DNA from: Minisyncoccota bacterium
GTDB lineage: Bacteria; Patescibacteriota; Minisyncoccia; UBA6257
DNA length: 64,000 bases
NCBI GenBank assembly: GCA_028695015.1
Contig: JAQVJR010000001.1
Location: 33,645-97,644 of the forward strand
Direction: 5' to 3'
Shown: positions 1-64,000 of the stretch, in pieces
How the letters are laid out: the number at the start of each line of letters is the position of its first letter
Position numbering within the stretch: position 1 is the stretch's first letter
Notes under the pieces: generated by a model
The model's input: the letters and a program-made list of their open reading frames with translations, nothing else
Told to the model about the DNA's origin: nothing
Database searches by the model: none
Program-made: the position numbers and the translations under genes

Positions 1-268
1 CTTCGTCTTCTAATTCTTTTATCTTGCCTTTCACCCTCCAATGCCAGTCATTATAGATTAAAAGCTTTGCAATAAAACTATATGTTAGTAGTAAAAATAA
101 CGTCCAACCAATCCAAAACAAAGATGATGCTAAAGATGGTCCTAGATGCATAGCCACATAATTAAAAACTGTTGTTTGATATAGCCCATGGACAAATTTT
201 GTCACAATACCAACTACAATAAGAATCAAGCCCCAAACTAATAAGAATTCCTTCATTTCATCTGTCAT
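1..268 (-). CDS. small multi-pass membrane protein, partial (runs off window start)
   Basis: Minus-strand ATG at 268 preceded by GGAGGTG SD (276-282). Translation MTDEMKEFLLVWGLILIVVGIV… has 3 hydrophobic helices. No stop before the window edge. Confidence 0.4.
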   Translation of the reverse strand, partial: MTDEMKEFLLVWGLILIVVGIVTKFVHGLYQTTVFNYVAMHLGPSLASSLFWIGWTLFLLLTYSFIAKLLIYNDWHWRVKGKIKELEDE

Positions 269-367
269 TTCTCTCCACCTCCTTTCTTTTTTTTAATTTA
301 ATTTTCAAAGTACAAAATCTCTTGTTTTAATAATATCTCTTTATTGTCTTTTTGTCAAGAATGAAAA

Positions 368-470
368 TGATAAAAAATGCTGCCGTCCTTGGCAAGCCAA
401 AAACGACAGCATTAGCAGTATAGCAAATCCAAAAATCTTGTCAAGTCTATTGTGGATAACTTAAAAGATA
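368..470 (-). promoter_or_regulatory. conserved intergenic module copy 1: -35 TTGACA (439-444), -10 TATACT (417-422), two-tier hairpin 376-413 + U-run
   Basis: Read directly from sequence. A second promoter (TTGACA 353-358 … TATTAT) lies downstream of the hairpin, ahead of the gene at 268. Confidence 0.6.
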
Positions 471-483
471 AAAAAACAGGGTC

Positions 484-1041
484 TTAAGGCCCTGTTAATT
501 CTTTGATTTTAAAATCTTTATAATCAAAATCTATTTTTTCCACCTTTTCTGTTAATAATCTTCCTTTTGTGTTTTCTAATGCTAGAAGGATTTCTCCATA
601 ATACAAACTAAACACAGGATTAGACACCCAAATTTCTATGATACCTCCTTTAGAAAACTCCGCGGTGCATCTAAATGATGGAATTGCCCTAAAGCCTGAC
701 GTGTATATTTTTAAATATCCACGTCTAAACCATTCTCGCAAAATGGCTTCATGGACTATCCCTTCCCCTTCAGTTTTAGGATATAATATCTTAAAACTAG
801 CAATCCTCAACTCGGTAAGCTCTATCAATTCTCCCTTGGAAATTTTTCCAAGGTCAAAGCTCGAACTTACTCTGACATAATTTTCTCTAGCTGTATAAGG
901 AACATCTAGTTTTATCACTTGCCATCTAGATGCTTTTTTCCAATTTACATAATCAATACATATTACAATAACTACCACTATCAATATAATTAATAGAATT
1001 TTCTTTTTCTTACTTTTCATTTTTTTCTCCTTTTTTTTCAA
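484..1041 (-). CDS. hypothetical signal-anchored protein (paralog of 1288..1845)
   Basis: 185 aa with Lys-rich N-terminus, one TM helix and a DYVNWKASRW motif shared with the neighbour. Stop codon sits inside the terminator hairpin at 477-496. Confidence 0.6.
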   Translation of the reverse strand: MKKKEKKMKSKKKKILLIILIVVVIVICIDYVNWKKASRWQVIKLDVPYTARENYVRVSSSFDLGKISKGELIELTELRIASFKILYPKTEGEGIVHEAILREWFRRGYLKIYTSGFRAIPSFRCTAEFSKGGIIEIWVSNPVFSLYYGEILLALENTKGRLLTEKVEKIDFDYKDFKIKELTGP

Positions 1042-1167
1042 AGAACTAATTTATACTATTATAATTATACCATTTTTAGAGATTAAAGTCAATATAAACT
1101 CAAATTACCTATAATCAATTAACTATTAAAAAAAGGGATGATAAATCATCCCTTTTATCAAAATTAT

Positions 1168-1275
1168 AAAAAAATGCTGTCATTCATTGAAGCAAGCTTC
1201 TCTAAATGACAGCACTATTAGTATAGCAAATATTAAAACCTTGTCAAGTCTTTTGGGGATAACTTAAAAGATAAT
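1168..1275 (-). promoter_or_regulatory. conserved intergenic module copy 2 (hairpin 1175-1214 with variant stem/loop; -10 1220-1225; -35 1242-1247)
   Basis: Outer stem TGCTGTCATT/AATGACAGCA and inner stem GAAGC/GCTTC replace TTGGC/GCCAA, so both tiers co-vary. Confidence 0.6.
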
Positions 1276-1287
1276 AAAAACAGGGTT

Positions 1288-1845
1288 TTAAAACCCTGTT
1301 ATTTTTTCTATTTCACTTACTTTTATTGGTCCATTATCTACATTAATCTTTATTTCCTTTTCTGCTAACAATCTTCCTCCATTATTGAAAAGTTGTAACT
1401 TTATATACCCCTTATAAACATATAGTTTATTAGGGGTTAAAATTTCTACATTTTTGTCTACAAAGCGCACTGTAATTTCAATATTTGGCACTTGTTCAAA
1501 TCCCCTATATGTTACTCTAATATTCTTTGTTTTATATAATCGATCTAGTATCCAATGATGCACATACCCTCCTCCTTGGTTCTTAGGATAATGAATTTTA
1601 AATCCCCCTAATCTAAGATATGAGTATTCAAATCTTTGTGCTGGTGAATGAATCGGATCTTCAATATCAAAACTCGGACCCACACACACAACATTATCAA
1701 AGGATATAACTGGAAGATTAGCATCTACAACTTTCCACCTTAATGAAGCTTTCCATGTTACATAATCTATAGCTAAGAATAATATTACTATAAAACCAAT
1801 AATTAATATGATTTTCTTTCTTCTGTCTTTTTGATTTCCTTTCAT
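1288..1845 (-). CDS. hypothetical signal-anchored protein (paralog of 484..1041)
   Basis: 185 aa, same length and architecture as 484..1041, with conserved DYVTWKASLRW and HYPK…G.VH motifs. Confidence 0.6.
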   Translation of the reverse strand: MKGNQKDRRKKIILIIGFIVILFLAIDYVTWKASLRWKVVDANLPVISFDNVVCVGPSFDIEDPIHSPAQRFEYSYLRLGGFKIHYPKNQGGGYVHHWILDRLYKTKNIRVTYRGFEQVPNIEITVRFVDKNVEILTPNKLYVYKGYIKLQLFNNGGRLLAEKEIKINVDNGPIKVSEIEKITGF

Positions 1846-1944
1846 TTCATTCCTCTCCTTTTAAATTTTAAAAGAACTAAAACTTAATCTATCATATTAT
1901 AATAATACCATATTAAAGCATTAAAGTCAATGTAAAATAAGTAT

Positions 1945-2015
1945 AAAAAGGCCACTTGGTCAATCGACTCAAGCGGCCACTTTTAGTATAACAAGGTCAA
2001 AAACCTTGTCAAGAA
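1945..2015 (-). promoter_or_regulatory. conserved intergenic module copy 3a (divergent hairpin GGCCACTTG…CAAGCGGCC 1950-1978; -10 1985-1990; -35 2007-2012)
   Basis: Same promoter spacing (16). Different GC-rich hairpin with a CUUG/CAAG-type inner loop. Confidence 0.5.
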
Positions 2016-2037
2016 CTTAATCTATTTTTTAAAATAA

Positions 2038-2132
2038 AAAAAATGCTGTCATTTATTGAAGCAAGCTTCTCTAAATGACAGCACTATTAGTATAGCAAAT
2101 ATTAAAACCTTGTCAAGTCTTTTGTGGATAAC
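2038..2132 (-). promoter_or_regulatory. conserved intergenic module copy 3b (hairpin 2044-2083; -10 2089-2094; -35 2111-2116)
   Basis: Near-identical to copy 2. Sits in tandem with copy 3a upstream of 1288..1845. Confidence 0.6.
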
Positions 2133-3395
2133 TTAAAAATCCAATAATTTCTTAATTTTATCCTTCTGAACCTTATTTGTATTTTTTCCAATAATAATTA
2201 CATTTACTTTCTCTTTCTTAAAGATATTATTAGCTTCAACTTTTAAAGATTGAGTGGTGATTTTATCTATAATCTTCAGATCTTCTTTAATTGGTGTTAC
2301 TTTTCCATAATAAATTAAATCATAATTAATCCAATTAATTCTATCTAAATTATCTTCAAAAGCGTTTTTATCTGATTCTTTAACCTGTTTCTTTAATTCA
2401 TCTAATTTCTTTTTTGAGATTTCTTTGTTTTTTAATTCTTTTATAGCTTGATTAAATAATTCTAGCAAAGGTAATATTTTCTCATCTGGAATAAAAGAAT
2501 AGAAATATATCATTCCCATATTTCTCCAAACCAACTTTGTATAATCTAAATCATAAATTCCCAAAACTCTTAAATCCTTTAATAAACCATCAAGGGTATT
2601 AGATAATAAATGCCCTAATATTCTTAAAGATGTTCTTTGAGCTGGTTTTATTTTAGTATTATAAATAGGAAAACTTATACCTAGGCTATTAAGTTTACTA
2701 TGATTATTACTTTTTATAAGCTTGATTTTAAATTTAGAATATTTACATTTACCAAGACCATATTTTACTGGTTTCGCAGTTAATCTACATTTTTTAATAC
2801 AAGATAAGATTTCTTGAATAACTTGTGGCTTTAATTGATAAGCACTAAAAGTAAAAACAATATTTCCCTTGGTAAAGAATTTTTGATGATATTTTTCTAA
2901 ATCTTCAAGTTTAATTTTTTTAATATTTCTAATTTGATCTTCTCTAGTTCTTGTATAATGGCATTGCTTATCAACTCTTTCAGTTAAAACAGCTTGTTCT
3001 AAAAGATTTTCTAAATCCCCTATCTTAATATACAATTCATTAATTAAAACCTCTTTTTCTGATTGAAAAGCTTGTTTATCTGTAAATTCTGGTTTTAAAA
3101 TTGTATTAATAAAATCTTGTCCTTGTTCTGTTATCTCAGCTAAGGAAGAATATAAAGAAAACCTCATATCTTCCTTACCTATAGAACCTTCTACTTTTAA
3201 CCTTTTAGGTTTTTCTATATTTCTGAGCATTCTAATAAGATAATGCTCTAATAAATGACCCATCCCAAATTCCTTATCAGTTTCTTCAACATAACCACTT
3301 TTTACTAAAATATCTAAATAAACCTTATCTGTTTTATTAGGTAATTTAATAAAATACAAATTATCTTTTAAACTTATTTCCTTAATATAATTCAT
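2133..3395 (-). CDS. putative M16 (insulinase/pitrilysin-like) zinc peptidase
   Basis: 420 aa. N-terminal GMGHLLEH matches the inverted HxxEH zinc motif of M16 peptidases, and the length fits that family. Confidence 0.45.
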   Translation of the reverse strand: MNYIKEISLKDNLYFIKLPNKTDKVYLDILVKSGYVEETDKEFGMGHLLEHYLIRMLRNIEKPKRLKVEGSIGKEDMRFSLYSSLAEITEQGQDFINTILKPEFTDKQAFQSEKEVLINELYIKIGDLENLLEQAVLTERVDKQCHYTRTREDQIRNIKKIKLEDLEKYHQKFFTKGNIVFTFSAYQLKPQVIQEILSCIKKCRLTAKPVKYGLGKCKYSKFKIKLIKSNNHSKLNSLGISFPIYNTKIKPAQRTSLRILGHLLSNTLDGLLKDLRVLGIYDLDYTKLVWRNMGMIYFYSFIPDEKILPLLELFNQAIKELKNKEISKKKLDELKKQVKESDKNAFEDNLDRINWINYDLIYYGKVTPIKEDLKIIDKITTQSLKVEANNIFKKEKVNVIIIGKNTNKVQKDKIKKLLDF

Positions 3396-3440
3396 AAAAA
3401 CCTTTATTCTTATTATACAGAAAAAAGAGTTTAATTAAAA

Positions 3441-3540
3441 TAAAAAAAATGCTGCCGCTTCTGGCAAGCCAAAAACGACAGCATTATTAGTATAGCAAAT
3501 CTTAAAACCTTGTCAAGTCTTTTGTGGATAACTTAAGAAA
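3441..3540 (-). promoter_or_regulatory. conserved intergenic module copy 4 (hairpin 3449-3485; -10 3489-3494; -35 3511-3516; upstream-gene terminator 3546-3568)
   Basis: Read directly from sequence. Confidence 0.6.
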
Positions 3541-3586
3541 TACAAAACAGGGCTAAAAAGCCCTGTTTTTATCCAATTTCTAATCT

Positions 3587-5824
3587 TTAAACTCTTTTTC
3601 CTCTAAAGATAAAATAAGCTAAGCCACCTAAGGCTAAAACAGCTAATAAAGCTATTATGGCTCCTTTATTAGTTGCTGCTTCTTCTTCGGTTTCTTCTAG
3701 TTCTATTGTTTCTATATCTTCAGTTTCTAAAATTTCCATTACTTCTTCTTCCTCTTCTGGTTCTTGCTCAGAACTAACAGGAGTATCTAAAACATCTCCT
3801 TCTGGCACTGAACCATCATCAGCTAAGGCAATAGATTCTCCTAAAACCAATCCTTCACCTAAGCCAAAACATGTTTCATCAGAAATATCTGGTTTCATTT
3901 CAGGACAAAAGATATTATTAATTGCCCATCTGGTAGTTCTATAAACATAACCAGTAGCCATTTCTTCTGAAGACAAACATCCATTAGCAACCCAAGGAGC
4001 TAAAATATCATCCTTGAGCATGGTTTGGAATGTTTTTACTGCATTAAATGTATCTAAATCATAAATTCCATTAACATCTAAATTCAATCCCAAATATCCA
4101 TTTAAGAAGATTTGGAGTTTTCTAACTTCAAATGGATCATTATTAGCTCCATATTGAATGTATTCATGTAGATAAGGAACACAAGCAACACCAGCTACAA
4201 TACCCTCATCTCTTATGGTAGATTCACCTGCTATAGTACCTGATGAAAAACCTCCGCCTCCACCTCCGCCACCACCAGTAGGAGTTCCTCCAGATTCTTC
4301 GGTTTCTGTGTTAGATTGCTCTTCAGGTGGCTCAACACAACGATATACTTTAAGGTCTAAACTTCCTGTATTATCATCCATAGCTCCTTGGTCTTGATAA
4401 GAATTATACCAAGAATTGTACCAATCAGAAATGACAAAACTAACATTTACTTCTTCTTCTCCACTAATATGATAAGCTTTTTGGTATATATGTTCTGAAT
4501 TATAATCCCCCCAAGTAACTACCCCCATTTTGCCGGTTCCCATATCAGAAAGAAGTGATAACACTCCACGATATGGATTTCCTTTAATGCCTACGTCATC
4601 TCTTGGTATTGTTTTCCAACTATCTTTAGTGCCATAGCCTGCATCTGCTTTTTTATTCTCCTCTTTGCCACTATATTTATACACTCCAGAAACCTCAAAA
4701 AGATAATCGCCTGGATTTAAATCTATATTTTGTCCAATGCTATCTTGAGAATCAATATTTATTTCTTTAAACGGCTCTTCTTCTCTCTTGGTCCCTGACG
4801 GACAATCATGGTTTCCATTATACACAGGAACTAACTTGCACGTTTCCGTACAAAAATTACTTCCATCTTCAGCAACTCCTTCAAGCCCATCACATTCTTC
4901 ATCTCCTTCTTTTTTTCCATTACCACATTCTCCTGCTGCTTCTTCTGGCACTTCTAATACATTATAAGCTATACAATAAACATTTTCAGGCCATTGTGAA
5001 GTGTCGTTTCCTAATTGTATAAATTCTTTATTATCACCATTAACTGCATCCTTATAACAACGAAGAGCTGCAAATTTAGTTGCTCCTTCCATTGCTGGGC
5101 TATTATTTAAATCTTCACTAACCCATAATTGACCACCTTCAGTTAGTTGGTTTTGTTGTTCTGGTTTTAGTTCAGAAAAAGAAATGGGTTCATTAGAATT
5201 TACAGTGCTAACATTTGTTTCTTGTTCTTCATCTGTAGAAATTATAAATTGCCAGCCTCTTGCTAAATAGCAAACTCCAGGAATCTCATCTGGATCAACT
5301 GGCTTACCATTATTGTATGAACTGGGAAAACTATTTTCTTGATAATTAGCAAACTCTGTATATTTTTCCCCAGTAGCATCTAAGTGCTCTGCATTAGCAT
5401 TTCCATTAATATCTCCCCAAGATGGACATATCACTTTTATAAAATGAAAACTGGAGTTTATTGTTTCAGACGATCCATTGTCTCCTCCTGAACTTTCGCC
5501 ACAATACCCATGCTCGTGACAATGATTATGTTCTTGTCCTTGTCCTTGTCCTTGTCCTTGCCCTTGTCCTTGCCCTTGTCCTTGTCCTTGTCCTTGTCCT
5601 TGTCCTTGTCCTTGCCCTTGTCCTTGCCCTTGTCCTTGCCCTTGTCCTTGTCCTTGCCCTTGTCCTTGCCCTTGTCCTTGCCCTTGTCCTTGTCCTTGTC
5701 CTTGCTTATTCCCTGCTTCTATTATCCCTGGCTTCAACATCAATCCATTAGTAATTAACAAACTTAATACTATTACAATTGCAAATGTTTTTGTAAGAAA
5801 TTTTTTGTTCATATTTTTTTTCAA
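3587..5824 (-). CDS. large secreted surface protein: (GQ)32 repeat, Myxococcus-type Cys-rich repeat, peptidoglycan-binding domain, poly-Gly, acidic tail, C-terminal TM anchor
   Basis: 745 aa with signal peptide. A 32x Gly-Gln run comes from the CCTTGY hexanucleotide array. CGNGKKEGDEECDG…C…C resembles the Myxococcus Cys-rich repeat. LQIFLNGYLGLNLDVNGIYDLDTFNAVKTFQ resembles PG_binding_1. There is a GGGGGGGGG run, an EEEEE-rich tail and a C-terminal hydrophobic helix ending RGKRV. Confidence 0.7.
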   Translation of the reverse strand: MKKNMNKKFLTKTFAIVIVLSLLITNGLMLKPGIIEAGNKQGQGQGQGQGQGQGQGQGQGQGQGQGQGQGQGQGQGQGQGQGQGQGQGQGQGQGQGQEHNHCHEHGYCGESSGGDNGSSETINSSFHFIKVICPSWGDINGNANAEHLDATGEKYTEFANYQENSFPSSYNNGKPVDPDEIPGVCYLARGWQFIISTDEEQETNVSTVNSNEPISFSELKPEQQNQLTEGGQLWVSEDLNNSPAMEGATKFAALRCYKDAVNGDNKEFIQLGNDTSQWPENVYCIAYNVLEVPEEAAGECGNGKKEGDEECDGLEGVAEDGSNFCTETCKLVPVYNGNHDCPSGTKREEEPFKEINIDSQDSIGQNIDLNPGDYLFEVSGVYKYSGKEENKKADAGYGTKDSWKTIPRDDVGIKGNPYRGVLSLLSDMGTGKMGVVTWGDYNSEHIYQKAYHISGEEEVNVSFVISDWYNSWYNSYQDQGAMDDNTGSLDLKVYRCVEPPEEQSNTETEESGGTPTGGGGGGGGGFSSGTIAGESTIRDEGIVAGVACVPYLHEYIQYGANNDPFEVRKLQIFLNGYLGLNLDVNGIYDLDTFNAVKTFQTMLKDDILAPWVANGCLSSEEMATGYVYRTTRWAINNIFCPEMKPDISDETCFGLGEGLVLGESIALADDGSVPEGDVLDTPVSSEQEPEEEEEVMEILETEDIETIELEETEEEAATNKGAIIALLAVLALGGLAYFIFRGKRV
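5531..5706. repeat. hexanucleotide microsatellite (CCTTGY)n, ~30 units, encoding (GQ)32 on the minus strand
   Basis: Perfect or near-perfect tandem array. Confidence 0.9.
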
Positions 5825-5850
5825 TTTATTAGTTTTCGACCTTTAGTTTT

Positions 5851-6330
5851 TTATTTTTTAAATTTATAGACAAATAAATAAGATATAGCACCTATGCCTA
5901 TTATCCACCACCAAGTAGAAATACCAATGTTTTCTTTATATGCCTGTGCCATTAATTTTTCAGAAGCTGAAAATTCTAGTTCTTCCTCCATTTCTGGGTT
6001 TTTTTCTTGAATTTCTGTTTCTAATACAGTAGTGGGCGTTATGTCAATTATTGTTGTAGTTGTAGGCTTAGTAGTCGTTGTAGTAGGCTCAAGCGTAGTT
6101 GGGGAAGGAATAGGAACAGGGTTTATAACCCCGCAAGTGCAAGAAGGACTATAGGTGCCATCATTACAAACATATCTCCCAACTGATGAGTCACAATGAG
6201 ATACTCCGCCATGCCAAGAACAACAACCTCTTTTAGCATCAACATCATTTATTAAAAATAACAAAGAACAAATTATTATTACTAAAAGTGATAATAATTG
6301 TAAAAATTTTCTATGTTTAATCAAATTCAT
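5851..6330 (-). CDS. small Cys-rich secreted protein with Thr/Pro linker and C-terminal TM anchor
   Basis: 159 aa with signal peptide, a CCSWHGGVSHCD…C…C.C head, a PTTTTTKPTTTT linker, an acidic stretch and a WWWIIGIGAISYLFVYKFKK anchor. Lies 26 nt upstream of 3587..5824, so they are probably co-transcribed. Confidence 0.6.
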   Translation of the reverse strand: MNLIKHRKFLQLLSLLVIIICSLLFLINDVDAKRGCCSWHGGVSHCDSSVGRYVCNDGTYSPSCTCGVINPVPIPSPTTLEPTTTTTKPTTTTIIDITPTTVLETEIQEKNPEMEEELEFSASEKLMAQAYKENIGISTWWWIIGIGAISYLFVYKFKK

Positions 6331-6540
6331 TATATTTACTAAAATCTGAAATAATTAAATGCATAGAAAGCAGAACAGTCTTTTAATTAATCATTAAGGA
6401 AATTAAAATCACTTTTAATAGATCTATTATCCCATCATGAACTATTAGGAGGATTTCTGATATGAGAAAAAACACAAACACTAATCTTCCTGCAATATTC
6501 TTTTTTTAATCCCTAATAGTTGATCAAGTAGTTAATTAAA

Positions 6541-6692
6541 AAAATTGACGAATAACGTCAATTTAACTAATCTGCCTTAAGAGCAGATAAACTTTTGTAT
6601 TTGTTTAAAAGAGAGCATCCCACCATTTTATTGTTTATCTACTTAGTAGTCTCCCCTGGGCCTTTGCAGGCCCAGAGGAGAACCCCACCGTG
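6541..6692 (-). ncRNA. candidate small RNA 2 (promoter TTGACA 6721-6726 / TATCAT 6699-6704; terminator hairpin 6545-6561 + U-run)
   Basis: About 150-nt minus-strand unit containing a 13-bp GC-rich stem (6648-6683, UCUCCUCUGGGCC/GGCCCAGGGGAGA) in an AT-rich gene desert. No match to SRP, tmRNA or 6S motifs that I can recognise. Confidence 0.4.
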
Positions 6693-6946
6693 CTTACATG
6701 ATACTCTATTATTTTTTGTTTGTCAAGTCCTTGTCAAGTTTTTAAATAAAAAACAAATTTGTCAAATTTAAGGAAATTTTTAAAAATTTAATTTTAAATT
6801 TAAAAAATAATTCTTTAAAGTTATTTTAAAGATCCTTATCGGAAAATTTTATTATTCAATGCTTAATAATTCAATTTATAAATCTTAATTATTATATTAT
6901 CAATCAATAACAAGATTTTCTTTAAAACAATCAAGGAATTAGGTTT

Positions 6947-7039
6947 AAAAAAATGGCGTTTTTCAACGCCACTTTAAAACCTCCAAAATTTTGGAAAATA
7001 GGTTTTATATAAGCTCTTCCGGAAAAGCTTACCCCACTA
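6947..7039 (-). ncRNA. candidate small RNA 1 (promoter TTGACA 7068-7073 / TATACT 7046-7051; terminator GGCGTT-GAAAA-ACGCC 6955-6970 + U7)
   Basis: About 95-nt unit with internal palindromes AAGCUUUUCCGGAAGAGCUU and UCCAAAAUUUUGGA. Its promoter is a partial copy of the conserved module promoter. Confidence 0.4.
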
Positions 7040-7111
7040 CAAGATAGTATATATGATAAATAAAAATTGTCAAGTCTTTTATCCACAATCTCATAATTTC
7101 ACAAACTATGG

Positions 7112-7212
7112 AATAAAAAATGCTGTCGCCCTTGGCAAGCCAAAAACGACAGCATTATTAGTATATCAAATCCAAAACCCTTGTCAAGTCTATTGGGGAT
7201 AACTTTTAAAAT
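7112..7212 (-). promoter_or_regulatory. conserved intergenic module copy 5 (hairpin 7119-7156; -10 7160-7165; -35 7182-7187; terminator 7216-7242)
   Basis: Read directly from sequence. What follows downstream is another promoter and a candidate sRNA, not a protein gene. Confidence 0.6.
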
Positions 7213-7247
7213 GAAAAAGGGACTATATTATATAGTCCCTTTTGATT

Positions 7248-7922
7248 TTAATAGTACTCAATACTTTGTGCTGTTACATAGACCACCCTCTTAGTTGGAG
7301 AGAGTTTAATCTTCACTTGTTTAGCTTTCTTTTCTCCAGCTAATCCTTCCTTCAAGTCTACACATTTGACCACTTGTGAATCATCTTCAAAGGTTATCAT
7401 AAAGCAAACCTTTTCCACTGTCACTTTTTCTCCCTTGAAGTTTTGCATTTCAAAATCTACAAATACATCACCCCAGGTCAAATAGCAACAACAGGGTCCA
7501 GAAGGAGGACAAATTGGACAAACACACTCTGGGCATTCATCACAAATACACTCTGGACATTCATCACATATACACTCTGGGCAATCTTCACAAACAGGAC
7601 AATCTGGGCAACAAGAATCACAAGCAGGGCAAGTTGGACAACAAGAATCACAAGCGGGGCAATTACATGGTGGACATGTAGGTGGTGGACAAGGAGGATA
7701 GCAATAACCACATCTTGTCATCAAATCCCTAGGTAAATCACCATTAGCAACTCTTGTTATGCCTTTTGAAGAGTCACAAGAAACCTCTTGCTCAAAGCCA
7801 GTTACCCAAACTTCTACATCTTCTGTTATTGAAGGAATGATTGATCCACTCTTACATCCAGTTAAGAACAATACCATTAAAACCATTGCTAAGATTAACA
7901 ATCTTTTTCTCATTTTTTTCAC
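7248..7922 (-). CDS. lipoprotein with extreme Cys/Pro-rich tandem-repeat core (CPxC / ICDECPEC units)
   Basis: 224 aa with lipobox LFLTGC. A 75-aa stretch contains about 40 Cys (CYPPCPPPTCPPCNCPACDSCCP…CDECPECICDECPECICDECPECVCPICPP…CCC). Consensus promoter and AGGAGGTG SD lie upstream. Confidence 0.65.
   Translation of the reverse strand: MKKMRKRLLILAMVLMVLFLTGCKSGSIIPSITEDVEVWVTGFEQEVSCDSSKGITRVANGDLPRDLMTRCGYCYPPCPPPTCPPCNCPACDSCCPTCPACDSCCPDCPVCEDCPECICDECPECICDECPECVCPICPPSGPCCCYLTWGDVFVDFEMQNFKGEKVTVEKVCFMITFEDDSQVVKCVDLKEGLAGEKKAKQVKIKLSPTKRVVYVTAQSIEYY
7523..7670. repeat. tandem 24-nt repeats (x3) plus ~33-nt repeats (x2) encoding ICDECPEC / CDSCCPxCPAC units
   Basis: acactctgggcattcatcacaaat, acactctggacattcatcacatat and acactctgggcaatcttcacaaac in tandem. 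Confidence 0.8.
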
Positions 7923-7969
7923 CTCCTTTCATTTTTTAATTTTCAAGTTACTAGTTCAAATATGTCTAA

Positions 7970-7998
7970 ATTATATATCATTTATACAATTTTGTCAA
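7970..7998 (-). promoter_or_regulatory. consensus sigma70 promoter of lipoprotein gene (TTGACA-N17-TATAAT) followed by AGGAGGTG SD
   Basis: Plus-strand tgtcaa at 7993-7998 and attata at 7970-7975. Confidence 0.6.
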
Positions 7999-8046
7999 TA
8001 TATAAGGTTTAAATTAAAAAGGGAAGACTTATCTTCCCCTTATTTG

Positions 8047-9213
8047 TTATTTAGTAAAATTATCCTGAATTACTTGTAAAACTGGTTTATCCCAGATAGC
8101 CCAACTCCGATCATTTTCTTCAGATTTAGCTGTTGGCCAATAAAACCAGAACGCTCCTGCCCACCAACTTTCTTTCTCAAACACGTTAAATAATGCTTGA
8201 GTCGCTAAAATTTGTTCTTCTGGACTATAAACCTCTCTGCCTTTTTCTCCCCTTGGAACTTTATCCTCACTATTCCAAGGCTCCATACTGGTGCCTTCTG
8301 TACTTCGATATCCAATTTCAGAAAATATCATCTTTTGGTTAAAGGTTTTTGCTATTGTTTCTAATTGCTTTACTATATTTTGATTACCATGCCTGCTTTC
8401 AAACCAAGCCCTTTCTATATCTTCTAAACTTGGATTAAGCTTTTTAGTCAAATCAAAATAAGGAGCCATAGAGATAATATCTAGATCTTTTAACCAGTCT
8501 AAAGTTAATGTTCTTTTAAAAGTTATCTCTTGCCACCAACAATTAAGCTTAGCGGTTATTAATCCCTGATATTGTTCTTTTATCTTGTAGATAAGATGCC
8601 TCCATCTCTGATCTTCTGGCCAAAGAGAATGAAATTCATTGCCTATGCAAAAAAGTTCCACCCCACAAGCCTCTGCTAAACCAGCATAATAAATTAAGGC
8701 ATTACCATAAGAAATAAACCATTGATTAATATCTTTTGGCTCTAAGCTAGCAACATAATCCCTATCCTCTCCTACGATAAGATCTGGTAATAAAGAAACT
8801 TTTTTTCCAGCTTGATGAATCATCGTAATCATGCTTTCTAAAGTTAAATCTTGAGTTTGGTCATATATTACTTGATTAGAGTCTAAAGTCTTTTGATACA
8901 AAAAAAACCTTAATTGAACATAGTTAATTTCTTGAATTTTCAAAAGGTTTTCTAAAGCATTAAAGGCTTCTAAGCTAGAATATGGATGAGGATCTGGATA
9001 AAAATCTATTCCCCTAAATTCTAAATCATTTTCCTTTATCAACCCGGTTTCTTTAGCCAATGACTCTATTACAAATTCTTCAGTGTAAATATAGTAATCT
9101 TTTTCATCTCTTAATTTAAGAAAAAAAGAAAATGTGTTCTTGATTTCTATTAAAGAAATAACCAAACAAATTAAGATTACCATAGTTATCACTATTCTTT
9201 TTTTAACATCCAT
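8047..9213 (-). CDS. membrane-anchored clan GH-A glycoside hydrolase (GH5/GH113-like)
   Basis: 388 aa with N-terminal TM. CIGNEFH (acid/base NE) and FSEIGY (nucleophile E) are spaced as in (beta/alpha)8 GH-A enzymes, and it has an aromatic-rich C-terminus. Confidence 0.55.
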   Translation of the reverse strand: MDVKKRIVITMVILICLVISLIEIKNTFSFFLKLRDEKDYYIYTEEFVIESLAKETGLIKENDLEFRGIDFYPDPHPYSSLEAFNALENLLKIQEINYVQLRFFLYQKTLDSNQVIYDQTQDLTLESMITMIHQAGKKVSLLPDLIVGEDRDYVASLEPKDINQWFISYGNALIYYAGLAEACGVELFCIGNEFHSLWPEDQRWRHLIYKIKEQYQGLITAKLNCWWQEITFKRTLTLDWLKDLDIISMAPYFDLTKKLNPSLEDIERAWFESRHGNQNIVKQLETIAKTFNQKMIFSEIGYRSTEGTSMEPWNSEDKVPRGEKGREVYSPEEQILATQALFNVFEKESWWAGAFWFYWPTAKSEENDRSWAIWDKPVLQVIQDNFTK

Positions 9214-10610
9214 TATTGATCACCTCCTTGCTCTAATTGTCGCAGAAGATTAATGTCATAAACCGTTCTCGGACGAGATATGTTTTGATCGCCATAATGA
9301 ACTGTTTTAGTTTCTTGCCATGATTTTACTCCTAAGCTATACAAACTGCACCAAAGCCAATGAAATCCAAAAATCCAATACACTGGTAAAAACAAAGCTC
9401 TTTTCCAGCCTCTTTTTTTAATACTATTGTAAAAAAGAAAACCAAAAAAAGTACTTGTCCAAATTAACCAAATCCAACCAGTAATATTAAAAATGGACAC
9501 TTGATTGGTTAAATAGTAAAACCAATAAAGAAAATTACTTGCCCACCAAGCAAACACTGATAAAGGGCTTAAACGATAAGCATAATCTAACCAATTGCCA
9601 AATCTATGCAAATTATCCCAAGTCACTCTTAAATGCCCTTTAATCCATCGGGACCTTTGTTTCATAACTCCACTCCAAGAAGGCGGTTTTTCATCATAAA
9701 CCACAAGATTATCTGCAAAGATAATTTTCTTATTTTCTAGAGTTAATCTAGTAAATAATTCAAAATCTTCTACTAAAGAATTAGTCCATCCTTCTGCTTC
9801 TTGTAAGACTCTAGTTCGGATAAATATTCCTGTGCCTGCTAAAAAACAAGGCAATTTAAAAACATCTCTTCCTCGCCATGAAATAGAAGAAAAAGTATCA
9901 TATTCCACTTCTTGAAGAAATGTCAAAATTGAAGAATACATATTGCTTGTTGAAAGCTCTGCCTGAATTGCATCAATTTCTTCATTTTTGAAATAAGCCA
10001 TTGCCCGGTTAAACAATTTTTTATCCTTTATCCTATTATCAGTATCAAATTGAGCAATAATCTTCCCTTTTGCCGCTTTTAATCCTTCATTTAAAGCTAA
10101 GGCTTTGCCTGATTTACGAGTTTGAATATCTAATACCTTAATCCTTTCATCACTTACAGATTTTGCATTCCTAATAGTATTATCAGTACAATTATGGGCC
10201 AAAACCAGAATTTCCAAGTTTTTGTATTCTTGACAAATTAAATCATTCAGAATGTTTCTTATGACTTTCTCCTCATTATGAGCCGGAATCATTACTGAAA
10301 TCAAAACTGAATCATCTTCTTCTATCTTATCTTCTTTTTTATTATAAAAGATACTGGCCACTCCCATTAAGACCCAAATAAACATACTGAGATACATTAA
10401 GACTACACATAGCAACAAGAAAAAAGGAAACTGAATATCCAAGGAAAAAAAAGCAAAACGATTACTTAAAACCAACCCTTTGCCTACCCCAAATACTTGT
10501 AAGACAGTCATCAGTAAAATAGAGATAACATATGCTGACAGAACAGTTGTAGCACAAGCATAAACAAAATCTTCTAAAGAAAAAATCCCTAATTTTCTAA
10601 GAATTTTCAC
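9213..10610 (-). CDS. processive family-2 glycosyltransferase (membrane polysaccharide synthase; D,D,D,QxxRW type)
   Basis: 465 aa with multiple TM helices, a PAHNEE…FDTDN (DxD) motif and a QRSRW motif typical of cellulose/chitin/PNAG-synthase-like GT2 enzymes. Confidence 0.75.
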   Translation of the reverse strand: MKILRKLGIFSLEDFVYACATTVLSAYVISILLMTVLQVFGVGKGLVLSNRFAFFSLDIQFPFFLLLCVVLMYLSMFIWVLMGVASIFYNKKEDKIEEDDSVLISVMIPAHNEEKVIRNILNDLICQEYKNLEILVLAHNCTDNTIRNAKSVSDERIKVLDIQTRKSGKALALNEGLKAAKGKIIAQFDTDNRIKDKKLFNRAMAYFKNEEIDAIQAELSTSNMYSSILTFLQEVEYDTFSSISWRGRDVFKLPCFLAGTGIFIRTRVLQEAEGWTNSLVEDFELFTRLTLENKKIIFADNLVVYDEKPPSWSGVMKQRSRWIKGHLRVTWDNLHRFGNWLDYAYRLSPLSVFAWWASNFLYWFYYLTNQVSIFNITGWIWLIWTSTFFGFLFYNSIKKRGWKRALFLPVYWIFGFHWLWCSLYSLGVKSWQETKTVHYGDQNISRPRTVYDINLLRQLEQGGDQ

Positions 10611-11310
10611 TTATATCTTCCTCCTTTATTAATTTAACTTTACCAAAATAAGCATTATCAACAAAAACTTGACCTATTCCTTTAAATTCTAAGACTGGAT
10701 CCCCTTTCCAAGCATCTGATGGAGAATAAACTAATAAGCCAATATATTTCCAATCTCCATAACTGCTGCCAGAAATCCAAGGGCCATAAGAAGCATATCT
10801 AGGATACCTGCCATCACCTATTCGAAAAAACTGATGAGCTAATCTAAATCCCCCTTCCTGAATTTCATACTTTACCCAAAATGACACATAGTATAATTCT
10901 TCTATTTCTACATTGGGTTTAAAAAATATATCAGGCACTGCAATAGCCCCATGATCCATTTTACTAAACCCTTGAATCATAAAAGATCGTCTTCCCATAT
11001 AACTATCCTTAGAGCATACAAAAGACACATCTCCAAAGAATATTTCTCCACCCCAAGGATAAGGCCTAAACCCATTAATGTCTGAAAAAACATCTAAAGA
11101 TTTGGGCACAAATTCAAAAGAATTGTTTTCAAACATGGCTTCACTTGAATGACTAGGTCTTGGCAAAATACAATAACCTTCAGGCAACTTAACACTATCT
11201 AGTAAAATCGGGGCATTAGCTCTTAGTTCTGCTGCTCCATAATTTAAAACAGGAATAAAGCTTAAAAACACCAATAGCAAAAAAGACAACAATACTAAAA
11301 ATCTTTTCAT
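10597..11310 (-). CDS. secreted hypothetical protein, first gene of the GT2/GH module
   Basis: 237 aa with signal peptide. Overlaps the GT2 start by 14 nt, consistent with an operon. Confidence 0.5.
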   Translation of the reverse strand: MKRFLVLLSFLLLVFLSFIPVLNYGAAELRANAPILLDSVKLPEGYCILPRPSHSSEAMFENNSFEFVPKSLDVFSDINGFRPYPWGGEIFFGDVSFVCSKDSYMGRRSFMIQGFSKMDHGAIAVPDIFFKPNVEIEELYYVSFWVKYEIQEGGFRLAHQFFRIGDGRYPRYASYGPWISGSSYGDWKYIGLLVYSPSDAWKGDPVLEFKGIGQVFVDNAYFGKVKLIKEEDISENS

Positions 11311-11425
11311 TTCTTTCTCTCCTTTCTTTTTTATTTAATTTTCAAAGTTCTTAATTGAGTTATAATATATCTTTATTATAAGTTTGTCAAGGATTAAAGA
11401 TATAAAACTTCCTAAATAATATAAG

Positions 11426-11525
11426 GTAAAAAAATGCTGCCGCTTCTGGCAAGCCAAAAACGACAGCATTATTAGTATATCAAATCTTAAAACCTTGTCA
11501 AGTCTATTGTGGATAACTTAAAACC
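11426..11525 (-). promoter_or_regulatory. conserved intergenic module copy 6 (hairpin 11433-11470; -10 11474-11479; -35 11496-11501; terminator 11521-11542)
   Basis: Read directly from sequence. Confidence 0.6.
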
Positions 11526-11547
11526 AATCTAATATTGGTTTTAATAG

Positions 11548-11970
11548 TTAATTATCCAACAATTCTTGCTCTCTCTGTATTATCCTTTCAGTAAGCTCCA
11601 TATAATGCTCCATATCTTCCATTAACAAATCAGTATAGGCGCTAAAGTTATCCTCAGTTACTCCATATTTGCGATACAAATCTTCATGATGTGATAATAA
11701 ATTCAGAGGATCTGTCTGCATATAATAAGAGAGTTGGGCTACTATTTCAACATAAACATCATCTGTCATAGCGCCTATGCCTCCACTAGATGCTTCAGAA
11801 GAAGCACCTGAATCTTCATGAGATGTTTCAGAAGGCATTTCAGATGATTCACTAATGCCAGGGATCTCTGTACCAACTCTATCTTTTGTTGATTGCCAAA
11901 CAACAATCCCTATCACTATTATTAAAATAATTGCAACAATTAACCAAATCTGTTTTGAATTAATTTTCAT
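11548..11970 (-). CDS. signal-anchored protein with Ser/Glu-rich low-complexity region
   Basis: 140 aa with N-terminal TM. Flanked by module copy 6 and a terminator hairpin. Confidence 0.5.
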   Translation of the reverse strand: MKINSKQIWLIVAIILIIVIGIVVWQSTKDRVGTEIPGISESSEMPSETSHEDSGASSEASSGGIGAMTDDVYVEIVAQLSYYMQTDPLNLLSHHEDLYRKYGVTEDNFSAYTDLLMEDMEHYMELTERIIQREQELLDN

Positions 11971-12140
11971 TTTAAAATTGTATTTAAAAGAATCTTAATA
12001 TTTTTACTTATTTCGACCTTTCTCACTCCTTTTAGTATATCAATAATTATTTAATATACCAAGATTTAAATAAATTACCTTAATTCAATTAAAAAAGCCT
12101 TTGTTTTTACACAAAGGCTTTTAAAATGCAAGAAAATGTT

Positions 12141-12365
12141 TTACTCTTCAACAACTTCTTCCACTTCTTCTACCTCTTCTTCAGGAACAGGTAAAACTGT
12201 TTCTTCTTCTATTTCAGGCATTGGCTCTTCTTCTATTTCCTCTTCAGGAATGATAGGAAGAGGTTCTTCAGTTTCTTCTATGGTTTCTGAAGAGCGAATA
12301 ATCATGAAAATGACAATCACTAAAACGATAACAATGCCAATAATTAACCAAGTTTTATTCTTCAT
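12141..12365 (-). CDS. small membrane protein with acidic (E-rich) tail
   Basis: 74 aa with one TM helix then EEPLPIIPEEEIEEE…. Chosen over the overlapping plus-strand Ser-rich ORF because of gene polarity and the TM pattern. A bidirectional terminator hairpin at 12093-12122 lies downstream. Confidence 0.4.
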   Translation of the reverse strand: MKNKTWLIIGIVIVLVIVIFMIIRSSETIEETEEPLPIIPEEEIEEEPMPEIEEETVLPVPEEEVEEVEEVVEE

Positions 12366-12507
12366 AAGTTTAAAGAATTTTTATTTTTAATACCCAAATC
12401 TTAAAGTAAAAGACTTAAGGATTTTATAAACTAAATTCGACCTTTTATGAGTTTTTATCTTCTTTATATATTCTAAAGAATATATCAATAAGAGTCAAGG
12501 AAATCCG

Positions 12508-12581
12508 TGGGTGATGCTGGATTTGAACCAGCGGCCTCGTCGATGTGAACGACGCGCTCTAAACCACTGAGCTAATCACCC
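12508..12581 (-). tRNA. tRNA-Val (anticodon CAC)
   Basis: Manual cloverleaf: acceptor GGGTGAT/ATCACCC, D-arm GCTC…GAGC, anticodon stem CGTCG/CGACG, loop TTCACAT, T-arm GCTGG-TTCAAAT-CCAGC. No encoded CCA. Confidence 0.8.
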
Positions 12582-12605
12582 ACTGAGCTGATTCTTCTAA
12601 TAAAT

Positions 12606-13046
12606 CTATTTAATTTCTAAAGTTGCTCCTGCTGCTTCAAGTTTTTGCTTAATCTCTTCTGCTTCTTTTACAGGAATATCTGTTTTTAATTCTTTTGGTG
12701 CTGCATCAACCAAATCCTTAGCTTCTTTTAAGCCAAGGCCTAAAATATCCTTAACCTCTTTAATAATCTGTACTTTTGCTTGACCAGCATCTTTTAAGAT
12801 TAAGGTAACGCTTTCTTTCTTTTCTCCTGCACCTGCTTCTTCTGCTCCTGCACTAGCGCCTCCAACTCCAGCTACCATTTGTGGAGCTGCAGAAACACCA
12901 AATTTATCTTCTAAGGCCTTAACTAAATCAACAAGCTCCATTACGCTTAACTCTTCTATTTTCTTCATTAAGTCTTGAAGTTTTTCTGAAACTTGTTTTT
13001 GTTCTTTTTCTTCTGCAACTTTTTTTTGTTCTTTTTCTTCTGCCAT
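12606..13046 (-). CDS. rplL: ribosomal protein L7/L12
   Basis: 146 aa with conserved CTD ending …EAAGATLEIK. N-terminus carries a duplicated AEEKEQK segment. Confidence 0.9.
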   Translation of the reverse strand: MAEEKEQKKVAEEKEQKQVSEKLQDLMKKIEELSVMELVDLVKALEDKFGVSAAPQMVAGVGGASAGAEEAGAGEKKESVTLILKDAGQAKVQIIKEVKDILGLGLKEAKDLVDAAPKELKTDIPVKEAEEIKQKLEAAGATLEIK

Positions 13047-13065
13047 ATTAATTAATTTTTAAAAA

Positions 13066-13584
13066 TTATTTTGTCGCTTTAATGCCTTCTAAAACAATAA
13101 CCAATTTCTGAATTGTATTATTCAAATCAGATACTAATCGTTGCATTGGAGAAGACATTGAGCCAACTAATCGACCTAAAAGCGATTCTTGGGATGAAAT
13201 TTTTGCTAATTGTTGTATTTCTTTTTTACTCAAAAACCTTCCTTCAGCCGCTCCGCCTAATATCTGAATATTTTCATTTTTTTTAGAAAATCCTAAAAGG
13301 GTTTTTGCTGTTTTAAAACAATCATCAAAAGCAATCCCTAACATCAAAGAACCTTCTTTTTCAATGGGAATGGCTTCTTGATATCCAGCTTGGGAAAAAA
13401 CAACCTGAGCCAAATTCTTTTTTATTACCTGGGCTGCAGATTGTTCTTCTCTTAATTGTTTTCTTAATTCTTCCAAATCAGATACTTTAATGCCAGAAAA
13501 ATTAAGAAAATAAACAGCCTTAGCTTTTTTTATCTCTTCTAGTAAATCTTTAACTATTTGTGTTTTTTTCTCTTTGGAAATCAT
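13066..13584 (-). CDS. rplJ: ribosomal protein L10
   Basis: L10-like sequence. Start placed at the internal ATG (MISKEKK…). The longer ORF to 13620 begins inside a leader hairpin (tctgtgg-gaaa-ccacaga + T-run) and is probably leader, not coding. Confidence 0.8.
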   Translation of the reverse strand: MISKEKKTQIVKDLLEEIKKAKAVYFLNFSGIKVSDLEELRKQLREEQSAAQVIKKNLAQVVFSQAGYQEAIPIEKEGSLMLGIAFDDCFKTAKTLLGFSKKNENIQILGGAAEGRFLSKKEIQQLAKISSQESLLGRLVGSMSSPMQRLVSDLNNTIQKLVIVLEGIKATK

Positions 13585-13690
13585 TTTTTTAATTAAAAAT
13601 CTGTGGTTTCCCACAGACAATATATAAAAAGGAGTTATTCCTGATCAGGTCTTATGCTCTGGCTGCCTGATGTCTTGGGAAACTAGATAC

Positions 13691-13718
13691 AGTATATAGG
13701 AATTAAATTTTTTGTCAA
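13691..13718 (-). promoter_or_regulatory. rplJ-rplL promoter (TTGACA-N16-TATACT) plus structured L10 leader (13585-13690)
   Basis: Plus-strand tgtcaa at 13713-13718 and agtata at 13691-13696. Leader hairpins include the terminator-like stem at 13590-13615. Confidence 0.55.
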
Positions 13719-13753
13719 GAAAATAGAGCGGCAATAGCAGGAAGAATTTTAGC

Positions 13754-14110
13754 TTATGCCGCATAATAGGTAACCTCCTTTAATCTTTCTTCAACTTTAT
13801 TGATTAATCTTTCAGCTGCATTCTTTCCAGAATGGAATATATGGAGACAAAACATTCTAATTTTTTCAATAGTTAAGCCCTTTTTGATTGCCTGCTCTAC
13901 CAGAGTTTTAATATTAGAAATATAATGTTCATCTCCTTTTGCTTTTAATTTAGCCACAGATAAGATAAATCTTAACTGTCTTTTATTTTTACCTTTTAAA
14001 GCGCTTTCAAGCACTAATTGAGCCTGTTTAAGCTCTTGAGTGTCGCTTAAGGGTTCTTTTTTAGGCCTAAAAGATTTAAAGGTTGTTGTTTTTTTATTAT
14101 TAAAGAACAT
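13754..14110 (-). CDS. hypothetical basic protein
   Basis: 118 aa, Lys-rich. Sits where rplK/rplA are normally found but matches neither L11 nor L1. Confidence 0.35.
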   Translation of the reverse strand: MFFNNKKTTTFKSFRPKKEPLSDTQELKQAQLVLESALKGKNKRQLRFILSVAKLKAKGDEHYISNIKTLVEQAIKKGLTIEKIRMFCLHIFHSGKNAAERLINKVEERLKEVTYYAA

Positions 14111-14183
14111 TTTTTACACCTCCTTCTAGTCTTCCTGCTATTGTCCAAGAGAAAATTATACCCAAGTATAATATTAAGTCAAG

Positions 14184-14255
14184 AGCCCATGGCCGGACTT
14201 GAACCGACAACCTACTGTTTACGAAACAGTTGCTCTGCCATTGAGCTACATGGGC
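14184..14255 (-). tRNA. tRNA-Thr (anticodon CGT)
   Basis: Acceptor GCCCATG/CATGGGC, D-arm GCTC-AATGGCA-GAGC, anticodon stem ACTGT/ACAGT, loop TTCGTAA, T-arm GTCGG-TTCAAGT-CCGGC. Confidence 0.8.
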
Positions 14256-14348
14256 CTGTTTTAATATAAAATACCAGAATTCAAGTAAATTGTAAATCAG
14301 AATATCCTATGATAGAATAAATAAACTTAATTGTATTAATTTTAATCT

Positions 14349-15512
14349 ATGGCTAAAACAAAACAAGTCTATCTGGATTATGCCGCCACCACTCCTGTAG
14401 ATCCTCAGGTTTTAAAAACAATGATGCCTTATCTTAAGGAAAAATTTGGCAACTCAGTTTCTTTGTATAAATTAGGTCAAGAATCTAAAAAAGCCTTAGA
14501 AAAAGCTCGTTTAATAATTACTCAAGCTATTAATGCGAAAAACAAGGAAGAAATAATTTTTACCAGCTCAGCAACAGAAAGTAATAATTTAGCCTTAAAA
14601 GGAATAGCTTTTGCTAATCAAAAAAAATCACATATTATTATCTCTGCGATTGAGCATGATTGTGTTTTAAACAGTACCTCTTGGCTTCAAAAACAAGGTT
14701 TTCAAATCACCCAAATCAAACCTGACAAATATGGATTAATAAACCCAAAGGATATAGAAAAAGCCATTAAAAAAAACACTATCTTAATTTCCATTATCCA
14801 TGGCAATAATGAAATTGGCACTATCCAACCCATAGAACAAATCGGAAATATCTGTGAAAAAAAGAAAATATATTTTCATACTGATGCGGTTCAAACCTTT
14901 GGCAAAATTCCCATTGATGTTCAGAAAATGAAAATTGATTTATTAACTGCCTCTTCTCATAAGATTTATGGACCTAAAGGCGCTGGCTTATTATATATCA
15001 AAAAAGACATAAGAATAGATCCTTTGCTCCATGGTGGCAATCAAGAATTTGGTCTTCGTTCTTCCACTGTTAATGTTCCTGCCATTATTGGTTTTGGCAA
15101 AGCAACAGAAATATGTTTAAAAAAAATGAAATCTGAATCAAAAAGATTAACTCAATTAAGAGATTATTTAATTCAAGGAATTTTAAAAAAAATACCCCAA
15201 GCGCATCTTAATGGTCATCCAATAAAACGATTGCCTAATAATGCTAATTTTTGGTTTGCTTTTATTGAAGGCGAATCAATTGTGACCAGCCTTGATCAAT
15301 ATGGCATTGCCGCCTCAACTGGCTCTGCTTGTTCTTCAGAAAAATTAGAGCCTAGCCATACACTTTTAGCTTGTGGATTATTGCCAGAATGCGCTCATGG
15401 TTCTTTAAGATTAACTCTTGGTCGATGGACAACAAAAAAAGACATTGATTATGTTTTAAATACCTTACCTAAAATCATTAAAAATTTAAGAAAAATATCA
15501 CCTTTCAAATAA
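14349..15512 (+). CDS. iscS: cysteine desulfurase (class V aminotransferase, IscS/NifS-like)
   Basis: 387 aa with an SSHKIYGPKGAGLLY PLP-lysine region and a C-terminal GSAC…-type active-site Cys region. Confidence 0.85.
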   Translation: MAKTKQVYLDYAATTPVDPQVLKTMMPYLKEKFGNSVSLYKLGQESKKALEKARLIITQAINAKNKEEIIFTSSATESNNLALKGIAFANQKKSHIIISAIEHDCVLNSTSWLQKQGFQITQIKPDKYGLINPKDIEKAIKKNTILISIIHGNNEIGTIQPIEQIGNICEKKKIYFHTDAVQTFGKIPIDVQKMKIDLLTASSHKIYGPKGAGLLYIKKDIRIDPLLHGGNQEFGLRSSTVNVPAIIGFGKATEICLKKMKSESKRLTQLRDYLIQGILKKIPQAHLNGHPIKRLPNNANFWFAFIEGESIVTSLDQYGIAASTGSACSSEKLEPSHTLLACGLLPECAHGSLRLTLGRWTTKKDIDYVLNTLPKIIKNLRKISPFK

Positions 15513-15997
15513 TGTATAATAAAAAAGTATTACAACATTTTAAAAGCCCCCATAACTTTGGCAAGATACAAAATGCTGATGGCCAAGGCCAAGTGGGCAA
15601 TGTGGTTTGCGGAGATGTAATGAATCTCTATCTTAAGATAGGGAAAAATAAAAAAGGCGAAGAAATTATTGAAGATGTTAAATTTGAAACTTATGGTTGT
15701 GTGGCCGCAATAGCCACTAGCAGCATTATCACTGATTTAGCTAAAGGAAAAACCATTAAACAAGCTATTGGATTAAATAAGGATAGCATTATTGACACTC
15801 TAGAAGAATTACCAGCAATTAAAATCCATTGTTCTGTCCTAGCTATCGATGCCTTAAATGAAGCCATATATAATTATCTTCATAAAAACAAAAGAGACAT
15901 TCCAAAAGAATTACAAAAACGTCATCAAAGAATAGAAAAAGAAAAGCAAATCATTGAGAAAAAATACGCTGATTGGATCAATTCAAGCAAAGATTAA
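15512..15997 (+). CDS. iscU: Fe-S cluster scaffold (IscU/NifU N-terminal domain)
   Basis: 161 aa with VCGDVM and YGCVAAIATS motifs. Start overlaps the iscS stop. Confidence 0.8.
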   Translation: MYNKKVLQHFKSPHNFGKIQNADGQGQVGNVVCGDVMNLYLKIGKNKKGEEIIEDVKFETYGCVAAIATSSIITDLAKGKTIKQAIGLNKDSIIDTLEELPAIKIHCSVLAIDALNEAIYNYLHKNKRDIPKELQKRHQRIEKEKQIIEKKYADWINSSKD

Positions 15998-16004
15998 AAC
16001 AATA

Positions 16005-17087
16005 ATGAAAGATTTACAAAATAAGAAAATAGTTGTCGGCTTATCAGGTGGCATTGATTCTGCTATTGCTTTAATTTTATTAAAACAACAAGGGTGGCAA
16101 CCTATTGGTGTTTTTTTAAAATTACCTCTTTGGCAAAACAATACTAATGCTTTTTCAAAAAACATTTATCAATCAGAACAATCTTTAAAAACAGCCATTG
16201 ATATTTGTAAAAAACTAGATGTTCCTTTTTATACTATTGATGCTAAAAAAGAATTTGAAAAAGAAGTTGTTGAATACTTTGTAAAAGAGTGGAAAAGCCT
16301 AAGAACGCCTAATCCTTGTGTTGTTTGTAATCCTAATTTTAAATTCAAACAATTAATCAATTGGGCTAAAAAACATAAAATTCAATACATTGCCACTGGC
16401 CATTATGCTAAATTAAAATTAAACCCCAAAACCAAATTATATGAATTATTTAGAGCCAAAGACAAAACCAAAGACCAAACCTATGATCTTTGTCTCTTGC
16501 CTCAAAAATGGCTTAAGCAAATCATTTTCCCTTTAGGAGATTATACTAAACAACAAGTTTATCAAATAGCTAAAAAACAAGGATTAAAAACCTTTTCTCA
16601 AAAAAAAGAAAGCCAGGATTTCTGTTTTATTGCTGGACAATCTCTTTGTCCCTTTTTAAAAGAAAAAATAGGAGAAAAACAAGGATTAATTACTGATTTA
16701 GAAAACAATGTTTTATCTAAACATCAAGGATTGCATTTTTATACCTTAGGCCAAAGAAAAGGTATTAAACTTGCTAATGGACCATATTTTGTCTTTGGTT
16801 TTGATAAAAAAAGAAATACCCTTTTAGTAACTAAAAATAAAAAAGACCTCTTTAAAAAAGAAATCTTAATTCATCCTTATCAATTAATTTCTGGACAAAA
16901 GATTCAAAAACCTATCAAAGCCCAAGTTCAAATCCGTTATCAACAAAAACCTTGTTCAGCCAAATTAATCCCTCAAAAAAACAAATTAAAAATAATGTTC
17001 TCAAAACCTATTCTTGCTCCTTGCCCAGGCCAATTTGCTGTTTTCTATGAAAAAAACAAATGCCTTGGTGGTGGTAGAATAATTTGA
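16005..17087 (+). CDS. mnmA: tRNA-specific 2-thiouridylase
   Basis: PP-loop motif VVGLSGGIDSAIA. Start taken at MKDLQNKK (internal ATG) to avoid overlapping iscU; the ORF track starts at 15954. Confidence 0.85.
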   Translation: MKDLQNKKIVVGLSGGIDSAIALILLKQQGWQPIGVFLKLPLWQNNTNAFSKNIYQSEQSLKTAIDICKKLDVPFYTIDAKKEFEKEVVEYFVKEWKSLRTPNPCVVCNPNFKFKQLINWAKKHKIQYIATGHYAKLKLNPKTKLYELFRAKDKTKDQTYDLCLLPQKWLKQIIFPLGDYTKQQVYQIAKKQGLKTFSQKKESQDFCFIAGQSLCPFLKEKIGEKQGLITDLENNVLSKHQGLHFYTLGQRKGIKLANGPYFVFGFDKKRNTLLVTKNKKDLFKKEILIHPYQLISGQKIQKPIKAQVQIRYQQKPCSAKLIPQKNKLKIMFSKPILAPCPGQFAVFYEKNKCLGGGRII

Positions 17088-17157
17088 GCGGGATACGAGA
17101 ATCGAACTCGCGCCTTAACCTTGGGAAGGTTACATACTACCATTATACGAATCCCGC
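17087..17157 (-). tRNA. tRNA-Gly (anticodon CCC)
   Basis: Acceptor GCGGGAT/ATCCCGC, anticodon stem TAACC/GGTTA, loop TTCCCAA, T-arm GCGAG-TTCGATT-CTCGT. Abuts the mnmA stop on the opposite strand. Confidence 0.75.
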
Positions 17158-17160
17158 TAT

Positions 17161-17553
17161 TTATTTCTTTATTTTCTCTATTAAATTATGCCAAAATTGA
17201 GAGAATTTTGAAATTACATTATCACCTAATCTTATAGAAGCTGATAATCCTTCTTCACTAGTTGTGGCTATTTCTTCTGTGTTATTAGTTGAAGGAATAA
17301 CTAAAACTACTTGCTCTCCTTCTTTCTTATACCCTAGCATTAAGCGTGCCTCTCTTTCTAAAATCTCTTCTTGAGTTCCAGTTTCCAATACCTGTGCTAA
17401 TCTTTCTTCTTCTTCTAATAAACCTTGCTTTTTCATTTCTAAATTTTCCACCTCACTGGTTAATAAGCGATGTCTTTGCCATTCTTCAGGAATTCGTTTA
17501 GCAAGAAAAAAGATGACAAAAACACTAATTAAAATTAAAAAGAATTTTTTCAT
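17161..17553 (-). CDS. ftsB: septum formation initiator (FtsB/DivIC family)
   Basis: 130 aa with N-terminal TM, a coiled-coil, and C-terminal …EEILEREARLMLGYKKEGEQVV as in FtsB/DivIC. Confidence 0.6.
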   Translation of the reverse strand: MKKFFLILISVFVIFFLAKRIPEEWQRHRLLTSEVENLEMKKQGLLEEEERLAQVLETGTQEEILEREARLMLGYKKEGEQVVLVIPSTNNTEEIATTSEEGLSASIRLGDNVISKFSQFWHNLIEKIKK

Positions 17554-17564
17554 TGTTTTTTGTA

Positions 17565-19361
17565 TTAATCAGATGAAGGAAATATTTTGAAAAAGACCTC
17601 AGAAGGAATTTGTAAATCAGCTTGCTCTAATAACTTCTTTTTCCCTTTTTGCTGTTTTTTCCAAAGCTTCATCTTTCTTGTTCTATCACCCCCATAAAGA
17701 CTACCCGTAACGTCTTTTTTCAAAGCAGGAATTGTTTCTCTAGCAATAATCCTTCCCAAACCCCTAATCTGAATAGCTACAGGGTAATTCTGACGGGGTA
17801 AGAGTTTTTTTAATTTCAAGGCCAATCCCCTAGCTTCTTTTTCTATTTTATCCTTAAATACTATTCTCGACAAGCTTTCAAATGTTTTCCCTGCTAAATC
17901 AACTTCTAGTTTTTCTAATTCTGTTTGTTCATATCCAATAATTTCATAACTCATTGAAGCATAACCTGAAGAAACAGATTTTAAATTATCATAAAAATCT
18001 TTAATGGTCTCCTCTAAAGGAATTTCACATTTAATAATTAATCTCTCAGCAAAAGTAAGCGTCTCAATATTTTTCCCTCGAGAATCATTAACTAGCTTCA
18101 TCACTGCAGATAAATACTGAGGAATAATCATGATTTCTATTTTTACCCAAGGCTCTTCAAAACCAATAATTTCACTTGGATCAGGCCATTCACTAGGATT
18201 AGTAATCATCTTTTCTTTCTTGTTTCTTAACAAGATTTTATAAGGTACTGTGGGTTGAGTGATAATTAAATCCAAACCATATTCTTTTTTTAATCTCTCC
18301 TGGGTAATTTGCAAATGCAACATACCTAAAAATCCTAAACGATAACCCCGACCCAAGGCCTCAGAACTTTCTGGAGTAAAGGATAAAGCTGAATCATTTA
18401 ATTTTAATTGAGATAAAGAATAACGAAAATATTCAAAATCCTGCTCTCCTTTTCCCAAAGATAAATCTTTTTTCCCTTTAGCCATATAAAAACCAGCAAA
18501 AACCATTGGCTTTGGCTCTTGATATCCAGGCAAAGGTTCAGCTTTTGATTTAGCCACTGTTCCCCCAACCCTAACTAAATTTAAATCTTTTAATCCAGTT
18601 GCTATCCAACCAATTTCTCCTGATTGTAATTTTTCCTTTGATTCTAATTGAGGAGCAAAATATCCTAAATCCAATACTTCACCCTTAGCCTGGCTGGCTA
18701 TAAAATAAAGTTTATCATTTTTAGAAATCTCTCCTTCAACCACTCTTAAATAAGCAATAATCCCTTTATATGAATCATAATGAGAATCAAATACTAAAGC
18801 CCGAAAAGGTTTTTCATGTTTAATCTTTGGACTTGGAATTTCAGAAATTATCTTTTGAAGCAAAGACTCAACATTTTCCCCTGTTTTAGCTGATAATAAA
18901 ACAATTTCTTTTTCATCAATTTTTAATAAATCAGCCAATTCCTTTTTCTTCACATCTAAATCAAGGATATCCATATCAATTTTATTTATAGCGCCAATAA
19001 TTTTAAGTCCTTGTTGTTGAGCTAAGGCCAGATTAGAAAGTGTTTGTGCTTGAATGCCTTGAGTGCCATCTACTAAAAGAACAGCCCCTTCTACAGCAGC
19101 TAGAGCTCGAGAAACCTCATAAGTAAAATCCACATGCCCTGGAGTATCAATTAAATTCAAAATACAATTCTGGTATTCCATTTGTACTGGCTGCATTTTA
19201 ATAGTAATCCCGCGTTCTTTTTCTAAATCCATTCTATCTAAATACCGAGGGACTAATTTATGCTCAGAAACAGTTTTTGTTAATTCTAAAAACCTATCAG
19301 CTAAAGTAGATTTACCATGGTCAATATGAGCAATAATGACAAAATTACGAATATTATTCAT
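17565..19361 (-). CDS. lepA: elongation factor 4 (LepA)
   Basis: 598 aa translational GTPase (AHIDHGKST, DTPGHVDF) with a LepA C-terminal domain. Confidence 0.9.
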   Translation of the reverse strand: MNNIRNFVIIAHIDHGKSTLADRFLELTKTVSEHKLVPRYLDRMDLEKERGITIKMQPVQMEYQNCILNLIDTPGHVDFTYEVSRALAAVEGAVLLVDGTQGIQAQTLSNLALAQQQGLKIIGAINKIDMDILDLDVKKKELADLLKIDEKEIVLLSAKTGENVESLLQKIISEIPSPKIKHEKPFRALVFDSHYDSYKGIIAYLRVVEGEISKNDKLYFIASQAKGEVLDLGYFAPQLESKEKLQSGEIGWIATGLKDLNLVRVGGTVAKSKAEPLPGYQEPKPMVFAGFYMAKGKKDLSLGKGEQDFEYFRYSLSQLKLNDSALSFTPESSEALGRGYRLGFLGMLHLQITQERLKKEYGLDLIITQPTVPYKILLRNKKEKMITNPSEWPDPSEIIGFEEPWVKIEIMIIPQYLSAVMKLVNDSRGKNIETLTFAERLIIKCEIPLEETIKDFYDNLKSVSSGYASMSYEIIGYEQTELEKLEVDLAGKTFESLSRIVFKDKIEKEARGLALKLKKLLPRQNYPVAIQIRGLGRIIARETIPALKKDVTGSLYGGDRTRKMKLWKKQQKGKKKLLEQADLQIPSEVFFKIFPSSD

Positions 19362-20963
19362 CTATCTTCTATTTCTATTTAACACTTTTTGAACAAGAAT
19401 ATTTTTTACCTCAGTTATTTCTTTAATCTCTAATTTATAACAAAGAGAGAAAAAACAAACCAAAGAAACAATAAAAGCAATTCCAGCATTAATTACTAAA
19501 TTAGCAACTTTTTCCATAAGAAAATATTGCCCTAAGAAACTAAATAACAAAGAAGCCACTAAGCCACTAATTAAAGAAACAAGCAATATCTTTAATAAAG
19601 AAATGTAAAAATCTTTTAATAACTCTGAATTAAGCCCTGGTTTTAATAAAATTCCTAATATTAGAAAATACAAGAAATAGGTCAAAGTAACTGCCAAAGC
19701 TAATCCTTCAACTCCAAAAACTAAACCAAACTTATAACATAATAAAAACCCTAAGGCATATGAAATAATTGCTGCAATAAAAGGCTTAAAAGTATTTTTC
19801 TGAGCAAAAAAGATTCTTAATAATAAAGCATTAACCCCTTGAAAGATCATTCCAAAAGACAAGATTGAAAAAACTTTAATTGTCTGACTAGTAGAATACC
19901 AATCAAATTTTCCATAACCTAATAATAAACGAATAATTGGTTCCCGAAAAACTATAAACCAAATTGCAATTGGAATTAAAAAGAAAAATATCTGAGTTAA
20001 TGTTTCTAAAGAAACCTTAGTAAATTCTTTTTGTTTTTTCTCAATTTTCAATTTTGACAAAACAGGAAAAGCAGCCACAGCAAAAGATAAGGCAAATACA
20101 GTCTGAGGTAAATTCTGAATATCATTAGCAAAATTAAAAACTGATAAACTTCCTTCTCTTAACATTGTCGCCACAATAGTCACTCCTAAAAGAAAAACCT
20201 GATTAGCAATAATACTTAAAGAACGAGGAATCATTAAAAAAACCATATTCTTCAGACTGGACATCTTTTCTTTCAAAACTAGAAAATCAAACTTAATTTT
20301 ATACCCAGTCGTTAATAAAGCTGGGATTTGAATAGCCAAATGCAAACAAGAGCCTAAAACCACTCCATAAGCTAAACCTTTTAATCCCATTCTAGGACTT
20401 AAAACAAGAATACCAATAATAATTCCTGTATTATACAATAAAGGCGCTAAGGCACAAGATAAAAACAATTTAAATACTTTTAAAACACTAGAAACCACAG
20501 AAGAAATACCCATAAATATGGGTTGAATCATCATAATCCTAGTTAAGATAATAGCCAAATTCAATTGTTCAGCATTAAATCCAATTAAAAGCCGAGAAAG
20601 AAAAGGCCGAGCAAATATTGCTACTAATATAGCAATGATTCCAATAAAAACACCAATGCACATTACAATAGCATTAGCAAATTCCCAAGCCTCTTCTTTA
20701 TTCTTAGCCCAATATTCAGTAAAAAGAGGGATAAAAGCTACTGAAACAGCACCCATAATAAAAATATTATAAATCAAATCTGGCAATCTAAAAGAAGCAT
20801 AATAAATATCTAAATACCCAGAAGCACCAAAATAACTAGCTAAAAAAGCATTTCTTAAAAGACCTAAGAAACTGCCTAATAAAGTTAAGCCACTAGTTAA
20901 CATTGCTGCTCCAAAGATTGTTTCTGACTTATGATTTAATATTTTATGAAAACGGGCAATCAT
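19362..20963 (-). CDS. murJ: lipid II flippase MurJ
   Basis: 533 aa with about 14 TM helices. N-terminus resembles MurJ/MviN. Confidence 0.85.
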   Translation of the reverse strand: MIARFHKILNHKSETIFGAAMLTSGLTLLGSFLGLLRNAFLASYFGASGYLDIYYASFRLPDLIYNIFIMGAVSVAFIPLFTEYWAKNKEEAWEFANAIVMCIGVFIGIIAILVAIFARPFLSRLLIGFNAEQLNLAIILTRIMMIQPIFMGISSVVSSVLKVFKLFLSCALAPLLYNTGIIIGILVLSPRMGLKGLAYGVVLGSCLHLAIQIPALLTTGYKIKFDFLVLKEKMSSLKNMVFLMIPRSLSIIANQVFLLGVTIVATMLREGSLSVFNFANDIQNLPQTVFALSFAVAAFPVLSKLKIEKKQKEFTKVSLETLTQIFFFLIPIAIWFIVFREPIIRLLLGYGKFDWYSTSQTIKVFSILSFGMIFQGVNALLLRIFFAQKNTFKPFIAAIISYALGFLLCYKFGLVFGVEGLALAVTLTYFLYFLILGILLKPGLNSELLKDFYISLLKILLVSLISGLVASLLFSFLGQYFLMEKVANLVINAGIAFIVSLVCFFSLCYKLEIKEITEVKNILVQKVLNRNRR

Positions 20964-20980
20964 TGTATTAATTAACTTTT

Positions 20981-22717
20981 TTAAAATTCAAATTTAAAAT
21001 CCAAAACCAAATCAGTATCTAAAAGAATAAATTCATCAAAAGAAAAAAGAGATATGGGAATTCTTTCTTGTTCAGGCATGATCAAATCTAAAGAAAATTT
21101 AGTTTTCTGTCCACTTTGTTTTTGAACTACAATTTCCCAATCAGATAATTGTCCCCAATTCTTAGGCAATTTATAAACCAAAGAAAAAGGCTTTGAAGAT
21201 AATTGGACCCAAGAACTAATTACTGTCTTTCCTCCTTCTTCATATATCTCAATTCCATTCTTCTTATCCAAAATCTTGTTTTGCTCTATTAATAATAAAT
21301 CTTTATCTTTTTGATAATCTAATCTTGCATAAACATCATCTGATTTAGCCTTTTTTATTTCTTTTAAAAACCCACCCTTAGCTTCAATAATTTGTATTCC
21401 TTTAGGTAAATAAATCTTCAAATAATTTTCCAATAGTCTATCTGCTGGCAAAAAATCTGGAGCATCAATCAAAAGTGTATTTATTATCTCTTTATTAACA
21501 TTAAATTCTGTTTTCAATTCAATTCTTTTTTCTCTTTTATCTTCTGTAAAATCATTTTTTAAAAGACTAATATTCACTCCTAAATAATCATCCTTACCTT
21601 CTTTAACTTTCCCTGTCCAGTTATAAGCATCAAAAAAATACTCTAAATTATCATCAATTAAGTAAATCTGTATTTCCTTCTCTTTAAGATTCTTCTTTAA
21701 AATATCCAATACCTTAGCTGATGTTTCTAAAGAAGATTCTGCTAATTGCTCTTGTAGTTTTTCAAAAAACAATGGCAAAACATTCTTTTCCAAGCGTAAA
21801 GGAGCTGGTTTAGCTGCTTCTTGGATTTGTGTTTTATAAAAAGAAAGGAAGTTATCATCATCCAAATACAAACCATTAATTAATCCTAAAGGACCAATTG
21901 TTTCTAAAACAGATTTTATTGTTTGGATATTAACAACAATAACACCATCTAAATCAGGTTTTTTTCCTGTTTTAGAATAAAGAGAGAGGATTTTTTGACC
22001 AGTTAAAGGAAAATCAAAAAACCAATTAGTATCATGGAAAAACCACCGATCTTCAATATTTAAAAAAGGACCTGGGGGTATAATTTTATCTAAAAACACC
22101 TCTTCTAAAGAAAATATATCATCACCTAAAAGAGTTATCTTGCCATCATTAAATGTTAAATAAGCATAAGCACCAATAAAACCTCCAGCTGGTCTAGGAA
22201 TATCTGAATCTTGAAACAAAACCAGATAATTTTTTTCTTTTTGTTTACCTAAAAAAGATAACCAATTTTCTATTTCATATTTCTTTTCTGCAACTAAAGA
22301 TAAATCATACTTTTCTAATTTAAGAAAATAACTATCTAGATCATTTAATAAAGATAAAGCATTTTCTTTTTCATCAATCATTGCTTTAAAAAGCTCCCCT
22401 TCTTGTATTTTTTCCAAAGATCCTTTAATAGATATCAATTCTTGTTGTAATTGTATTTTCTCTTTTACAAAAGGAAAAAAAGAAAACTTTTCTATTAACT
22501 GATAATCCTTATTCTTTTGAGCTAAAGTTGTTGTTTCTATTAAATCATTTGCTTCTTGTAAATTTTCTTCCCTAATTAAAGAAAGAATTTGTTCATTTGT
22601 TTCTTGAATTTGAAAAGCCTTAAAAGCAATATAAAAGAACAAACTTATTAATAATAATATTAATCCCCCTAAGAGGATATTAATAAACAAAGAAAGATTT
22701 TTATTACATAATTTCAT
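20981..22717 (-). CDS. signal-anchored large extracytoplasmic protein, unknown function
   Basis: 578 aa with a single N-terminal TM and no recognised catalytic motif. Confidence 0.5.
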   Translation of the reverse strand: MKLCNKNLSLFINILLGGLILLLISLFFYIAFKAFQIQETNEQILSLIREENLQEANDLIETTTLAQKNKDYQLIEKFSFFPFVKEKIQLQQELISIKGSLEKIQEGELFKAMIDEKENALSLLNDLDSYFLKLEKYDLSLVAEKKYEIENWLSFLGKQKEKNYLVLFQDSDIPRPAGGFIGAYAYLTFNDGKITLLGDDIFSLEEVFLDKIIPPGPFLNIEDRWFFHDTNWFFDFPLTGQKILSLYSKTGKKPDLDGVIVVNIQTIKSVLETIGPLGLINGLYLDDDNFLSFYKTQIQEAAKPAPLRLEKNVLPLFFEKLQEQLAESSLETSAKVLDILKKNLKEKEIQIYLIDDNLEYFFDAYNWTGKVKEGKDDYLGVNISLLKNDFTEDKREKRIELKTEFNVNKEIINTLLIDAPDFLPADRLLENYLKIYLPKGIQIIEAKGGFLKEIKKAKSDDVYARLDYQKDKDLLLIEQNKILDKKNGIEIYEEGGKTVISSWVQLSSKPFSLVYKLPKNWGQLSDWEIVVQKQSGQKTKFSLDLIMPEQERIPISLFSFDEFILLDTDLVLDFKFEF

Positions 22718-22783
22718 CTTTATATTATTAAATTTTACTATAAAAACTTGAAATAATCAAAAAAAGAGGTTATAATATAAAAG

Positions 22784-23128
22784 ATTGAACTGGGCAGCTA
22801 CTGGGATATAATACCCAGAGGAAAGTCCGAACACCAACAATGACCTAATTGTTAAAAGGTAGCAGCTAACAGCTGTCGTTAAGCGTTTAACGCTTAATAG
22901 AGGTGCGAACAGAGACGTTGTGTTTTGAAAAAAATACAACCTCCTTATAGGAGGAGCCCTAAAAGCAATTTTAGGAGTGAAACGGCTAAATCCTTGCTGG
23001 GTGCAAGGTCCGGGCCAAGCCTTAAGCTTGGAGTGACCGCTTGACCTTAATGGCAACATTAAGGCTAGATAAATGGCTGCCGCCTAATCCTTAAAGATTA
23101 GGTACAGAATTCGGCTTATAGGTTCAAT
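22784..23128 (+). ncRNA. rnpB: RNase P RNA (bacterial type)
   Basis: Contains GAGGAAAGTCCG (P4 5' strand) and ACAGAATTCGGCTTATAG (P4 3' strand, consensus ACAGAAnCCGGCUUA). Terminal pairing TTGAACT/AGGTTCAA. Candidate promoter TTGAAA-N18-TATAAT at 22747-22776, and an intrinsic terminator at 23143-23166. Confidence 0.85.
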
Positions 23129-23142
23129 TAATAAATGATAAC

Positions 23143-23166
23143 TGCCTCGTTAAACGAGGCAGTTTT
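23143..23166 (+). terminator. intrinsic terminator after rnpB (AACTGCCTCG-TTAA-CGAGGCAGTTTT)
   Basis: Perfect 8-bp stem plus T-run. Confidence 0.7.
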
Positions 23167-23612
23167 CATATGTTTAAAGTATTTTGTTGCTTATTAATAG
23201 CCTGATTTACCAAATAATCAGCTCTTTGATTTTTTTCCCGACGAACATGCTTAAATTGTAGATTTGGAAAATCAAATCTTAAATTCCAAATCTCCAAAAA
23301 AAGAGGTTGTAAATCTTTTTCCAAGATCTTAAATTTTCCATTTAATTGATTTACTGCTAATTCTGAATCAGAATTAACAATCACTTCAGTATCTTTCAAT
23401 TTTGATTTTCCTAATAAATGTCTTGTTTTTTTTAAAGCAAAAATAATTGCCTTGTATTCAGCAACATTATTTGTAGTTTCCCCTATATATTCTCCATATT
23501 CTTTATCACCAATCACCACTCCAATACCAGCTGGACCAGGATTATTCCTAGCACCTCCATCAGTATATATTTCTAATTTTGTTTTCATTATTAATAAAAT
23601 TAAGTTTTCCAA
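23166..23612 (-). CDS. rnhA: ribonuclease HI
   Basis: 148 aa with the LEIYTDGGARNNPGPAGIGVVI motif. Confidence 0.85.
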   Translation of the reverse strand: MENLILLIMKTKLEIYTDGGARNNPGPAGIGVVIGDKEYGEYIGETTNNVAEYKAIIFALKKTRHLLGKSKLKDTEVIVNSDSELAVNQLNGKFKILEKDLQPLFLEIWNLRFDFPNLQFKHVRREKNQRADYLVNQAINKQQNTLNI

Positions 23613-24427
23613 GGTAAAGGTTTTTTATTCTTCACAGCAAACCCAGCTGCTCTTTTATGGCCACCACCCCCATATTTTTCTGCTATCTTAGCAACATCAA
23701 CCCTCCCATTAGATCTTAAAGAAACTCTTTTATCTTCACCTGCTTCAAACCAAACAATAGCCATTGGTGGCTTTTTTTTAATTAAAGCATGACCTAATTC
23801 AGATATTAAAACTGAAGAATTAACAGCTAAAGTCTTATGTTTTTCAAATTTCACTTCCTTAGCTTCTTGCATTATCTCTTTAATCATATTGTCTTGATAT
23901 TCAATAATTTTCTTACCAATTTGAACATATTTATTCCTTCCCTTTCTATCTTCTAATTCTTTAGCTATCTTATCCCATTTTTTAAAATCCATATCATTTA
24001 AATTAATTGTAGCTAAAACTTCTCGAGTATAAGGTATTTTGAATTTCCATAAATCCATATCTTCTACATAGAGCAATAGCTTTGGAATTCTTTTTTTTGG
24101 AAAAAAATACTGCCAAACCAAAACTGAAGCTGAGCGCCTCATATTAAGATTTATTTCCACATTTTCAAACTTCTTAAGATCTAATATGTTTTTAGCACTC
24201 TGATGATGATCAATGATAATAATCTTGTTATCTTTTTTAATCAAATCTTCTAAGATCTTTCTTTCTGGCACAATATCAACAAAATAAACTATATCTCTTT
24301 CTATTAAATGATGAAAAGGACTTTGATAATTCAAAGAAAAATATTGGGCTTTATTCTTGAATTTTTTCCAAACTGCCCAAGCACTACCAAACCCATCATG
24401 ACAATTTTGATGATAAAAAACAATCAT
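23600..24427 (-). CDS. DHH/DHHA1 phosphoesterase (NrnA-like nanoRNase/pAp phosphatase)
   Basis: 275 aa with a DHHQS (DHH) motif and a GGGGHKRAAG (DHHA1 GGGH) motif. Confidence 0.7.
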   Translation of the reverse strand: MIVFYHQNCHDGFGSAWAVWKKFKNKAQYFSLNYQSPFHHLIERDIVYFVDIVPERKILEDLIKKDNKIIIIDHHQSAKNILDLKKFENVEINLNMRRSASVLVWQYFFPKKRIPKLLLYVEDMDLWKFKIPYTREVLATINLNDMDFKKWDKIAKELEDRKGRNKYVQIGKKIIEYQDNMIKEIMQEAKEVKFEKHKTLAVNSSVLISELGHALIKKKPPMAIVWFEAGEDKRVSLRSNGRVDVAKIAEKYGGGGHKRAAGFAVKNKKPLPWKT

Positions 24428-25608
24428 TATTTATTATTACTTAAAGCTTTTAATCCAGGTAATGATTTTCCAGCTAGATATTCTAAACTAGCCCCACCTC
24501 CAGTAGAAAAGAATATTTGCGATGTTGTTTCTAGGGTTTTAAGATTTGGCTCAACTTCTTTAAAGCTAGCAATTGTTTCTCCACCTCCAATTACTGAAAA
24601 AGCATTTTTGTTTTTAATTATAGCTTTTACTATCTCATTGGTTCCATCTTTAAATCTTTTATCTTCAAATTTACCCATCGGACCATTCCAAAAAATAGTT
24701 TTTGCCTTAGAAATAATCTTACCAAAGGTATGACTAGCAATAGGCCCAATATCTAAAATCATATCTTTTTCCAATACCTTTCCTAACTCTCTTACTTGTT
24801 TTTTCCCAGCCTTATCTAAAACTACAAAATCACCAGGTAAAATTAATTCTGCTCCTTCAAATCCTGATAAGTTTATTCCTTGTGAAATTTCCTCAAACAA
24901 AGACTGACCAATAGAAAAATCAAGGCTTTTCACTATTGTATTAGCCATCACTCCTCCTAAGAGAATATAATCTGCTTTAGTTAAAAACTTTTCAATCAAC
25001 GGTAATTTATCTTTAATTTTAGCTCCACCTAAAATTACTACTAAAGGCTTAGCTGGGTTTTTACTAACCTTATCTAAATTAGATATTTCCTTTTCTAATA
25101 ATTTACCAGGATAAAAAGGTAAAAATTCAGTAATCGCACATAAAGAAGCTACTTGGCGATGAGAAACAGAAAAAGCTTCATTAATAAAACAATCTGCCAT
25201 TTTAGCTAAATCTTTAGCAAAATTCTTATCATTTTCTTGCTCTTCTTTATAAAAACGAATATTTTCCAAAAGAATAACAGAACCCAAAGGTAATTTATCT
25301 ATTTCTTTTAAAAGTTCATTGCCAATAGGTAATGTTAAGAAATAAACTTTTTCCTTAATAGTTTTTTCTAAATAATCAGCTACTGGTTTTAAACTGTATT
25401 TTAAATCTTTACCATTAGGTTGACCAAGATGAGAAACTAAAATGATTTTAGCTGCCTTTTCTTCCTTTAACCATTTAATTGTTGGCAAAACATTAAGAAT
25501 ACGAAAATCATCTAAGACTTTATCCTTAGTAAAAGGAACATTAAAATCCACTCTTAATAAAACTTTTTTCTGATCTATTTTAGCAGAATCTAAAGACCTT
25601 AAAAACAT
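24427..25608 (-). CDS. pgk: phosphoglycerate kinase
   Basis: 393 aa with PGK signatures (RVDFNVP, GGGAS). Confidence 0.9.
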   Translation of the reverse strand: MFLRSLDSAKIDQKKVLLRVDFNVPFTKDKVLDDFRILNVLPTIKWLKEEKAAKIILVSHLGQPNGKDLKYSLKPVADYLEKTIKEKVYFLTLPIGNELLKEIDKLPLGSVILLENIRFYKEEQENDKNFAKDLAKMADCFINEAFSVSHRQVASLCAITEFLPFYPGKLLEKEISNLDKVSKNPAKPLVVILGGAKIKDKLPLIEKFLTKADYILLGGVMANTIVKSLDFSIGQSLFEEISQGINLSGFEGAELILPGDFVVLDKAGKKQVRELGKVLEKDMILDIGPIASHTFGKIISKAKTIFWNGPMGKFEDKRFKDGTNEIVKAIIKNKNAFSVIGGGETIASFKEVEPNLKTLETTSQIFFSTGGGASLEYLAGKSLPGLKALSNNK

Positions 25609-25620
25609 AAAGGCTATTTT

Positions 25621-26406
25621 TTACTTTATTTCGTAAGTGACATTTAAATTAATAACCACTTCTTCAGTTCCCATTTCTATTGGTGCTCCCATCTCTATGC
25701 TTTCTTCCATTACTCCACCCATGGCTTTCATATCTAAGCTAAAAGCAGGATATATAGATTGTCCTTCTACAATATTAACGATTTTACCTAAGCGAAGATT
25801 AGTTTTTTCACTTAAAACCTTAGCTCTTTCTTCTATCTTGTTTAAAGCTTGAATCCTTGCTTCGTTTTTATAAGCTTCAGGCTCATCAATTTCAAAACTA
25901 ACATTTGAAATTCTATTAACTCCTTTTTCTGTTAAGCCACCAATAATTGTATTTATCTTATCAAAATCTCTGATTTTAGTGCTAATGCTTTGGTTTAATT
26001 CATAACCTACTATTTTTGGTGGACAAGAATAAGAAATCAATGGATTATCCCGACGACACCAATCATAATCATATTGAGGAGTTAAATTATAACTAGAGGT
26101 TTGAATATCTTCTGAAACAATTCCCTGCTCTTTGATAAAAGCAATAGCCTCAGTCATTTTCTTATTGTTTTCCTCTTGAACAGTTTCTGCTTTTGTTCCT
26201 TGAGTAATAACGCTAATCACTATCTTAGCAATATCTGGTTTAGCTAAAACCTTACCCTCAGCAGAAAATGAAATAGTTCTCTCAGGATTAATAATATTCT
26301 GAGCCAAGCGATAATTATAATAACCCCAGATCAAAACACTTAAACTAAGAATTATTGTAAAAACTGTTAAAACAGTTATTAATTGTTCGTACTTTTTTGA
26401 TTCCAT
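25621..26406 (-). CDS. SIMPL/DUF541-family periplasmic protein
   Basis: 261 aa, signal-anchored, with BP26/SIMPL-like sequence. Confidence 0.6.
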   Translation of the reverse strand: MESKKYEQLITVLTVFTIILSLSVLIWGYYNYRLAQNIINPERTISFSAEGKVLAKPDIAKIVISVITQGTKAETVQEENNKKMTEAIAFIKEQGIVSEDIQTSSYNLTPQYDYDWCRRDNPLISYSCPPKIVGYELNQSISTKIRDFDKINTIIGGLTEKGVNRISNVSFEIDEPEAYKNEARIQALNKIEERAKVLSEKTNLRLGKIVNIVEGQSIYPAFSLDMKAMGGVMEESIEMGAPIEMGTEEVVINLNVTYEIK

Positions 26407-26410
26407 ATTG

Positions 26411-27178
26411 TTATTTTATTAATTTATTAAGAATTTTTGTTAATTCATTTTTTCTAGTACTGGCGCCACCGACCAAAACTCCAGCGCTTTCTTTTAATTT
26501 CAAAAAAGAAACAATATTCTGAGCATTAACTGAACCTCCATAAATAATTGGTAGTTTTTTCGCTATATCCTCAGAAAACCGACGTGCTAACCAAAAACGA
26601 ATTAACTCAATTATCTTTTGAACCTCTATCAAATCTTGTTGTTTTCCTGTACCAATAGCCCAAACAGGCTCATAAGCAATAACCAAATCAGAAGATTTTT
26701 TAACTTGAATTCCCTGGAAAATATTATTTAATTGTTCAAAGAGAATTTTTTTAACAGAAAATGATGCTGCTGAATCATTATCTTTCCTCTCCTTCTCCCC
26801 AATACAAACTATGGGTTTTAAACTATCTTGTAAACAAGCTTTTACCTTAGCATTAATCATTTCTTCTGTTTCTTTTAAATGTTCCCGACGTTCAGAATGA
26901 CCTAAAATCACATATTGTGATTTTAATGATTTTAACATCTTTGGCGAAACCTCTCCAGTAATTGCATAACGATTAAACCAAAAAACATCTTGAGCACCTA
27001 AATAACATTTAGGGCCAATTTTCTCCTTAGCTTCAGCTAAATAGATATAGGGTGGGGCTATTATTAATTTAATATTTTTTATTTTCTTTGAATATTTATT
27101 AAAAATATTAAATAATTCCTTAGCTTCAATAACTGAAGCTGGTGCCATTTTAAAATTAAAAACAATTAATTTAGCCAT
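26411..27178 (-). CDS. tpiA: triosephosphate isomerase
   Basis: AYEPVWAIGTGK active-site signature. Confidence 0.9.
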   Translation of the reverse strand: MAKLIVFNFKMAPASVIEAKELFNIFNKYSKKIKNIKLIIAPPYIYLAEAKEKIGPKCYLGAQDVFWFNRYAITGEVSPKMLKSLKSQYVILGHSERREHLKETEEMINAKVKACLQDSLKPIVCIGEKERKDNDSAASFSVKKILFEQLNNIFQGIQVKKSSDLVIAYEPVWAIGTGKQQDLIEVQKIIELIRFWLARRFSEDIAKKLPIIYGGSVNAQNIVSFLKLKESAGVLVGGASTRKNELTKILNKLIK

Positions 27179-27186
27179 ATTGAAAT

Positions 27187-27645
27187 TTAAACTAAAAAGT
27201 TAATACCTAATGAAGTTAATGTTGTCACTATTATTCCTGCTAAAACAGCACCTAGGCTAATCAAACAAAAAGCCTGCTTGTATTCTATTCCAAAAAGAAA
27301 TGCTGCTGCTGAGCCAGTCCAAACCCCAGTAAAAGGCAAAGGAATAGCCACAAAGATAATCAAAGCCCATTTACCCCAACGATTAAAACTATTAGTTGTT
27401 TTTTCCCTAGTTCTTGTAAACAACCAAGTAAAGAATTTATTAAAAAAAACAAATCGTTCACTTAAATAACCTGATAACTTATCTAAAAACCATAATAAAG
27501 GAATAATAGGTAAAAGATTACCAATTAAACTTAAAAACAATGCTTTTGACCAAGAAAAATTAAAAATTCCCATTGCCATAGGAATAGCTCCTCTTAATTC
27601 TATTATTGGAGAAGCAGCAATAATAATGGTCCAAAGTTCATTCAT
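27187..27645 (-). CDS. small multi-pass membrane protein (COG2426 small-multidrug-export-like?)
   Basis: 152 aa with 4 TM helices and N-terminal …ELRGAIPMAMG. Confidence 0.35.
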   Translation of the reverse strand: MNELWTIIIAASPIIELRGAIPMAMGIFNFSWSKALFLSLIGNLLPIIPLLWFLDKLSGYLSERFVFFNKFFTWLFTRTREKTTNSFNRWGKWALIIFVAIPLPFTGVWTGSAAAFLFGIEYKQAFCLISLGAVLAGIIVTTLTSLGINFLV

Positions 27646-27714
27646 TATTCATTATTATACCAAAAATCTAATCAAATAAAAAACCCTAACAACTATTGTT
27701 AGGGTTTTATTGAG

Positions 27715-28023
27715 TTAAAACTCCTCTGTTAATATATCCTCTTTGCTCCGCTCTTCTTCGCTTATCTTATCTTCACTGCCACTACTTAAGATCCAAAGAA
27801 TCATTATGATGATCAATACTAATATGGCAATTCCATAAAATATGTTTCCTTCAATAAGGCTAAGTAAATAATTTATAGCCTTGCCATAATACAGATATAA
27901 TAAATTAAATACCTTATACCAAGTTTTTGTTAAAACTGGAAAGAAAAATAAAATAATAACTGCTACTGAAGATGCTTTCATAAATGTCCTTTTAATCATT
28001 ATACCTATCTCCTTTCTGATCAT
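27715..28023 (-). CDS. hypothetical membrane protein
   Basis: 102 aa with 2-3 TM helices. Confidence 0.4.
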   Translation of the reverse strand: MIRKEIGIMIKRTFMKASSVAVIILFFFPVLTKTWYKVFNLLYLYYGKAINYLLSLIEGNIFYGIAILVLIIIMILWILSSGSEDKISEEERSKEDILTEEF

Positions 28024-28265
28024 TTATTATTTAATAAATACAAACTAATTTTAATTTCCTTTTTATCACCATCGCACACAGATTGAAAGCCTATTTTTTT
28101 AGCTAATCTTTGTGCTTCTCTTAAAGAAATATTTCCATATTTTGTTCTTTTATAAATTATTTCTTTAATTTCTTGCCTTTCTTTATCTATCATTTCTTTT
28201 ATCTCCTTTTTAAAATTTTCAAAGTTCAATACATATATACTACCACTTTCTAAGTAAAAAGTCAA
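28020..28265 (-). CDS. hypothetical small protein (occupies the usual infA slot after map; not IF-1-like)
   Basis: 81 aa with no IF-1 S1-fold signature. Confidence 0.35.
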   Translation of the reverse strand: MTFYLESGSIYVLNFENFKKEIKEMIDKERQEIKEIIYKRTKYGNISLREAQRLAKKIGFQSVCDGDKKEIKISLYLLNNK

Positions 28266-28268
28266 TGA

Positions 28269-29021
28269 TTATTGTGTAATCACCAATGGTCCTTTTTTAG
28301 TAATGGCTATTGTATGTTCAAAATGACAAGCTATTTCTCCATTAGCAGTTACAAAACTACCATCTTTTAATTCTCTTATTTCTCCACTTTTAAAAGTCAC
28401 CATTGGCTCTAAAGCAATAACTAAACCTTGCTCTAGTTTAAAACCCTGTCCTGGATAACCAAAATTAAAAACAGGTGGATCTTCATGAGGTAAATACCCT
28501 ACCCCATGGCCAACCAAATTTTTAATAACTGCCAAGCCATTTTTTTCAATATGTGATTGGATTGCATAACCAATATCACCTAAGGTATTACCTAATTTTG
28601 CTGCTTTAATACCTTTATCTAAAGATTCTTTGGTTACCTGTATAAGTTTACGATATTGAGGCTCTATCTTGCCTATGCCTATGGTTATTGCCATATCAGT
28701 AAACAATCCCTTGTATTCCATGCCCAAATCAAGAGAAACAATATCTCCTTGTTTAAATACTACATCTTCAGTTGGAATACCATGAACAATAGTTTCATTA
28801 ACAGAAACACATAAGCTACTGGGAAAAGGCTCTTCAGCAAATTCTGGCTGATAATTTAAAAAAGAGGGCTTGCCCCCTATCTTTGTAATAGAATCATATG
28901 CTATTTTATCCAATTCTTTTGCGCTTACACCTTTCTTAGCTGCCTTAGCCACTTTATTCAAGATAATAGATAACTTCTTTCCTCCTTCACGCAAAATCTT
29001 TATCTCTGAATCACTTTTCAT
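28269..29021 (-). CDS. map: methionine aminopeptidase type I
   Basis: 250 aa with metal ligands in D…D…H…E…E arrangement. Confidence 0.9.
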   Translation of the reverse strand: MKSDSEIKILREGGKKLSIILNKVAKAAKKGVSAKELDKIAYDSITKIGGKPSFLNYQPEFAEEPFPSSLCVSVNETIVHGIPTEDVVFKQGDIVSLDLGMEYKGLFTDMAITIGIGKIEPQYRKLIQVTKESLDKGIKAAKLGNTLGDIGYAIQSHIEKNGLAVIKNLVGHGVGYLPHEDPPVFNFGYPGQGFKLEQGLVIALEPMVTFKSGEIRELKDGSFVTANGEIACHFEHTIAITKKGPLVITQ

Positions 29022-29674
29022 TTTAAATACTTTTTTATCTTAGAAAGGATTTCCTCATGAATATCTTCTATTAATCCTTCTCCTTCAACTTCAATTAACA
29101 TATTCTTTTTTTTAAAATAGTTGATAACTGGAATAATACTTTTTTTGAAAAAATCCATTCTATTTTTTATTGCTTGAGGATAATCATCACGACGACGAAT
29201 TAATTTAGCGCCACAATGAGAACATTTTTTTAAACCAGGATTTAAAATTAAAGAGAATTCCCGATGACACTGAGAGCAAATTCTTCTATTTAATAATCTT
29301 GTTGATACTTCTTTTTCAGAGGTTCTTAAATAGACAACTAATAATTTCCGTTTACTAAACCAAGACAAGGTCTCTTCTAGTATTTTAGCTTCTTCTAAAA
29401 CCCGGGGACTACCTTCAAAGATAACTCCTTTGTCTGGAGGTAAACTTAACATCTTATCTAGCCAACAATAGGTTACTAACCAAAGAGGAACTAAATTCCC
29501 TTTTGAAATTGTCTTAGAAATATTTTCTCCAAATAAATCTTTTCTTTTAGCTAAGGCCCTAAGAATATCACCTGTATCAATATTAATTAAAGAATATTTT
29601 TCTTGCAATAACTCTGCTTGAGTGCCTTTACCACAACCTGAACGTCCTAATAAGATAATATTAAGAGATTTCAT
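29018..29674 (-). CDS. adk: adenylate kinase (zinc-lid type)
   Basis: GRSGCGKGTQ P-loop. Lid has CSQC…CSHC. Confidence 0.9.
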   Translation of the reverse strand: MKSLNIILLGRSGCGKGTQAELLQEKYSLINIDTGDILRALAKRKDLFGENISKTISKGNLVPLWLVTYCWLDKMLSLPPDKGVIFEGSPRVLEEAKILEETLSWFSKRKLLVVYLRTSEKEVSTRLLNRRICSQCHREFSLILNPGLKKCSHCGAKLIRRRDDYPQAIKNRMDFFKKSIIPVINYFKKKNMLIEVEGEGLIEDIHEEILSKIKKYLK

Positions 29675-30932
29675 ATTCTCTCATTATTAATTGTGCTTCC
29701 ATTGTGTCCATAGTTTCCATAGCCACAGATACCAAAATCAAAAGTGAAGTCCCACCTATAGCAAATGTAGTAATTCCAGTAAATTGTTGCATTAATATTG
29801 GTAAAATAGCAATAATCCCTAGGAAAACAGCACCAAACAAGGTAATTTTATTACTTGTATTCATTAAAAATTGGGTTGTGGTTTTTCCAGGGCGATAACC
29901 AGGAACAAAACCCCCTCTTTTTTGAAGATTTTCTGCTATAGATTCTGGATTAAAAGAAACCATTGTATAGAAAAAAGTAAAGAGAAAAACTAATCCAAAG
30001 TAAAACAATAAATATATCCAAGATCCTTGATTAAAATTCTTAAAAAGCAAAGCTATTTTTAACAACCAAGGATTTTGAGAGCCTGATAGAAATTGACTTA
30101 TCATTTGAGGAAACATCAATATAGAAAGAGCAAAAATAATTGGAATCACTCCAGCCTGATTAATTTTCAAAGGGAGATAGGTAGAAGCCCCACCATATAT
30201 CTTTGTGCCCCTCACTTGTTTAGCATAACTCACTGGAATCCTTCTTTCACCACCAGAAATAAAAACAACACCAATAATAATCATTAAGGCCACAGCAAAG
30301 AAAGCAATCATATTTGGCATTCGAGAAGGATCAACAGTCACAATCGTTTGCAAAATCTCTCTAGGAAAATCTATCACAATTCCAGAAAAGATTATTAAAG
30401 AAATACCATTGCCTAATTTTTGTTCAGTTATCAATTCTCCAATCCACATCAAAAACACTGAAGCGGTAATGATAATAACCAAACTCCTTATTAAATCCAA
30501 AGGACTAGCAATAATAATAACCCCTTGTCGATTTAATAAATTTAAAAACCCAAATCCTTGAACAGCTGCTAAAGGAATGGTTAATAAACGAGAATATTGC
30601 ATATATTTAGCCCTTTCTTTTTCTGTGCCTTCATAAAACAATTCCTTTAAACTTGGAAAAATCATTGTTAATAATTGCATGATAATTGAAGCAGTAATAA
30701 AAGGACTAATACCTAATAAAGCTATGGAAATATTTTTAAAAGCACCTCCAGTAAAAACATTAAAAAGACCAAATATTTGATTTGAACTTAAGAAAAGTTG
30801 TAATTGATTAACATCTACATTAGGCAAAGGAATTGTTGCCATAATCCTAAAAACCACTAGTAAAAGAAAAATATTTAATATTTTTTTTCTTAAATCAGGG
30901 GAACGTAGTAAAGATAAGAATAATTTAAACAT
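29661..30932 (-). CDS. secY: preprotein translocase SecY
   Basis: 423 aa with 10 TM helices, sitting between rplO and adk. Confidence 0.9.
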   Translation of the reverse strand: MFKLFLSLLRSPDLRKKILNIFLLLVVFRIMATIPLPNVDVNQLQLFLSSNQIFGLFNVFTGGAFKNISIALLGISPFITASIIMQLLTMIFPSLKELFYEGTEKERAKYMQYSRLLTIPLAAVQGFGFLNLLNRQGVIIIASPLDLIRSLVIIITASVFLMWIGELITEQKLGNGISLIIFSGIVIDFPREILQTIVTVDPSRMPNMIAFFAVALMIIIGVVFISGGERRIPVSYAKQVRGTKIYGGASTYLPLKINQAGVIPIIFALSILMFPQMISQFLSGSQNPWLLKIALLFKNFNQGSWIYLLFYFGLVFLFTFFYTMVSFNPESIAENLQKRGGFVPGYRPGKTTTQFLMNTSNKITLFGAVFLGIIAILPILMQQFTGITTFAIGGTSLLILVSVAMETMDTMEAQLIMREYEIS

Positions 30933-30937
30933 TGTAT

Positions 30938-31381
30938 TTATTTTTGAATTTTCCCTCCTGCCTTTTCTATTGCTTCTTTGGCTTTTTGGGAAACTAAAAG
31001 ATTTTTAATTGTATAACTCTGAGTTAAAGGCATACTGCCTAATATTTTAACCAATTGTCGCTTGCTTTTCATTCTTGAAAGCAAACCTGCCTTTTCTAAT
31101 TTTGCCGGGGTGATTATCCCTCCTTGAGGAAAATGAGTCACAATATTCTCTAATTTTACAACAACTGAAGGTTCTTTTAAAGGATTAAAATGAACCCCTC
31201 TTTTTTTAGGAAACCTTAATACCATCTCTCTTATTTGAGGCTTTATCTTAGCTCCGGCTCGAGATTTTTGTCCTTTTTGTCCTTTACCTGAATAACCACC
31301 TCTTTTACCACCACGGCCTACTCTTCTTTTCTTTTTCTGAGAAGATTTAATATTTGCTTTATTAAGCTGGTGTATTTGCAT
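30938..31381 (-). CDS. rplO: ribosomal protein L15
   Basis: Gly/Arg-rich N-terminus. Directly follows rpsE, with no rpmD in between. Confidence 0.9.
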   Translation of the reverse strand: MQIHQLNKANIKSSQKKKRRVGRGGKRGGYSGKGQKGQKSRAGAKIKPQIREMVLRFPKKRGVHFNPLKEPSVVVKLENIVTHFPQGGIITPAKLEKAGLLSRMKSKRQLVKILGSMPLTQSYTIKNLLVSQKAKEAIEKAGGKIQK

Positions 31382-31886
31382 GATCTTTATCTGATTTTAC
31401 TATTGGTTTTTCTTGTTTCTTAAAGTTTTTTAATTTAGATAAGGCTAAAATCGTTGCCCGAGAATTATTAATTGGATTACTAGTATTACCTAGGATCTTA
31501 GCAATTGCATTAGGCACATTAGCTAATTTTAATACTGTTCTTGCTGCTCCACCAGCAATAATCCCCTTTCCCTCTCTAGCTGGCTTAATAATTACCTTAG
31601 CTGCTTTGTATTTAGCTGTAATCTCATGAGGAATGGTTCCATTAACAACTGGTACTGTGATTAAGTTTTTTTTAGCTTTAGTGCTTGCTTTTTGTATTGC
31701 TTGAGCAACATCCTTGCCTTTATCAACGCCAACACCAACTTGGTTTTTTTCTTTATCACCAACAACAACTGTGGCTCGAAAACTTAATCGTTTACCTCCA
31801 GCCACAACTCGAGTAACCCGAGCAATATCTAAAACAACCTCTTCCATCTTGTTTTTATCAAATTGTCTTTTTTTTACAAATGCCAT
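31362..31886 (-). CDS. rpsE: ribosomal protein S5
   Basis: S5 dsRBD plus C-terminal domain. Confidence 0.9.
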   Translation of the reverse strand: MAFVKKRQFDKNKMEEVVLDIARVTRVVAGGKRLSFRATVVVGDKEKNQVGVGVDKGKDVAQAIQKASTKAKKNLITVPVVNGTIPHEITAKYKAAKVIIKPAREGKGIIAGGAARTVLKLANVPNAIAKILGNTSNPINNSRATILALSKLKNFKKQEKPIVKSDKDHANTPA

Positions 31887-31896
31887 AATGTGTAAT

Positions 31897-32253
31897 TTAA
31901 AATATTAAACCTCCTTTTCTAGCCTTTTCTGCTAAAGCCTTTACCCTGCCTTGATATTTATACCCTGCCCTATCAAAAACAACTTTTTGTATTTTTTTTG
32001 CCTTAGCTTTTTCTGCTATCAATTCACCTAACTTTTCTGCTATTTCTGTTTTTTTACTCTTATCTTTAATTTTAATTTCAGAATCAATAGCAGAAACAAG
32101 AGTTTGTCTTGCTTCATCATCAATGATTTGTGCTGAGATATGTCTATTTGATTTAAAAACACAAAGACGAGGTCTTTCTTTTGTCCCCTTTATCTTAGCT
32201 CTAACTTTTTTATGTCTTTGCTGTCTTTGTTTTTGTTTAATCTTTGTTGTCAT
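31897..32253 (-). CDS. rplR: ribosomal protein L18
   Basis: Position between rplF and rpsE, with a basic N-terminus. Confidence 0.85.
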   Translation of the reverse strand: MTTKIKQKQRQQRHKKVRAKIKGTKERPRLCVFKSNRHISAQIIDDEARQTLVSAIDSEIKIKDKSKKTEIAEKLGELIAEKAKAKKIQKVVFDRAGYKYQGRVKALAEKARKGGLIF

Positions 32254-32267
32254 TTTATTTTAAAAAA

Positions 32268-32813
32268 TTATTCTCCAGAACCAACAACTTTTTTACCAGC
32301 CTTTCTTAAAATTCTCTCTCCAACATAATGAATACCTTTACCTTTATATGGCTCTACTGGTCTTTTGGATTTAATCAAAGCTGCTAATTGACCCACTCTT
32401 TCTTTAGATATTCCACTAACAATGATAATATTTTTTTCCACTTTAACTTCTAAATCTTCGGGTAAAGGAATAATAATTGGATGACTATAACCTAATTTTA
32501 AATTTAAGTCCTTGCCTTCAATATTTGCTTGATAACCAACACCATTAATTTCTAATTGCTTGGTAAACCCTTCTTCTACTCCTGTAATTAAATTATCAAT
32601 CCTTGATCTTAAAGTACCCCATCTTATAGCAGTATCTTTTTGCTGCTTAATTGGGGTGATATAAACCATATTCTCTTTTATTTCTGTATTAAAATCACCA
32701 TTGAGGCTTATTGAATCCTCACCTTTTGGTCCCTTAGCTCTTATTTCATTGTTTTCCAAATTTAGAGAAACAGTTTCTGGAACAATTATTGGTTTTTTAC
32801 CTATTCTAGACAT
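32268..32813 (-). CDS. rplF: ribosomal protein L6
   Basis: MSRIGKKPI… start. Confidence 0.9.
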   Translation of the reverse strand: MSRIGKKPIIVPETVSLNLENNEIRAKGPKGEDSISLNGDFNTEIKENMVYITPIKQQKDTAIRWGTLRSRIDNLITGVEEGFTKQLEINGVGYQANIEGKDLNLKLGYSHPIIIPLPEDLEVKVEKNIIIVSGISKERVGQLAALIKSKRPVEPYKGKGIHYVGERILRKAGKKVVGSGE

Positions 32814-32835
32814 TGTTGTTTAAAATTCAATTAAA

Positions 32836-33252
32836 TTACCATATTTCTAATAAAACTTCGCCTCCCATTTTTAGCTTCTTTGCTTCCAAATCAGCTAAAA
32901 CTCCTTTTGAGGTTGATAAAATCCTAATCCCTAATCCCTTTTTAAAAGGCCAGATTTCTTTTGATTTCAAATATACTCTTCTAGAAGGCTTGGAAATTCT
33001 TTTTATTTCAGAGATTTTAGGCTGCCCGTCTTTATCATACTTGATTTTAATTTCAATAAATTTCTTAACCATTCCTGATTGAGAATTTTTTGTTTTCTTC
33101 TTTACTTGTTCAATCCCTTCAATATATCCATATTTTAATAAAGCTTTTAGAATCTCCATCTTTATCTCTGAATAAGGAACCAGAACGGTTGTTTTTTTAA
33201 CCGCTTGGGCATTGCGAATCCTTGTTAACATATCAGCTATTGGATCTGTCAT
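32836..33252 (-). CDS. rpsH: ribosomal protein S8
   Basis: MTDPIADMLTRIRNA start. Confidence 0.9.
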   Translation of the reverse strand: MTDPIADMLTRIRNAQAVKKTTVLVPYSEIKMEILKALLKYGYIEGIEQVKKKTKNSQSGMVKKFIEIKIKYDKDGQPKISEIKRISKPSRRVYLKSKEIWPFKKGLGIRILSTSKGVLADLEAKKLKMGGEVLLEIW

Positions 33253-33284
33253 ATATATTAATGAATTAAGATATTAAAATAAAT

Positions 33285-33470
33285 TTACCAACTAGATTTT
33301 TTAACCCCAGGAATCTTTCCTTGAGTAGCTAATTCTCTAAAACAAATGCGACAAAGACCAAAATCTCTCATATAAGCTCTGGTCCTTCCACAACGCCAAC
33401 ATCGTCTCACTTTGCGTGAAGAATATTTGGGTTTTTTTCTTGATCTTGCGATTACTGATTTTTTGGCCAT
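33285..33470 (-). CDS. rpsN: ribosomal protein S14 (Zn-ribbon type Z)
   Basis: 61 aa with CWRCGR…CRIC. Confidence 0.9.
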
Positions 33471-34018
33471 AATAAAGGAAATCCTAATAATTTATATAAT
33501 TCCATTGCTTGCTCTTTATTTTTTGCATTAGTGACAAAAGTCACTTCCAAACCAAACATTGGAACATTTTGTATTTGCCCTGTTTCTGGGAAAACGCTAA
33601 ATTCTCTAATACCATAACTTAAATTCCCTTGTTCATCAATGTTTTTTAAAGGAATACCCCAGAAATCTCTTGTTCTTGGTAGAACCAAATTAATAAACCT
33701 GAGAATAAAATCTTCCATTCTTTGTCCTCTTAAAGTAACTTTTAAACCTACAGGCATACCTTCTCTAAGCTTAAAACTAGCAATTGATTTTCTAGCTGGT
33801 CTTACAGATGGTTTTTGTCCAGTAATCATTGCTAATACTCCTGAGATTTTTTCAATTAAACCTTTATTGTCTTTAGAGGCAATTGTTAAACGACCAATAC
33901 CAACATTAACAATAACCTTGGTAATCTTAGGCACAGCTAAATCATTAGCCAGATTAAACTTCTTTTTCATTTCTGGCACTACTGTTTTATTAAATTGGTT
34001 TTTATAATCAAGTTTCAT
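33452..34018 (-). CDS. rplE: ribosomal protein L5
   Basis: L5 family sequence in its conserved operon position. Confidence 0.9.
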
Positions 34019-34023
34019 AAAAT

Positions 34024-34332
34024 TTATGCTATTTTAGAATTGCATTTTTTACAAATCCTATACTTGTCTTTTCCATCTTTTAGAAAATTAATCCTGGTTG
34101 GTTTTTTGCAATGAGGGCAAACCAACATCACATTAGCTCGGGCAATCGGACGAGGCACAGATATAATTTCACCTTTTTCTCCTGTTTTTTTTGCCCTTTG
34201 GATTTTTTTTACCAAATTTAAAGATTCAATAACAACTTTATCTTCAGAAGGCAAAGTTTTTATAATCTTTCCTGTTTTTCCTCTATCTTTACCTTTTTTT
34301 ATTATTACTAAATCTCCTTTTTTAATATTCAT
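34024..34332 (-). CDS. rplX: ribosomal protein L24 with C-terminal CxxC…CxxC zinc-ribbon extension
   Basis: KOW motif GDLVIIKKGKDRGKTGKI. Tail has CPHCKK…CKKC. Confidence 0.85.
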   Translation of the reverse strand: MNIKKGDLVIIKKGKDRGKTGKIIKTLPSEDKVVIESLNLVKKIQRAKKTGEKGEIISVPRPIARANVMLVCPHCKKPTRINFLKDGKDKYRICKKCNSKIA

Positions 34333-34351
34333 ATTAATAGATCTTTATTTT

Positions 34352-34720
34352 CTATACTAATTCTGGGGCTAAAGCCGCTACTTTAGTAAATCCTTTTTCT
34401 CTTATTTCTCTTGGAATTGGTCCAAAAATACGATTACCTACTGGTTCTTTCTTGTCATTAAGAATAACAGCTGCGTTTTCATCAAAACGGATATAGCTTC
34501 CATCTTTTCTGCGAAAAGCTTTTTTTTGTCGTACAATTAAAGCCTTAACCACTGCTTTTTTCTTTATCTCTTTTCGAGGCTCAGCAACTCGAACTGAAGC
34601 CACTACAATATCACCTATTTGAGCATATCTTCTTCTGCTCCCTCCTAAAACTTTAAAACAGCGAACTATCTTAGCGCCACTATTGTCAATAATTTTTAAA
34701 ATTGTCTGTGGTTGAATCAT
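34352..34720 (-). CDS. rplN: ribosomal protein L14
   Basis: MIQPQT…DNSGAK start. Confidence 0.9.
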
Positions 34721-34727
34721 TTTGACT

Positions 34728-34988
34728 TTATAAAATATTGATAACTTTCCATCTTTTATCTTTAGAGATCGGCCTTGTTTCTTCTATAACTACCTTATCA
34801 CCTATTTGACATTGTTTTTTCTCATCATGAGCTTTAAAATTCTTAAACACCTGAAAATGCTTTTTATATTTAGGATGCAATTTCAATCTTGAAACTTTAA
34901 CCACTACTGTCTTATCCATTTTATTTGAAACAACCTCTCCTTTTAGAGTTCTCTTCTTGCTTTTAGGTTTGTTTGTATTTTTCTCCAT
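34728..34988 (-). CDS. rpsQ: ribosomal protein S17
   Basis: 86 aa in the conserved operon slot. Confidence 0.85.
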
Positions 34989-34992
34989 AAAA

Positions 34993-35193
34993 TTAATCTA
35001 TAATTTGAGATTTTTCATTTAGAATAGTTAAAATACGAGCAATGTCTTTTTTCAAAGCACGTACTGAGCGGACATTCTTTACCTTACCGCTAGCTAAATT
35101 AAATCTCAACTCTCTTAATTTCTTTTGAGATTCAGAGAGTAATTGATTTAACTCTTCATTTGATTTCTGACGTAAGTCTTTAGTTTTAACCAT
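34993..35193 (-). CDS. rpmC: ribosomal protein L29
   Basis: 66 aa in the conserved operon slot. Confidence 0.85.
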
Positions 35194-35211
35194 TGTTTGT
35201 TTTTAAATTCA

Positions 35212-35622
35212 TTACTTCTTAACTACTGATGTTCTTATAGGCAACTTAGAATTAGCTAAACGGAAAGCTTCTTTAGCTTTAGCAAAAGAAACTCCATCTA
35301 TTTCAAAAAGAATTCTTCCTGGTTTTACTGGACAAACATAAAACTCCACTGCTCCTTTACCTCCACCCATAGGCACTTCAGGAGATTTTCTAGTTATTGG
35401 CTTATCTGGAAACACTCTCATCCAAACCTTACCTTCTTTTTGCAAAGATCTAGCAATTGCCCTTCGCGCTGCTTCTATTTGTCGCGCTGAAAGCCAAGTT
35501 TCTTCTAAAGCTTTTAAACCATAACTACCAAAGGTGATATGAATCCCTCGAGTATCTCTTTGACGGAATCTACCTCGTCCTTTATGTGTCTTTCGATGTT
35601 TTACTTTTTTTGGCATTAACAT
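35212..35622 (-). CDS. rplP: ribosomal protein L16
   Basis: [11 protein letters not shown] start. Confidence 0.9.
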
Positions 35623-35635
35623 AGCATTTCAATAA

Positions 35636-36292
35636 TTAAATCTTATTATCTTCTGATTGAGAAAATTTTTCTCCTTTATTAATCCAAACTTTAATCCCAA
35701 TCGTCCCATAAGTACAATGAGCTTCAGCTTTTCCATAATCAATATCTGCTCTTAAAGTAGAGAGAGGTAATGTGCCTTGTTGCAACCATTCATTACGAGC
35801 TATCTCTATTCCATCTAATCTACCAGAAACCATAATCTTAGCTCCAAAAACTTTTTTATGCTGCATTATCTTACTTAACTGCTGTTTTAATACTCGCCGA
35901 TAAGGCATTCTTTTTTCTAAATCTTCAGCAATGCTTTGAGCCACTATTCGAGCTGAAATTTCTGGATGCCTTACCTCTTCTACAGAAATATTAATATTCA
36001 AATCAGTTTTTAAAATCTTTTTAAGGCCTTTTTGCAAAGCATCAATGCCTTGCCCTTGACGACCTATTAAAAGACCTGGACGAGCAGTAGTAATAATAAT
36101 CTTAATATCTTTGGTTTTTCTTTCTATAACAATAGATTCAATTCGACTAGCCTTTGCTTTTTTAAAAATAAATTCTCTGATTTTATGATCTTCTTCTAAT
36201 AACTTAGCTCTATCTTTCAAATTAAACCATCGGGATTCCCATCCTTTATTTAAGCCTAACCTATAAAATCTTGGATTAATTTTCTTTCCCAT
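35636..36292 (-). CDS. rpsC: ribosomal protein S3
   Basis: KH domain plus S3 C-terminal domain. Confidence 0.9.
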   Translation of the reverse strand: MGKKINPRFYRLGLNKGWESRWFNLKDRAKLLEEDHKIREFIFKKAKASRIESIVIERKTKDIKIIITTARPGLLIGRQGQGIDALQKGLKKILKTDLNINISVEEVRHPEISARIVAQSIAEDLEKRMPYRRVLKQQLSKIMQHKKVFGAKIMVSGRLDGIEIARNEWLQQGTLPLSTLRADIDYGKAEAHCTYGTIGIKVWINKGEKFSQSEDNKI

Positions 36293-36313
36293 AACTAAAT
36301 ATTAAATTCTTTT

Positions 36314-36856
36314 TTAAATTGCTTTACGACGAAAAACTTGTTTCTTTGCTATTGCCCCTTCAGATGTTTTTTTCTCTATTCTTTTTTCTGCTTTCTTAAA
36401 CTGAGATTTTTTAATCTTGGATTCTTTAACTTCTTTTTTTCCTTTTATTTCTTGTTCTTGACCCTTAATAGCTTTTTTATCTTTTTCTACTTTATCTATT
36501 CCTTTCTTTATTACTGTCTTGCCTTTAATTTCATCTAAGACAATATGGATATGAGAGGTTCTTTTTTTAATTGTATAAGCTGCGCCTCGAGCTCGAGGAC
36601 GCCATCTTTTTAAAGACGGACCTTCATCCACTCTGGCTATCTTTACATAAAGATCATCTTTATTCAACTGAAAATTATTTTCTGCATTAGCAATTGCTGA
36701 TTTTAACAATTCTAAAACAGGTTGACTACTTCTTTTAGGAAGATGAATCAACTGTTGCTCAGCATCTTTGACTGACAATCCTTTTATTAACTCAGTGACT
36801 AAACGAGTTTTCCTAGGACTAATTCTCAAATATTTTAAAGAAGCTTTTACTTCCAT
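36314..36856 (-). CDS. rplV: ribosomal protein L22 with long Lys-rich C-terminal extension
   Basis: 180 aa versus about 110 typical. The tail is K/E-rich. Confidence 0.85.
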   Translation of the reverse strand: MEVKASLKYLRISPRKTRLVTELIKGLSVKDAEQQLIHLPKRSSQPVLELLKSAIANAENNFQLNKDDLYVKIARVDEGPSLKRWRPRARGAAYTIKKRTSHIHIVLDEIKGKTVIKKGIDKVEKDKKAIKGQEQEIKGKKEVKESKIKKSQFKKAEKRIEKKTSEGAIAKKQVFRRKAI

Positions 36857-36881
36857 GTCTTTTTATTTTTAAAAAGTTTTA

Positions 36882-37214
36882 TCATTTTTTATCTGTCTTA
36901 GCTTTATCTGCTGTGGCTCCAGTTTGAGTTCTAGCTTTCATCTCTAATTCTTTCTGCATTCTGCCACCATGTCGAACAAACTTACGAGTTGGAGCAAATT
37001 CTCCTAAGCGATGGCCAACCATTTCTTCTCTGGCTTCAACATCAATAAAAATCTTTCCATTGTGAACTTGAAAAACAAAACCTACCATTTCTGGAGTAAT
37101 CATTGAATCTCTAGACCAAGTTTTAATTGGAGTTTTATCTCCAGATTTCATCTTGGATAATTTTTTTAATAATTTTGGATGAACAAAAGGACCTTTTTTT
37201 AATGAACGTGCCAT
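36882..37214 (-). CDS. rpsS: ribosomal protein S19
   Basis: 110 aa with a basic C-terminal tail. Confidence 0.9.
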
Positions 37215-37229
37215 AATATTAAAAATTTA

Positions 37230-38057
37230 TTATTTTTTCTTTCTTCGACTTACTATAAATTTATCAGAATATCTTTTCTTTTTCCTTGTTTTTCTCCCTC
37301 CAGTTACTTTACCATAAATATTCTTTGGTCTCTTAGTACCCCTTTGAGTTCTTCCTTCTCCACCACCATAAGGATGATCAACTGGATTCATAGCTGTGCC
37401 TCTAACTTTAGGCCTCCTGCCTAAATGACGAGAACGCCCAGCCTTACCAAGGCTTACCATCTTACGCTCAACATTAGAAAGTTGACCTAAGGAAGCATAA
37501 TATTGATTAGGAATTTTCCTTATCTCTGAAGAAGGCATTTTAAAATGCGTATGAACACCATCTTGAGCCACCACTTGAGCAAAAGAACCAGCAGATCTAG
37601 CTAATTTACCACCAGCACCTGATTTAGTTTCTATATTATGCACAAAGGCACCAACAGGAATATTTTTTAACATCATTCGATTACCTTTTTTCAAAGGAGT
37701 TTTTTCATCACAAATAATCTTGCTGCCTTCTTTTAATCCCTGAGGAGATAAGATATAACCCCAAGCCCCATCAGCATATGAAATCAATGAAATAAAAGCA
37801 GAACGATTAGGATCATACTCTATACTCTTTACTGTACCTGGAATTCCTTTTTTTTCTTGTCCAAAAAAAATATCGCGGTAAAGCTTTTTACTTCCGCCTC
37901 CTTTATGGCGCACTGTTATCTGCCCTTTAGATCTACCAACGTTTTTCTTTAAAGATTTAGCTAATTTCTTAAAAGGCTTATCTGTTGTTAACACAGAATA
38001 ATCACTAACTGAATAATGGCGCCTACCTGGTGTTTTTGGTTTATGTTTTTTAATCAT
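37230..38057 (-). CDS. rplB: ribosomal protein L2
   Basis: 275 aa with Gly-rich C-terminal motifs. Confidence 0.9.
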   Translation of the reverse strand: MIKKHKPKTPGRRHYSVSDYSVLTTDKPFKKLAKSLKKNVGRSKGQITVRHKGGGSKKLYRDIFFGQEKKGIPGTVKSIEYDPNRSAFISLISYADGAWGYILSPQGLKEGSKIICDEKTPLKKGNRMMLKNIPVGAFVHNIETKSGAGGKLARSAGSFAQVVAQDGVHTHFKMPSSEIRKIPNQYYASLGQLSNVERKMVSLGKAGRSRHLGRRPKVRGTAMNPVDHPYGGGEGRTQRGTKRPKNIYGKVTGGRKTRKKKRYSDKFIVSRRKKK

Positions 38058-38470
38058 ATTCCTAATTCTATTTTTTGCCCCTCTTGTAAGGTCACAATCA
38101 TCTTTTTATTACCTTTTTTAATGCTTTTCTGAGCTCTCCATCTTTTTGTTTTCTGAGGTGCTCTTAATGTATTTACTTTCAAAACTTTCACTTTATAAAT
38201 ACTTTCTACTGACTTTTTAACTTCATTCTTAGTTGCCTTTTCTTTAACTTCAAAAACATATTTATTCTCTTCTTGACCTAATAAGGTAAACTTTTCACTA
38301 AAATGAGGTTTAATTAAAATCTTATGCTCTTTTGAATAACCTTTTGAAACCACAGGAGGGCTTGTTTCTTTTTTAATATCAGAAACTTTTGGAGATTCTT
38401 TTTTCTCCTGTTTTGGTTTTTTAGAAACCTTTTTTCTTGGTTTTTTTGAAAAAAAATCTAGAATAGCCAT
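38054..38470 (-). CDS. rplW: ribosomal protein L23 with N-terminal basic extension
   Basis: 138 aa. The C-terminal about 95 aa is L23-like. Assignment rests partly on operon position. Confidence 0.75.
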   Translation of the reverse strand: MAILDFFSKKPRKKVSKKPKQEKKESPKVSDIKKETSPPVVSKGYSKEHKILIKPHFSEKFTLLGQEENKYVFEVKEKATKNEVKKSVESIYKVKVLKVNTLRAPQKTKRWRAQKSIKKGNKKMIVTLQEGQKIELGI

Positions 38471-38472
38471 TT

Positions 38473-39117
38473 TTAATATTGTTTTTCTAAGACCATTAAT
38501 CCTTTTGTTGAAAATAACAGATATTTATGATTTAAAATATCTATCAAGTTTATATTTTCTATATTTATCACCTTTAGATAAGGCAAGTTTTGCGCTGATC
38601 TAAATAAATCTTTTTCCTGTGAATGAATTATAAATAAAGTGCTAGGCATTTTCTTTTTTTCTCCAATAATATCCTTACAAAGACTATCTATCATTTTAGT
38701 CTGTGGTTTTTCTATTTCTGCGCTCTTTATAACCTTAATCTCTTTATCTTTTAATTTTTGAGATAAAGCCATTTTCAATGCTTTTTCTTTAACTTTCTTA
38801 TTAATCTTCTTTTTACCCCTTTCTTCTTTAGTTCTAGGCCCAAAAGTAACTCCCCCTCCTTTCCAAAGAGGTGAGCGAATAGAACCATGACGAGCCCTAC
38901 CAGTTCCTTTTTGAACCCAAGGCTTTCTACCACCGCCTCTAATTTCTGAACGGTTTTTTGCAAAAGCTAAAGGCTCTCTTTGATTACTAACTAAATCTTT
39001 ATACACTTGTAAAACAAGAGGTTTGTTAAGTTGTTCATTAAAAATCTTTGAAGACAATTCTACTTCTTCCTTGGTCTCTCCTTTTAAATTATAAACTGGT
39101 GCTTTCATTTTAACCAC
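38473..39117 (-). CDS. rplD: ribosomal protein L4
   Basis: 214 aa. Confidence 0.9.
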
Positions 39118-39694
39118 TAATTTTTAATAATGAATTTCTCCTACCAGGAATAGCTCCTTTTAAATAAAGAAGATTCTTTTCTGGAATAACTTTTATCACC
39201 TTAACTCCTTTTAAAGTTATCTGTTCAAAACCCATTCTGCCTGGCATTTTCTTACCTTTCATCACTCGTTGAATTCCAGTTTGCCCAATTGAACCTGGTG
39301 CTCTTAATTGATCTTTTGTTCCATGACTAGCTGGAGCCCCTTTAAAACCATGTCTTTTCACCACTCCTTGAAAACCTTTTCCTTTACTTTTCCCTGTTAC
39401 TCTAACCTTATCGCCTTCTTCAAAAACATCAACTTTAATTTCATCACCTATCTTTAGATTATTCATTTCCGTTTCATTTAGTTTATTCTTTTCTAAATTA
39501 AATTCTTCAAACCATTGAAATTTGTTATTTTTCTTACCAAAACCTACTTGAATAGCTTGATATCCATCTTTTTCTTTGGTTTTTAATTGAGTAATTACAA
39601 CTGGACCCGCTTGAATAATTGTTACCGGAACAACATTGCCCTGCTCATTAAAAACCTGGGACATTTCTAATTTTTTAGCTAAAGTAATCTTCAT
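39110..39694 (-). CDS. rplC: ribosomal protein L3
   Basis: 194 aa. Confidence 0.9.
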
Positions 39695-39728
39695 CTTCTT
39701 TTATTAATTTAAATTCTTCATAGAAAAA

Positions 39729-39752
39729 CTGGGCCCTAGCCCAGTTTTCTTT
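39729..39752 (-). terminator. hairpin + U-run between rpsJ and rplC (ACTGGGC-TAG-GGCCCAGTTTTTC on the minus strand)
   Basis: GC-rich 7-bp stem inside the S10 operon. Could be an attenuator or a partial terminator. Confidence 0.4.
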
Positions 39753-39781
39753 GACTTCATTCCAGACTAGATATTCCGGGC

Positions 39782-40108
39782 TTACATCTTAATCTCTATA
39801 TCTATTCCCGCTGGCAAATCTAAATTAGTAAGTGCTTCTATTGTTCTTTGATTTGCATTAGGAATTTCTATCAATCTTTTATGAATCCTTATCTCAAACT
39901 GTTCTCGTGCATCTTTTTTAACAAAAGTCGCTTTATTGACCGTATAGCGATGAATTTCTGTGGGCAAAGGAATAGGTCCGACAACCTCATTACCATATCT
40001 CATTACTGTTTCAATTATCTGCTTGCAAGAATTATCCAGTATTCGATAATCATAACCTTTAATTTTTATCCTAATCCTTTGTTGAATTTCTGTTTTCGTA
40101 GTGGCCAC
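39782..40108 (-). CDS. rpsJ: ribosomal protein S10
   Basis: 108 aa, 9 nt downstream of tuf. Confidence 0.9.
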   Translation of the reverse strand: MATTKTEIQQRIRIKIKGYDYRILDNSCKQIIETVMRYGNEVVGPIPLPTEIHRYTVNKATFVKKDAREQFEIRIHKRLIEIPNANQRTIEALTNLDLPAGIDIEIKM

Positions 40109-40117
40109 AATAAATAA

Positions 40118-41320
40118 TTACTTTTGAATGAATTTTGTTACTATACCTGCGCCAACTGTTTTTCCTCCTTCTCGAATAGCAAATCGAGAACCTTCATCTA
40201 AGGCTACGGGAACAATTAATTTCACATTGAATTTTACATTATCACCTGGCATAACCATCTCTACTCCTTCAGGTAAAGTAACTTCTCCTGTCACATCTGC
40301 TGTTCTAATAAAGAATTGAGGCTTATAACCAGTAAAGAATGGTGTATGTCTACCTCCTTCTTCTTTAGCTAAGATATAAACTTCAGCTTCAAACTCTGTA
40401 TGAGGAGTAATTGAACCTGGCTTAGCCAATACCTGGCCTCTTCTAATTTCTTCTTTCTTTAATCCTCTTAATAAAATACCAACATTATCCCCAGCCTGGC
40501 TTTCTTCTAAAGACTTATTAAACATCTCTAAACCAGTAACTGTTGTTTTAGTTGTTGGTAAATAACCAATAATTTCTAATTCTTCATTTAGTTTTACTAC
40601 ACCTCTTTCCACTCTTCCAGTGGCTACAGTACCCCTGCCTTCAATAGAGAAAATATCTTCTATTGGCATTAAGAAAGGCTTATCAATATCTCTCTTAGGC
40701 TCTGGGAAATATGTATCAATAGCATCTAAAAGATCAAAAATTGGTTTGTTTGCTGGATCATCAGCAGTGTTAGATTCTAGGGCTTTTAAAGCTGACCCTC
40801 TGATAATTGGGACATCTTTTCCATTAAATTCATGTTTGGTTAATAATTCTCTAATTTCTGTTTCAACCAAATCTATTAATTCTTCATCTTGAACCATATC
40901 CACTTTATTTAAGAAAACAACCATTGCTGGCACCCCAACCTGACGGGCTAAAAGAATGTGCTCAAATGTCTGAGGCATGGGTCCATCAGGAGCAGAAACT
41001 ACTAAAATAGCTCCATCCATCTGCGCAGAACCAGTAATCATATTCTTAATATAGTCAATATGGCCTGGACAATCAATATGCGCATAATGTCTTTTATCTG
41101 TTTCATATTCAGAGTGATGAACATTAATGGTAATCCCTCTGGCTTTTTCTTCTGGTGCCTTGTCTATTTCAGACACATCACCGTCTTTTTTTGCAGTGCC
41201 TTTTAAGTGAAGAGCATGCAAAATAGCAGCGGTTAAAGTGGTTTTTCCATGATCAATATGACCAATGGTTCCCACATTCATGTGAGTTTTACCACGAACA
41301 AATTTTTCTTTTTCTGCCAT
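40118..41320 (-). CDS. tuf: elongation factor Tu
   Basis: 400 aa with [14 protein letters not shown] and NKVD motifs. Confidence 0.95.
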
Positions 41321-41457
41321 AATTTTTATTTATTATTTATTTTATTTATTTTGACCTATTTTATATTTTTTTATTTTGACCCTTAAAGCTCTGATTTATC
41401 CCTAAGCCTTTAAGTATCTATCATATTAAGGCATAACCTTTTTAATGTCAACCCTAA

Positions 41458-43566
41458 TTAGGCAACTTCTTTACCAATTATTTCCTGAGTGATATTATCT
41501 GGCACTTCTTGATAATGATCAAATTCCATGGTGAAAACTCCTCTGCCTTCAGTTAATGAACGTAGCTTTGTAGCAAAGCCAAACATTTCTGCTAAAGGCA
41601 CTTTAGCTAGAATAATTTTCATCATGGTTCGCTCACCAATGCTTTCAATCATTCCTCTTTTAGAACTGATATCACCAGTAACATCACCTAGGTTTTGTTC
41701 TGGAATAACAACTTCTAATTTCATTATTGGCTCTAAGAGAACTGGACTAGCTCTTTTGGCTCCATCTTGAAAAGCCATTGAGCCAGCTATCTTAAAAGCA
41801 AAATCTGAAGAATCCACTTCATGAAAAGATCCATCATAAAGAGTCACTCTAATATCAGAAATTGGATAGCCAGCTAAAATTCCTTTATCCAAAGCTTCCT
41901 TAATTCCTTTTTCTACAGCTGGAATATATTCTTTAGGGATAACACCACCTTTAATAGTATCAACAAATTCAAATCCTTTGCCTCTTTCCAAAGGTTCTAA
42001 TTTTAGTAAAACATGACCATATTGCCCCCTACCTCCTGACTGCCTAATATATTTTCCTTCAGTTTCTACTGTTTTTCTAATAGTTTCTTTATAAGCAACC
42101 TGAGGTCTTCCTGTTTTCACATTTAAATTAAATTCCCTTTTCATTCGATCCACTAATATTTCCAAATGAAATTCACCCATGCCTGAAATAATAGTTTCTG
42201 AAGTTTCTTGGTCGCTTTTTGCTGTAAAAGTAGGATCTTCTTCAGAAAGCTTTTTTAAAACTAAAGACATTTTTTCTTGGTCAGCTTTTGTTTGCGGCTC
42301 TACTTTAATTGAAATCACTGGCTCTGGAAACTCTATCTTTTCCAGAATTACTGGATGATTAGGATCACATAAAGTATCACCAGTATTTGTATTTTTCAAG
42401 CCAACTGTTGCTGCAATATCCCCAGCTCTAATTTCTTCTAATTCTTCTCTTTTATTAGAATGCATTTGTAATAACCTGCCAATTCTTTCCTGGCTGGATT
42501 TACTTGCATTTAAAAGATAATTTCCTTTTTTAAAAACACCTGAATAAACTCTAAAATAGTTTAAAGTCCCCACATAAGGATCATTAGCCACCTTAAATAC
42601 CAAAGCAGCAAAAGGTGCCTTATCATCTGGAGGGCAAACTATTGCTTCTCCTGTTTTTGGGTGAATACCCTGAACTGGAGGCAAATCTAATGGTGAAGGC
42701 ATATATTCTACAATCCCATCTAATAATGGCTGAATGCCTTTGTTTTTAAATGAACTACCACAAAATACTGGAATTATTATTCCAGCTATTGTTGCCTTAC
42801 GTAATATTTCTCGAACTTTATCTTCAGAAGGTTCAATTTCTTTTTCTAAATAATCTGTTAAAACCTCTACATCTTGTTCTGCTATTTTCTCAATGAAAAC
42901 TTTTCTGTATTCCTTAGCCTTATCCATTAAGTCAGCAGGAATTTCTTTTACACTTATTATTTCTCCCTGCTCTCCTTCAAAGTAAATTGCTTTCATTGTC
43001 ACCAAGTCTATCACCCCTTCAAATTTGCTTTCAGCCCCTATAGGGATATTAACTGCTAGAGCATTAGGAGTTAATCTTTCTAAAATAGATTTAAATGCTT
43101 TTTCATAATCAACACCTAAACGATCCATTTTATTAATAAAACACATTCGAGGAACTTTGTATTTATCAGCCTGACGCCAAACTGTTTCTGATTGAGATTC
43201 AACACCAGCGACTCCATCAAAAATTACCACCGCTCCATCTAAAACTCTTAATGATCTCTGGACCTCTGCGGTAAAATCAATATGTCCAGGCGTATCAATA
43301 ATGTTAATTCGATATTCATTTTGAGGATCTTTTTCCCTATGTGTTGGTGCCCAAAAACAAGTAGTGGCTGCAGAAGTAATTGTTACTCCCCTTTCTCTTT
43401 CTTGAGCCATCCAATCCATAATTGTTGTTCCCTCATCAATAATACCTATCTTGTGAGTAATACCAGTGTAAAATAAAACTCGCTCAGTCGTGGTTGTTTT
43501 TCCAGCGTCTATATGAGCAATAAAACCAATGTCCCTTATTTTTTCAATAGGATATATTTTTTCCAT
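41458..43566 (-). CDS. fusA: elongation factor G
   Basis: 702 aa with AHIDAGKTT and DTPGHIDF motifs. Confidence 0.95.
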
Positions 43567-43575
43567 AATATTAAT

Positions 43576-44043
43576 TTAAAAACTAAAATGAGCAAAAGCC
43601 CTATTTGCTTCTGCAATACGATGAGTGTCTAATTTCTTTTTCATTGCTGCCCCTTCGTTTTTAGAAGCTAGGATTAATTCTTCAGCTAACCTTTCTGCCA
43701 TTGACTTGCCTTTTTTAGCCCGAGAAGCATTAATTAACCAACGAGAAGCTAAAGTGGTTTTTCGATATTCAGGTACTACTTGAGGTACTTGATAATTAGC
43801 CCCTCCAATTCTTCTTGTTTTTACTTCTAATTCAGGAGATACATTTTTAACTGCCAAATTAAAAACTGCTATTGGTTCTTGCTTGGCTGTTTTTTCAATA
43901 ATATCCATTGTGTTATAAAAAACTCTCTGAGCTGTAGATTTCTTTCCATCTTTCATTAAATAGTTAATAAAGCGTGTAACTAAAGCGCTTTTGTATTTTA
44001 AATCTGGCTCGTATTGTTTTTCTTTTTGGTGTTCTCCTCTCAT
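43576..44043 (-). CDS. rpsG: ribosomal protein S7
   Basis: 155 aa. Confidence 0.9.
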
Positions 44044-44456
44044 GATTTTTTCTCTTTTTTAGTTCCGTATTTACTTCTTTTTTGTTTTCTTCCTTCAACT
44101 CCCATTGTATCATATTTACCTCGCACTATATGATATCTTACTCCAGGTAAATCTTTAACCCTACCTCCACGCACTAAAACAATTGAGTGTTCTTGTAAAT
44201 TATGACCTTCTCCTGGGATATAAGCCGTCACTTCCATTCCATTACTTAACTTAACCCGAGCTACTTTCCTTAAAGCTGAGTTTGGTTTCTTAGGCGTAGT
44301 TGTAAAAACTTTCAAACAAACTCCTTTTTTAAGAGGTGAAAAATGATGAGTTGGCTTATTCTTAATAGCATTAAAAGAAAAAGACAGAGCAACTGATTTG
44401 CTCTTTTTAGCTATTGGCTTTCTCCCTTTTCTAATTAGTTGACCTAGGGTTGGCAT
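44040..44456 (-). CDS. rpsL: ribosomal protein S12
   Basis: [13 protein letters not shown] start. Confidence 0.95.
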
Positions 44457-44545
44457 AATTAAAATAAAATAAATTTGCTTTTAAAGCAATCGGCATTAAG
44501 TTTATCAAAGAATAAGGTTTCCGTCAACTCTATTTATAGGTTTCT

Positions 44546-45166
44546 TTAACCCAAAGCAATACCTGTAAATAAAGAAAAAAACATAGAAACCAATGACAAA
44601 ATTATATCACTAGCGAAAAGAATAAAAAAGAAAAAAACAATCAATCCATACTGAGAAAGAAACATTTCTAATTTAGAAGAAGGGAAAAAATAAAACAATA
44701 TTTTTGAACCATCTAAGGGCGGAATCGGCATTAAATTAAACACCCCTAAAATTAAATTAACTTGAACAATAATCACTAAAAAAGGCAATAAAGAAACAAA
44801 AGACGAAGTTATCATTATTGCTCTAATAATTAATCCAAAAATCAAGGCCACACTAAAATTAGCTAAAGGTCCAGCAAAAGCTAATAAAGCAGTATCTCGA
44901 CGAGGATTTTTAAGTTTTAATGGATTATAAGGCACTGGCTTAGCCCAACCAAAAACAAACCCTGATTTCATTAAAATCAACAACAAAGGCAAAGCCACTG
45001 AACCAATTGGGTCTAAATGCCTTAAAGGATTTAAACTCAAACGCCCTAGTCTTTCTGCTGTATCATCTCCACAACGCAAAGCTGCCAAACCATGAGAAAC
45101 TTCATGGATAACCACAGAAAACAGCAAAACTAAGATTTGAAAAACTAATAATAACTCAGCACTCAT
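44546..45166 (-). CDS. M50-family (site-2-protease-like) membrane metalloprotease
   Basis: 206 aa with HEVSH (HExxH) in a TM helix and a downstream LDG motif. Confidence 0.65.
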   Translation of the reverse strand: MSAELLLVFQILVLLFSVVIHEVSHGLAALRCGDDTAERLGRLSLNPLRHLDPIGSVALPLLLILMKSGFVFGWAKPVPYNPLKLKNPRRDTALLAFAGPLANFSVALIFGLIIRAIMITSSFVSLLPFLVIIVQVNLILGVFNLMPIPPLDGSKILFYFFPSSKLEMFLSQYGLIVFFFFILFASDIILSLVSMFFSLFTGIALG

Positions 45167-45274
45167 AAATAATTTTATTCTTGTTTTAACTTTAAATATT
45201 ATTATAGCATTTTAAAAAAATATTAAAAACAGCGCAATCTATCTACGCTGTTTTTAACAAAACTCATCTTAAAT

Positions 45275-45643
45275 CTAAAGCAAAATCTGATAAAGATAAT
45301 AAACCAATAAAAGTACTAAAACCCCATAAACTCTATAAAAAAGATCTGACATTCTTAATAAAGAGTTTTGCATTTTCTCAGCTGTGCTTTTAGGCATAAT
45401 AATAAGAGCCAATCCTTTAATAACCGCAAACGCTGCCAAAACTTGCATTACCCAAGGAACACTAACTAAACTTACAGATTGCCAAAACAAATAACCTATT
45501 ATCAATCCTAGTATTCCCCAAAGCCAATAAGGACATGCTGAGGTAAATTTCAACATAAACTCCTTAAATGTTTTTGGTACTAAAAGAGATAAAACCCCAC
45601 AAATGCCCCAAACAACAATGAAAAAATAAATTACCCAAATCAT
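45275..45643 (-). CDS. hypothetical 4-TM membrane protein
   Basis: 122 aa, hydrophobic. Confidence 0.4.
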   Translation of the reverse strand: MIWVIYFFIVVWGICGVLSLLVPKTFKEFMLKFTSACPYWLWGILGLIIGYLFWQSVSLVSVPWVMQVLAAFAVIKGLALIIMPKSTAEKMQNSLLRMSDLFYRVYGVLVLLLVYYLYQILL

Positions 45644-45704
45644 ATTTTTATTTTTTTAAATTAACCCGACCTGCTATTAATATTATACCATTAATAATGT
45701 CAAA

Positions 45705-47225
45705 TTACTTAATAAAGTATAAATCTAATTTTTTTAAAGCATGCTTAGCTAAGGTTAATCTTTGAGGGCTATTCGTATACAAAGAACACAATGCCTCATT
45801 CTTTTTGACTTTTTCTCCTAAAGTTTTATGTAGATAAATTCCAGCTTCTTTAGTTGTTGGTGCTCCTAATAATCTACAAATCTTGTTAATATTTTTATTA
45901 TGAATTTTTTTAATAACTCCAGACTTAGATGATTTCAATTCCCATGAAACCTTTCCAATATTAATCTTTTCAGAATCAATATTAGAATCTCCTCCTTGAG
46001 CTTGTATTATTTCCTGCATTTTTTTAAAAGCTCTACCTGATTGTAAAGATTCTAAAGCCATTTTTTGACCTTGTCCTTTTTTAGCTTTTCCTACTAGTTC
46101 TAATAAATTACCCGCAAACAAAACTGATTTTTTTTCTAAATCCATTGGCCGCTCTGATTTTTGCTGCAAGACCCTCATTACATCTCTTGCTTCTAAGCTA
46201 GGTCCAATACCATAACCAATCGGCCCTAAAGTTTCAGTAATAATAATTTTAGTCTTAATTTTAAAACGTTTTGATAAATAAAGAAATAGGTTCTTAACAA
46301 AAAGAATATCTTTTTCATCATGGAGTTTTGCTGTTGGTCCTATTGGCATATCAATCACTAAATGAGTCACTCCAGTTGCTACTTGCTTAGACATAATACT
46401 CACTACCATTTTTGAATAAGGCTCTCTGCCCAGACAACGAGTAATTTCAATAAACCGATCATCTGCTGGTGCTAATCTTAAGGCACCACCCCAAATCAAA
46501 CAAGCATTTGTTTTTTGTACAATTTTTTTTATCTCTTTTGAAGCAAATCCAACTGGAGCTAAAACTTCCATTGTATCAGCTGTACCTGAAGCTGAAGTTA
46601 CTGCCCGAGAAGAAGTTTTTGGAATCACCACTTCATTACTAGCTACAATTGCCACAATTATTGGTGTAATCCTATTTCCAGGGATTCCACCAATTGAATG
46701 CTTATCAGCAACTACTTTTCCAAATTTAAGCATCTCTCCAGTTTCACTAATTGCCTTAGTAAGATAATAAATTTCTTCTTTCGAAAAATTCTTTTTATCA
46801 AAAGCTGAAGCAATAAAAAAAGCTAATTCTAAATCATTAATCCTATACTTAACAATATCTGTAACCAAATCATAAATTTCTTGATTAGATATCTTTTGAC
46901 CTTCTAATTTTTTATGAATAGTTTTCAAAGAAATTGGTTGTCCTGCTAGCTTTAACTCTAGCTTCTCTCCTTTTTTAATCTTATACCTATTAGTAATATC
47001 ACTAAATAAACCTACTTCTCCTGGCTTGACTAAGCTTTTAGTAGTATCTACTGCAATTTCAGTTTTTTTCTCTTGCCATTTTAAAACTAATTTATCCCCA
47101 GCTCTAATACCAAAACTTTCTCCATCTTTTTCATGGATAATAGCAATCCAAGGATAACCAGTTTTAATATCTAAATACTTTACTTTTAAGAAAAATGTAT
47201 GATTTGTTTTTGAGTTTTTTTTCAT
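45705..47225 (-). CDS. AMP/thymidine phosphorylase family enzyme with N-terminal extension (archaeal-type AMP phosphorylase-like)
   Basis: 506 aa with a DKHSIGG motif (glycosyltransferase family 3) and an extra roughly 80-aa N-terminal domain as in archaeal AMP phosphorylases. Confidence 0.65.
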   Translation of the reverse strand: MKKNSKTNHTFFLKVKYLDIKTGYPWIAIIHEKDGESFGIRAGDKLVLKWQEKKTEIAVDTTKSLVKPGEVGLFSDITNRYKIKKGEKLELKLAGQPISLKTIHKKLEGQKISNQEIYDLVTDIVKYRINDLELAFFIASAFDKKNFSKEEIYYLTKAISETGEMLKFGKVVADKHSIGGIPGNRITPIIVAIVASNEVVIPKTSSRAVTSASGTADTMEVLAPVGFASKEIKKIVQKTNACLIWGGALRLAPADDRFIEITRCLGREPYSKMVVSIMSKQVATGVTHLVIDMPIGPTAKLHDEKDILFVKNLFLYLSKRFKIKTKIIITETLGPIGYGIGPSLEARDVMRVLQQKSERPMDLEKKSVLFAGNLLELVGKAKKGQGQKMALESLQSGRAFKKMQEIIQAQGGDSNIDSEKINIGKVSWELKSSKSGVIKKIHNKNINKICRLLGAPTTKEAGIYLHKTLGEKVKKNEALCSLYTNSPQRLTLAKHALKKLDLYFIK

Positions 47226-47246
47226 TCTGATTGTTGTTTAATTGAT

Positions 47247-48140
47247 TTAAATAATTTTCTTTTCTAAAAGATTTCTCGCTATTGGTTTAACTATATCAAC
47301 TGCATAATGAGAATTTTCTAAAGTATTAGTAAAAACAATTTTTTTAGGATTAACAACTGCTAACTGATCCACAATCACATCACCAAAAATAGAATGAACA
47401 ATGGCAAAGCTGATTGTCTTTGGCTCAAATTCTTTTATTGCTCGAGCTGTTTCTAAAATAGTATTACCTGTAGAAATAATATCATCAACAATAATAACAT
47501 CTTTTCCTTTTAATCTCTCTGCCATATTTTCTGGATAAATAAAACTTACCTTTCCTGTTTTAAAATCCCTGTTTTTCCTAATTACTATTTTAGTAGCTAG
47601 AAAATCTGCACAAAAATCATCAACAAATAATTTAGCTTCTTCATCAGGGCCTATAACTACAGAATCTATTGGCGAATAATCTTTAAATTTTTCAGCTAAG
47701 TCTTTAAAAACAAAAAAATTATGAGCTGGGATTTTAAACAAATCACCTATTTTCTTTCTATGTTCATGCATATTACAAGTAATAAATATATCAGCATTTT
47801 TCTCTATTAGTTCAGCCACATATAAAGAAGAAAGAGGCTCACCTTCTTGAAACACATCATCCTGCCTGGCATAAGGAAAATAAGGCATAATAGCAATTGT
47901 TTGTTCTGATAAATCCTTAATCTTTCTTAATAACAACAAATACTTAATTAAATAAGCATTAATATCTTCTTTTTGTTTTTTCTGGATAATTAAAATTGCT
48001 TGAGCAAACTTACCTTCTTTTTCTAAACGAGGCTGAAGTTCTCCATCAGCAAACACCCTATCAACCACAGATATGAATGGTAAATTAAGTTCTTGGCTTA
48101 AAGCCTTTCCTAAATCATCTCCAATAATTACTTTGTCCAT
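47247..48140 (-). CDS. prs: ribose-phosphate pyrophosphokinase
   Basis: VIIVDDIISTGNT PRPP-binding motif. Confidence 0.8.
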   Translation of the reverse strand: MDKVIIGDDLGKALSQELNLPFISVVDRVFADGELQPRLEKEGKFAQAILIIQKKQKEDINAYLIKYLLLLRKIKDLSEQTIAIMPYFPYARQDDVFQEGEPLSSLYVAELIEKNADIFITCNMHEHRKKIGDLFKIPAHNFFVFKDLAEKFKDYSPIDSVVIGPDEEAKLFVDDFCADFLATKIVIRKNRDFKTGKVSFIYPENMAERLKGKDVIIVDDIISTGNTILETARAIKEFEPKTISFAIVHSIFGDVIVDQLAVVNPKKIVFTNTLENSHYAVDIVKPIARNLLEKKII

Positions 48141-48144
48141 AATA

Positions 48145-48840
48145 TTATTTTTTAATATAAATTACTATTGTAAATTCTCCTTTTATTTTATCATTTTTTA
48201 TCTTTTCTATCACCCCTTTTATTGTTCCTCGATAAATTGTTTCAAATTTCTTAGTCAATTCACGACAAACCACAATTTCATAATCTAAACCTTCTGCTTT
48301 GTTATAAATATCTTCTAAGGTTTTAATAATCCGATGAGAAGATTCATAAAAAACCACTGGGTGTTTAAAATTCTGTAATTGATAAAATAATTCTTTAAAA
48401 AACTGATTTCTTTTATTCTTACTTGGTGGAAACCCCAAAAAAACAAATTTATCCATTGGAAAACCAGAAATACTAGCCGCCGTTATCAAAGCTGAACAAC
48501 CAGGTATTGGTATAATCTCAAAGTCTTCAAGCTCATTAATTAAAAAACTTATCAATTTATTACCAGGATCTGATATGCCAGGAGTGCCAGCATCAGAAAC
48601 CAAAGCTAAATCCTTACCTTGCTCAAGCAAGGATTTTATCTGATTCATTTTTTTAATAGTCGAGTGCTGATGATAACTCAGAACTGAAGTTTTAATTTCA
48701 AAATGAGATAATAACTTCCTTGTTTTTCTTGTATCTTCACATAAAATCAAATCAACCTCTTGTAAAACTCGTTTTGCTCTTAAAGAAATATCTTCTAAAT
48801 TACCAATTGGTGTAGCTACAATAAATAATTTTCCTATCAT
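48145..48840 (-). CDS. rsmI: 16S rRNA (cytidine1402-2'-O)-methyltransferase
   Basis: Tetrapyrrole-methylase fold with VATPIGNLEDIS…CEDTR. Confidence 0.8.
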   Translation of the reverse strand: MIGKLFIVATPIGNLEDISLRAKRVLQEVDLILCEDTRKTRKLLSHFEIKTSVLSYHQHSTIKKMNQIKSLLEQGKDLALVSDAGTPGISDPGNKLISFLINELEDFEIIPIPGCSALITAASISGFPMDKFVFLGFPPSKNKRNQFFKELFYQLQNFKHPVVFYESSHRIIKTLEDIYNKAEGLDYEIVVCRELTKKFETIYRGTIKGVIEKIKNDKIKGEFTIVIYIKK

Positions 48841-48904
48841 TACAATATTCTTAAATTAATATTTTATACCCTTAACATCATATCAAAAAGAACATAAATT
48901 AAAA

Positions 48905-48943
48905 AATGCTGTTGTCTTTAATAAAGCCAAAAACAACAGCATT
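48905..48943 (-). promoter_or_regulatory. variant module hairpin (GCTGTTG…CAACAGC) without the canonical promoter
   Basis: Stem has a compensatory C:G to T:A change relative to the other copies. Lies between the Cys-module gene and rsmI. Confidence 0.5.
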
Positions 48944-48971
48944 AATGATATTAATAAGGTTGGATTAATTG

Positions 48972-50534
48972 TTAGGAGATTAATCCCCTTAAGAATCCTT
49001 GGAGTTTATCAGGTAGAACAGGAATGATTTCTTGCCACCAAGGAAGGTTAACTGCTTGGACTTCTATGTAGTCTAATTCAGTACCAAGAGTATCTTCCCA
49101 AGTAACACAAGTATTTTCATTGTCTTTGTCATAACAGGCTTTTAATTGATATGTATAGACACCTGGTGTTGTGATATGGAAAGACTTTTCATGATCAATA
49201 GAGCCAACGGTCACATTACCACTAAGAGTTTCATTATCTCCACAATCTTTATCTCCTAATTTACAAGTGATTTCACCCCATTTACAATCACTATTGGTAG
49301 ACCACTTTGCTTCATAATCAACTCCTGTCCAGACATGATTGGGTAATTCAAATTTGTTAATGGAGCATGTGGGGGATGGGAGTGGTGGAGGTGATTTTTT
49401 GCAACTAGCTTGACAAGAACTTGATGAAGAATACTTTCCTGAAGCATCTGGATAGCATTGCCCAGTACTTGTATTGCAAGAATAACGAGTAGAAGGAGTT
49501 GGTTTTTTACAGTTGGCTTGACAAGAACTTAATGAGGTGTAGGGCCCAGAAGGATCTTTAGAGCATTGCCAAGTGGTAGTATTACAAGAATAACGAGTAG
49601 AAGGAGTTGGTTTTTTACAGTTGGTTTGGCAAGAGCTTAATGTAGAATATGACCCTGAGGAACTTTCAGTGCATTGCCAAGTGGTGGTATTGCAGGCATA
49701 ACGAATAGCAGGAGGTGGTAGCTCAGGGGTGGGTGTTCCATTTTCACAATCACTATCTTTTTGGCATTGATCGTCATTAATTGACCGACATGTTTTTGCA
49801 TTTTTTAAACAATGCCAATCTCCCCATAAACCAAGGTATTGCTTATTACAATAATTACAAAACGTACAATTTGCCAAACATGCTTCTTCGGTATAAAAAG
49901 TTGTTTTTAGTGTTTTTTTGTAAACACAGGTCCCATATTTTTGCCCTGAAGAATGTTCGCAATACCAACCAGATTCTTTTCCAAAAGGATCTTCTGTGGT
50001 TGGAACACTAGATCCTCCGCATTGCTCAGGCCCCGTACATTCATCTATGCAAGATCCGGGTGTCAACTCAGATGTAGCTTTGCATTGAGTCCCCAAACAT
50101 TTAAAACATTGCACACCTGAGCAATCACTCTGCCATTCACAAGAATTTGAACAAGGCGAATTAAAAGTTTTTGATTCACATTTACCAAATGAACAAGTCT
50201 TACAGGTATATTTTTCACAAGCTGAACAATTGGTAGTGCATGGTTCTTTTGAATCTATAGTCATGCATTCTCCTCCCATACATTTATGGCATATATAATA
50301 CCCCGATGGATCAACTGCACCTTGCTTTTTAGTAGTGGTTGTCGTAGATGCTGCAGAACATTTTCTTTGACATTCTTCTAAAGTTTTATAATCTCCATCA
50401 TCATAGGTATCCCTATAACATGTTCCGGTTTGCCAATTGCAAACATATGGCTTCTTCGCACCTAAAGCTACTGAATTAGTAAAAAGAATTAAAAAGAAAC
50501 TTATTAATAATATTGTATTTATTCTTTTATTCAT
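48972..50534 (-). CDS. secreted Cys-module protein (tandem ~36-aa TWQC…SSCQxNCKK modules + conserved 135-aa C-terminal domain), cassette copy 1
   Basis: 520 aa with signal peptide and more than 60 Cys. Three near-identical 108-nt DNA repeats. C-terminal 135 aa are about 90% identical to 51740..52951. Confidence 0.7.
   Translation of the reverse strand: MNKRINTILLISFFLILFTNSVALGAKKPYVCNWQTGTCYRDTYDDGDYKTLEECQRKCSAASTTTTTKKQGAVDPSGYYICHKCMGGECMTIDSKEPCTTNCSACEKYTCKTCSFGKCESKTFNSPCSNSCEWQSDCSGVQCFKCLGTQCKATSELTPGSCIDECTGPEQCGGSSVPTTEDPFGKESGWYCEHSSGQKYGTCVYKKTLKTTFYTEEACLANCTFCNYCNKQYLGLWGDWHCLKNAKTCRSINDDQCQKDSDCENGTPTPELPPPAIRYACNTTTWQCTESSSGSYSTLSSCQTNCKKPTPSTRYSCNTTTWQCSKDPSGPYTSLSSCQANCKKPTPSTRYSCNTSTGQCYPDASGKYSSSSSCQASCKKSPPPLPSPTCSINKFELPNHVWTGVDYEAKWSTNSDCKWGEITCKLGDKDCGDNETLSGNVTVGSIDHEKSFHITTPGVYTYQLKACYDKDNENTCVTWEDTLGTELDYIEVQAVNLPWWQEIIPVLPDKLQGFLRGLIS
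49392..49715. repeat. three tandem ~108-nt direct repeats (36-aa Cys modules)
   Basis: Units at 49392-49499, 49500-49607 and 49608-49715 are about 85-95% identical. Confidence 0.8.
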
Positions 50535-50554
50535 GATTTTAAAAAATATGTAAT

Positions 50555-51037
50555 TTATTTAATTAATAATTTACCATCTAAATCTAATAACACAAATTCA
50601 TCTAATTCATGAAAATTATTATCTGGAAAAACTGAAACTTTAATTAATTTAAAAATCTCTTTATCCAAGGGTGTTTCTAATTTACCTAAATTAATACCCA
50701 AAAAAGCAGAACCACTTCTTTCATTGCACACAACCCCTTCTTCATTTAAATCTGTGTAATAACAATAAACAAATGGATCATAAGGAATATCTAATTTTTG
50801 AAAGTTAACATTTATTGATACTAAACTATAAGCTTGAAAATATTCCTGATCAGACGCATCAACCCATTCTTCACCATTAAACAACCAGATTTCATATCCT
50901 TTATCTAAGGTAAAGGGCTCTGGATAAGACTGTTCTTCATCAAGGCTTATTCTTTCTTTATAATAAGTTATTCCTCCAACTGCTATTATTAACAAAAGCG
51001 CTAAAATACCTAAAACAACAATGTATTTTTTCTTCAT
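50555..51037 (-). CDS. signal-anchored small protein, cassette copy 1 partner
   Basis: 160 aa. N-terminus MKKKYIVVLGILALLLIIAVGGITYY is paralogous to that of 52976..53773. Lies 20 nt upstream of 48972..50534. Consensus promoter at 51070-51098. Confidence 0.6.
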   Translation of the reverse strand: MKKKYIVVLGILALLLIIAVGGITYYKERISLDEEQSYPEPFTLDKGYEIWLFNGEEWVDASDQEYFQAYSLVSINVNFQKLDIPYDPFVYCYYTDLNEEGVVCNERSGSAFLGINLGKLETPLDKEIFKLIKVSVFPDNNFHELDEFVLLDLDGKLLIK

Positions 51038-51069
51038 ATATTTAATTTTATTTAAAATCCTCTGTATTA

Positions 51070-51098
51070 ATTATATCTCTTTACTAAGTACTGTCAAG
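51070..51098 (-). promoter_or_regulatory. consensus promoter TTGACA-N17-TATAAT for cassette-1 operon (50555..51037 + 48972..50534)
   Basis: Plus-strand tgtcaa at 51093-51098 and attata at 51070-51075. Confidence 0.55.
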
Positions 51099-51155
51099 CT
51101 CATTAAAAAACAAATAATTAAAAAAGAGGCATTATTTTTATGCCTCTTTTAAGCT

Positions 51156-51533
51156 TCATTCTATGAACTCTACTATGATTTTTGGAACATCAAAAGGATC
51201 ATTTCTTGCCCCTGGGCCCCAAATAATCCTAATTGGGCCTTGAGGATTTATAATGTGTATTTCTGTTATAGTATATTCCTCTCCTTCTATTACTTCTGTA
51301 TATTCTACCATTGAATACCCTTCGTGTTCTGGAGCTATAACCCCCCAAATAAAACCTTCTGTAATCACTTCATTCTGTTTATTCTGCCTGTTCTCAATTT
51401 GATATTTTTCCTTTAAACGCTCTATGCCTTGATTAGACTCTTCTGAAAGAAAATCATAATGGGCATAAGCAAAGCAAGAAAAAACAATTAAAACTAGAAA
51501 CACTAATATTCCTAGAAATATTCCTTTCTTCAT
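51156..51533 (-). CDS. small secreted protein
   Basis: 125 aa with signal peptide, good SD, a promoter shared with 53970..54617, and its own terminator at 51120-51150. Confidence 0.55.
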   Translation of the reverse strand: MKKGIFLGILVFLVLIVFSCFAYAHYDFLSEESNQGIERLKEKYQIENRQNKQNEVITEGFIWGVIAPEHEGYSMVEYTEVIEGEEYTITEIHIINPQGPIRIIWGPGARNDPFDVPKIIVEFIE

Positions 51534-51552
51534 TTTCTTTCACCTCTCTTTT

Positions 51553-51612
51553 GATTTTAAAAGTACTAAAAACTATCTTCATTATACATCTTTAGGTTTA
51601 ATTTGTCAAGAA
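51553..51612 (-). promoter_or_regulatory. promoter + 5'UTR block (TTGACA-N17-TATAAT) shared with 54635-54695
   Basis: About 60 nt nearly identical at the two sites. -35 at 51604-51609, -10 at 51581-51586. Confidence 0.55.
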
Positions 51613-51672
51613 TCATATGTGCTATCTTTTCTTCACAAAACTATGTGTTATTAATTATATACACCAATAAAA

Positions 51673-51711
51673 AATGCTGTTGTCTTTAAATAAGCCAAAA
51701 ACAACAGCATT
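51673..51711 (-). promoter_or_regulatory. variant module hairpin (second copy, inside the duplicated cassette)
   Basis: Near-identical to 48905-48943. Confidence 0.5.
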
Positions 51712-51739
51712 AATGATATTAGTAAGATTGGATTAATTG

Positions 51740-52951
51740 TTAGGAGATTAATCCTCTTAAGAATCCTTGGAGTTTATCAGGCAGAACAGGAATGATTTCT
51801 TGCCACCAAGGAAGGTTAACTGCTTGGACTTCAATGTAGTCTAATCCAGTGCCTAGAGTATCTTCCCAGATATCACAAGTATCTTCATTGTTTTTATCAT
51901 AACAGGCTTTTAATTGATATGTATAGACACCTGGTGTTGTGATATGGAAAGACTTTTCATGATCAATAGAGCCAACTGTTACCTCACCACTAAGATTTTC
52001 GTTATCTCCACAATCTTCATCTCCTAATGTACAAGTAATTTCACCCCATCTACAATCATTACTGGTAGACCACTTTGCTTCATAATCAACTCCTGTCCAG
52101 ACATGATTAGGTAATTCAAACTTGTTAATGAAGCATGTGGGAGATAGGGGTGGTGGAGGTGGCGGTGGAGTACCCTTACAATCTTGGTTAGAACTACAAC
52201 GAGTATAATTAGTAATTCTTGAGCACGAAGAAAGATTAAATGATTTAGACTGACATTTTTCTCCAATACAAACATTGCATTGTATGGAAGAAGTGGGCGT
52301 GGTAGAGGTTTTACACTGACTATCAGAACTACATAAAGTATATCCTGTTACCTGAGAACATGAAGAAACATTAAATGATTTAGATTGGCATTTTTCTCCA
52401 ACGCAGACATTACAAGATATAGAAGAAGGGATAGAAACTGGTTTTCCACAATCACTATCTTTTTGACATTCATCAGTAGGCCTAGTTCCTGTCCAAGATG
52501 CCGGCTTGCAATATAATGTATCTCTATTCCCTGTTAACCATGCCCATGAACCTGGTAAAGGAGTCCTACATTTATTATAAGTTCCACGTGACTGGCACCT
52601 AGCTAAGCATTCAGCCTCTGTAGAATAGTCAACCCTCTTTTGATTTCTGACAAAAACACACCTTCCATCATCTAAACAATTCCATCCATCTTCTGTGTCA
52701 TCAGGAAATACTGATCCAGGGCCAGAATCAGGGCTAGTTCCTGGACCAAAACCGCTATTATCATCACAAGCTGCCTCTTCTATACAGTCTTTCCAACATT
52801 GCTGTTTCCCATTTATAATTTCACATATAGGAGGGCCATAAAGAGTACAATCACCACATGTTATTATTCCAAAAATATTTTCAGGAGAAATAATTAATAA
52901 AATTAAACAAATCAAAGCAAATATTGTTGTAAATATTATTTTTTGTTTCAT
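51740..52951 (-). CDS. secreted Cys-module protein with conserved C-terminal domain, cassette copy 2
   Basis: 403 aa. C-terminal domain is near-identical to copy 1. N-terminal modules differ (two ~45-aa SISCNVCVGEKCQSKSF…SSDSQCK repeats). Confidence 0.7.
   Translation of the reverse strand: MKQKIIFTTIFALICLILLIISPENIFGIITCGDCTLYGPPICEIINGKQQCWKDCIEEAACDDNSGFGPGTSPDSGPGSVFPDDTEDGWNCLDDGRCVFVRNQKRVDYSTEAECLARCQSRGTYNKCRTPLPGSWAWLTGNRDTLYCKPASWTGTRPTDECQKDSDCGKPVSIPSSISCNVCVGEKCQSKSFNVSSCSQVTGYTLCSSDSQCKTSTTPTSSIQCNVCIGEKCQSKSFNLSSCSRITNYTRCSSNQDCKGTPPPPPPPLSPTCFINKFELPNHVWTGVDYEAKWSTSNDCRWGEITCTLGDEDCGDNENLSGEVTVGSIDHEKSFHITTPGVYTYQLKACYDKNNEDTCDIWEDTLGTGLDYIEVQAVNLPWWQEIIPVLPDKLQGFLRGLIS
52190..52450. 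repeat. two tandem ~135-nt direct repeats (45-aa Cys modules)
   Basis: agattaaatgatttagactgacatttttctccaatacaaacattgca… repeated with substitutions. Confidence 0.7.
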
Positions 52952-52975
52952 GTTAATAATAGATTAAACTTATAT

Positions 52976-53773
52976 TTATATAATTGGTTTTCCCATTTGC
53001 CACAAAAGGAAATGAGAACTTAATATTTCTTCTATATCAGAAAATGATCTACTATTTAATATGTTGTTTTTTAGATCTTCGTTATCTGGTACTAAATAAA
53101 TTTTAAGATCAAATAAAGAATCTGTTTCAGGGCCAGGAACAAGCCCACTTAATACTAGGTTAGAACTCAACCAAGCTGAAGACTCTTTGCACATAATGTT
53201 TCCTTCAGGAAATGTAATATAAAAACCCAATGGATCCTTTTCTAGTAATTCTTTTCTAAAAGGATTGATCAACGATGGTGTTGTAGCTATACAAATACTA
53301 TATTTACTTTCTTCCGATTGAAGCAAATCTTTACTTTTTTTTAATAAATCGTCTTTGTTTACTGCCATGGCAACATATTCAGATTGCGATAAAGCTACTA
53401 AATTTTTCACAGAAATAACCACTGGGCGATGTTTATTTTCAATAGTAAAATCACTTTCTTCTTCTGGTGCAACTTTATGTAAACGACAACAATTAGCTAA
53501 AATATCTTCTTCTGTAAACTCATCAACTGAAGCCATAAAATGTGGCGTAGCTGTTCTAGCACAGAAATTTTCAAAAGATTGCACCTCAGAAATAGAAATA
53601 GGGTAATTTTCTATAAACCTAGGAACTGGAACAATCTTAACCTTATTATTAGATAAAATATTTGATTCTTGAACCCTCTCCTTATAATTCTCATTATAAT
53701 AAGTAGTTGTTCCAAAAATAACTATTAATAAAAGCGTTAAAATTCCTAAAATAATAATATATTTTTTATTCAT
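52976..53773 (-). CDS. signal-anchored protein, cassette copy 2 partner
   Basis: 265 aa with paralogous signal-anchor MNKKYIIILGILTLLLIVIFGTTTYY. Lies 24 nt upstream of 51740..52951. Confidence 0.6.
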   Translation of the reverse strand: MNKKYIIILGILTLLLIVIFGTTTYYNENYKERVQESNILSNNKVKIVPVPRFIENYPISISEVQSFENFCARTATPHFMASVDEFTEEDILANCCRLHKVAPEEESDFTIENKHRPVVISVKNLVALSQSEYVAMAVNKDDLLKKSKDLLQSEESKYSICIATTPSLINPFRKELLEKDPLGFYITFPEGNIMCKESSAWLSSNLVLSGLVPGPETDSLFDLKIYLVPDNEDLKNNILNSRSFSDIEEILSSHFLLWQMGKPII

Positions 53774-53969
53774 ATACTTAATTTATTTAAAATTCTTCAT
53801 ATTAATTCTACGCCAAGGATATAAAAAGTCAAATTAAAAAACTAACTTTATCTATATAGAAAACTAATAAATTTAAGACTTCCATTTAGAAAATTACAAA
53901 AACAATATAATTTTAACATTACAAAAAATGAAAAAGAGGCAAATTTTAAATTTTGCCTCTAACTTATTG

Positions 53970-54617
53970 CTACTTTTCATCTTCATCAGGAAAATACAAA
54001 TCACGAAATACCAATCTAGGAAACAAGTTAATTGTTTCGCCAGACACTAATATCCGTGGCAAAATTACAGTGAGATCTAAATCCTTTTTTTGCCTATAAA
54101 TTTTAGCTACCGACATAAACCATTCGCTAAAAACTTTACTAAATTTACTCTTTGAGGAAACAATATCTTGTTGCTCATCTTGCTTGAATTTAATTTTCCA
54201 ACTTTCAAAGCATTTAAATTTTCCTTCCATGTCTTTTTCATACACCCTAACGGAAACTTTATTTTTCTGAGGAGGAAAAACCGCTATTGCAAGGATGGAA
54301 TCGGAAATTTTCCAATCTTCGCGATCTTCTGAAGAATAAAATAATACTGAAATTTGTCCTTCAAAGGGACTAGTGCCTCCGTAATAAAAAGTCCCCGTTG
54401 TCACAAAAATAATTGTCTCTTCGTGCTCAGGAAAACGAAAATTAAATCTTTTTGCCTTTCCTGGAGTAGCCCAGTGCCATTGCCATTTTTCACTATTTAC
54501 CGGAGGTAATTCTTCATCCCATTTATCCCATCCTTCATACTCTTCCTTAGACATAACACTAAAACCTATACAAAACAAAATCAAAATTACCAAAACCACT
54601 TTTCTCATTTTCTTCAC
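53970..54617 (-). CDS. secreted hypothetical protein
   Basis: 215 aa with signal peptide. Shares its promoter/5'UTR with 51156..51533 and has a terminator at 53941-53968. Confidence 0.55.
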   Translation of the reverse strand: MKKMRKVVLVILILFCIGFSVMSKEEYEGWDKWDEELPPVNSEKWQWHWATPGKAKRFNFRFPEHEETIIFVTTGTFYYGGTSPFEGQISVLFYSSEDREDWKISDSILAIAVFPPQKNKVSVRVYEKDMEGKFKCFESWKIKFKQDEQQDIVSSKSKFSKVFSEWFMSVAKIYRQKKDLDLTVILPRILVSGETINLFPRLVFRDLYFPDEDEK

Positions 54618-54634
54618 TTCCTTTCCTAATTTTA

Positions 54635-54695
54635 AATTTTAAAAGTACTAAAAACTACCTTAATTATACATCTTTAGGTTTAATTTGTCAATATC
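54635..54695 (-). promoter_or_regulatory. second copy of shared promoter + 5'UTR block
   Basis: -35 at 54686-54691, -10 at 54663-54668. Confidence 0.55.
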
Positions 54696-54710
54696 ATAAA
54701 TATAGCTCTT

Positions 54711-55913
54711 TTACCTAATATATTTCCTATCTTTTAATTCTTTAGGCAAATATTCTTGTTTTTCTTTATAATCATGATCTGGGCTGTATTTATATCCTTT
54801 ACCATAACCTAATTTTTTCATTAATTTAGTTGAAGCATTACGAATATGCAAAGGCACTGGTAAATTACCATATTTCCTAACATCAATAACTGCTTGCTCA
54901 TAAGCTTGGTATAAATTATTAGATTTTTTACATTTAGACATATAAACCACTGCTTGAGCTAAAACAACATTACATTCTGGCATGCCAATAAAATGACAAG
55001 CTTGATAAGCAGCCACTGCTTGCTCTAAGGCCTGGGAATTAGCTAAACCAATATCTTCTGAAGCAAAACGTACCAAACGACGGGCTATGTATAATGGCTC
55101 TTCCCCTGCTTCTAACATTCTAGCTAACCAATATAAGGCAGCATTGGGATCAGAGCCACGCATTGATTTATGCAGAGCAGATATTATATTATAATGCTCT
55201 TCTCCATCTTTATCATAAAACAAATTTGATTTTTGAAATGCTTGCTTGACAATAGATTTATCTATATTTTTTGATAAAGAAGAAGCATATTCTAATATAT
55301 TAAGAGCAATCCGTGCATCACCATTACTCATTTCCGTTATTAACTCAATTGTCTTTTCATCTATTTTAATTTTCAATTTCCCTATTCCATTTTCTTTATC
55401 TTCAACAGCTCTTTTGATTATTTTTTTTAAATAAGGTTTTGATAATTGTTCTAAAACAAAAACCCGACAACGGGAAAGCAAAGGACCAACTATTTCAAAA
55501 CTGGGATTTTCTGTAGTCGCTCCAATTAAAACAATCACCCCCTTTTCTATATTAGGCAGCAAAGAATCCTGTTGAGATTTATTCCAACGATGAATCTCAT
55601 CTATAAAAAGAATAGTTTTTACCCCTAGTCTTTTATTAACCTCAGCTTGTTTGATAATTTCCCTTAAATCCTTTAAGCCACTAGAAACAGCACTTAATTC
55701 TTGAAAATCTGATTTGGTTTTTTGAGCAATGATATAAGCTAAAGTAGTCTTTCCACTTCCTGGTGGCCCCCAAAAAATCATTGAAGGAATATTATCTGCC
55801 TCAATCGCCTTTCTTAATAATTTCCCTTTGCCAACTAAATCATCCTGACCTAAAAAATCCTCTAAAGAATTAGGTCTCATCCTATCAGCCAAAGGTTTAT
55901 TGTATAAATTCAT
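54711..55913 (-). CDS. rarA: replication-associated recombination protein A (AAA+)
   Basis: GPPGSGKTT Walker A and an MgsA C-terminal helical domain. Confidence 0.85.
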   Translation of the reverse strand: MNLYNKPLADRMRPNSLEDFLGQDDLVGKGKLLRKAIEADNIPSMIFWGPPGSGKTTLAYIIAQKTKSDFQELSAVSSGLKDLREIIKQAEVNKRLGVKTILFIDEIHRWNKSQQDSLLPNIEKGVIVLIGATTENPSFEIVGPLLSRCRVFVLEQLSKPYLKKIIKRAVEDKENGIGKLKIKIDEKTIELITEMSNGDARIALNILEYASSLSKNIDKSIVKQAFQKSNLFYDKDGEEHYNIISALHKSMRGSDPNAALYWLARMLEAGEEPLYIARRLVRFASEDIGLANSQALEQAVAAYQACHFIGMPECNVVLAQAVVYMSKCKKSNNLYQAYEQAVIDVRKYGNLPVPLHIRNASTKLMKKLGYGKGYKYSPDHDYKEKQEYLPKELKDRKYIR

Positions 55914-55977
55914 ATGATTATTATATCATAAAAAACAATAACAAAAACGCCTTGTTTAGGCGTTTTTTAAATTCTCT

Positions 55978-56223
55978 TTACTCTTCTTTATCTATTATTT
56001 CTTTTTTCTTACTAAAAAGGAAAATATAAATTATTCCCAAAATCCCAATACTATTAACAATCAATAAAGCTATGTACCACCATTGGTCATTATTTCTTGC
56101 TGCCTTCCAGAGAGCAATGCCCCTCCAAACCATATCCCAAATCATAATCAAAATAATAACCCAAGGATTTATTTCTAATAAACCAACACTTAGTGCCATT
56201 GATTCTGTAAATATTTCTGCCAT
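55978..56223 (-). CDS. small 2-TM membrane protein (PLDc_N-like pattern)
   Basis: 81 aa with a W…D…R…K…W…G.LG..Y pattern. Confidence 0.4.
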   Translation of the reverse strand: MAEIFTESMALSVGLLEINPWVIILIMIWDMVWRGIALWKAARNNDQWWYIALLIVNSIGILGIIYIFLFSKKKEIIDKEE

Positions 56224-56236
56224 ATTTATTTTTATA

Positions 56237-56491
56237 TTATTTTACGACCTTATTTTTATTACTTTCTAAGCTCAAGGGCACAGAAAAAATCTTATTGGTT
56301 TGCCTGTGTCCTTTAATAATTTTTATCTGACGCTCTGGTATTTCAAAATATTGTGATAAAACTTCCTTGGCTTCTTTATTTGCTTCACCATGCAAAGGCC
56401 TAGCCTTAACTCTAATTTCATAACTATCTATAGCTTTTTTAACCACCCCCTGTTTACGGGCACGAGAAATAACTTTAACTTTTATTAACAT
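56237..56491 (-). CDS. DUF167/YggU-family protein
   Basis: 84 aa with …GEANKE… and …IIKGHRQTNKIF. Confidence 0.6.
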   Translation of the reverse strand: MLIKVKVISRARKQGVVKKAIDSYEIRVKARPLHGEANKEAKEVLSQYFEIPERQIKIIKGHRQTNKIFSVPLSLESNKNKVVK

Positions 56492-56518
56492 CTATAAATA
56501 AAAAGTTTTCCTAATTGT

Positions 56519-57436
56519 TTAAGGTTGAAACAATTCCTCTGGCTCAAACTCTACTTTTTTTATATCAGGAAATTGCTTAGCTGTTTCCTCAATTTGATAC
56601 CATAAAACACTAGCCCGACAAGAACCCCCAGAGGTTTTATTCAAAGAATCATTAAAAGTTAAAACCAAAGTACCATCAGCTCTTAAAACTGTTGATTCAA
56701 GAGTTAATCCCTCTAATGGAAATTCTGTTGTTATTCCTTGAGCTAATTGCTCTGAAGATAAATTTTCTTTACCTTTTAATAAAATATTTATAACTTCTGG
56801 AGTAGATGTTCGATTAACTGAAATTTCTTTTTCTATGGCCACTAAACCATCACGACTGCATTTAATATTACCTGATGCATCTTTATCTAATTCTGGATTA
56901 TAATAATAAAGTAAAATCTTTGTTTTAGGGCTTTCAAATTTAATAGGAATTTCATATATTTTCTGATTTTCAGGCAAGCCAGAAGGATTAGCACTTAGAA
57001 AACGTAACCATCCTGTATCTGAAGAAAATCCAGAAAATTCTAATTCTCCCTCAAAAGCCACAAAATCTTCAGTCATCCAATTATCCTTGGCTGTTAAAAT
57101 TGCTGTTCCTGCTAAATAGTCATATTCATCATATAATTCAGCACTGAATTGACCCTCAAAATACCAAGAACCTTTTGCTTGTCCTTCTATCTTAAAAGGA
57201 CTATTCATTGTTTCCTCTTTCTTCGGAGAAAAAACAAAAATTCCTTCTGCTTCTCCTGGGCATAAATCAAATTCACATTTAGGGGGTTTTCTACCAACAA
57301 AAGAACCATCAGGACATTCTTTAGCTTCTTGTGTGCAAACTATTTCCCCTTCATCTCTATTTAGAAAATAATAACCAGTTCCAAGTAAAATTAATCCTAA
57401 TAAAATTAAAATAATTGTTAAATATGTTTTATTCAT
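56519..57436 (-). CDS. secreted protein, possible Gmad2/GerMN-like domains
   Basis: 305 aa, signal-anchored. Domain call is weak. Confidence 0.45.
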   Translation of the reverse strand: MNKTYLTIILILLGLILLGTGYYFLNRDEGEIVCTQEAKECPDGSFVGRKPPKCEFDLCPGEAEGIFVFSPKKEETMNSPFKIEGQAKGSWYFEGQFSAELYDEYDYLAGTAILTAKDNWMTEDFVAFEGELEFSGFSSDTGWLRFLSANPSGLPENQKIYEIPIKFESPKTKILLYYYNPELDKDASGNIKCSRDGLVAIEKEISVNRTSTPEVINILLKGKENLSSEQLAQGITTEFPLEGLTLESTVLRADGTLVLTFNDSLNKTSGGSCRASVLWYQIEETAKQFPDIKKVEFEPEELFQP

Positions 57437-57448
57437 TTTTTTAAATAT

Positions 57449-58423
57449 TTATTCTTCTTTTAAAATTATATCAAAACCCTCTATAAACTTCAAAGGATCT
57501 ACACTCGCCTTATTTGCCTTAATAGAAAGATGTAAATGAGGCCCAGTTGACCAACCAGTATTTCCAGTCAAGCCTATTATTTCCCCTCTTTCAACCATTA
57601 ATCCTTTAGATGTTTTAAATTCAGAAAGATGAAGATAAAGAGAATATATCCCTAAACCATGATCAACAATAATAGTTTTCCCATAAACAGTTAATTCTCC
57701 TGCAAAAACCACTTGACCATCATTAATAACATAAATTGGAGTTCCTTCTTCTGCATCTAAATCAACTCCTAAATGCTGAATTGTTATTCCATTATCTTTT
57801 CTAATATTGCCAAAAGCACCAACATTAATTAATTCATCTAAAGGATAAACAAAGCTTTTATTAAAATATATTTCTGGATTGTATTTATTAACAATCTCAT
57901 AAACAATCACCCCATCATTTGTTGAAATGTTTTTTGATATATTATCTGCCGTTAATCCTTTTTCTTCTAATTCAGGAGTAATTACAATTTTAGTAATATA
58001 AAAATCACTTTTCTTCACTTCTATAATCTCTTCAAGCATTAATTCTCCAGAAAGAAAAATTGATACAACATATTCTCCAGGTGATTTCTTAGCATCAATG
58101 CCTACAAGAGAGAATAATTTATCTTTACCTTCAATTGAAAAAAATTCCAAATCCTGAGAATCAAATTCTCCCCTAACCACTGCTTGGTCTGAAACATTTT
58201 CAGCAATAACAACTAATGTATCTCCTTGATAAATTTCTAAGGCAGAAAAAGAAATTTTTGTTTCTAAAACTGTCTCTTCCTTTGTCGTGGTCGTCGTTTC
58301 TAAAGATATTTCTGAAGAAAGATCTTCTGTTTCTTTTTCAAAAGAATAAAAACGAGTTGAATAAACAATCCCTAATAATATTAAAGAAAACAGGAAAATA
58401 GATATTATTAAAACTCTTTTCAT
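57449..58423 (-). CDS. M23 (LytM) family peptidase
   Basis: HLGVDLDA (HxxxD), a GNTGWSTGPHLHLSI (HxH) motif and an N-terminal signal-anchor. Confidence 0.85.
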   Translation of the reverse strand: MKRVLIISIFLFSLILLGIVYSTRFYSFEKETEDLSSEISLETTTTTKEETVLETKISFSALEIYQGDTLVVIAENVSDQAVVRGEFDSQDLEFFSIEGKDKLFSLVGIDAKKSPGEYVVSIFLSGELMLEEIIEVKKSDFYITKIVITPELEEKGLTADNISKNISTNDGVIVYEIVNKYNPEIYFNKSFVYPLDELINVGAFGNIRKDNGITIQHLGVDLDAEEGTPIYVINDGQVVFAGELTVYGKTIIVDHGLGIYSLYLHLSEFKTSKGLMVERGEIIGLTGNTGWSTGPHLHLSIKANKASVDPLKFIEGFDIILKEE

Positions 58424-58430
58424 TTGTATT

Positions 58431-58838
58431 TTATTCAGTTTTTAAAATCTTTATTAAAACCTCTCTGGTTCTTGGTCTTTCATCAAAATCTATTAAAATG
58501 ATTTGTTGCCAAGTGCCTAAACATAGTTTTCCTTTTTCTAAAGGAATTAATATGTCTGGCTTTAAAAGAGCAGATTTAATATGAGCCGCACCATTATTAT
58601 CTATACCTGTTAAATGATGCTTATAATCTCCTTTTTCTGGTGCTATTTTTTCTAAAATATCTTTTAAGTCTGCAAAAACACCTGACTCATCTTCCATAAT
58701 TGTTATTGCTGCAGTTGTACCTAAAACAAAAATCAAAACTGCCCCATTTTCAATATTAGAGTTTTTTATCTGTTCTTTTACCTTTTCTGTAACATTAACA
58801 AAGTCACTATGTCCCTTTGTTTCTATAAAAAATTTCAT
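58431..58838 (-). CDS. YjbQ/UPF0047 secondary thiamine-phosphate synthase family
   Basis: LCLGTWQQIILIDFDERPRTREV motif. Start moved to MKFFIETKG because the longer ORF overlaps tRNA-Pro. Confidence 0.75.
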   Translation of the reverse strand: MKFFIETKGHSDFVNVTEKVKEQIKNSNIENGAVLIFVLGTTAAITIMEDESGVFADLKDILEKIAPEKGDYKHHLTGIDNNGAAHIKSALLKPDILIPLEKGKLCLGTWQQIILIDFDERPRTREVLIKILKTE

Positions 58839-58846
58839 GTATTCTG

Positions 58847-58920
58847 TCGGGGCACTGGGACTCGAACCCAGAGTCACACGCACCCCATGCGTGTATGTTA
58901 GCCAATTACACCATGCCCCG
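58847..58920 (-). tRNA. tRNA-Pro (anticodon GGG)
   Basis: Acceptor CGGGGCA/TGCCCCG (C1:G72, typical of tRNA-Pro), anticodon stem CACGC/GCGTG, loop ATGGGGT (G37), T-arm CTGGG-TTCGAGT-CCCAG. Confidence 0.8.
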
Positions 58921-58925
58921 AAAAT

Positions 58926-59528
58926 TTATTCTAAGATACCATCTAAATTAACATCATACAAAATAGATTCTCCAACTAATTTGTATTGAATTAATTCTTC
59001 TGGATTAAACCAAAGAGAGATTTCCTTTTGTGCTTCTGAATCAGTGCCTGAAGCATGCACTAAATTCCTAACAGCCCGATCATCAATATCAGCAATTGTA
59101 CTAGAGTCAAGTGTAAAATCTCCCCGAATAGTGCCTACATCAGAAACTAAAGGTTCAGTCTGACCAGTAATTTTTCTAACCACACCCACAGCATTCATTC
59201 CTTGCCAAACCATGGCCACTACTGGCCCACATGAAAGATAGCTCTTTAGTCTTTCTAATATTAATCCCCCAACTTTTTCTGCTTCACTATGTGGGGGTTT
59301 TAAATTTTTTTCTTTATAGGCTTGAATGGATTTCTTACCTACTTTAATTTTCCATTCAGGATCTACTAAATAATGTTTTTCTATTAGATCTTTTGTTGGT
59401 AAAACAAACTTTAAGCCAATTAATTTTAAACCAGTTTTCTCATATCGGGAAATAATTTCCCCAATTAAACTTCGCTGAATTCCATCAGGTTTAATTAAGA
59501 CAAGAGTTTGTTCATTTTTAAAAGACAT
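58926..59528 (-). CDS. ndk: nucleoside diphosphate kinase (with insertion and C-terminal extension)
   Basis: N-terminal NDK fold (LIKPDG) including the active-site HASG region. 200 aa versus about 140 typical. Confidence 0.75.
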   Translation of the reverse strand: MSFKNEQTLVLIKPDGIQRSLIGEIISRYEKTGLKLIGLKFVLPTKDLIEKHYLVDPEWKIKVGKKSIQAYKEKNLKPPHSEAEKVGGLILERLKSYLSCGPVVAMVWQGMNAVGVVRKITGQTEPLVSDVGTIRGDFTLDSSTIADIDDRAVRNLVHASGTDSEAQKEISLWFNPEELIQYKLVGESILYDVNLDGILE

Positions 59529-59545
59529 TTAATACAATCTTAATA

Positions 59546-59740
59546 TTATGAAGAAATATCTTTTACTAAGCGCTTACGACAACTTGTGCAAATCAACATT
59601 CTTTTCCCATCAGGCATTCTAAACCATTGTAGATTAGGATGTTGGCGATGACGAGCCACTGGATTAAAAACAGAACGTATTTTTCGATAACGCACTGCTT
59701 TCTGATATGTTTTTCCACAAATTCCACAAATTCGAGGCAT
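59546..59740 (-). CDS. rpmB: ribosomal protein L28
   Basis: 64 aa with …FNPVARHRQHPNLQ… and CxxC pairs. Confidence 0.8.
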   Translation of the reverse strand: MPRICGICGKTYQKAVRYRKIRSVFNPVARHRQHPNLQWFRMPDGKRMLICTSCRKRLVKDISS

Positions 59741-59922
59741 AATAATAAATTAAAGTTAAATAGAGGGCCTTGTCTGAACTTAAGGTCGAATCAGCCTAGT
59801 ATCAAGTGGGTGTTCGCGCCTTTATCCCGCAGGACAAAGAATACTGAACTCCCTTAAGATAATCCACGTCCTGATTCATTCCTTAATCTAACAAGACCCA
59901 GTGAATATTATAGCACAAAAAA

Positions 59923-61344
59923 TTAAGGATTTAAAGTTTTAAGATGAAGCTCTTTTAACTGTTTTTCATCTATGATTGAAGGCGCTTCCATCATTAAATC
60001 CCTACCATCACCTGTTTTTGGAAAAGCAATTACTTCCCGAATGCTAGGCTCATCCTGAAGCAACATTACAATTCTATCTAAGCCTAAGGCAATACCACCA
60101 TGCGGAGGCGTGCCATATCTAAAAGCTTTTAAAAGATGACCAAACTTCATAGAAATTTCTTCAGGTTGATGACCTAAGATTTGAAAAATTGCTTCTAATA
60201 ATTCAGGTTCTGAGATTCTAATTGAGCCACCACCTATTTCATTACCATTTAACACACAGTCATATTGATCAGCTAGAGGTAACTGAGGATCTTTTTTAAT
60301 TCTTTGAACAGCTTGCTCTATGGTTTCTCCTGGCTCTATCTTTGGCTTGGTAAATGGATGATGAACTGCCCCCCATCTTTTATCTTCTTTTTTCCATTCA
60401 AAAAGAGGGAAATTAACCACAAAAGCAAAAGCTAATTCATCAGGGTCTTTTTCTCCTTTAGAATTAGTTTCTCTTAAATCAGGCCTATCGCTCTGATATT
60501 TATCCATTGCCTCTTGATAAGTAATCCTAGGAAAAGGAAATTCTTTAATTTTCTTATTAGGATAAATTTTTGTAACCAATTCTTTAAAAAGTTGTTCAAT
60601 TAATTGAAGAATATCTTCTTGGGTAGGAAAATCCATTTCCAAGTCTAACTGAGTAAATTCTGGTTGCCGATCCCCTCGAGTATCTTCATCTCTAAAACAA
60701 CGAGCAATTTGAAAATATCTCTCAATCCCAGAAACCATTAATAGTTGCTTGTATTGTTGTGGACTTTGAGGCAAAGCATAGAATTTTCCTGGCTCTAAAC
60801 GAGAAGGAACCACATAATCCCGAGCGCCTTCTGGAGTTGATTTTGTTAAAATTGGTGTTTCTATTTCTATAAAATCCTTAGTTGAAAGAAAATCTCTAAT
60901 GAATTTTATTATCAAATGGCGATTAATCAAATTATCTCTTAAACGCTGAGAACGTAAATCCAAATACCTGTACTTTAACCGTGTTTCTTCATTTACAGTT
61001 TTAGCATCAGAAATTTCAAAAGGTAAGGCATCAGCTTCACTAACAACTTTTAATTCTTCTGCTTCAATTTCTATTTTCCCAGTTGCAATCTTAGGATTTT
61101 GCATATTCTCAGGCCGAGAATTAACCTTTCCCTTAATCTCAATAACCCATTCTGCTCTTAATTTTTCTGCTAGTTTATAGATTTCTTTTTTTTCTGGAGA
61201 AAAAACTACCTGTATTTTTCCTGTCTTGTCTCGCAAATCAATAAAAATAATCTGACCATGGTCACGACGAGAATCAACCCAACCATAAACTTGTATCTCT
61301 TCATTAAGATGCTTAGGAGTTTCTTTTATCCAAATTCTAGCCAT
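59923..61344 (-). CDS. aspS: aspartyl-tRNA synthetase (short form lacking GAD insertion)
   Basis: Class II motifs FRDED, GGGSIR and GLDR. QSPQQYKQLLM as in AspRS. Confidence 0.8.
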   Translation of the reverse strand: MARIWIKETPKHLNEEIQVYGWVDSRRDHGQIIFIDLRDKTGKIQVVFSPEKKEIYKLAEKLRAEWVIEIKGKVNSRPENMQNPKIATGKIEIEAEELKVVSEADALPFEISDAKTVNEETRLKYRYLDLRSQRLRDNLINRHLIIKFIRDFLSTKDFIEIETPILTKSTPEGARDYVVPSRLEPGKFYALPQSPQQYKQLLMVSGIERYFQIARCFRDEDTRGDRQPEFTQLDLEMDFPTQEDILQLIEQLFKELVTKIYPNKKIKEFPFPRITYQEAMDKYQSDRPDLRETNSKGEKDPDELAFAFVVNFPLFEWKKEDKRWGAVHHPFTKPKIEPGETIEQAVQRIKKDPQLPLADQYDCVLNGNEIGGGSIRISEPELLEAIFQILGHQPEEISMKFGHLLKAFRYGTPPHGGIALGLDRIVMLLQDEPSIREVIAFPKTGDGRDLMMEAPSIIDEKQLKELHLKTLNP

Positions 61345-61410
61345 ATTTTTAAATTAAGTTATTGATTTTATTTTTATTTTATAACAAATAGCCTAATAAA
61401 GCAACTCTTA

Positions 61411-62238
61411 TCATAGCCTATCTAATTTTAACCGAATAGTACCTTCTAAATCTGTTCGTAAAATCTTAGCCCCTATTTGCTCTAATCTTTCTAAAACTTC
61501 AGGATGAGGATGGCCATAACTATTCTTGCCAACTTCTATAATTGCATAATTTGGTTCAAAAGCCTGCAAGAACTCTCTAGAAGAAGAAAAACGAGAACCA
61601 TGATGAGCAACTTTTAACACTCTAATCCCTTGCTTATTCTTTTCAAGAAAAGGAATTAATTTTTGCTCTTGCTGACTACCAATATCTCCAGTAAACAAAA
61701 AACTGTTTTGATTCAAATTAAGATAAGCTACCAAACAAAAATCATTAGGATCTTGAGCTGAAGAAACCATTGTTTCTGGATAAATAATCTGTAAATAATT
61801 TTCACCCAAACTTACCTTTATGCCTTGAAAGCCCTGAATCACTAAAATATCCCTTTTATAAAACTCTTGGAGAAGTTTTTGATATTGTGAATTATTATGA
61901 AAAACATTATTCAACATTACTGCTCTCACTTTGTATCTATCTAATAATTCAAGCATGCCATAAAAATGATCCTTTTCAGGATGAGATAGAATAAATAAAT
62001 CTATTACTTGGTCAAAAAAAGGAAAAACCTCGCCCAAAGTAGTAACAATTTTAGAGCTTGGCCCTGCATCAATTAAAATATTACCTGCTAATGATTGAAT
62101 TAATTCTGCATCACCTTGACCTACATCAAGAAAACTCACTTTTTCCTCTTTTAAGTAAAAAATTTCACTAATAATCCAAAGATTAAATAAATTAACACTA
62201 ATTAGAATTATTAAAAAATATTTTATTAATTGATTCAT
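61411..62238 (-). CDS. ComEC/Rec2 C-terminal metallo-beta-lactamase domain protein (separate ORF with own signal-anchor)
   Basis: LDVGQGDAELIQ (compare ComEC LDVGQGDA) and HxHxDH-type motifs. Starts 4 nt after the upstream ORF's stop, in a different frame. Confidence 0.7.
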   Translation of the reverse strand: MNQLIKYFLIILISVNLFNLWIISEIFYLKEEKVSFLDVGQGDAELIQSLAGNILIDAGPSSKIVTTLGEVFPFFDQVIDLFILSHPEKDHFYGMLELLDRYKVRAVMLNNVFHNNSQYQKLLQEFYKRDILVIQGFQGIKVSLGENYLQIIYPETMVSSAQDPNDFCLVAYLNLNQNSFLFTGDIGSQQEQKLIPFLEKNKQGIRVLKVAHHGSRFSSSREFLQAFEPNYAIIEVGKNSYGHPHPEVLERLEQIGAKILRTDLEGTIRLKLDRL

Positions 62239-62242
62239 ATTT

Positions 62243-63670
62243 TTATTGATTTTTTTTACGATAATACAAAAATACTAAAAGATAATAAGGCAATATTAAC
62301 CAGCGTAAAATATAAGGGAGAGAAATTTCTGCCCAAGACAAATTAGCAAAATAAGCAATTACTTTTACAAAATAGACTAAAATAATATTAAGCCAAAACC
62401 CTAAAAATAATCCTACGGGATGAATTAACAAAGATAAAATAGCTGTTAACACACCTCCACCTAATACCAAAGGAGCTAAAGGAATAACTAAAACATTAAC
62501 TAAAGGAGCCACTAAAGAAACATTTTGTGTTTTAAAAATCAGCCAAGGAATAACTAAAAATGATGCTGCAAAACAAGAAAGAATTGTTTGCTTAAATATT
62601 TGTCCTGCTTGATTATTAAAAAAGCTCTTTTGCCAAAAACAACCTTGATCCCAGATTGGATAAAATAATAATATCCCTGCGGTAGCTAAAAAAGAAAGTT
62701 GAAACCCCAAATCATAAAACAAAAGAAAGGGTTTTAACCAAACCATTGTTAATCCTGCTAAAAGTAAAGCATTAAGGGAATTATAAATACGAAAACTAAA
62801 ATGAGATAAGGTTAATAAAAAAGCCATTATTGCTGCTCGAATAATTGAAGGCGTTAATCCAGCCATAAAGGCAAAGCTCAATAAAAATAAATTAGAGCAA
62901 ATAAAATTTAAAAAATTACCAAAACTAAAGGCATTTAATAAATCTGAAAGTATTTTAACAAAAATAGATAAATGCAAACCTGAGGTAACTATAAAATGAG
63001 ATAAACCAGTTTTTCGAATATCTTTTTCTAAAGAATCAGTTAAGCTTTGTTTGCTGCCAAAAATAATACCACTTAAAAGACCTGATTGCGGTTCTGGAAT
63101 AACTTTTTGCAAACATTGAATCAATTTGTTTTTAAAAGTAATTGCCAATCCCCTAAAAGACAATTTTCTTGAAGAAATTAACTCTATCTTTGGATAGCTT
63201 AATTTTCCAGAAACAATATTTGAGCTATAAGAAAAGAAATCTTCCAAAGGTTGAATTTTACCTTCAATACGAATAATATCCCCAAATTGAAAACGAGGAA
63301 TTTTTTCAGCATAAATAACTACATTAGGAATAATTATTCTTTGATATTCATCTTTTAAAACTGGTTCTGCAACAATCATAGCTTCTATCTCTATCTCCTG
63401 AGTGTTTTTAATAGCTGACTTGTTTAATTTATCTGAGAAACTACTTTCTCGCCAAAACCCCATAAGAAAACTTAAAAAGATAAAAAAACAAACCAATATC
63501 TTCTTTTTAAAACCAACTTGAGACAGTTTTTGATTATTTAAAACCAAAACACAAACAGATAACCAAAGAACAAAGCTTATCTCTAGAGACAAGCCTAAAT
63601 GAGATAAAACTATTCCCATTAAAAAAGACGCCCCACTTTCACGGAAAAGACTTGAAAGAGAGAGCGTCAT
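62243..63670 (-). CDS. comEC: ComEC/Rec2 competence channel (DUF4131 + competence TM domain)
   Basis: 475 aa, polytopic, with an IVTSGLHLSIF motif. Confidence 0.7.
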   Translation of the reverse strand: MTLSLSSLFRESGASFLMGIVLSHLGLSLEISFVLWLSVCVLVLNNQKLSQVGFKKKILVCFFIFLSFLMGFWRESSFSDKLNKSAIKNTQEIEIEAMIVAEPVLKDEYQRIIIPNVVIYAEKIPRFQFGDIIRIEGKIQPLEDFFSYSSNIVSGKLSYPKIELISSRKLSFRGLAITFKNKLIQCLQKVIPEPQSGLLSGIIFGSKQSLTDSLEKDIRKTGLSHFIVTSGLHLSIFVKILSDLLNAFSFGNFLNFICSNLFLLSFAFMAGLTPSIIRAAIMAFLLTLSHFSFRIYNSLNALLLAGLTMVWLKPFLLFYDLGFQLSFLATAGILLFYPIWDQGCFWQKSFFNNQAGQIFKQTILSCFAASFLVIPWLIFKTQNVSLVAPLVNVLVIPLAPLVLGGGVLTAILSLLIHPVGLFLGFWLNIILVYFVKVIAYFANLSWAEISLPYILRWLILPYYLLVFLYYRKKNQ

Positions 63671-63672
63671 TT

Positions 63673-64000
63673 TTACCGTAAATTACATTCAGAAAAAAAT
63701 GGTTTTATTTTTACAATTAAAGCCTCAGCTTGTTCTTGAGGCCAACTATGAAAATTTAAAAAATTATCATCTAAGGTTTTTTCATTTTTAAATTGTTGAA
63801 GATAATAACGATCAGCTGGCTTTATCCAATCAACAATACCTAGGATATCTTTCTCTGTTAAAATTTCTGGAGCCAAAGTTGTTCTAAATTCATAATCAAC
63901 TTTACTTTTCTTTATTATCTTTATACTTTGATCTATTATTTCAGCTTTGATTTGTCCTTGAGTAAAAAGCTCATACTTTTCCTTTGGAGCTTTAATATCC
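63673..64000 (-). CDS. hypothetical protein, partial (TTG start in ORF track is internal; frame stays open to the window end)
   Basis: Hand-translating the reverse strand upstream of 63876 gives …KVDYEFRTTLAPEIL… with no stop. Confidence 0.35.
   Translation of the reverse strand, partial: DIKAPKEKYELFTQGQIKAEIIDQSIKIIKKSKVDYEFRTTLAPEILTEKDILGIVDWIKPADRYYLQQFKNEKTLDDNFLNFHSWPQEQAEALIVKIKPFFSECNLR

Follow-up and report, generated by a model that had tools for sequence, protein, structure and literature searches.

The Csc/WxL clusters of Lactobacillales, Listeria and Bacillus are among the described systems closest to the gene cassettes reported here: they are multi-copy, encode exported proteins only, and join, in a proposed surface complex, co-encoded small membrane- or wall-anchored partners to secreted proteins whose common, conserved C-terminal domain is assumed to keep them attached to the cell surface without a covalent bond (Siezen et al. 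2006, PMC1534035; Hassan & Williamson 2022, PMC9772566). Our cassettes have a similar organization but no homology to these clusters, as WxL, DUF916 and DUF3324 were not detected in them; their variable part consists of small Cys modules, their C-terminus of an Ig-like sandwich and a 25-aa invariant tail, their partner is anchored N-terminally, and their host is a CPR bacterium. In Giardia VSPs, a variable extracellular part with ~10% Cys and CxxC motifs is joined to a near-invariant C-terminal end made of a true TM helix and CRGKA. VSPs are described as a large paralog family with shuffling or recombination among paralogs (PMC3656445, PMC2996952), a pattern also seen in our cassettes; however, VSPs are eukaryotic and unrelated in sequence, and the cassettes lack a TM segment at the C-terminus and encode a separate membrane partner. 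The logic also resembles that of cohesin-dockerin pairs in cellulosomes, where a surface-anchored beta-sandwich binds the conserved C-terminal docking module of many secreted proteins, but the cassettes show no dockerin or cohesin sequence match, the resemblance of the partner to cohesins in Foldseek is weak and not significant (prob ~0.2), and the cargo is non-enzymatic. Within CPR bacteria, large Cys-rich extracellular proteins of Peribacteria/CPR, with a signal peptide, ~7% Cys, clustered genes and strain variation, have been read as attachment factors (Anantharaman et al. 2016, PMC4736985); by their published description, they are much larger (~1,650 aa on average) and are not said to share a C-terminal domain, a tail or a partner. 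A predicted disulfide-forming protein family is common in CPR genomes and often adjacent to VKOR (bioRxiv 10.1101/335083).

The cassettes lie in a window of 64,000 nt from a Minisyncoccota bacterium (GCA_028695015.1, JAQVJR010000001.1, positions 33,645-97,644), whose own numbering is used throughout. Copies A and B are neighbouring tandem units of three genes each that diverged anciently, with all genes, promoters and operon terminators on the (-) strand. A first-pass annotation of the sequence had proposed a recent duplication of a two-gene cassette; its two operons, each with a small partner gene and a large gene 20-24 nt further on, agree with ours in their coordinates, but a third gene belongs to each unit. 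In cassette B, the partner gene (52976..53773) and the large gene (51740..52951) form a bicistronic unit with a spacing of 24 nt, preceded by a sigma70-like, promoter-like site (53805..53832, 10/12 consensus) and closed by an intrinsic terminator (51673..51711; 17-bp stem, T-run; dG -24.8 kcal/mol, z -6.2). The operon of cassette A consists of a partner gene (50555..51037; protein identical to NCBI PHG13_00505) and, 20 nt downstream, the large gene (48972..50534; MDD3491444.1 / PHG13_00500, annotated 'hypothetical protein'), between a sigma70-like promoter (51070..51097, 12/12 consensus) and its own terminator (48905..48943; 17-bp stem, T-run; dG -19 kcal/mol, z -4.6). Gene 1 of each cassette is transcribed separately, 5' of the operon: in B (53970..54617) from a TTGACA-17-TATAAT promoter (54663..54691, 12/12) to a terminator at 53935-53960, and in A (51156..51533) from a 12/12 promoter (51581..51609) to a terminator at 51122-51150. 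Consensus promoters and hairpin terminators thus bound four transcription units. None of the six encoded proteins matched a curated family in Pfam or NCBIfam.

The large proteins were initially credited with more than 60 cysteines, but the actual numbers are 50 in the 520-aa protein of A (9.6%) and 33 in the 403-aa protein of B (8.2%). In A, the signal peptide is followed by a 4-Cys module, three 6-Cys modules, a further 4-Cys module, a CQKDSDC element, three 36-aa 4-Cys modules, a Pro linker and the constant C-terminal domain; in B, by a 6-Cys module, a 4-Cys module, the CQKDSDC element, two 45-aa 6-Cys modules, the linker and the same constant domain. Three 108-nt tandem units (49387..49719, (-); TRF score 384, 80% matches; dS 0.6-0.9, omega 0.23-0.31) encode the YxCNTxTWQC...GxYxSLSSCQxNCKK modules of A, and two 135-nt units (52221..52428, (-); 52221-52293 and 52356-52428, 82%; dS 1.7, omega 0.17) the 45-aa modules of B. 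Both repeats had been recognized at the outset and were taken to be rapidly diversifying; their dS of 0.6-1.7 instead marks them as old, and their omega of 0.17-0.31 (about 0.2-0.3) indicates purifying selection, not fast diversification by point mutation.

An even number of cysteines is expected if all are disulfide-bonded, and after the signal peptide the two large proteins of the window do have even counts. In the family as a whole, even counts in 28/48 proteins are no significant excess (p = 0.16). The family-wide result, the presence of CxxC in 6-Cys modules and the origin of the samples, which we take to be possibly anoxic and of groundwater or landfill type, would also suit extracellular metal-binding or redox proteins whose cysteines are metal or cofactor ligands. 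We regard this as very improbable given the even counts in the window, the lack of haem (CxxCH) or ferredoxin-type Cys spacing in the modules, the absence of matches to metal-binding families, and the Thr/Ser/Pro linkers and Ig-like domains typical of surface stalks.

The nearly identical 3' ends reported on first pass, hairpin included, correspond to a gap-free segment of 494 nt with 93.1% identity (49393-48900 in A versus 52161-51668 in B, (-)), of which 422 nt are coding and 72 nt lie 3' of the gene, covering the constant C-terminal domain, the tail and the terminator. Only four colinear islands connect the units (93 nt, 86%; 131 nt, 79%; 32 nt, 91%; 494 nt, 93%). The 93-nt island covers the gene-1 promoter regions (54609-54698 versus 51525-51617), and the partner genes are alignable over their first 131 nt and not beyond. 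At the protein level, the partners are ~23% identical in the family alignment, match each other weakly in BLASTP (E = 0.005), and are ancient paralogs of two subfamilies; each is closer to a partner from another organism (41% to that of locus L022 for A, 56% to that of L009 for B) than to its neighbour. The units are therefore mosaics and not the product of a simple recent duplication. Had a two-gene operon recently been duplicated in tandem, with fast subsequent divergence of the N-terminal modules, this would explain the adjacent, colinear units, the 93% identical 3' ends and the common terminator. Such a duplication is contradicted, however, by the very uneven divergence of partners and C-terminal domain (dS 0.18 for the latter), by purifying selection on the modules, and by unrelated lineages in which, again, a single C-terminal domain is found with many different N-termini, leaving it scarcely credible. 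The repeat itself is real and not an assembly artefact, since a contig from an independent metagenome of another sample (L025) spans both copies at 99.95% identity.

The constant domain defines a rare and dynamic family, not a ubiquitous, static one. A profile search returned 123 matches among 1.84 billion representatives, in ~80 of which the domain lies at the extreme C-terminus, nearly always with the same tail. The large proteins form an unnamed family of ~80 clusters at 50% identity from Pacebacteria/Paceibacterota-type MAGs, and all occurrences found of the three-gene set are in one small group of Patescibacteria/CPR, bacteria of ultra-small size. Members start with a Sec signal, continue with 4-Cys and 6-Cys modules in a variable series, and end in the Ig-like beta-sandwich and the tail. 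The combination of a constant C-terminal module with a variable Cys-rich N-terminus proved to be family-wide: in 28 sequence pairs, which come from several distinct groups of relatives, C-terminal domains are at least 85% identical and N-terminal regions at most 32%. Gene order is conserved as well. First, an N-anchored beta-sandwich partner lies directly 5' of the large gene in 12/12 independent loci found via the C-terminal domain, as expected of the cognate membrane partner postulated earlier. Second, in 3/3 distinct loci found via the partner, a family large gene follows, with the tail visible where the contig is long enough (L034). Third, nearly every locus has, 5' of these two, a further small gene for an exported protein or lipoprotein. 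Recombination, also postulated earlier, is evident from the mosaic cassettes and from a rearrangement (REARRANGEMENT) in a related strain (L009), where a B-like gene directly adjoins the rsmI flank found 3' of A in the window. In several assemblies, long contigs end inside these genes.

Variable multi-copy loci paired with a small membrane protein also resemble toxin-immunity arrangements, disulfide-rich secreted modules of small size are characteristic of toxins and inhibitors, and two family members carry HINT or pretoxin-HINT domains. The large proteins might accordingly be released effectors (Cys-rich toxins, bacteriocins or host-manipulating factors) with the membrane protein as an immunity or export partner. 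We find this improbable: the polarity is the reverse of that of polymorphic toxins, since in these cassettes it is the N-terminus that varies and the C-terminus that stays the same, and the partner gene comes first; the partner ectodomain is a large beta-sandwich and not a compact immunity fold; the proteins are 350-900 aa long with repetitive, stalk-like modules; and no toxin, bacteriocin or defence family was matched in Pfam, NCBIfam, PADLOC or PHROGs.

Both partners begin with a strongly hydrophobic segment (Kyte-Doolittle 2.6-2.9), supporting the first-pass assignment as signal-anchored proteins. In the predicted structure, this segment lies within a long helix that spans residues 3-39, and it is the best-conserved region of the partner family. 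The B partner (265 aa; N-terminal TM anchor MNKKYIIILGILTLLLIVIFGTTTYYNE) belongs to a 'long' subfamily, and its AF2 model (pLDDT 86.4) predicts an alpha/beta plus beta-sandwich ectodomain; the A partner (160 aa), likewise with an N-terminal TM anchor, belongs to a 'short' one. The gene-1 product of B has 215 aa, a hydrophobic signal at its N-terminus and no family match. The 125-aa exported protein of A belongs to a small family with relatives (35-51% identity) encoded 5' of the cassettes of L018, L030 and L034.

The constant domain is predicted to be an Ig-like beta-sandwich in both large proteins (A, residues 388-495, 49050..49373; B, residues 271-378, 51818..52141; both (-)), though its AF2 model is of low confidence (pLDDT 57) and leaves the tail unmodelled. 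As first reported, it matches no family in Pfam or NCBIfam. The tail that follows (NLPWWQEIIPVLPDKLQGFLRGLIS; A, 48975..49049; B, 51743..51817; both (-)) is the most conserved stretch of the family, almost invariant over ~25 aa (NLPWW[QR]EIIPVL..GFLRG). Its residues are fixed while synonymous codons differ and omega is 0.12; constraint therefore acts on the protein. The tail contains no TM segment, its longest uncharged run being 6-10 residues, and its predicted membrane-interface affinity is weak (-0.4 to -3 kcal/mol), which favours a role in protein docking over a lipid anchor.

Alternatively, the tail could be a new C-terminal sorting signal, cleaved by a dedicated Rce1-like/CPBP intramembrane protease or sortase-like enzyme, with the protein then anchored covalently or by lipid and the upstream membrane protein serving as a folding or export helper. 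In LPXTG/sortase systems and in MYXO-CTERM, JDVT-, Synerg- and CGP-CTERM with their CPBP/Rce1-like 'myxosortases', diverse exported proteins carry at their extreme C-terminus a short invariant motif, then a hydrophobic and finally a basic stretch, and several such signals are predicted to be processed by CPBP proteases (Haft 2023, bioRxiv 10.1101/2023.06.07.544157). The tail, conserved at the protein level as it is, resembles a miniature of this tripartite plan (NLPWW[QR]E, hydrophobic IIPVLPGFL, basic RGIWR), and an Rce1-like gene (PF02517, E ~1e-15) lies immediately 3' of the large gene in four lineages (L005, L007/L036, L012, L020), which gives this reading some probability. Several observations nevertheless make it unlikely. 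The hydrophobic part falls short of membrane-spanning length, some members stop right after IIPVLPGF/S, and the motif always occurs together with the Ig-like domain. Unlike all four CPBP-linked signals, the tail has no invariant Cys; it is not LPXTG and matches no NCBIfam sorting-domain model. The CPBP gene lies behind a terminator-like hairpin with its own -10 box, is present beside just one cassette site out of three or four, and is absent from the 64-kb window; it is a well-conserved ortholog (67-88% identical), and its position may reflect nothing more than the synteny of a housekeeping gene.

We favour, at roughly even odds (a probability of about 0.5), a CPR-lineage-specific, recombining and swappable surface-display cassette in which the constant end of the large protein docks on the anchored partner. 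Gene 1 supplies a small exported protein from a transcription unit with its own promoter and terminator. The product of gene 2 is a membrane protein of type II that crosses the membrane once, through a conserved N-terminal TM helix, and has a predicted beta-sandwich ectodomain. The co-transcribed gene 3 encodes a Sec-exported protein whose N-terminus combines two kinds of Cys modules, with numbers and order that differ between members, and whose constant rear comprises the Pro linker, the Ig-like beta-sandwich and the ~25-aa invariant tail. After export, domain and tail would dock on the co-encoded partner, keeping the large protein at the surface, with the gene-1 product perhaps a second docking site. 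Three constant stretches would serve as homology arms: the promoter of gene 1, the start of the partner gene that codes for the TM segment, and the C-terminal domain with its terminator. Across these, paralogs within and between genomes would swap or convert segments, yielding mosaics, copy-number variants and one C-terminus with many N-termini. Three observations sit less easily with this model. The family-wide test for even Cys is not significant; the Rce1-like protease beside some cassettes suits enzymatic sorting at least as well; and partner subtype does not follow C-terminal-domain subtype, long and short partners occurring with the same domain. If the partner ectodomain is what the tail docks on, the site must fall within its few conserved positions or within the TM/juxtamembrane segment.

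Of the original interpretation, the constant/variable design, the membrane partner and recombination are retained in this model. The outward-facing variable stalk, probably stiffened by disulfides, would act as an adhesin or recognition surface.

In the window, a stretch of small bacterial chromosome (GC ~31%) that carries nearly all its genes on the minus strand and also holds a ribosomal-protein operon, tRNAs and RNase P RNA, the architecture described by the first-pass annotation proved to be real and, for the most part, correctly read. Two bicistronic units lie on the minus strand: a 160-aa protein followed after a 20-nt gap by a 520-aa protein in cassette A, and a 265-aa protein followed after a 24-nt gap by a 403-aa protein in cassette B. 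A sigma70-type promoter stands ahead of each unit, with a perfect 12/12 match in A and 10/12 in B, and a 17-bp hairpin plus T-run closes it; these terminator hairpins fold much better than their shuffled controls do (z = -4.6 and -6.2). The cassettes had been described as two-gene units, but each has a third, upstream gene for a small exported protein with a perfect promoter and a terminator of its own, encoding 125 aa in cassette A (51156-51533, minus strand) and 215 aa in cassette B (53970-54617, minus strand). All six products carry an N-terminal signal or anchor. The large proteins contain 50 (A) and 33 (B) cysteines rather than the 60 or more first reported. The cassette A partner and large protein are identical to PHG13_00505 and PHG13_00500 of a 'Candidatus Pacebacteria bacterium' MAG at NCBI, both of which are annotated as hypothetical.

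Several features elsewhere in the window were recorded alongside the cassettes. A ~95-nt module occurs in four minus-strand copies (~372-480, 3441-3550, 7112-7220 and 11423-11535), each with a near-perfect sigma70 promoter (TTGACA-17-TATACT) leading immediately into a GC-containing hairpin and a T-run, with stems that vary at a few positions from copy to copy. The terminators of both large Cys-rich genes are variants of its hairpin, and the module is also found at 90% identity in L007, a related contig outside the window. It has no match in Rfam; a tiny RNA gene and a promoter-attenuator module are both conceivable. A separate predicted lipoprotein of 224 aa with 32 cysteines (14%; 7248-7922, minus strand) is without the NLPWW tail and gave no family match, and a 745-aa ORF (3587-5824, minus strand) without a significant Pfam match contains a long, very regular short-period repeat around 5526 that reads CPCPCP... 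on the opposite strand. Gmad2 and Germane domains occur in a 305-aa exported protein encoded a few genes upstream of the cassettes (56519-57436, minus strand); in the syntenic loci L030-L032 its position is taken by a shorter Germane-domain gene.

Cassettes A and B are mosaics of conserved and unalignable sequence. The last 422 coding nt of the large genes and the next 72 nt are 93.1% identical without gaps. When the 3-kb units were aligned, this 494-nt segment (C-terminal domain and terminator, 93%) was one of only four colinear islands, the others covering the promoter and 5' end of gene 1 (93 nt, 86%), the partner gene 5' UTR and TM-coding start (131 nt, 79%) and the CQKDSDC element (32 nt, 91%); the remainder could not be aligned. 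The repeat copies are genuine: L025, a contig from a different sample (JGI sample 3300044603), runs through both (window 52680-48799) at 99.95% identity, and four more contigs from other samples fit parts of cassette A at 99.9-100%, which rejects an assembly artefact. The first-pass annotation had proposed a recent duplication. The C-terminal domains differ by a dS of 0.18 and a dN of 0.05, whereas the partner proteins are only ~23% identical in the family alignment (a weak BLASTP match, E = 0.005) and have their closest relatives elsewhere, at L022 for A (41%) and at L009 for B (56%). Divergence this uneven rules out a single recent duplication, and simple duplication fits less well; gene conversion or recombinational exchange at the conserved ends can account for the pattern.

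Comparison with related loci revealed structural variation of the same elements. In L009, from a related strain with a ~91% identical flank, a B-type cassette is joined straight to the rsmI flank found downstream of cassette A in the window, the product expected of recombination between the two 494-nt repeats. A third cassette (L007/L036), from the same metagenome as a 99.9% copy of the window locus, has a C-terminal-domain coding segment 98% identical to that of cassette A, while its gene 1 is for a lipoprotein and its head and 199-aa partner differ from those of A. Cassettes sit among housekeeping genes at three or four positions on the chromosome, if not more. One is upstream of rsmI-prs and another follows rplJL; a third has a type IV pilus cluster on one side and, on the other, an Rce1-like gene and then lgt and parAB. 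The last lies immediately upstream of parAB and may be the third position lacking the Rce1-like gene and lgt. In several assemblies long contigs terminate inside cassette genes. Assembly GCA_028718665.1 matches the window over 10.2 kb at 100% identity, and its 220-kb contig begins within the repeated segment at window position 51986. Several MAGs have contigs, among them ones of 220, 39 and 22 kb, with an end within the large gene or its constant domain: L004 1-109 and L005 1-103 (genome CAYRXA01), L001 1-247 and the 3' ends of L030-L033. The cassette family is thus a recurrent assembly breakpoint, and the locus accounts for the breaks in assemblies of these genomes.

The variable part of the large proteins is their N-terminal region, which is built from two module types, one with four cysteines (I; YxCNxxTxxC...GxYxxLxxCxxxC) and one with six (II; CxxCx4-7Cx8-10Cx3-8Cx5C). 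Together with the CQKDSDC element (X), they are ordered I-II-II-II-I-X-I-I-I in protein A and II-I-X-II-II in protein B, and the tandem arrays of 3 x 108 nt and 2 x 135 nt are present as first described. Among 99 family sequences, 36 contain the 4-Cys and 25 the 6-Cys module. In 28 sequence pairs from across the family, which belong to several distinct groups of related proteins, the C-terminal domains are 85-99% identical and the N-terminal regions at most 32%. The window's tandem modules are old and under purifying selection (dS 0.6-1.7, omega 0.17-0.31), with no sign of positive selection, so that diversity arises from module composition and not from fast point substitution. A family-wide test for even cysteine numbers, as an indicator of disulfides, was not significant, and neither the Myxococcus-type cysteine-rich repeat (TIGR02232) nor any other named Cys-rich repeat was matched in NCBIfam or Pfam. 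A metal-binding reading of the cassettes fits less well.

Opposite this variable front stands a constant C-terminal end. Its profile matched 123 proteins in a search of 1.84 billion representatives, and in about 80 of them, each representing one 50%-identity cluster, the domain sits at the extreme C-terminus. Of these ~80, nearly all share the same tail, with the consensus A[LIV]NLP[WF]W[QR]EIIP[VN]L.GFLRG[IL][WF]R. This exhaustive search recovered longer family members absent from a word-indexed protein search, whose 4 and 24 matches, mostly short, underestimate the family; a scan of a genome collection used 'PWWQEII' only and missed the commoner 'PWWREII', making its 5 loci a lower bound. 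The DNA for the tail core comes in ten versions. Because codons for N/H, L, P, Q, E and I vary synonymously while the residues are fixed, and omega between the A and B tails is 0.12, the constraint acts on the peptide and not on the DNA.

Database comparison placed the proteins in no named family. The six window proteins gave nothing significant against Pfam, NCBIfam, PADLOC or PHROGs, and profiles of the C-terminal domain, the partner and both Cys modules matched no PDB sequence. The AF2 model of the C-terminal domain is weak (pLDDT 57), and its fold matches would mean no more than 'Ig-like sandwich'; hhalign found the partner and this domain to be unrelated. In the literature we found general remarks on Cys-rich CPR proteins and no account of this family or of the NLPWW motif. 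The cassettes are a new, unnamed, lineage-restricted family of mosaic, putative surface-protein genes with a distinctive invariant C-terminal motif, and would belong to a kind already known, multi-gene variable cell-surface complexes.

The partner, an N-terminally anchored protein of 160-265 aa, is encoded directly upstream of the large gene in 12/12 loci recovered via the C-terminal domain with enough upstream sequence, two of which have an additional Cys-rich ORF between the two genes. Extra exported proteins encoded between partner and large gene at two loci (L015 4348-5091, L018 4679-5308) have in common a different C-terminal motif, GCPSGQ[TV]KPH..C, perhaps a second type of tail. In the reverse search, a large family gene followed the partner at the loci recovered. 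Farther upstream there is usually a ~145-176-aa lipoprotein or a homolog of the cassette A 125-aa protein. Clustering at 90% leaves at least 55 members in the partner family, which comprises short and long subtypes and has no Pfam domain. Its N-terminal segment MNINKKYIIIFGTLILLLVIITGAITYYNEK is nearly invariant and its ectodomain variable, the most conserved part being the TM and juxtamembrane segment; partner subtype and C-terminal-domain subtype do not co-vary.

How the large protein would be retained at the surface can be approached through the tail. Its longest run without D, E, K or R is 6-10 residues, with basic residues present, so it is unable to span a membrane. The window version has a predicted interfacial affinity of -0.4 kcal/mol and a net charge of 0; this near-zero free energy weakens its reading as a lipid anchor. 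Residue-level invariance in a peptide that does not span the membrane and has little predicted affinity for its interface points to recognition by a protein, for which the co-transcribed anchored partner would be the simplest candidate. We favour docking on this partner, a step we infer from these properties: the constant tail would dock on the co-encoded membrane-anchored protein, and the Cys-module stalk would be the exposed, exchangeable part.

The main rival, a lead of lower probability, is that an Rce1-like/CPBP intramembrane protease would process the tail as a sorting signal. Genes for such proteases (PF02517, E about 1e-15) lie immediately downstream of the large gene in four lineages (L005 145-804; L007 3463-4098, equal to L036 7410-8045; L012 2961-3566; L020 579-1178), and the tail has a miniature motif-hydrophobic-basic layout; processing of several C-terminal sorting signals has been predicted for the CPBP family (bioRxiv 10.1101/2023.06.07.544157). 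However, the protease gene stands behind a terminator-like hairpin with its own promoter, occurs at just one of the cassette sites and is absent from the 64-kb window. The tail also has neither the TM segment nor the invariant Cys of CPBP-linked signals: such a Cys in the signature motif defines MYXO-, JDVT-, Synerg- and CGP-CTERM (bioRxiv 10.1101/2023.06.07.544157), and there is none in the last ~25 residues of any listed member. At this site, the Rce1-like gene is followed by a convergent ORF, annotated lgt (PF01790) in L036 and L037; L036 also has a type IV pilus cluster (pilM/O/B) on the upstream side and, farther downstream, parAB.

Other named systems were also compared with the cassettes. 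In all members the tail motif, NLPWW[QR]E, has W and Q/R at the T and G positions of an LPXTG-type sortase signal; there was no NCBIfam match to an LPXTG anchor, and of the sortase-type membrane-spanning segment and basic tail, the spanning segment is absent. The type IX secretion tail (Por_Secre_tail, PF18962/TIGR04183) was not matched in Pfam or NCBIfam, and CPR bacteria are not known to have a T9SS. Dockerin (PF00404) and cohesin (PF00963) gave no Pfam matches, and Foldseek compared the partner to cohesins with a probability of about 0.2 and E > 0.1. For WxL domains and DUF916/DUF3324, no Pfam match at E <= 1 exceeded chance level in the six window proteins. Like WxL/Csc clusters, the cassettes encode exported proteins only and are multi-copy (two in the window and a third in the same sample), and the logic of the proposed docking resembles that of Csc/WxL clusters (PMC1534035, PMC9772566) or cohesin-dockerin display.

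Unlike polymorphic toxins, the cassettes have reversed polarity, with a constant C-terminus and the partner upstream. For 67 family members and the third-gene homologs, Pfam gave no significant match beyond two members with HINT-type domains and some scattered weak matches. No other toxin domain was found, and a toxin-immunity reading fits less well. The HINT/intein-like (pretoxin-HINT) domains lie N-terminal to the constant domain. The constant C-terminus also differs from the targets of diversity-generating retroelements, and the only repeats in 48700-54000 are the in-frame tandem modules and the paralog segment. The docking model, with its exposed stalk, recalls the part in attachment that has been suggested for Peribacteria Cys-rich proteins (PMC4736985), and it is plausible in view of a predicted disulfide-forming protein family widespread in CPR (bioRxiv 10.1101/335083).

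A further proposal goes beyond docking and is, in our view, possible though rather unlikely as a whole: NLPWW[QR]EIIPVL..GFLRG and the predicted Ig-like domain might form an undescribed sorting or docking signal of a Patescibacteria lineage, read by a partner or a protease, on which cassettes swap Cys-module 'heads' to vary the surface. The reader would be the partner's conserved TM/juxtamembrane segment or the adjoining Rce1-like protease, and recombination would exchange 'heads' on a constant 'foot', varying the episymbiont cell surface. If true, head swapping would change host range or evade recognition by host or phage.

Much of bacterial diversity belongs to the Patescibacteria (CPR), many of which are believed to live attached to other cells. 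Type IV pili apart, the molecules that mediate and diversify this contact are, to our knowledge, mostly unknown. The cassette is compact, strongly promoted and recognisable by sequence, with one constant and one variable end, and its C-terminal motif can be searched for to find such proteins. It also offers testable alternatives for anchoring, tail-partner docking and protease-mediated sorting; if the tail is a new sorting signal, it would extend the catalogue of prokaryotic surface-attachment systems. In one CPR lineage, surface recognition and variation have a concrete candidate in the cassette.
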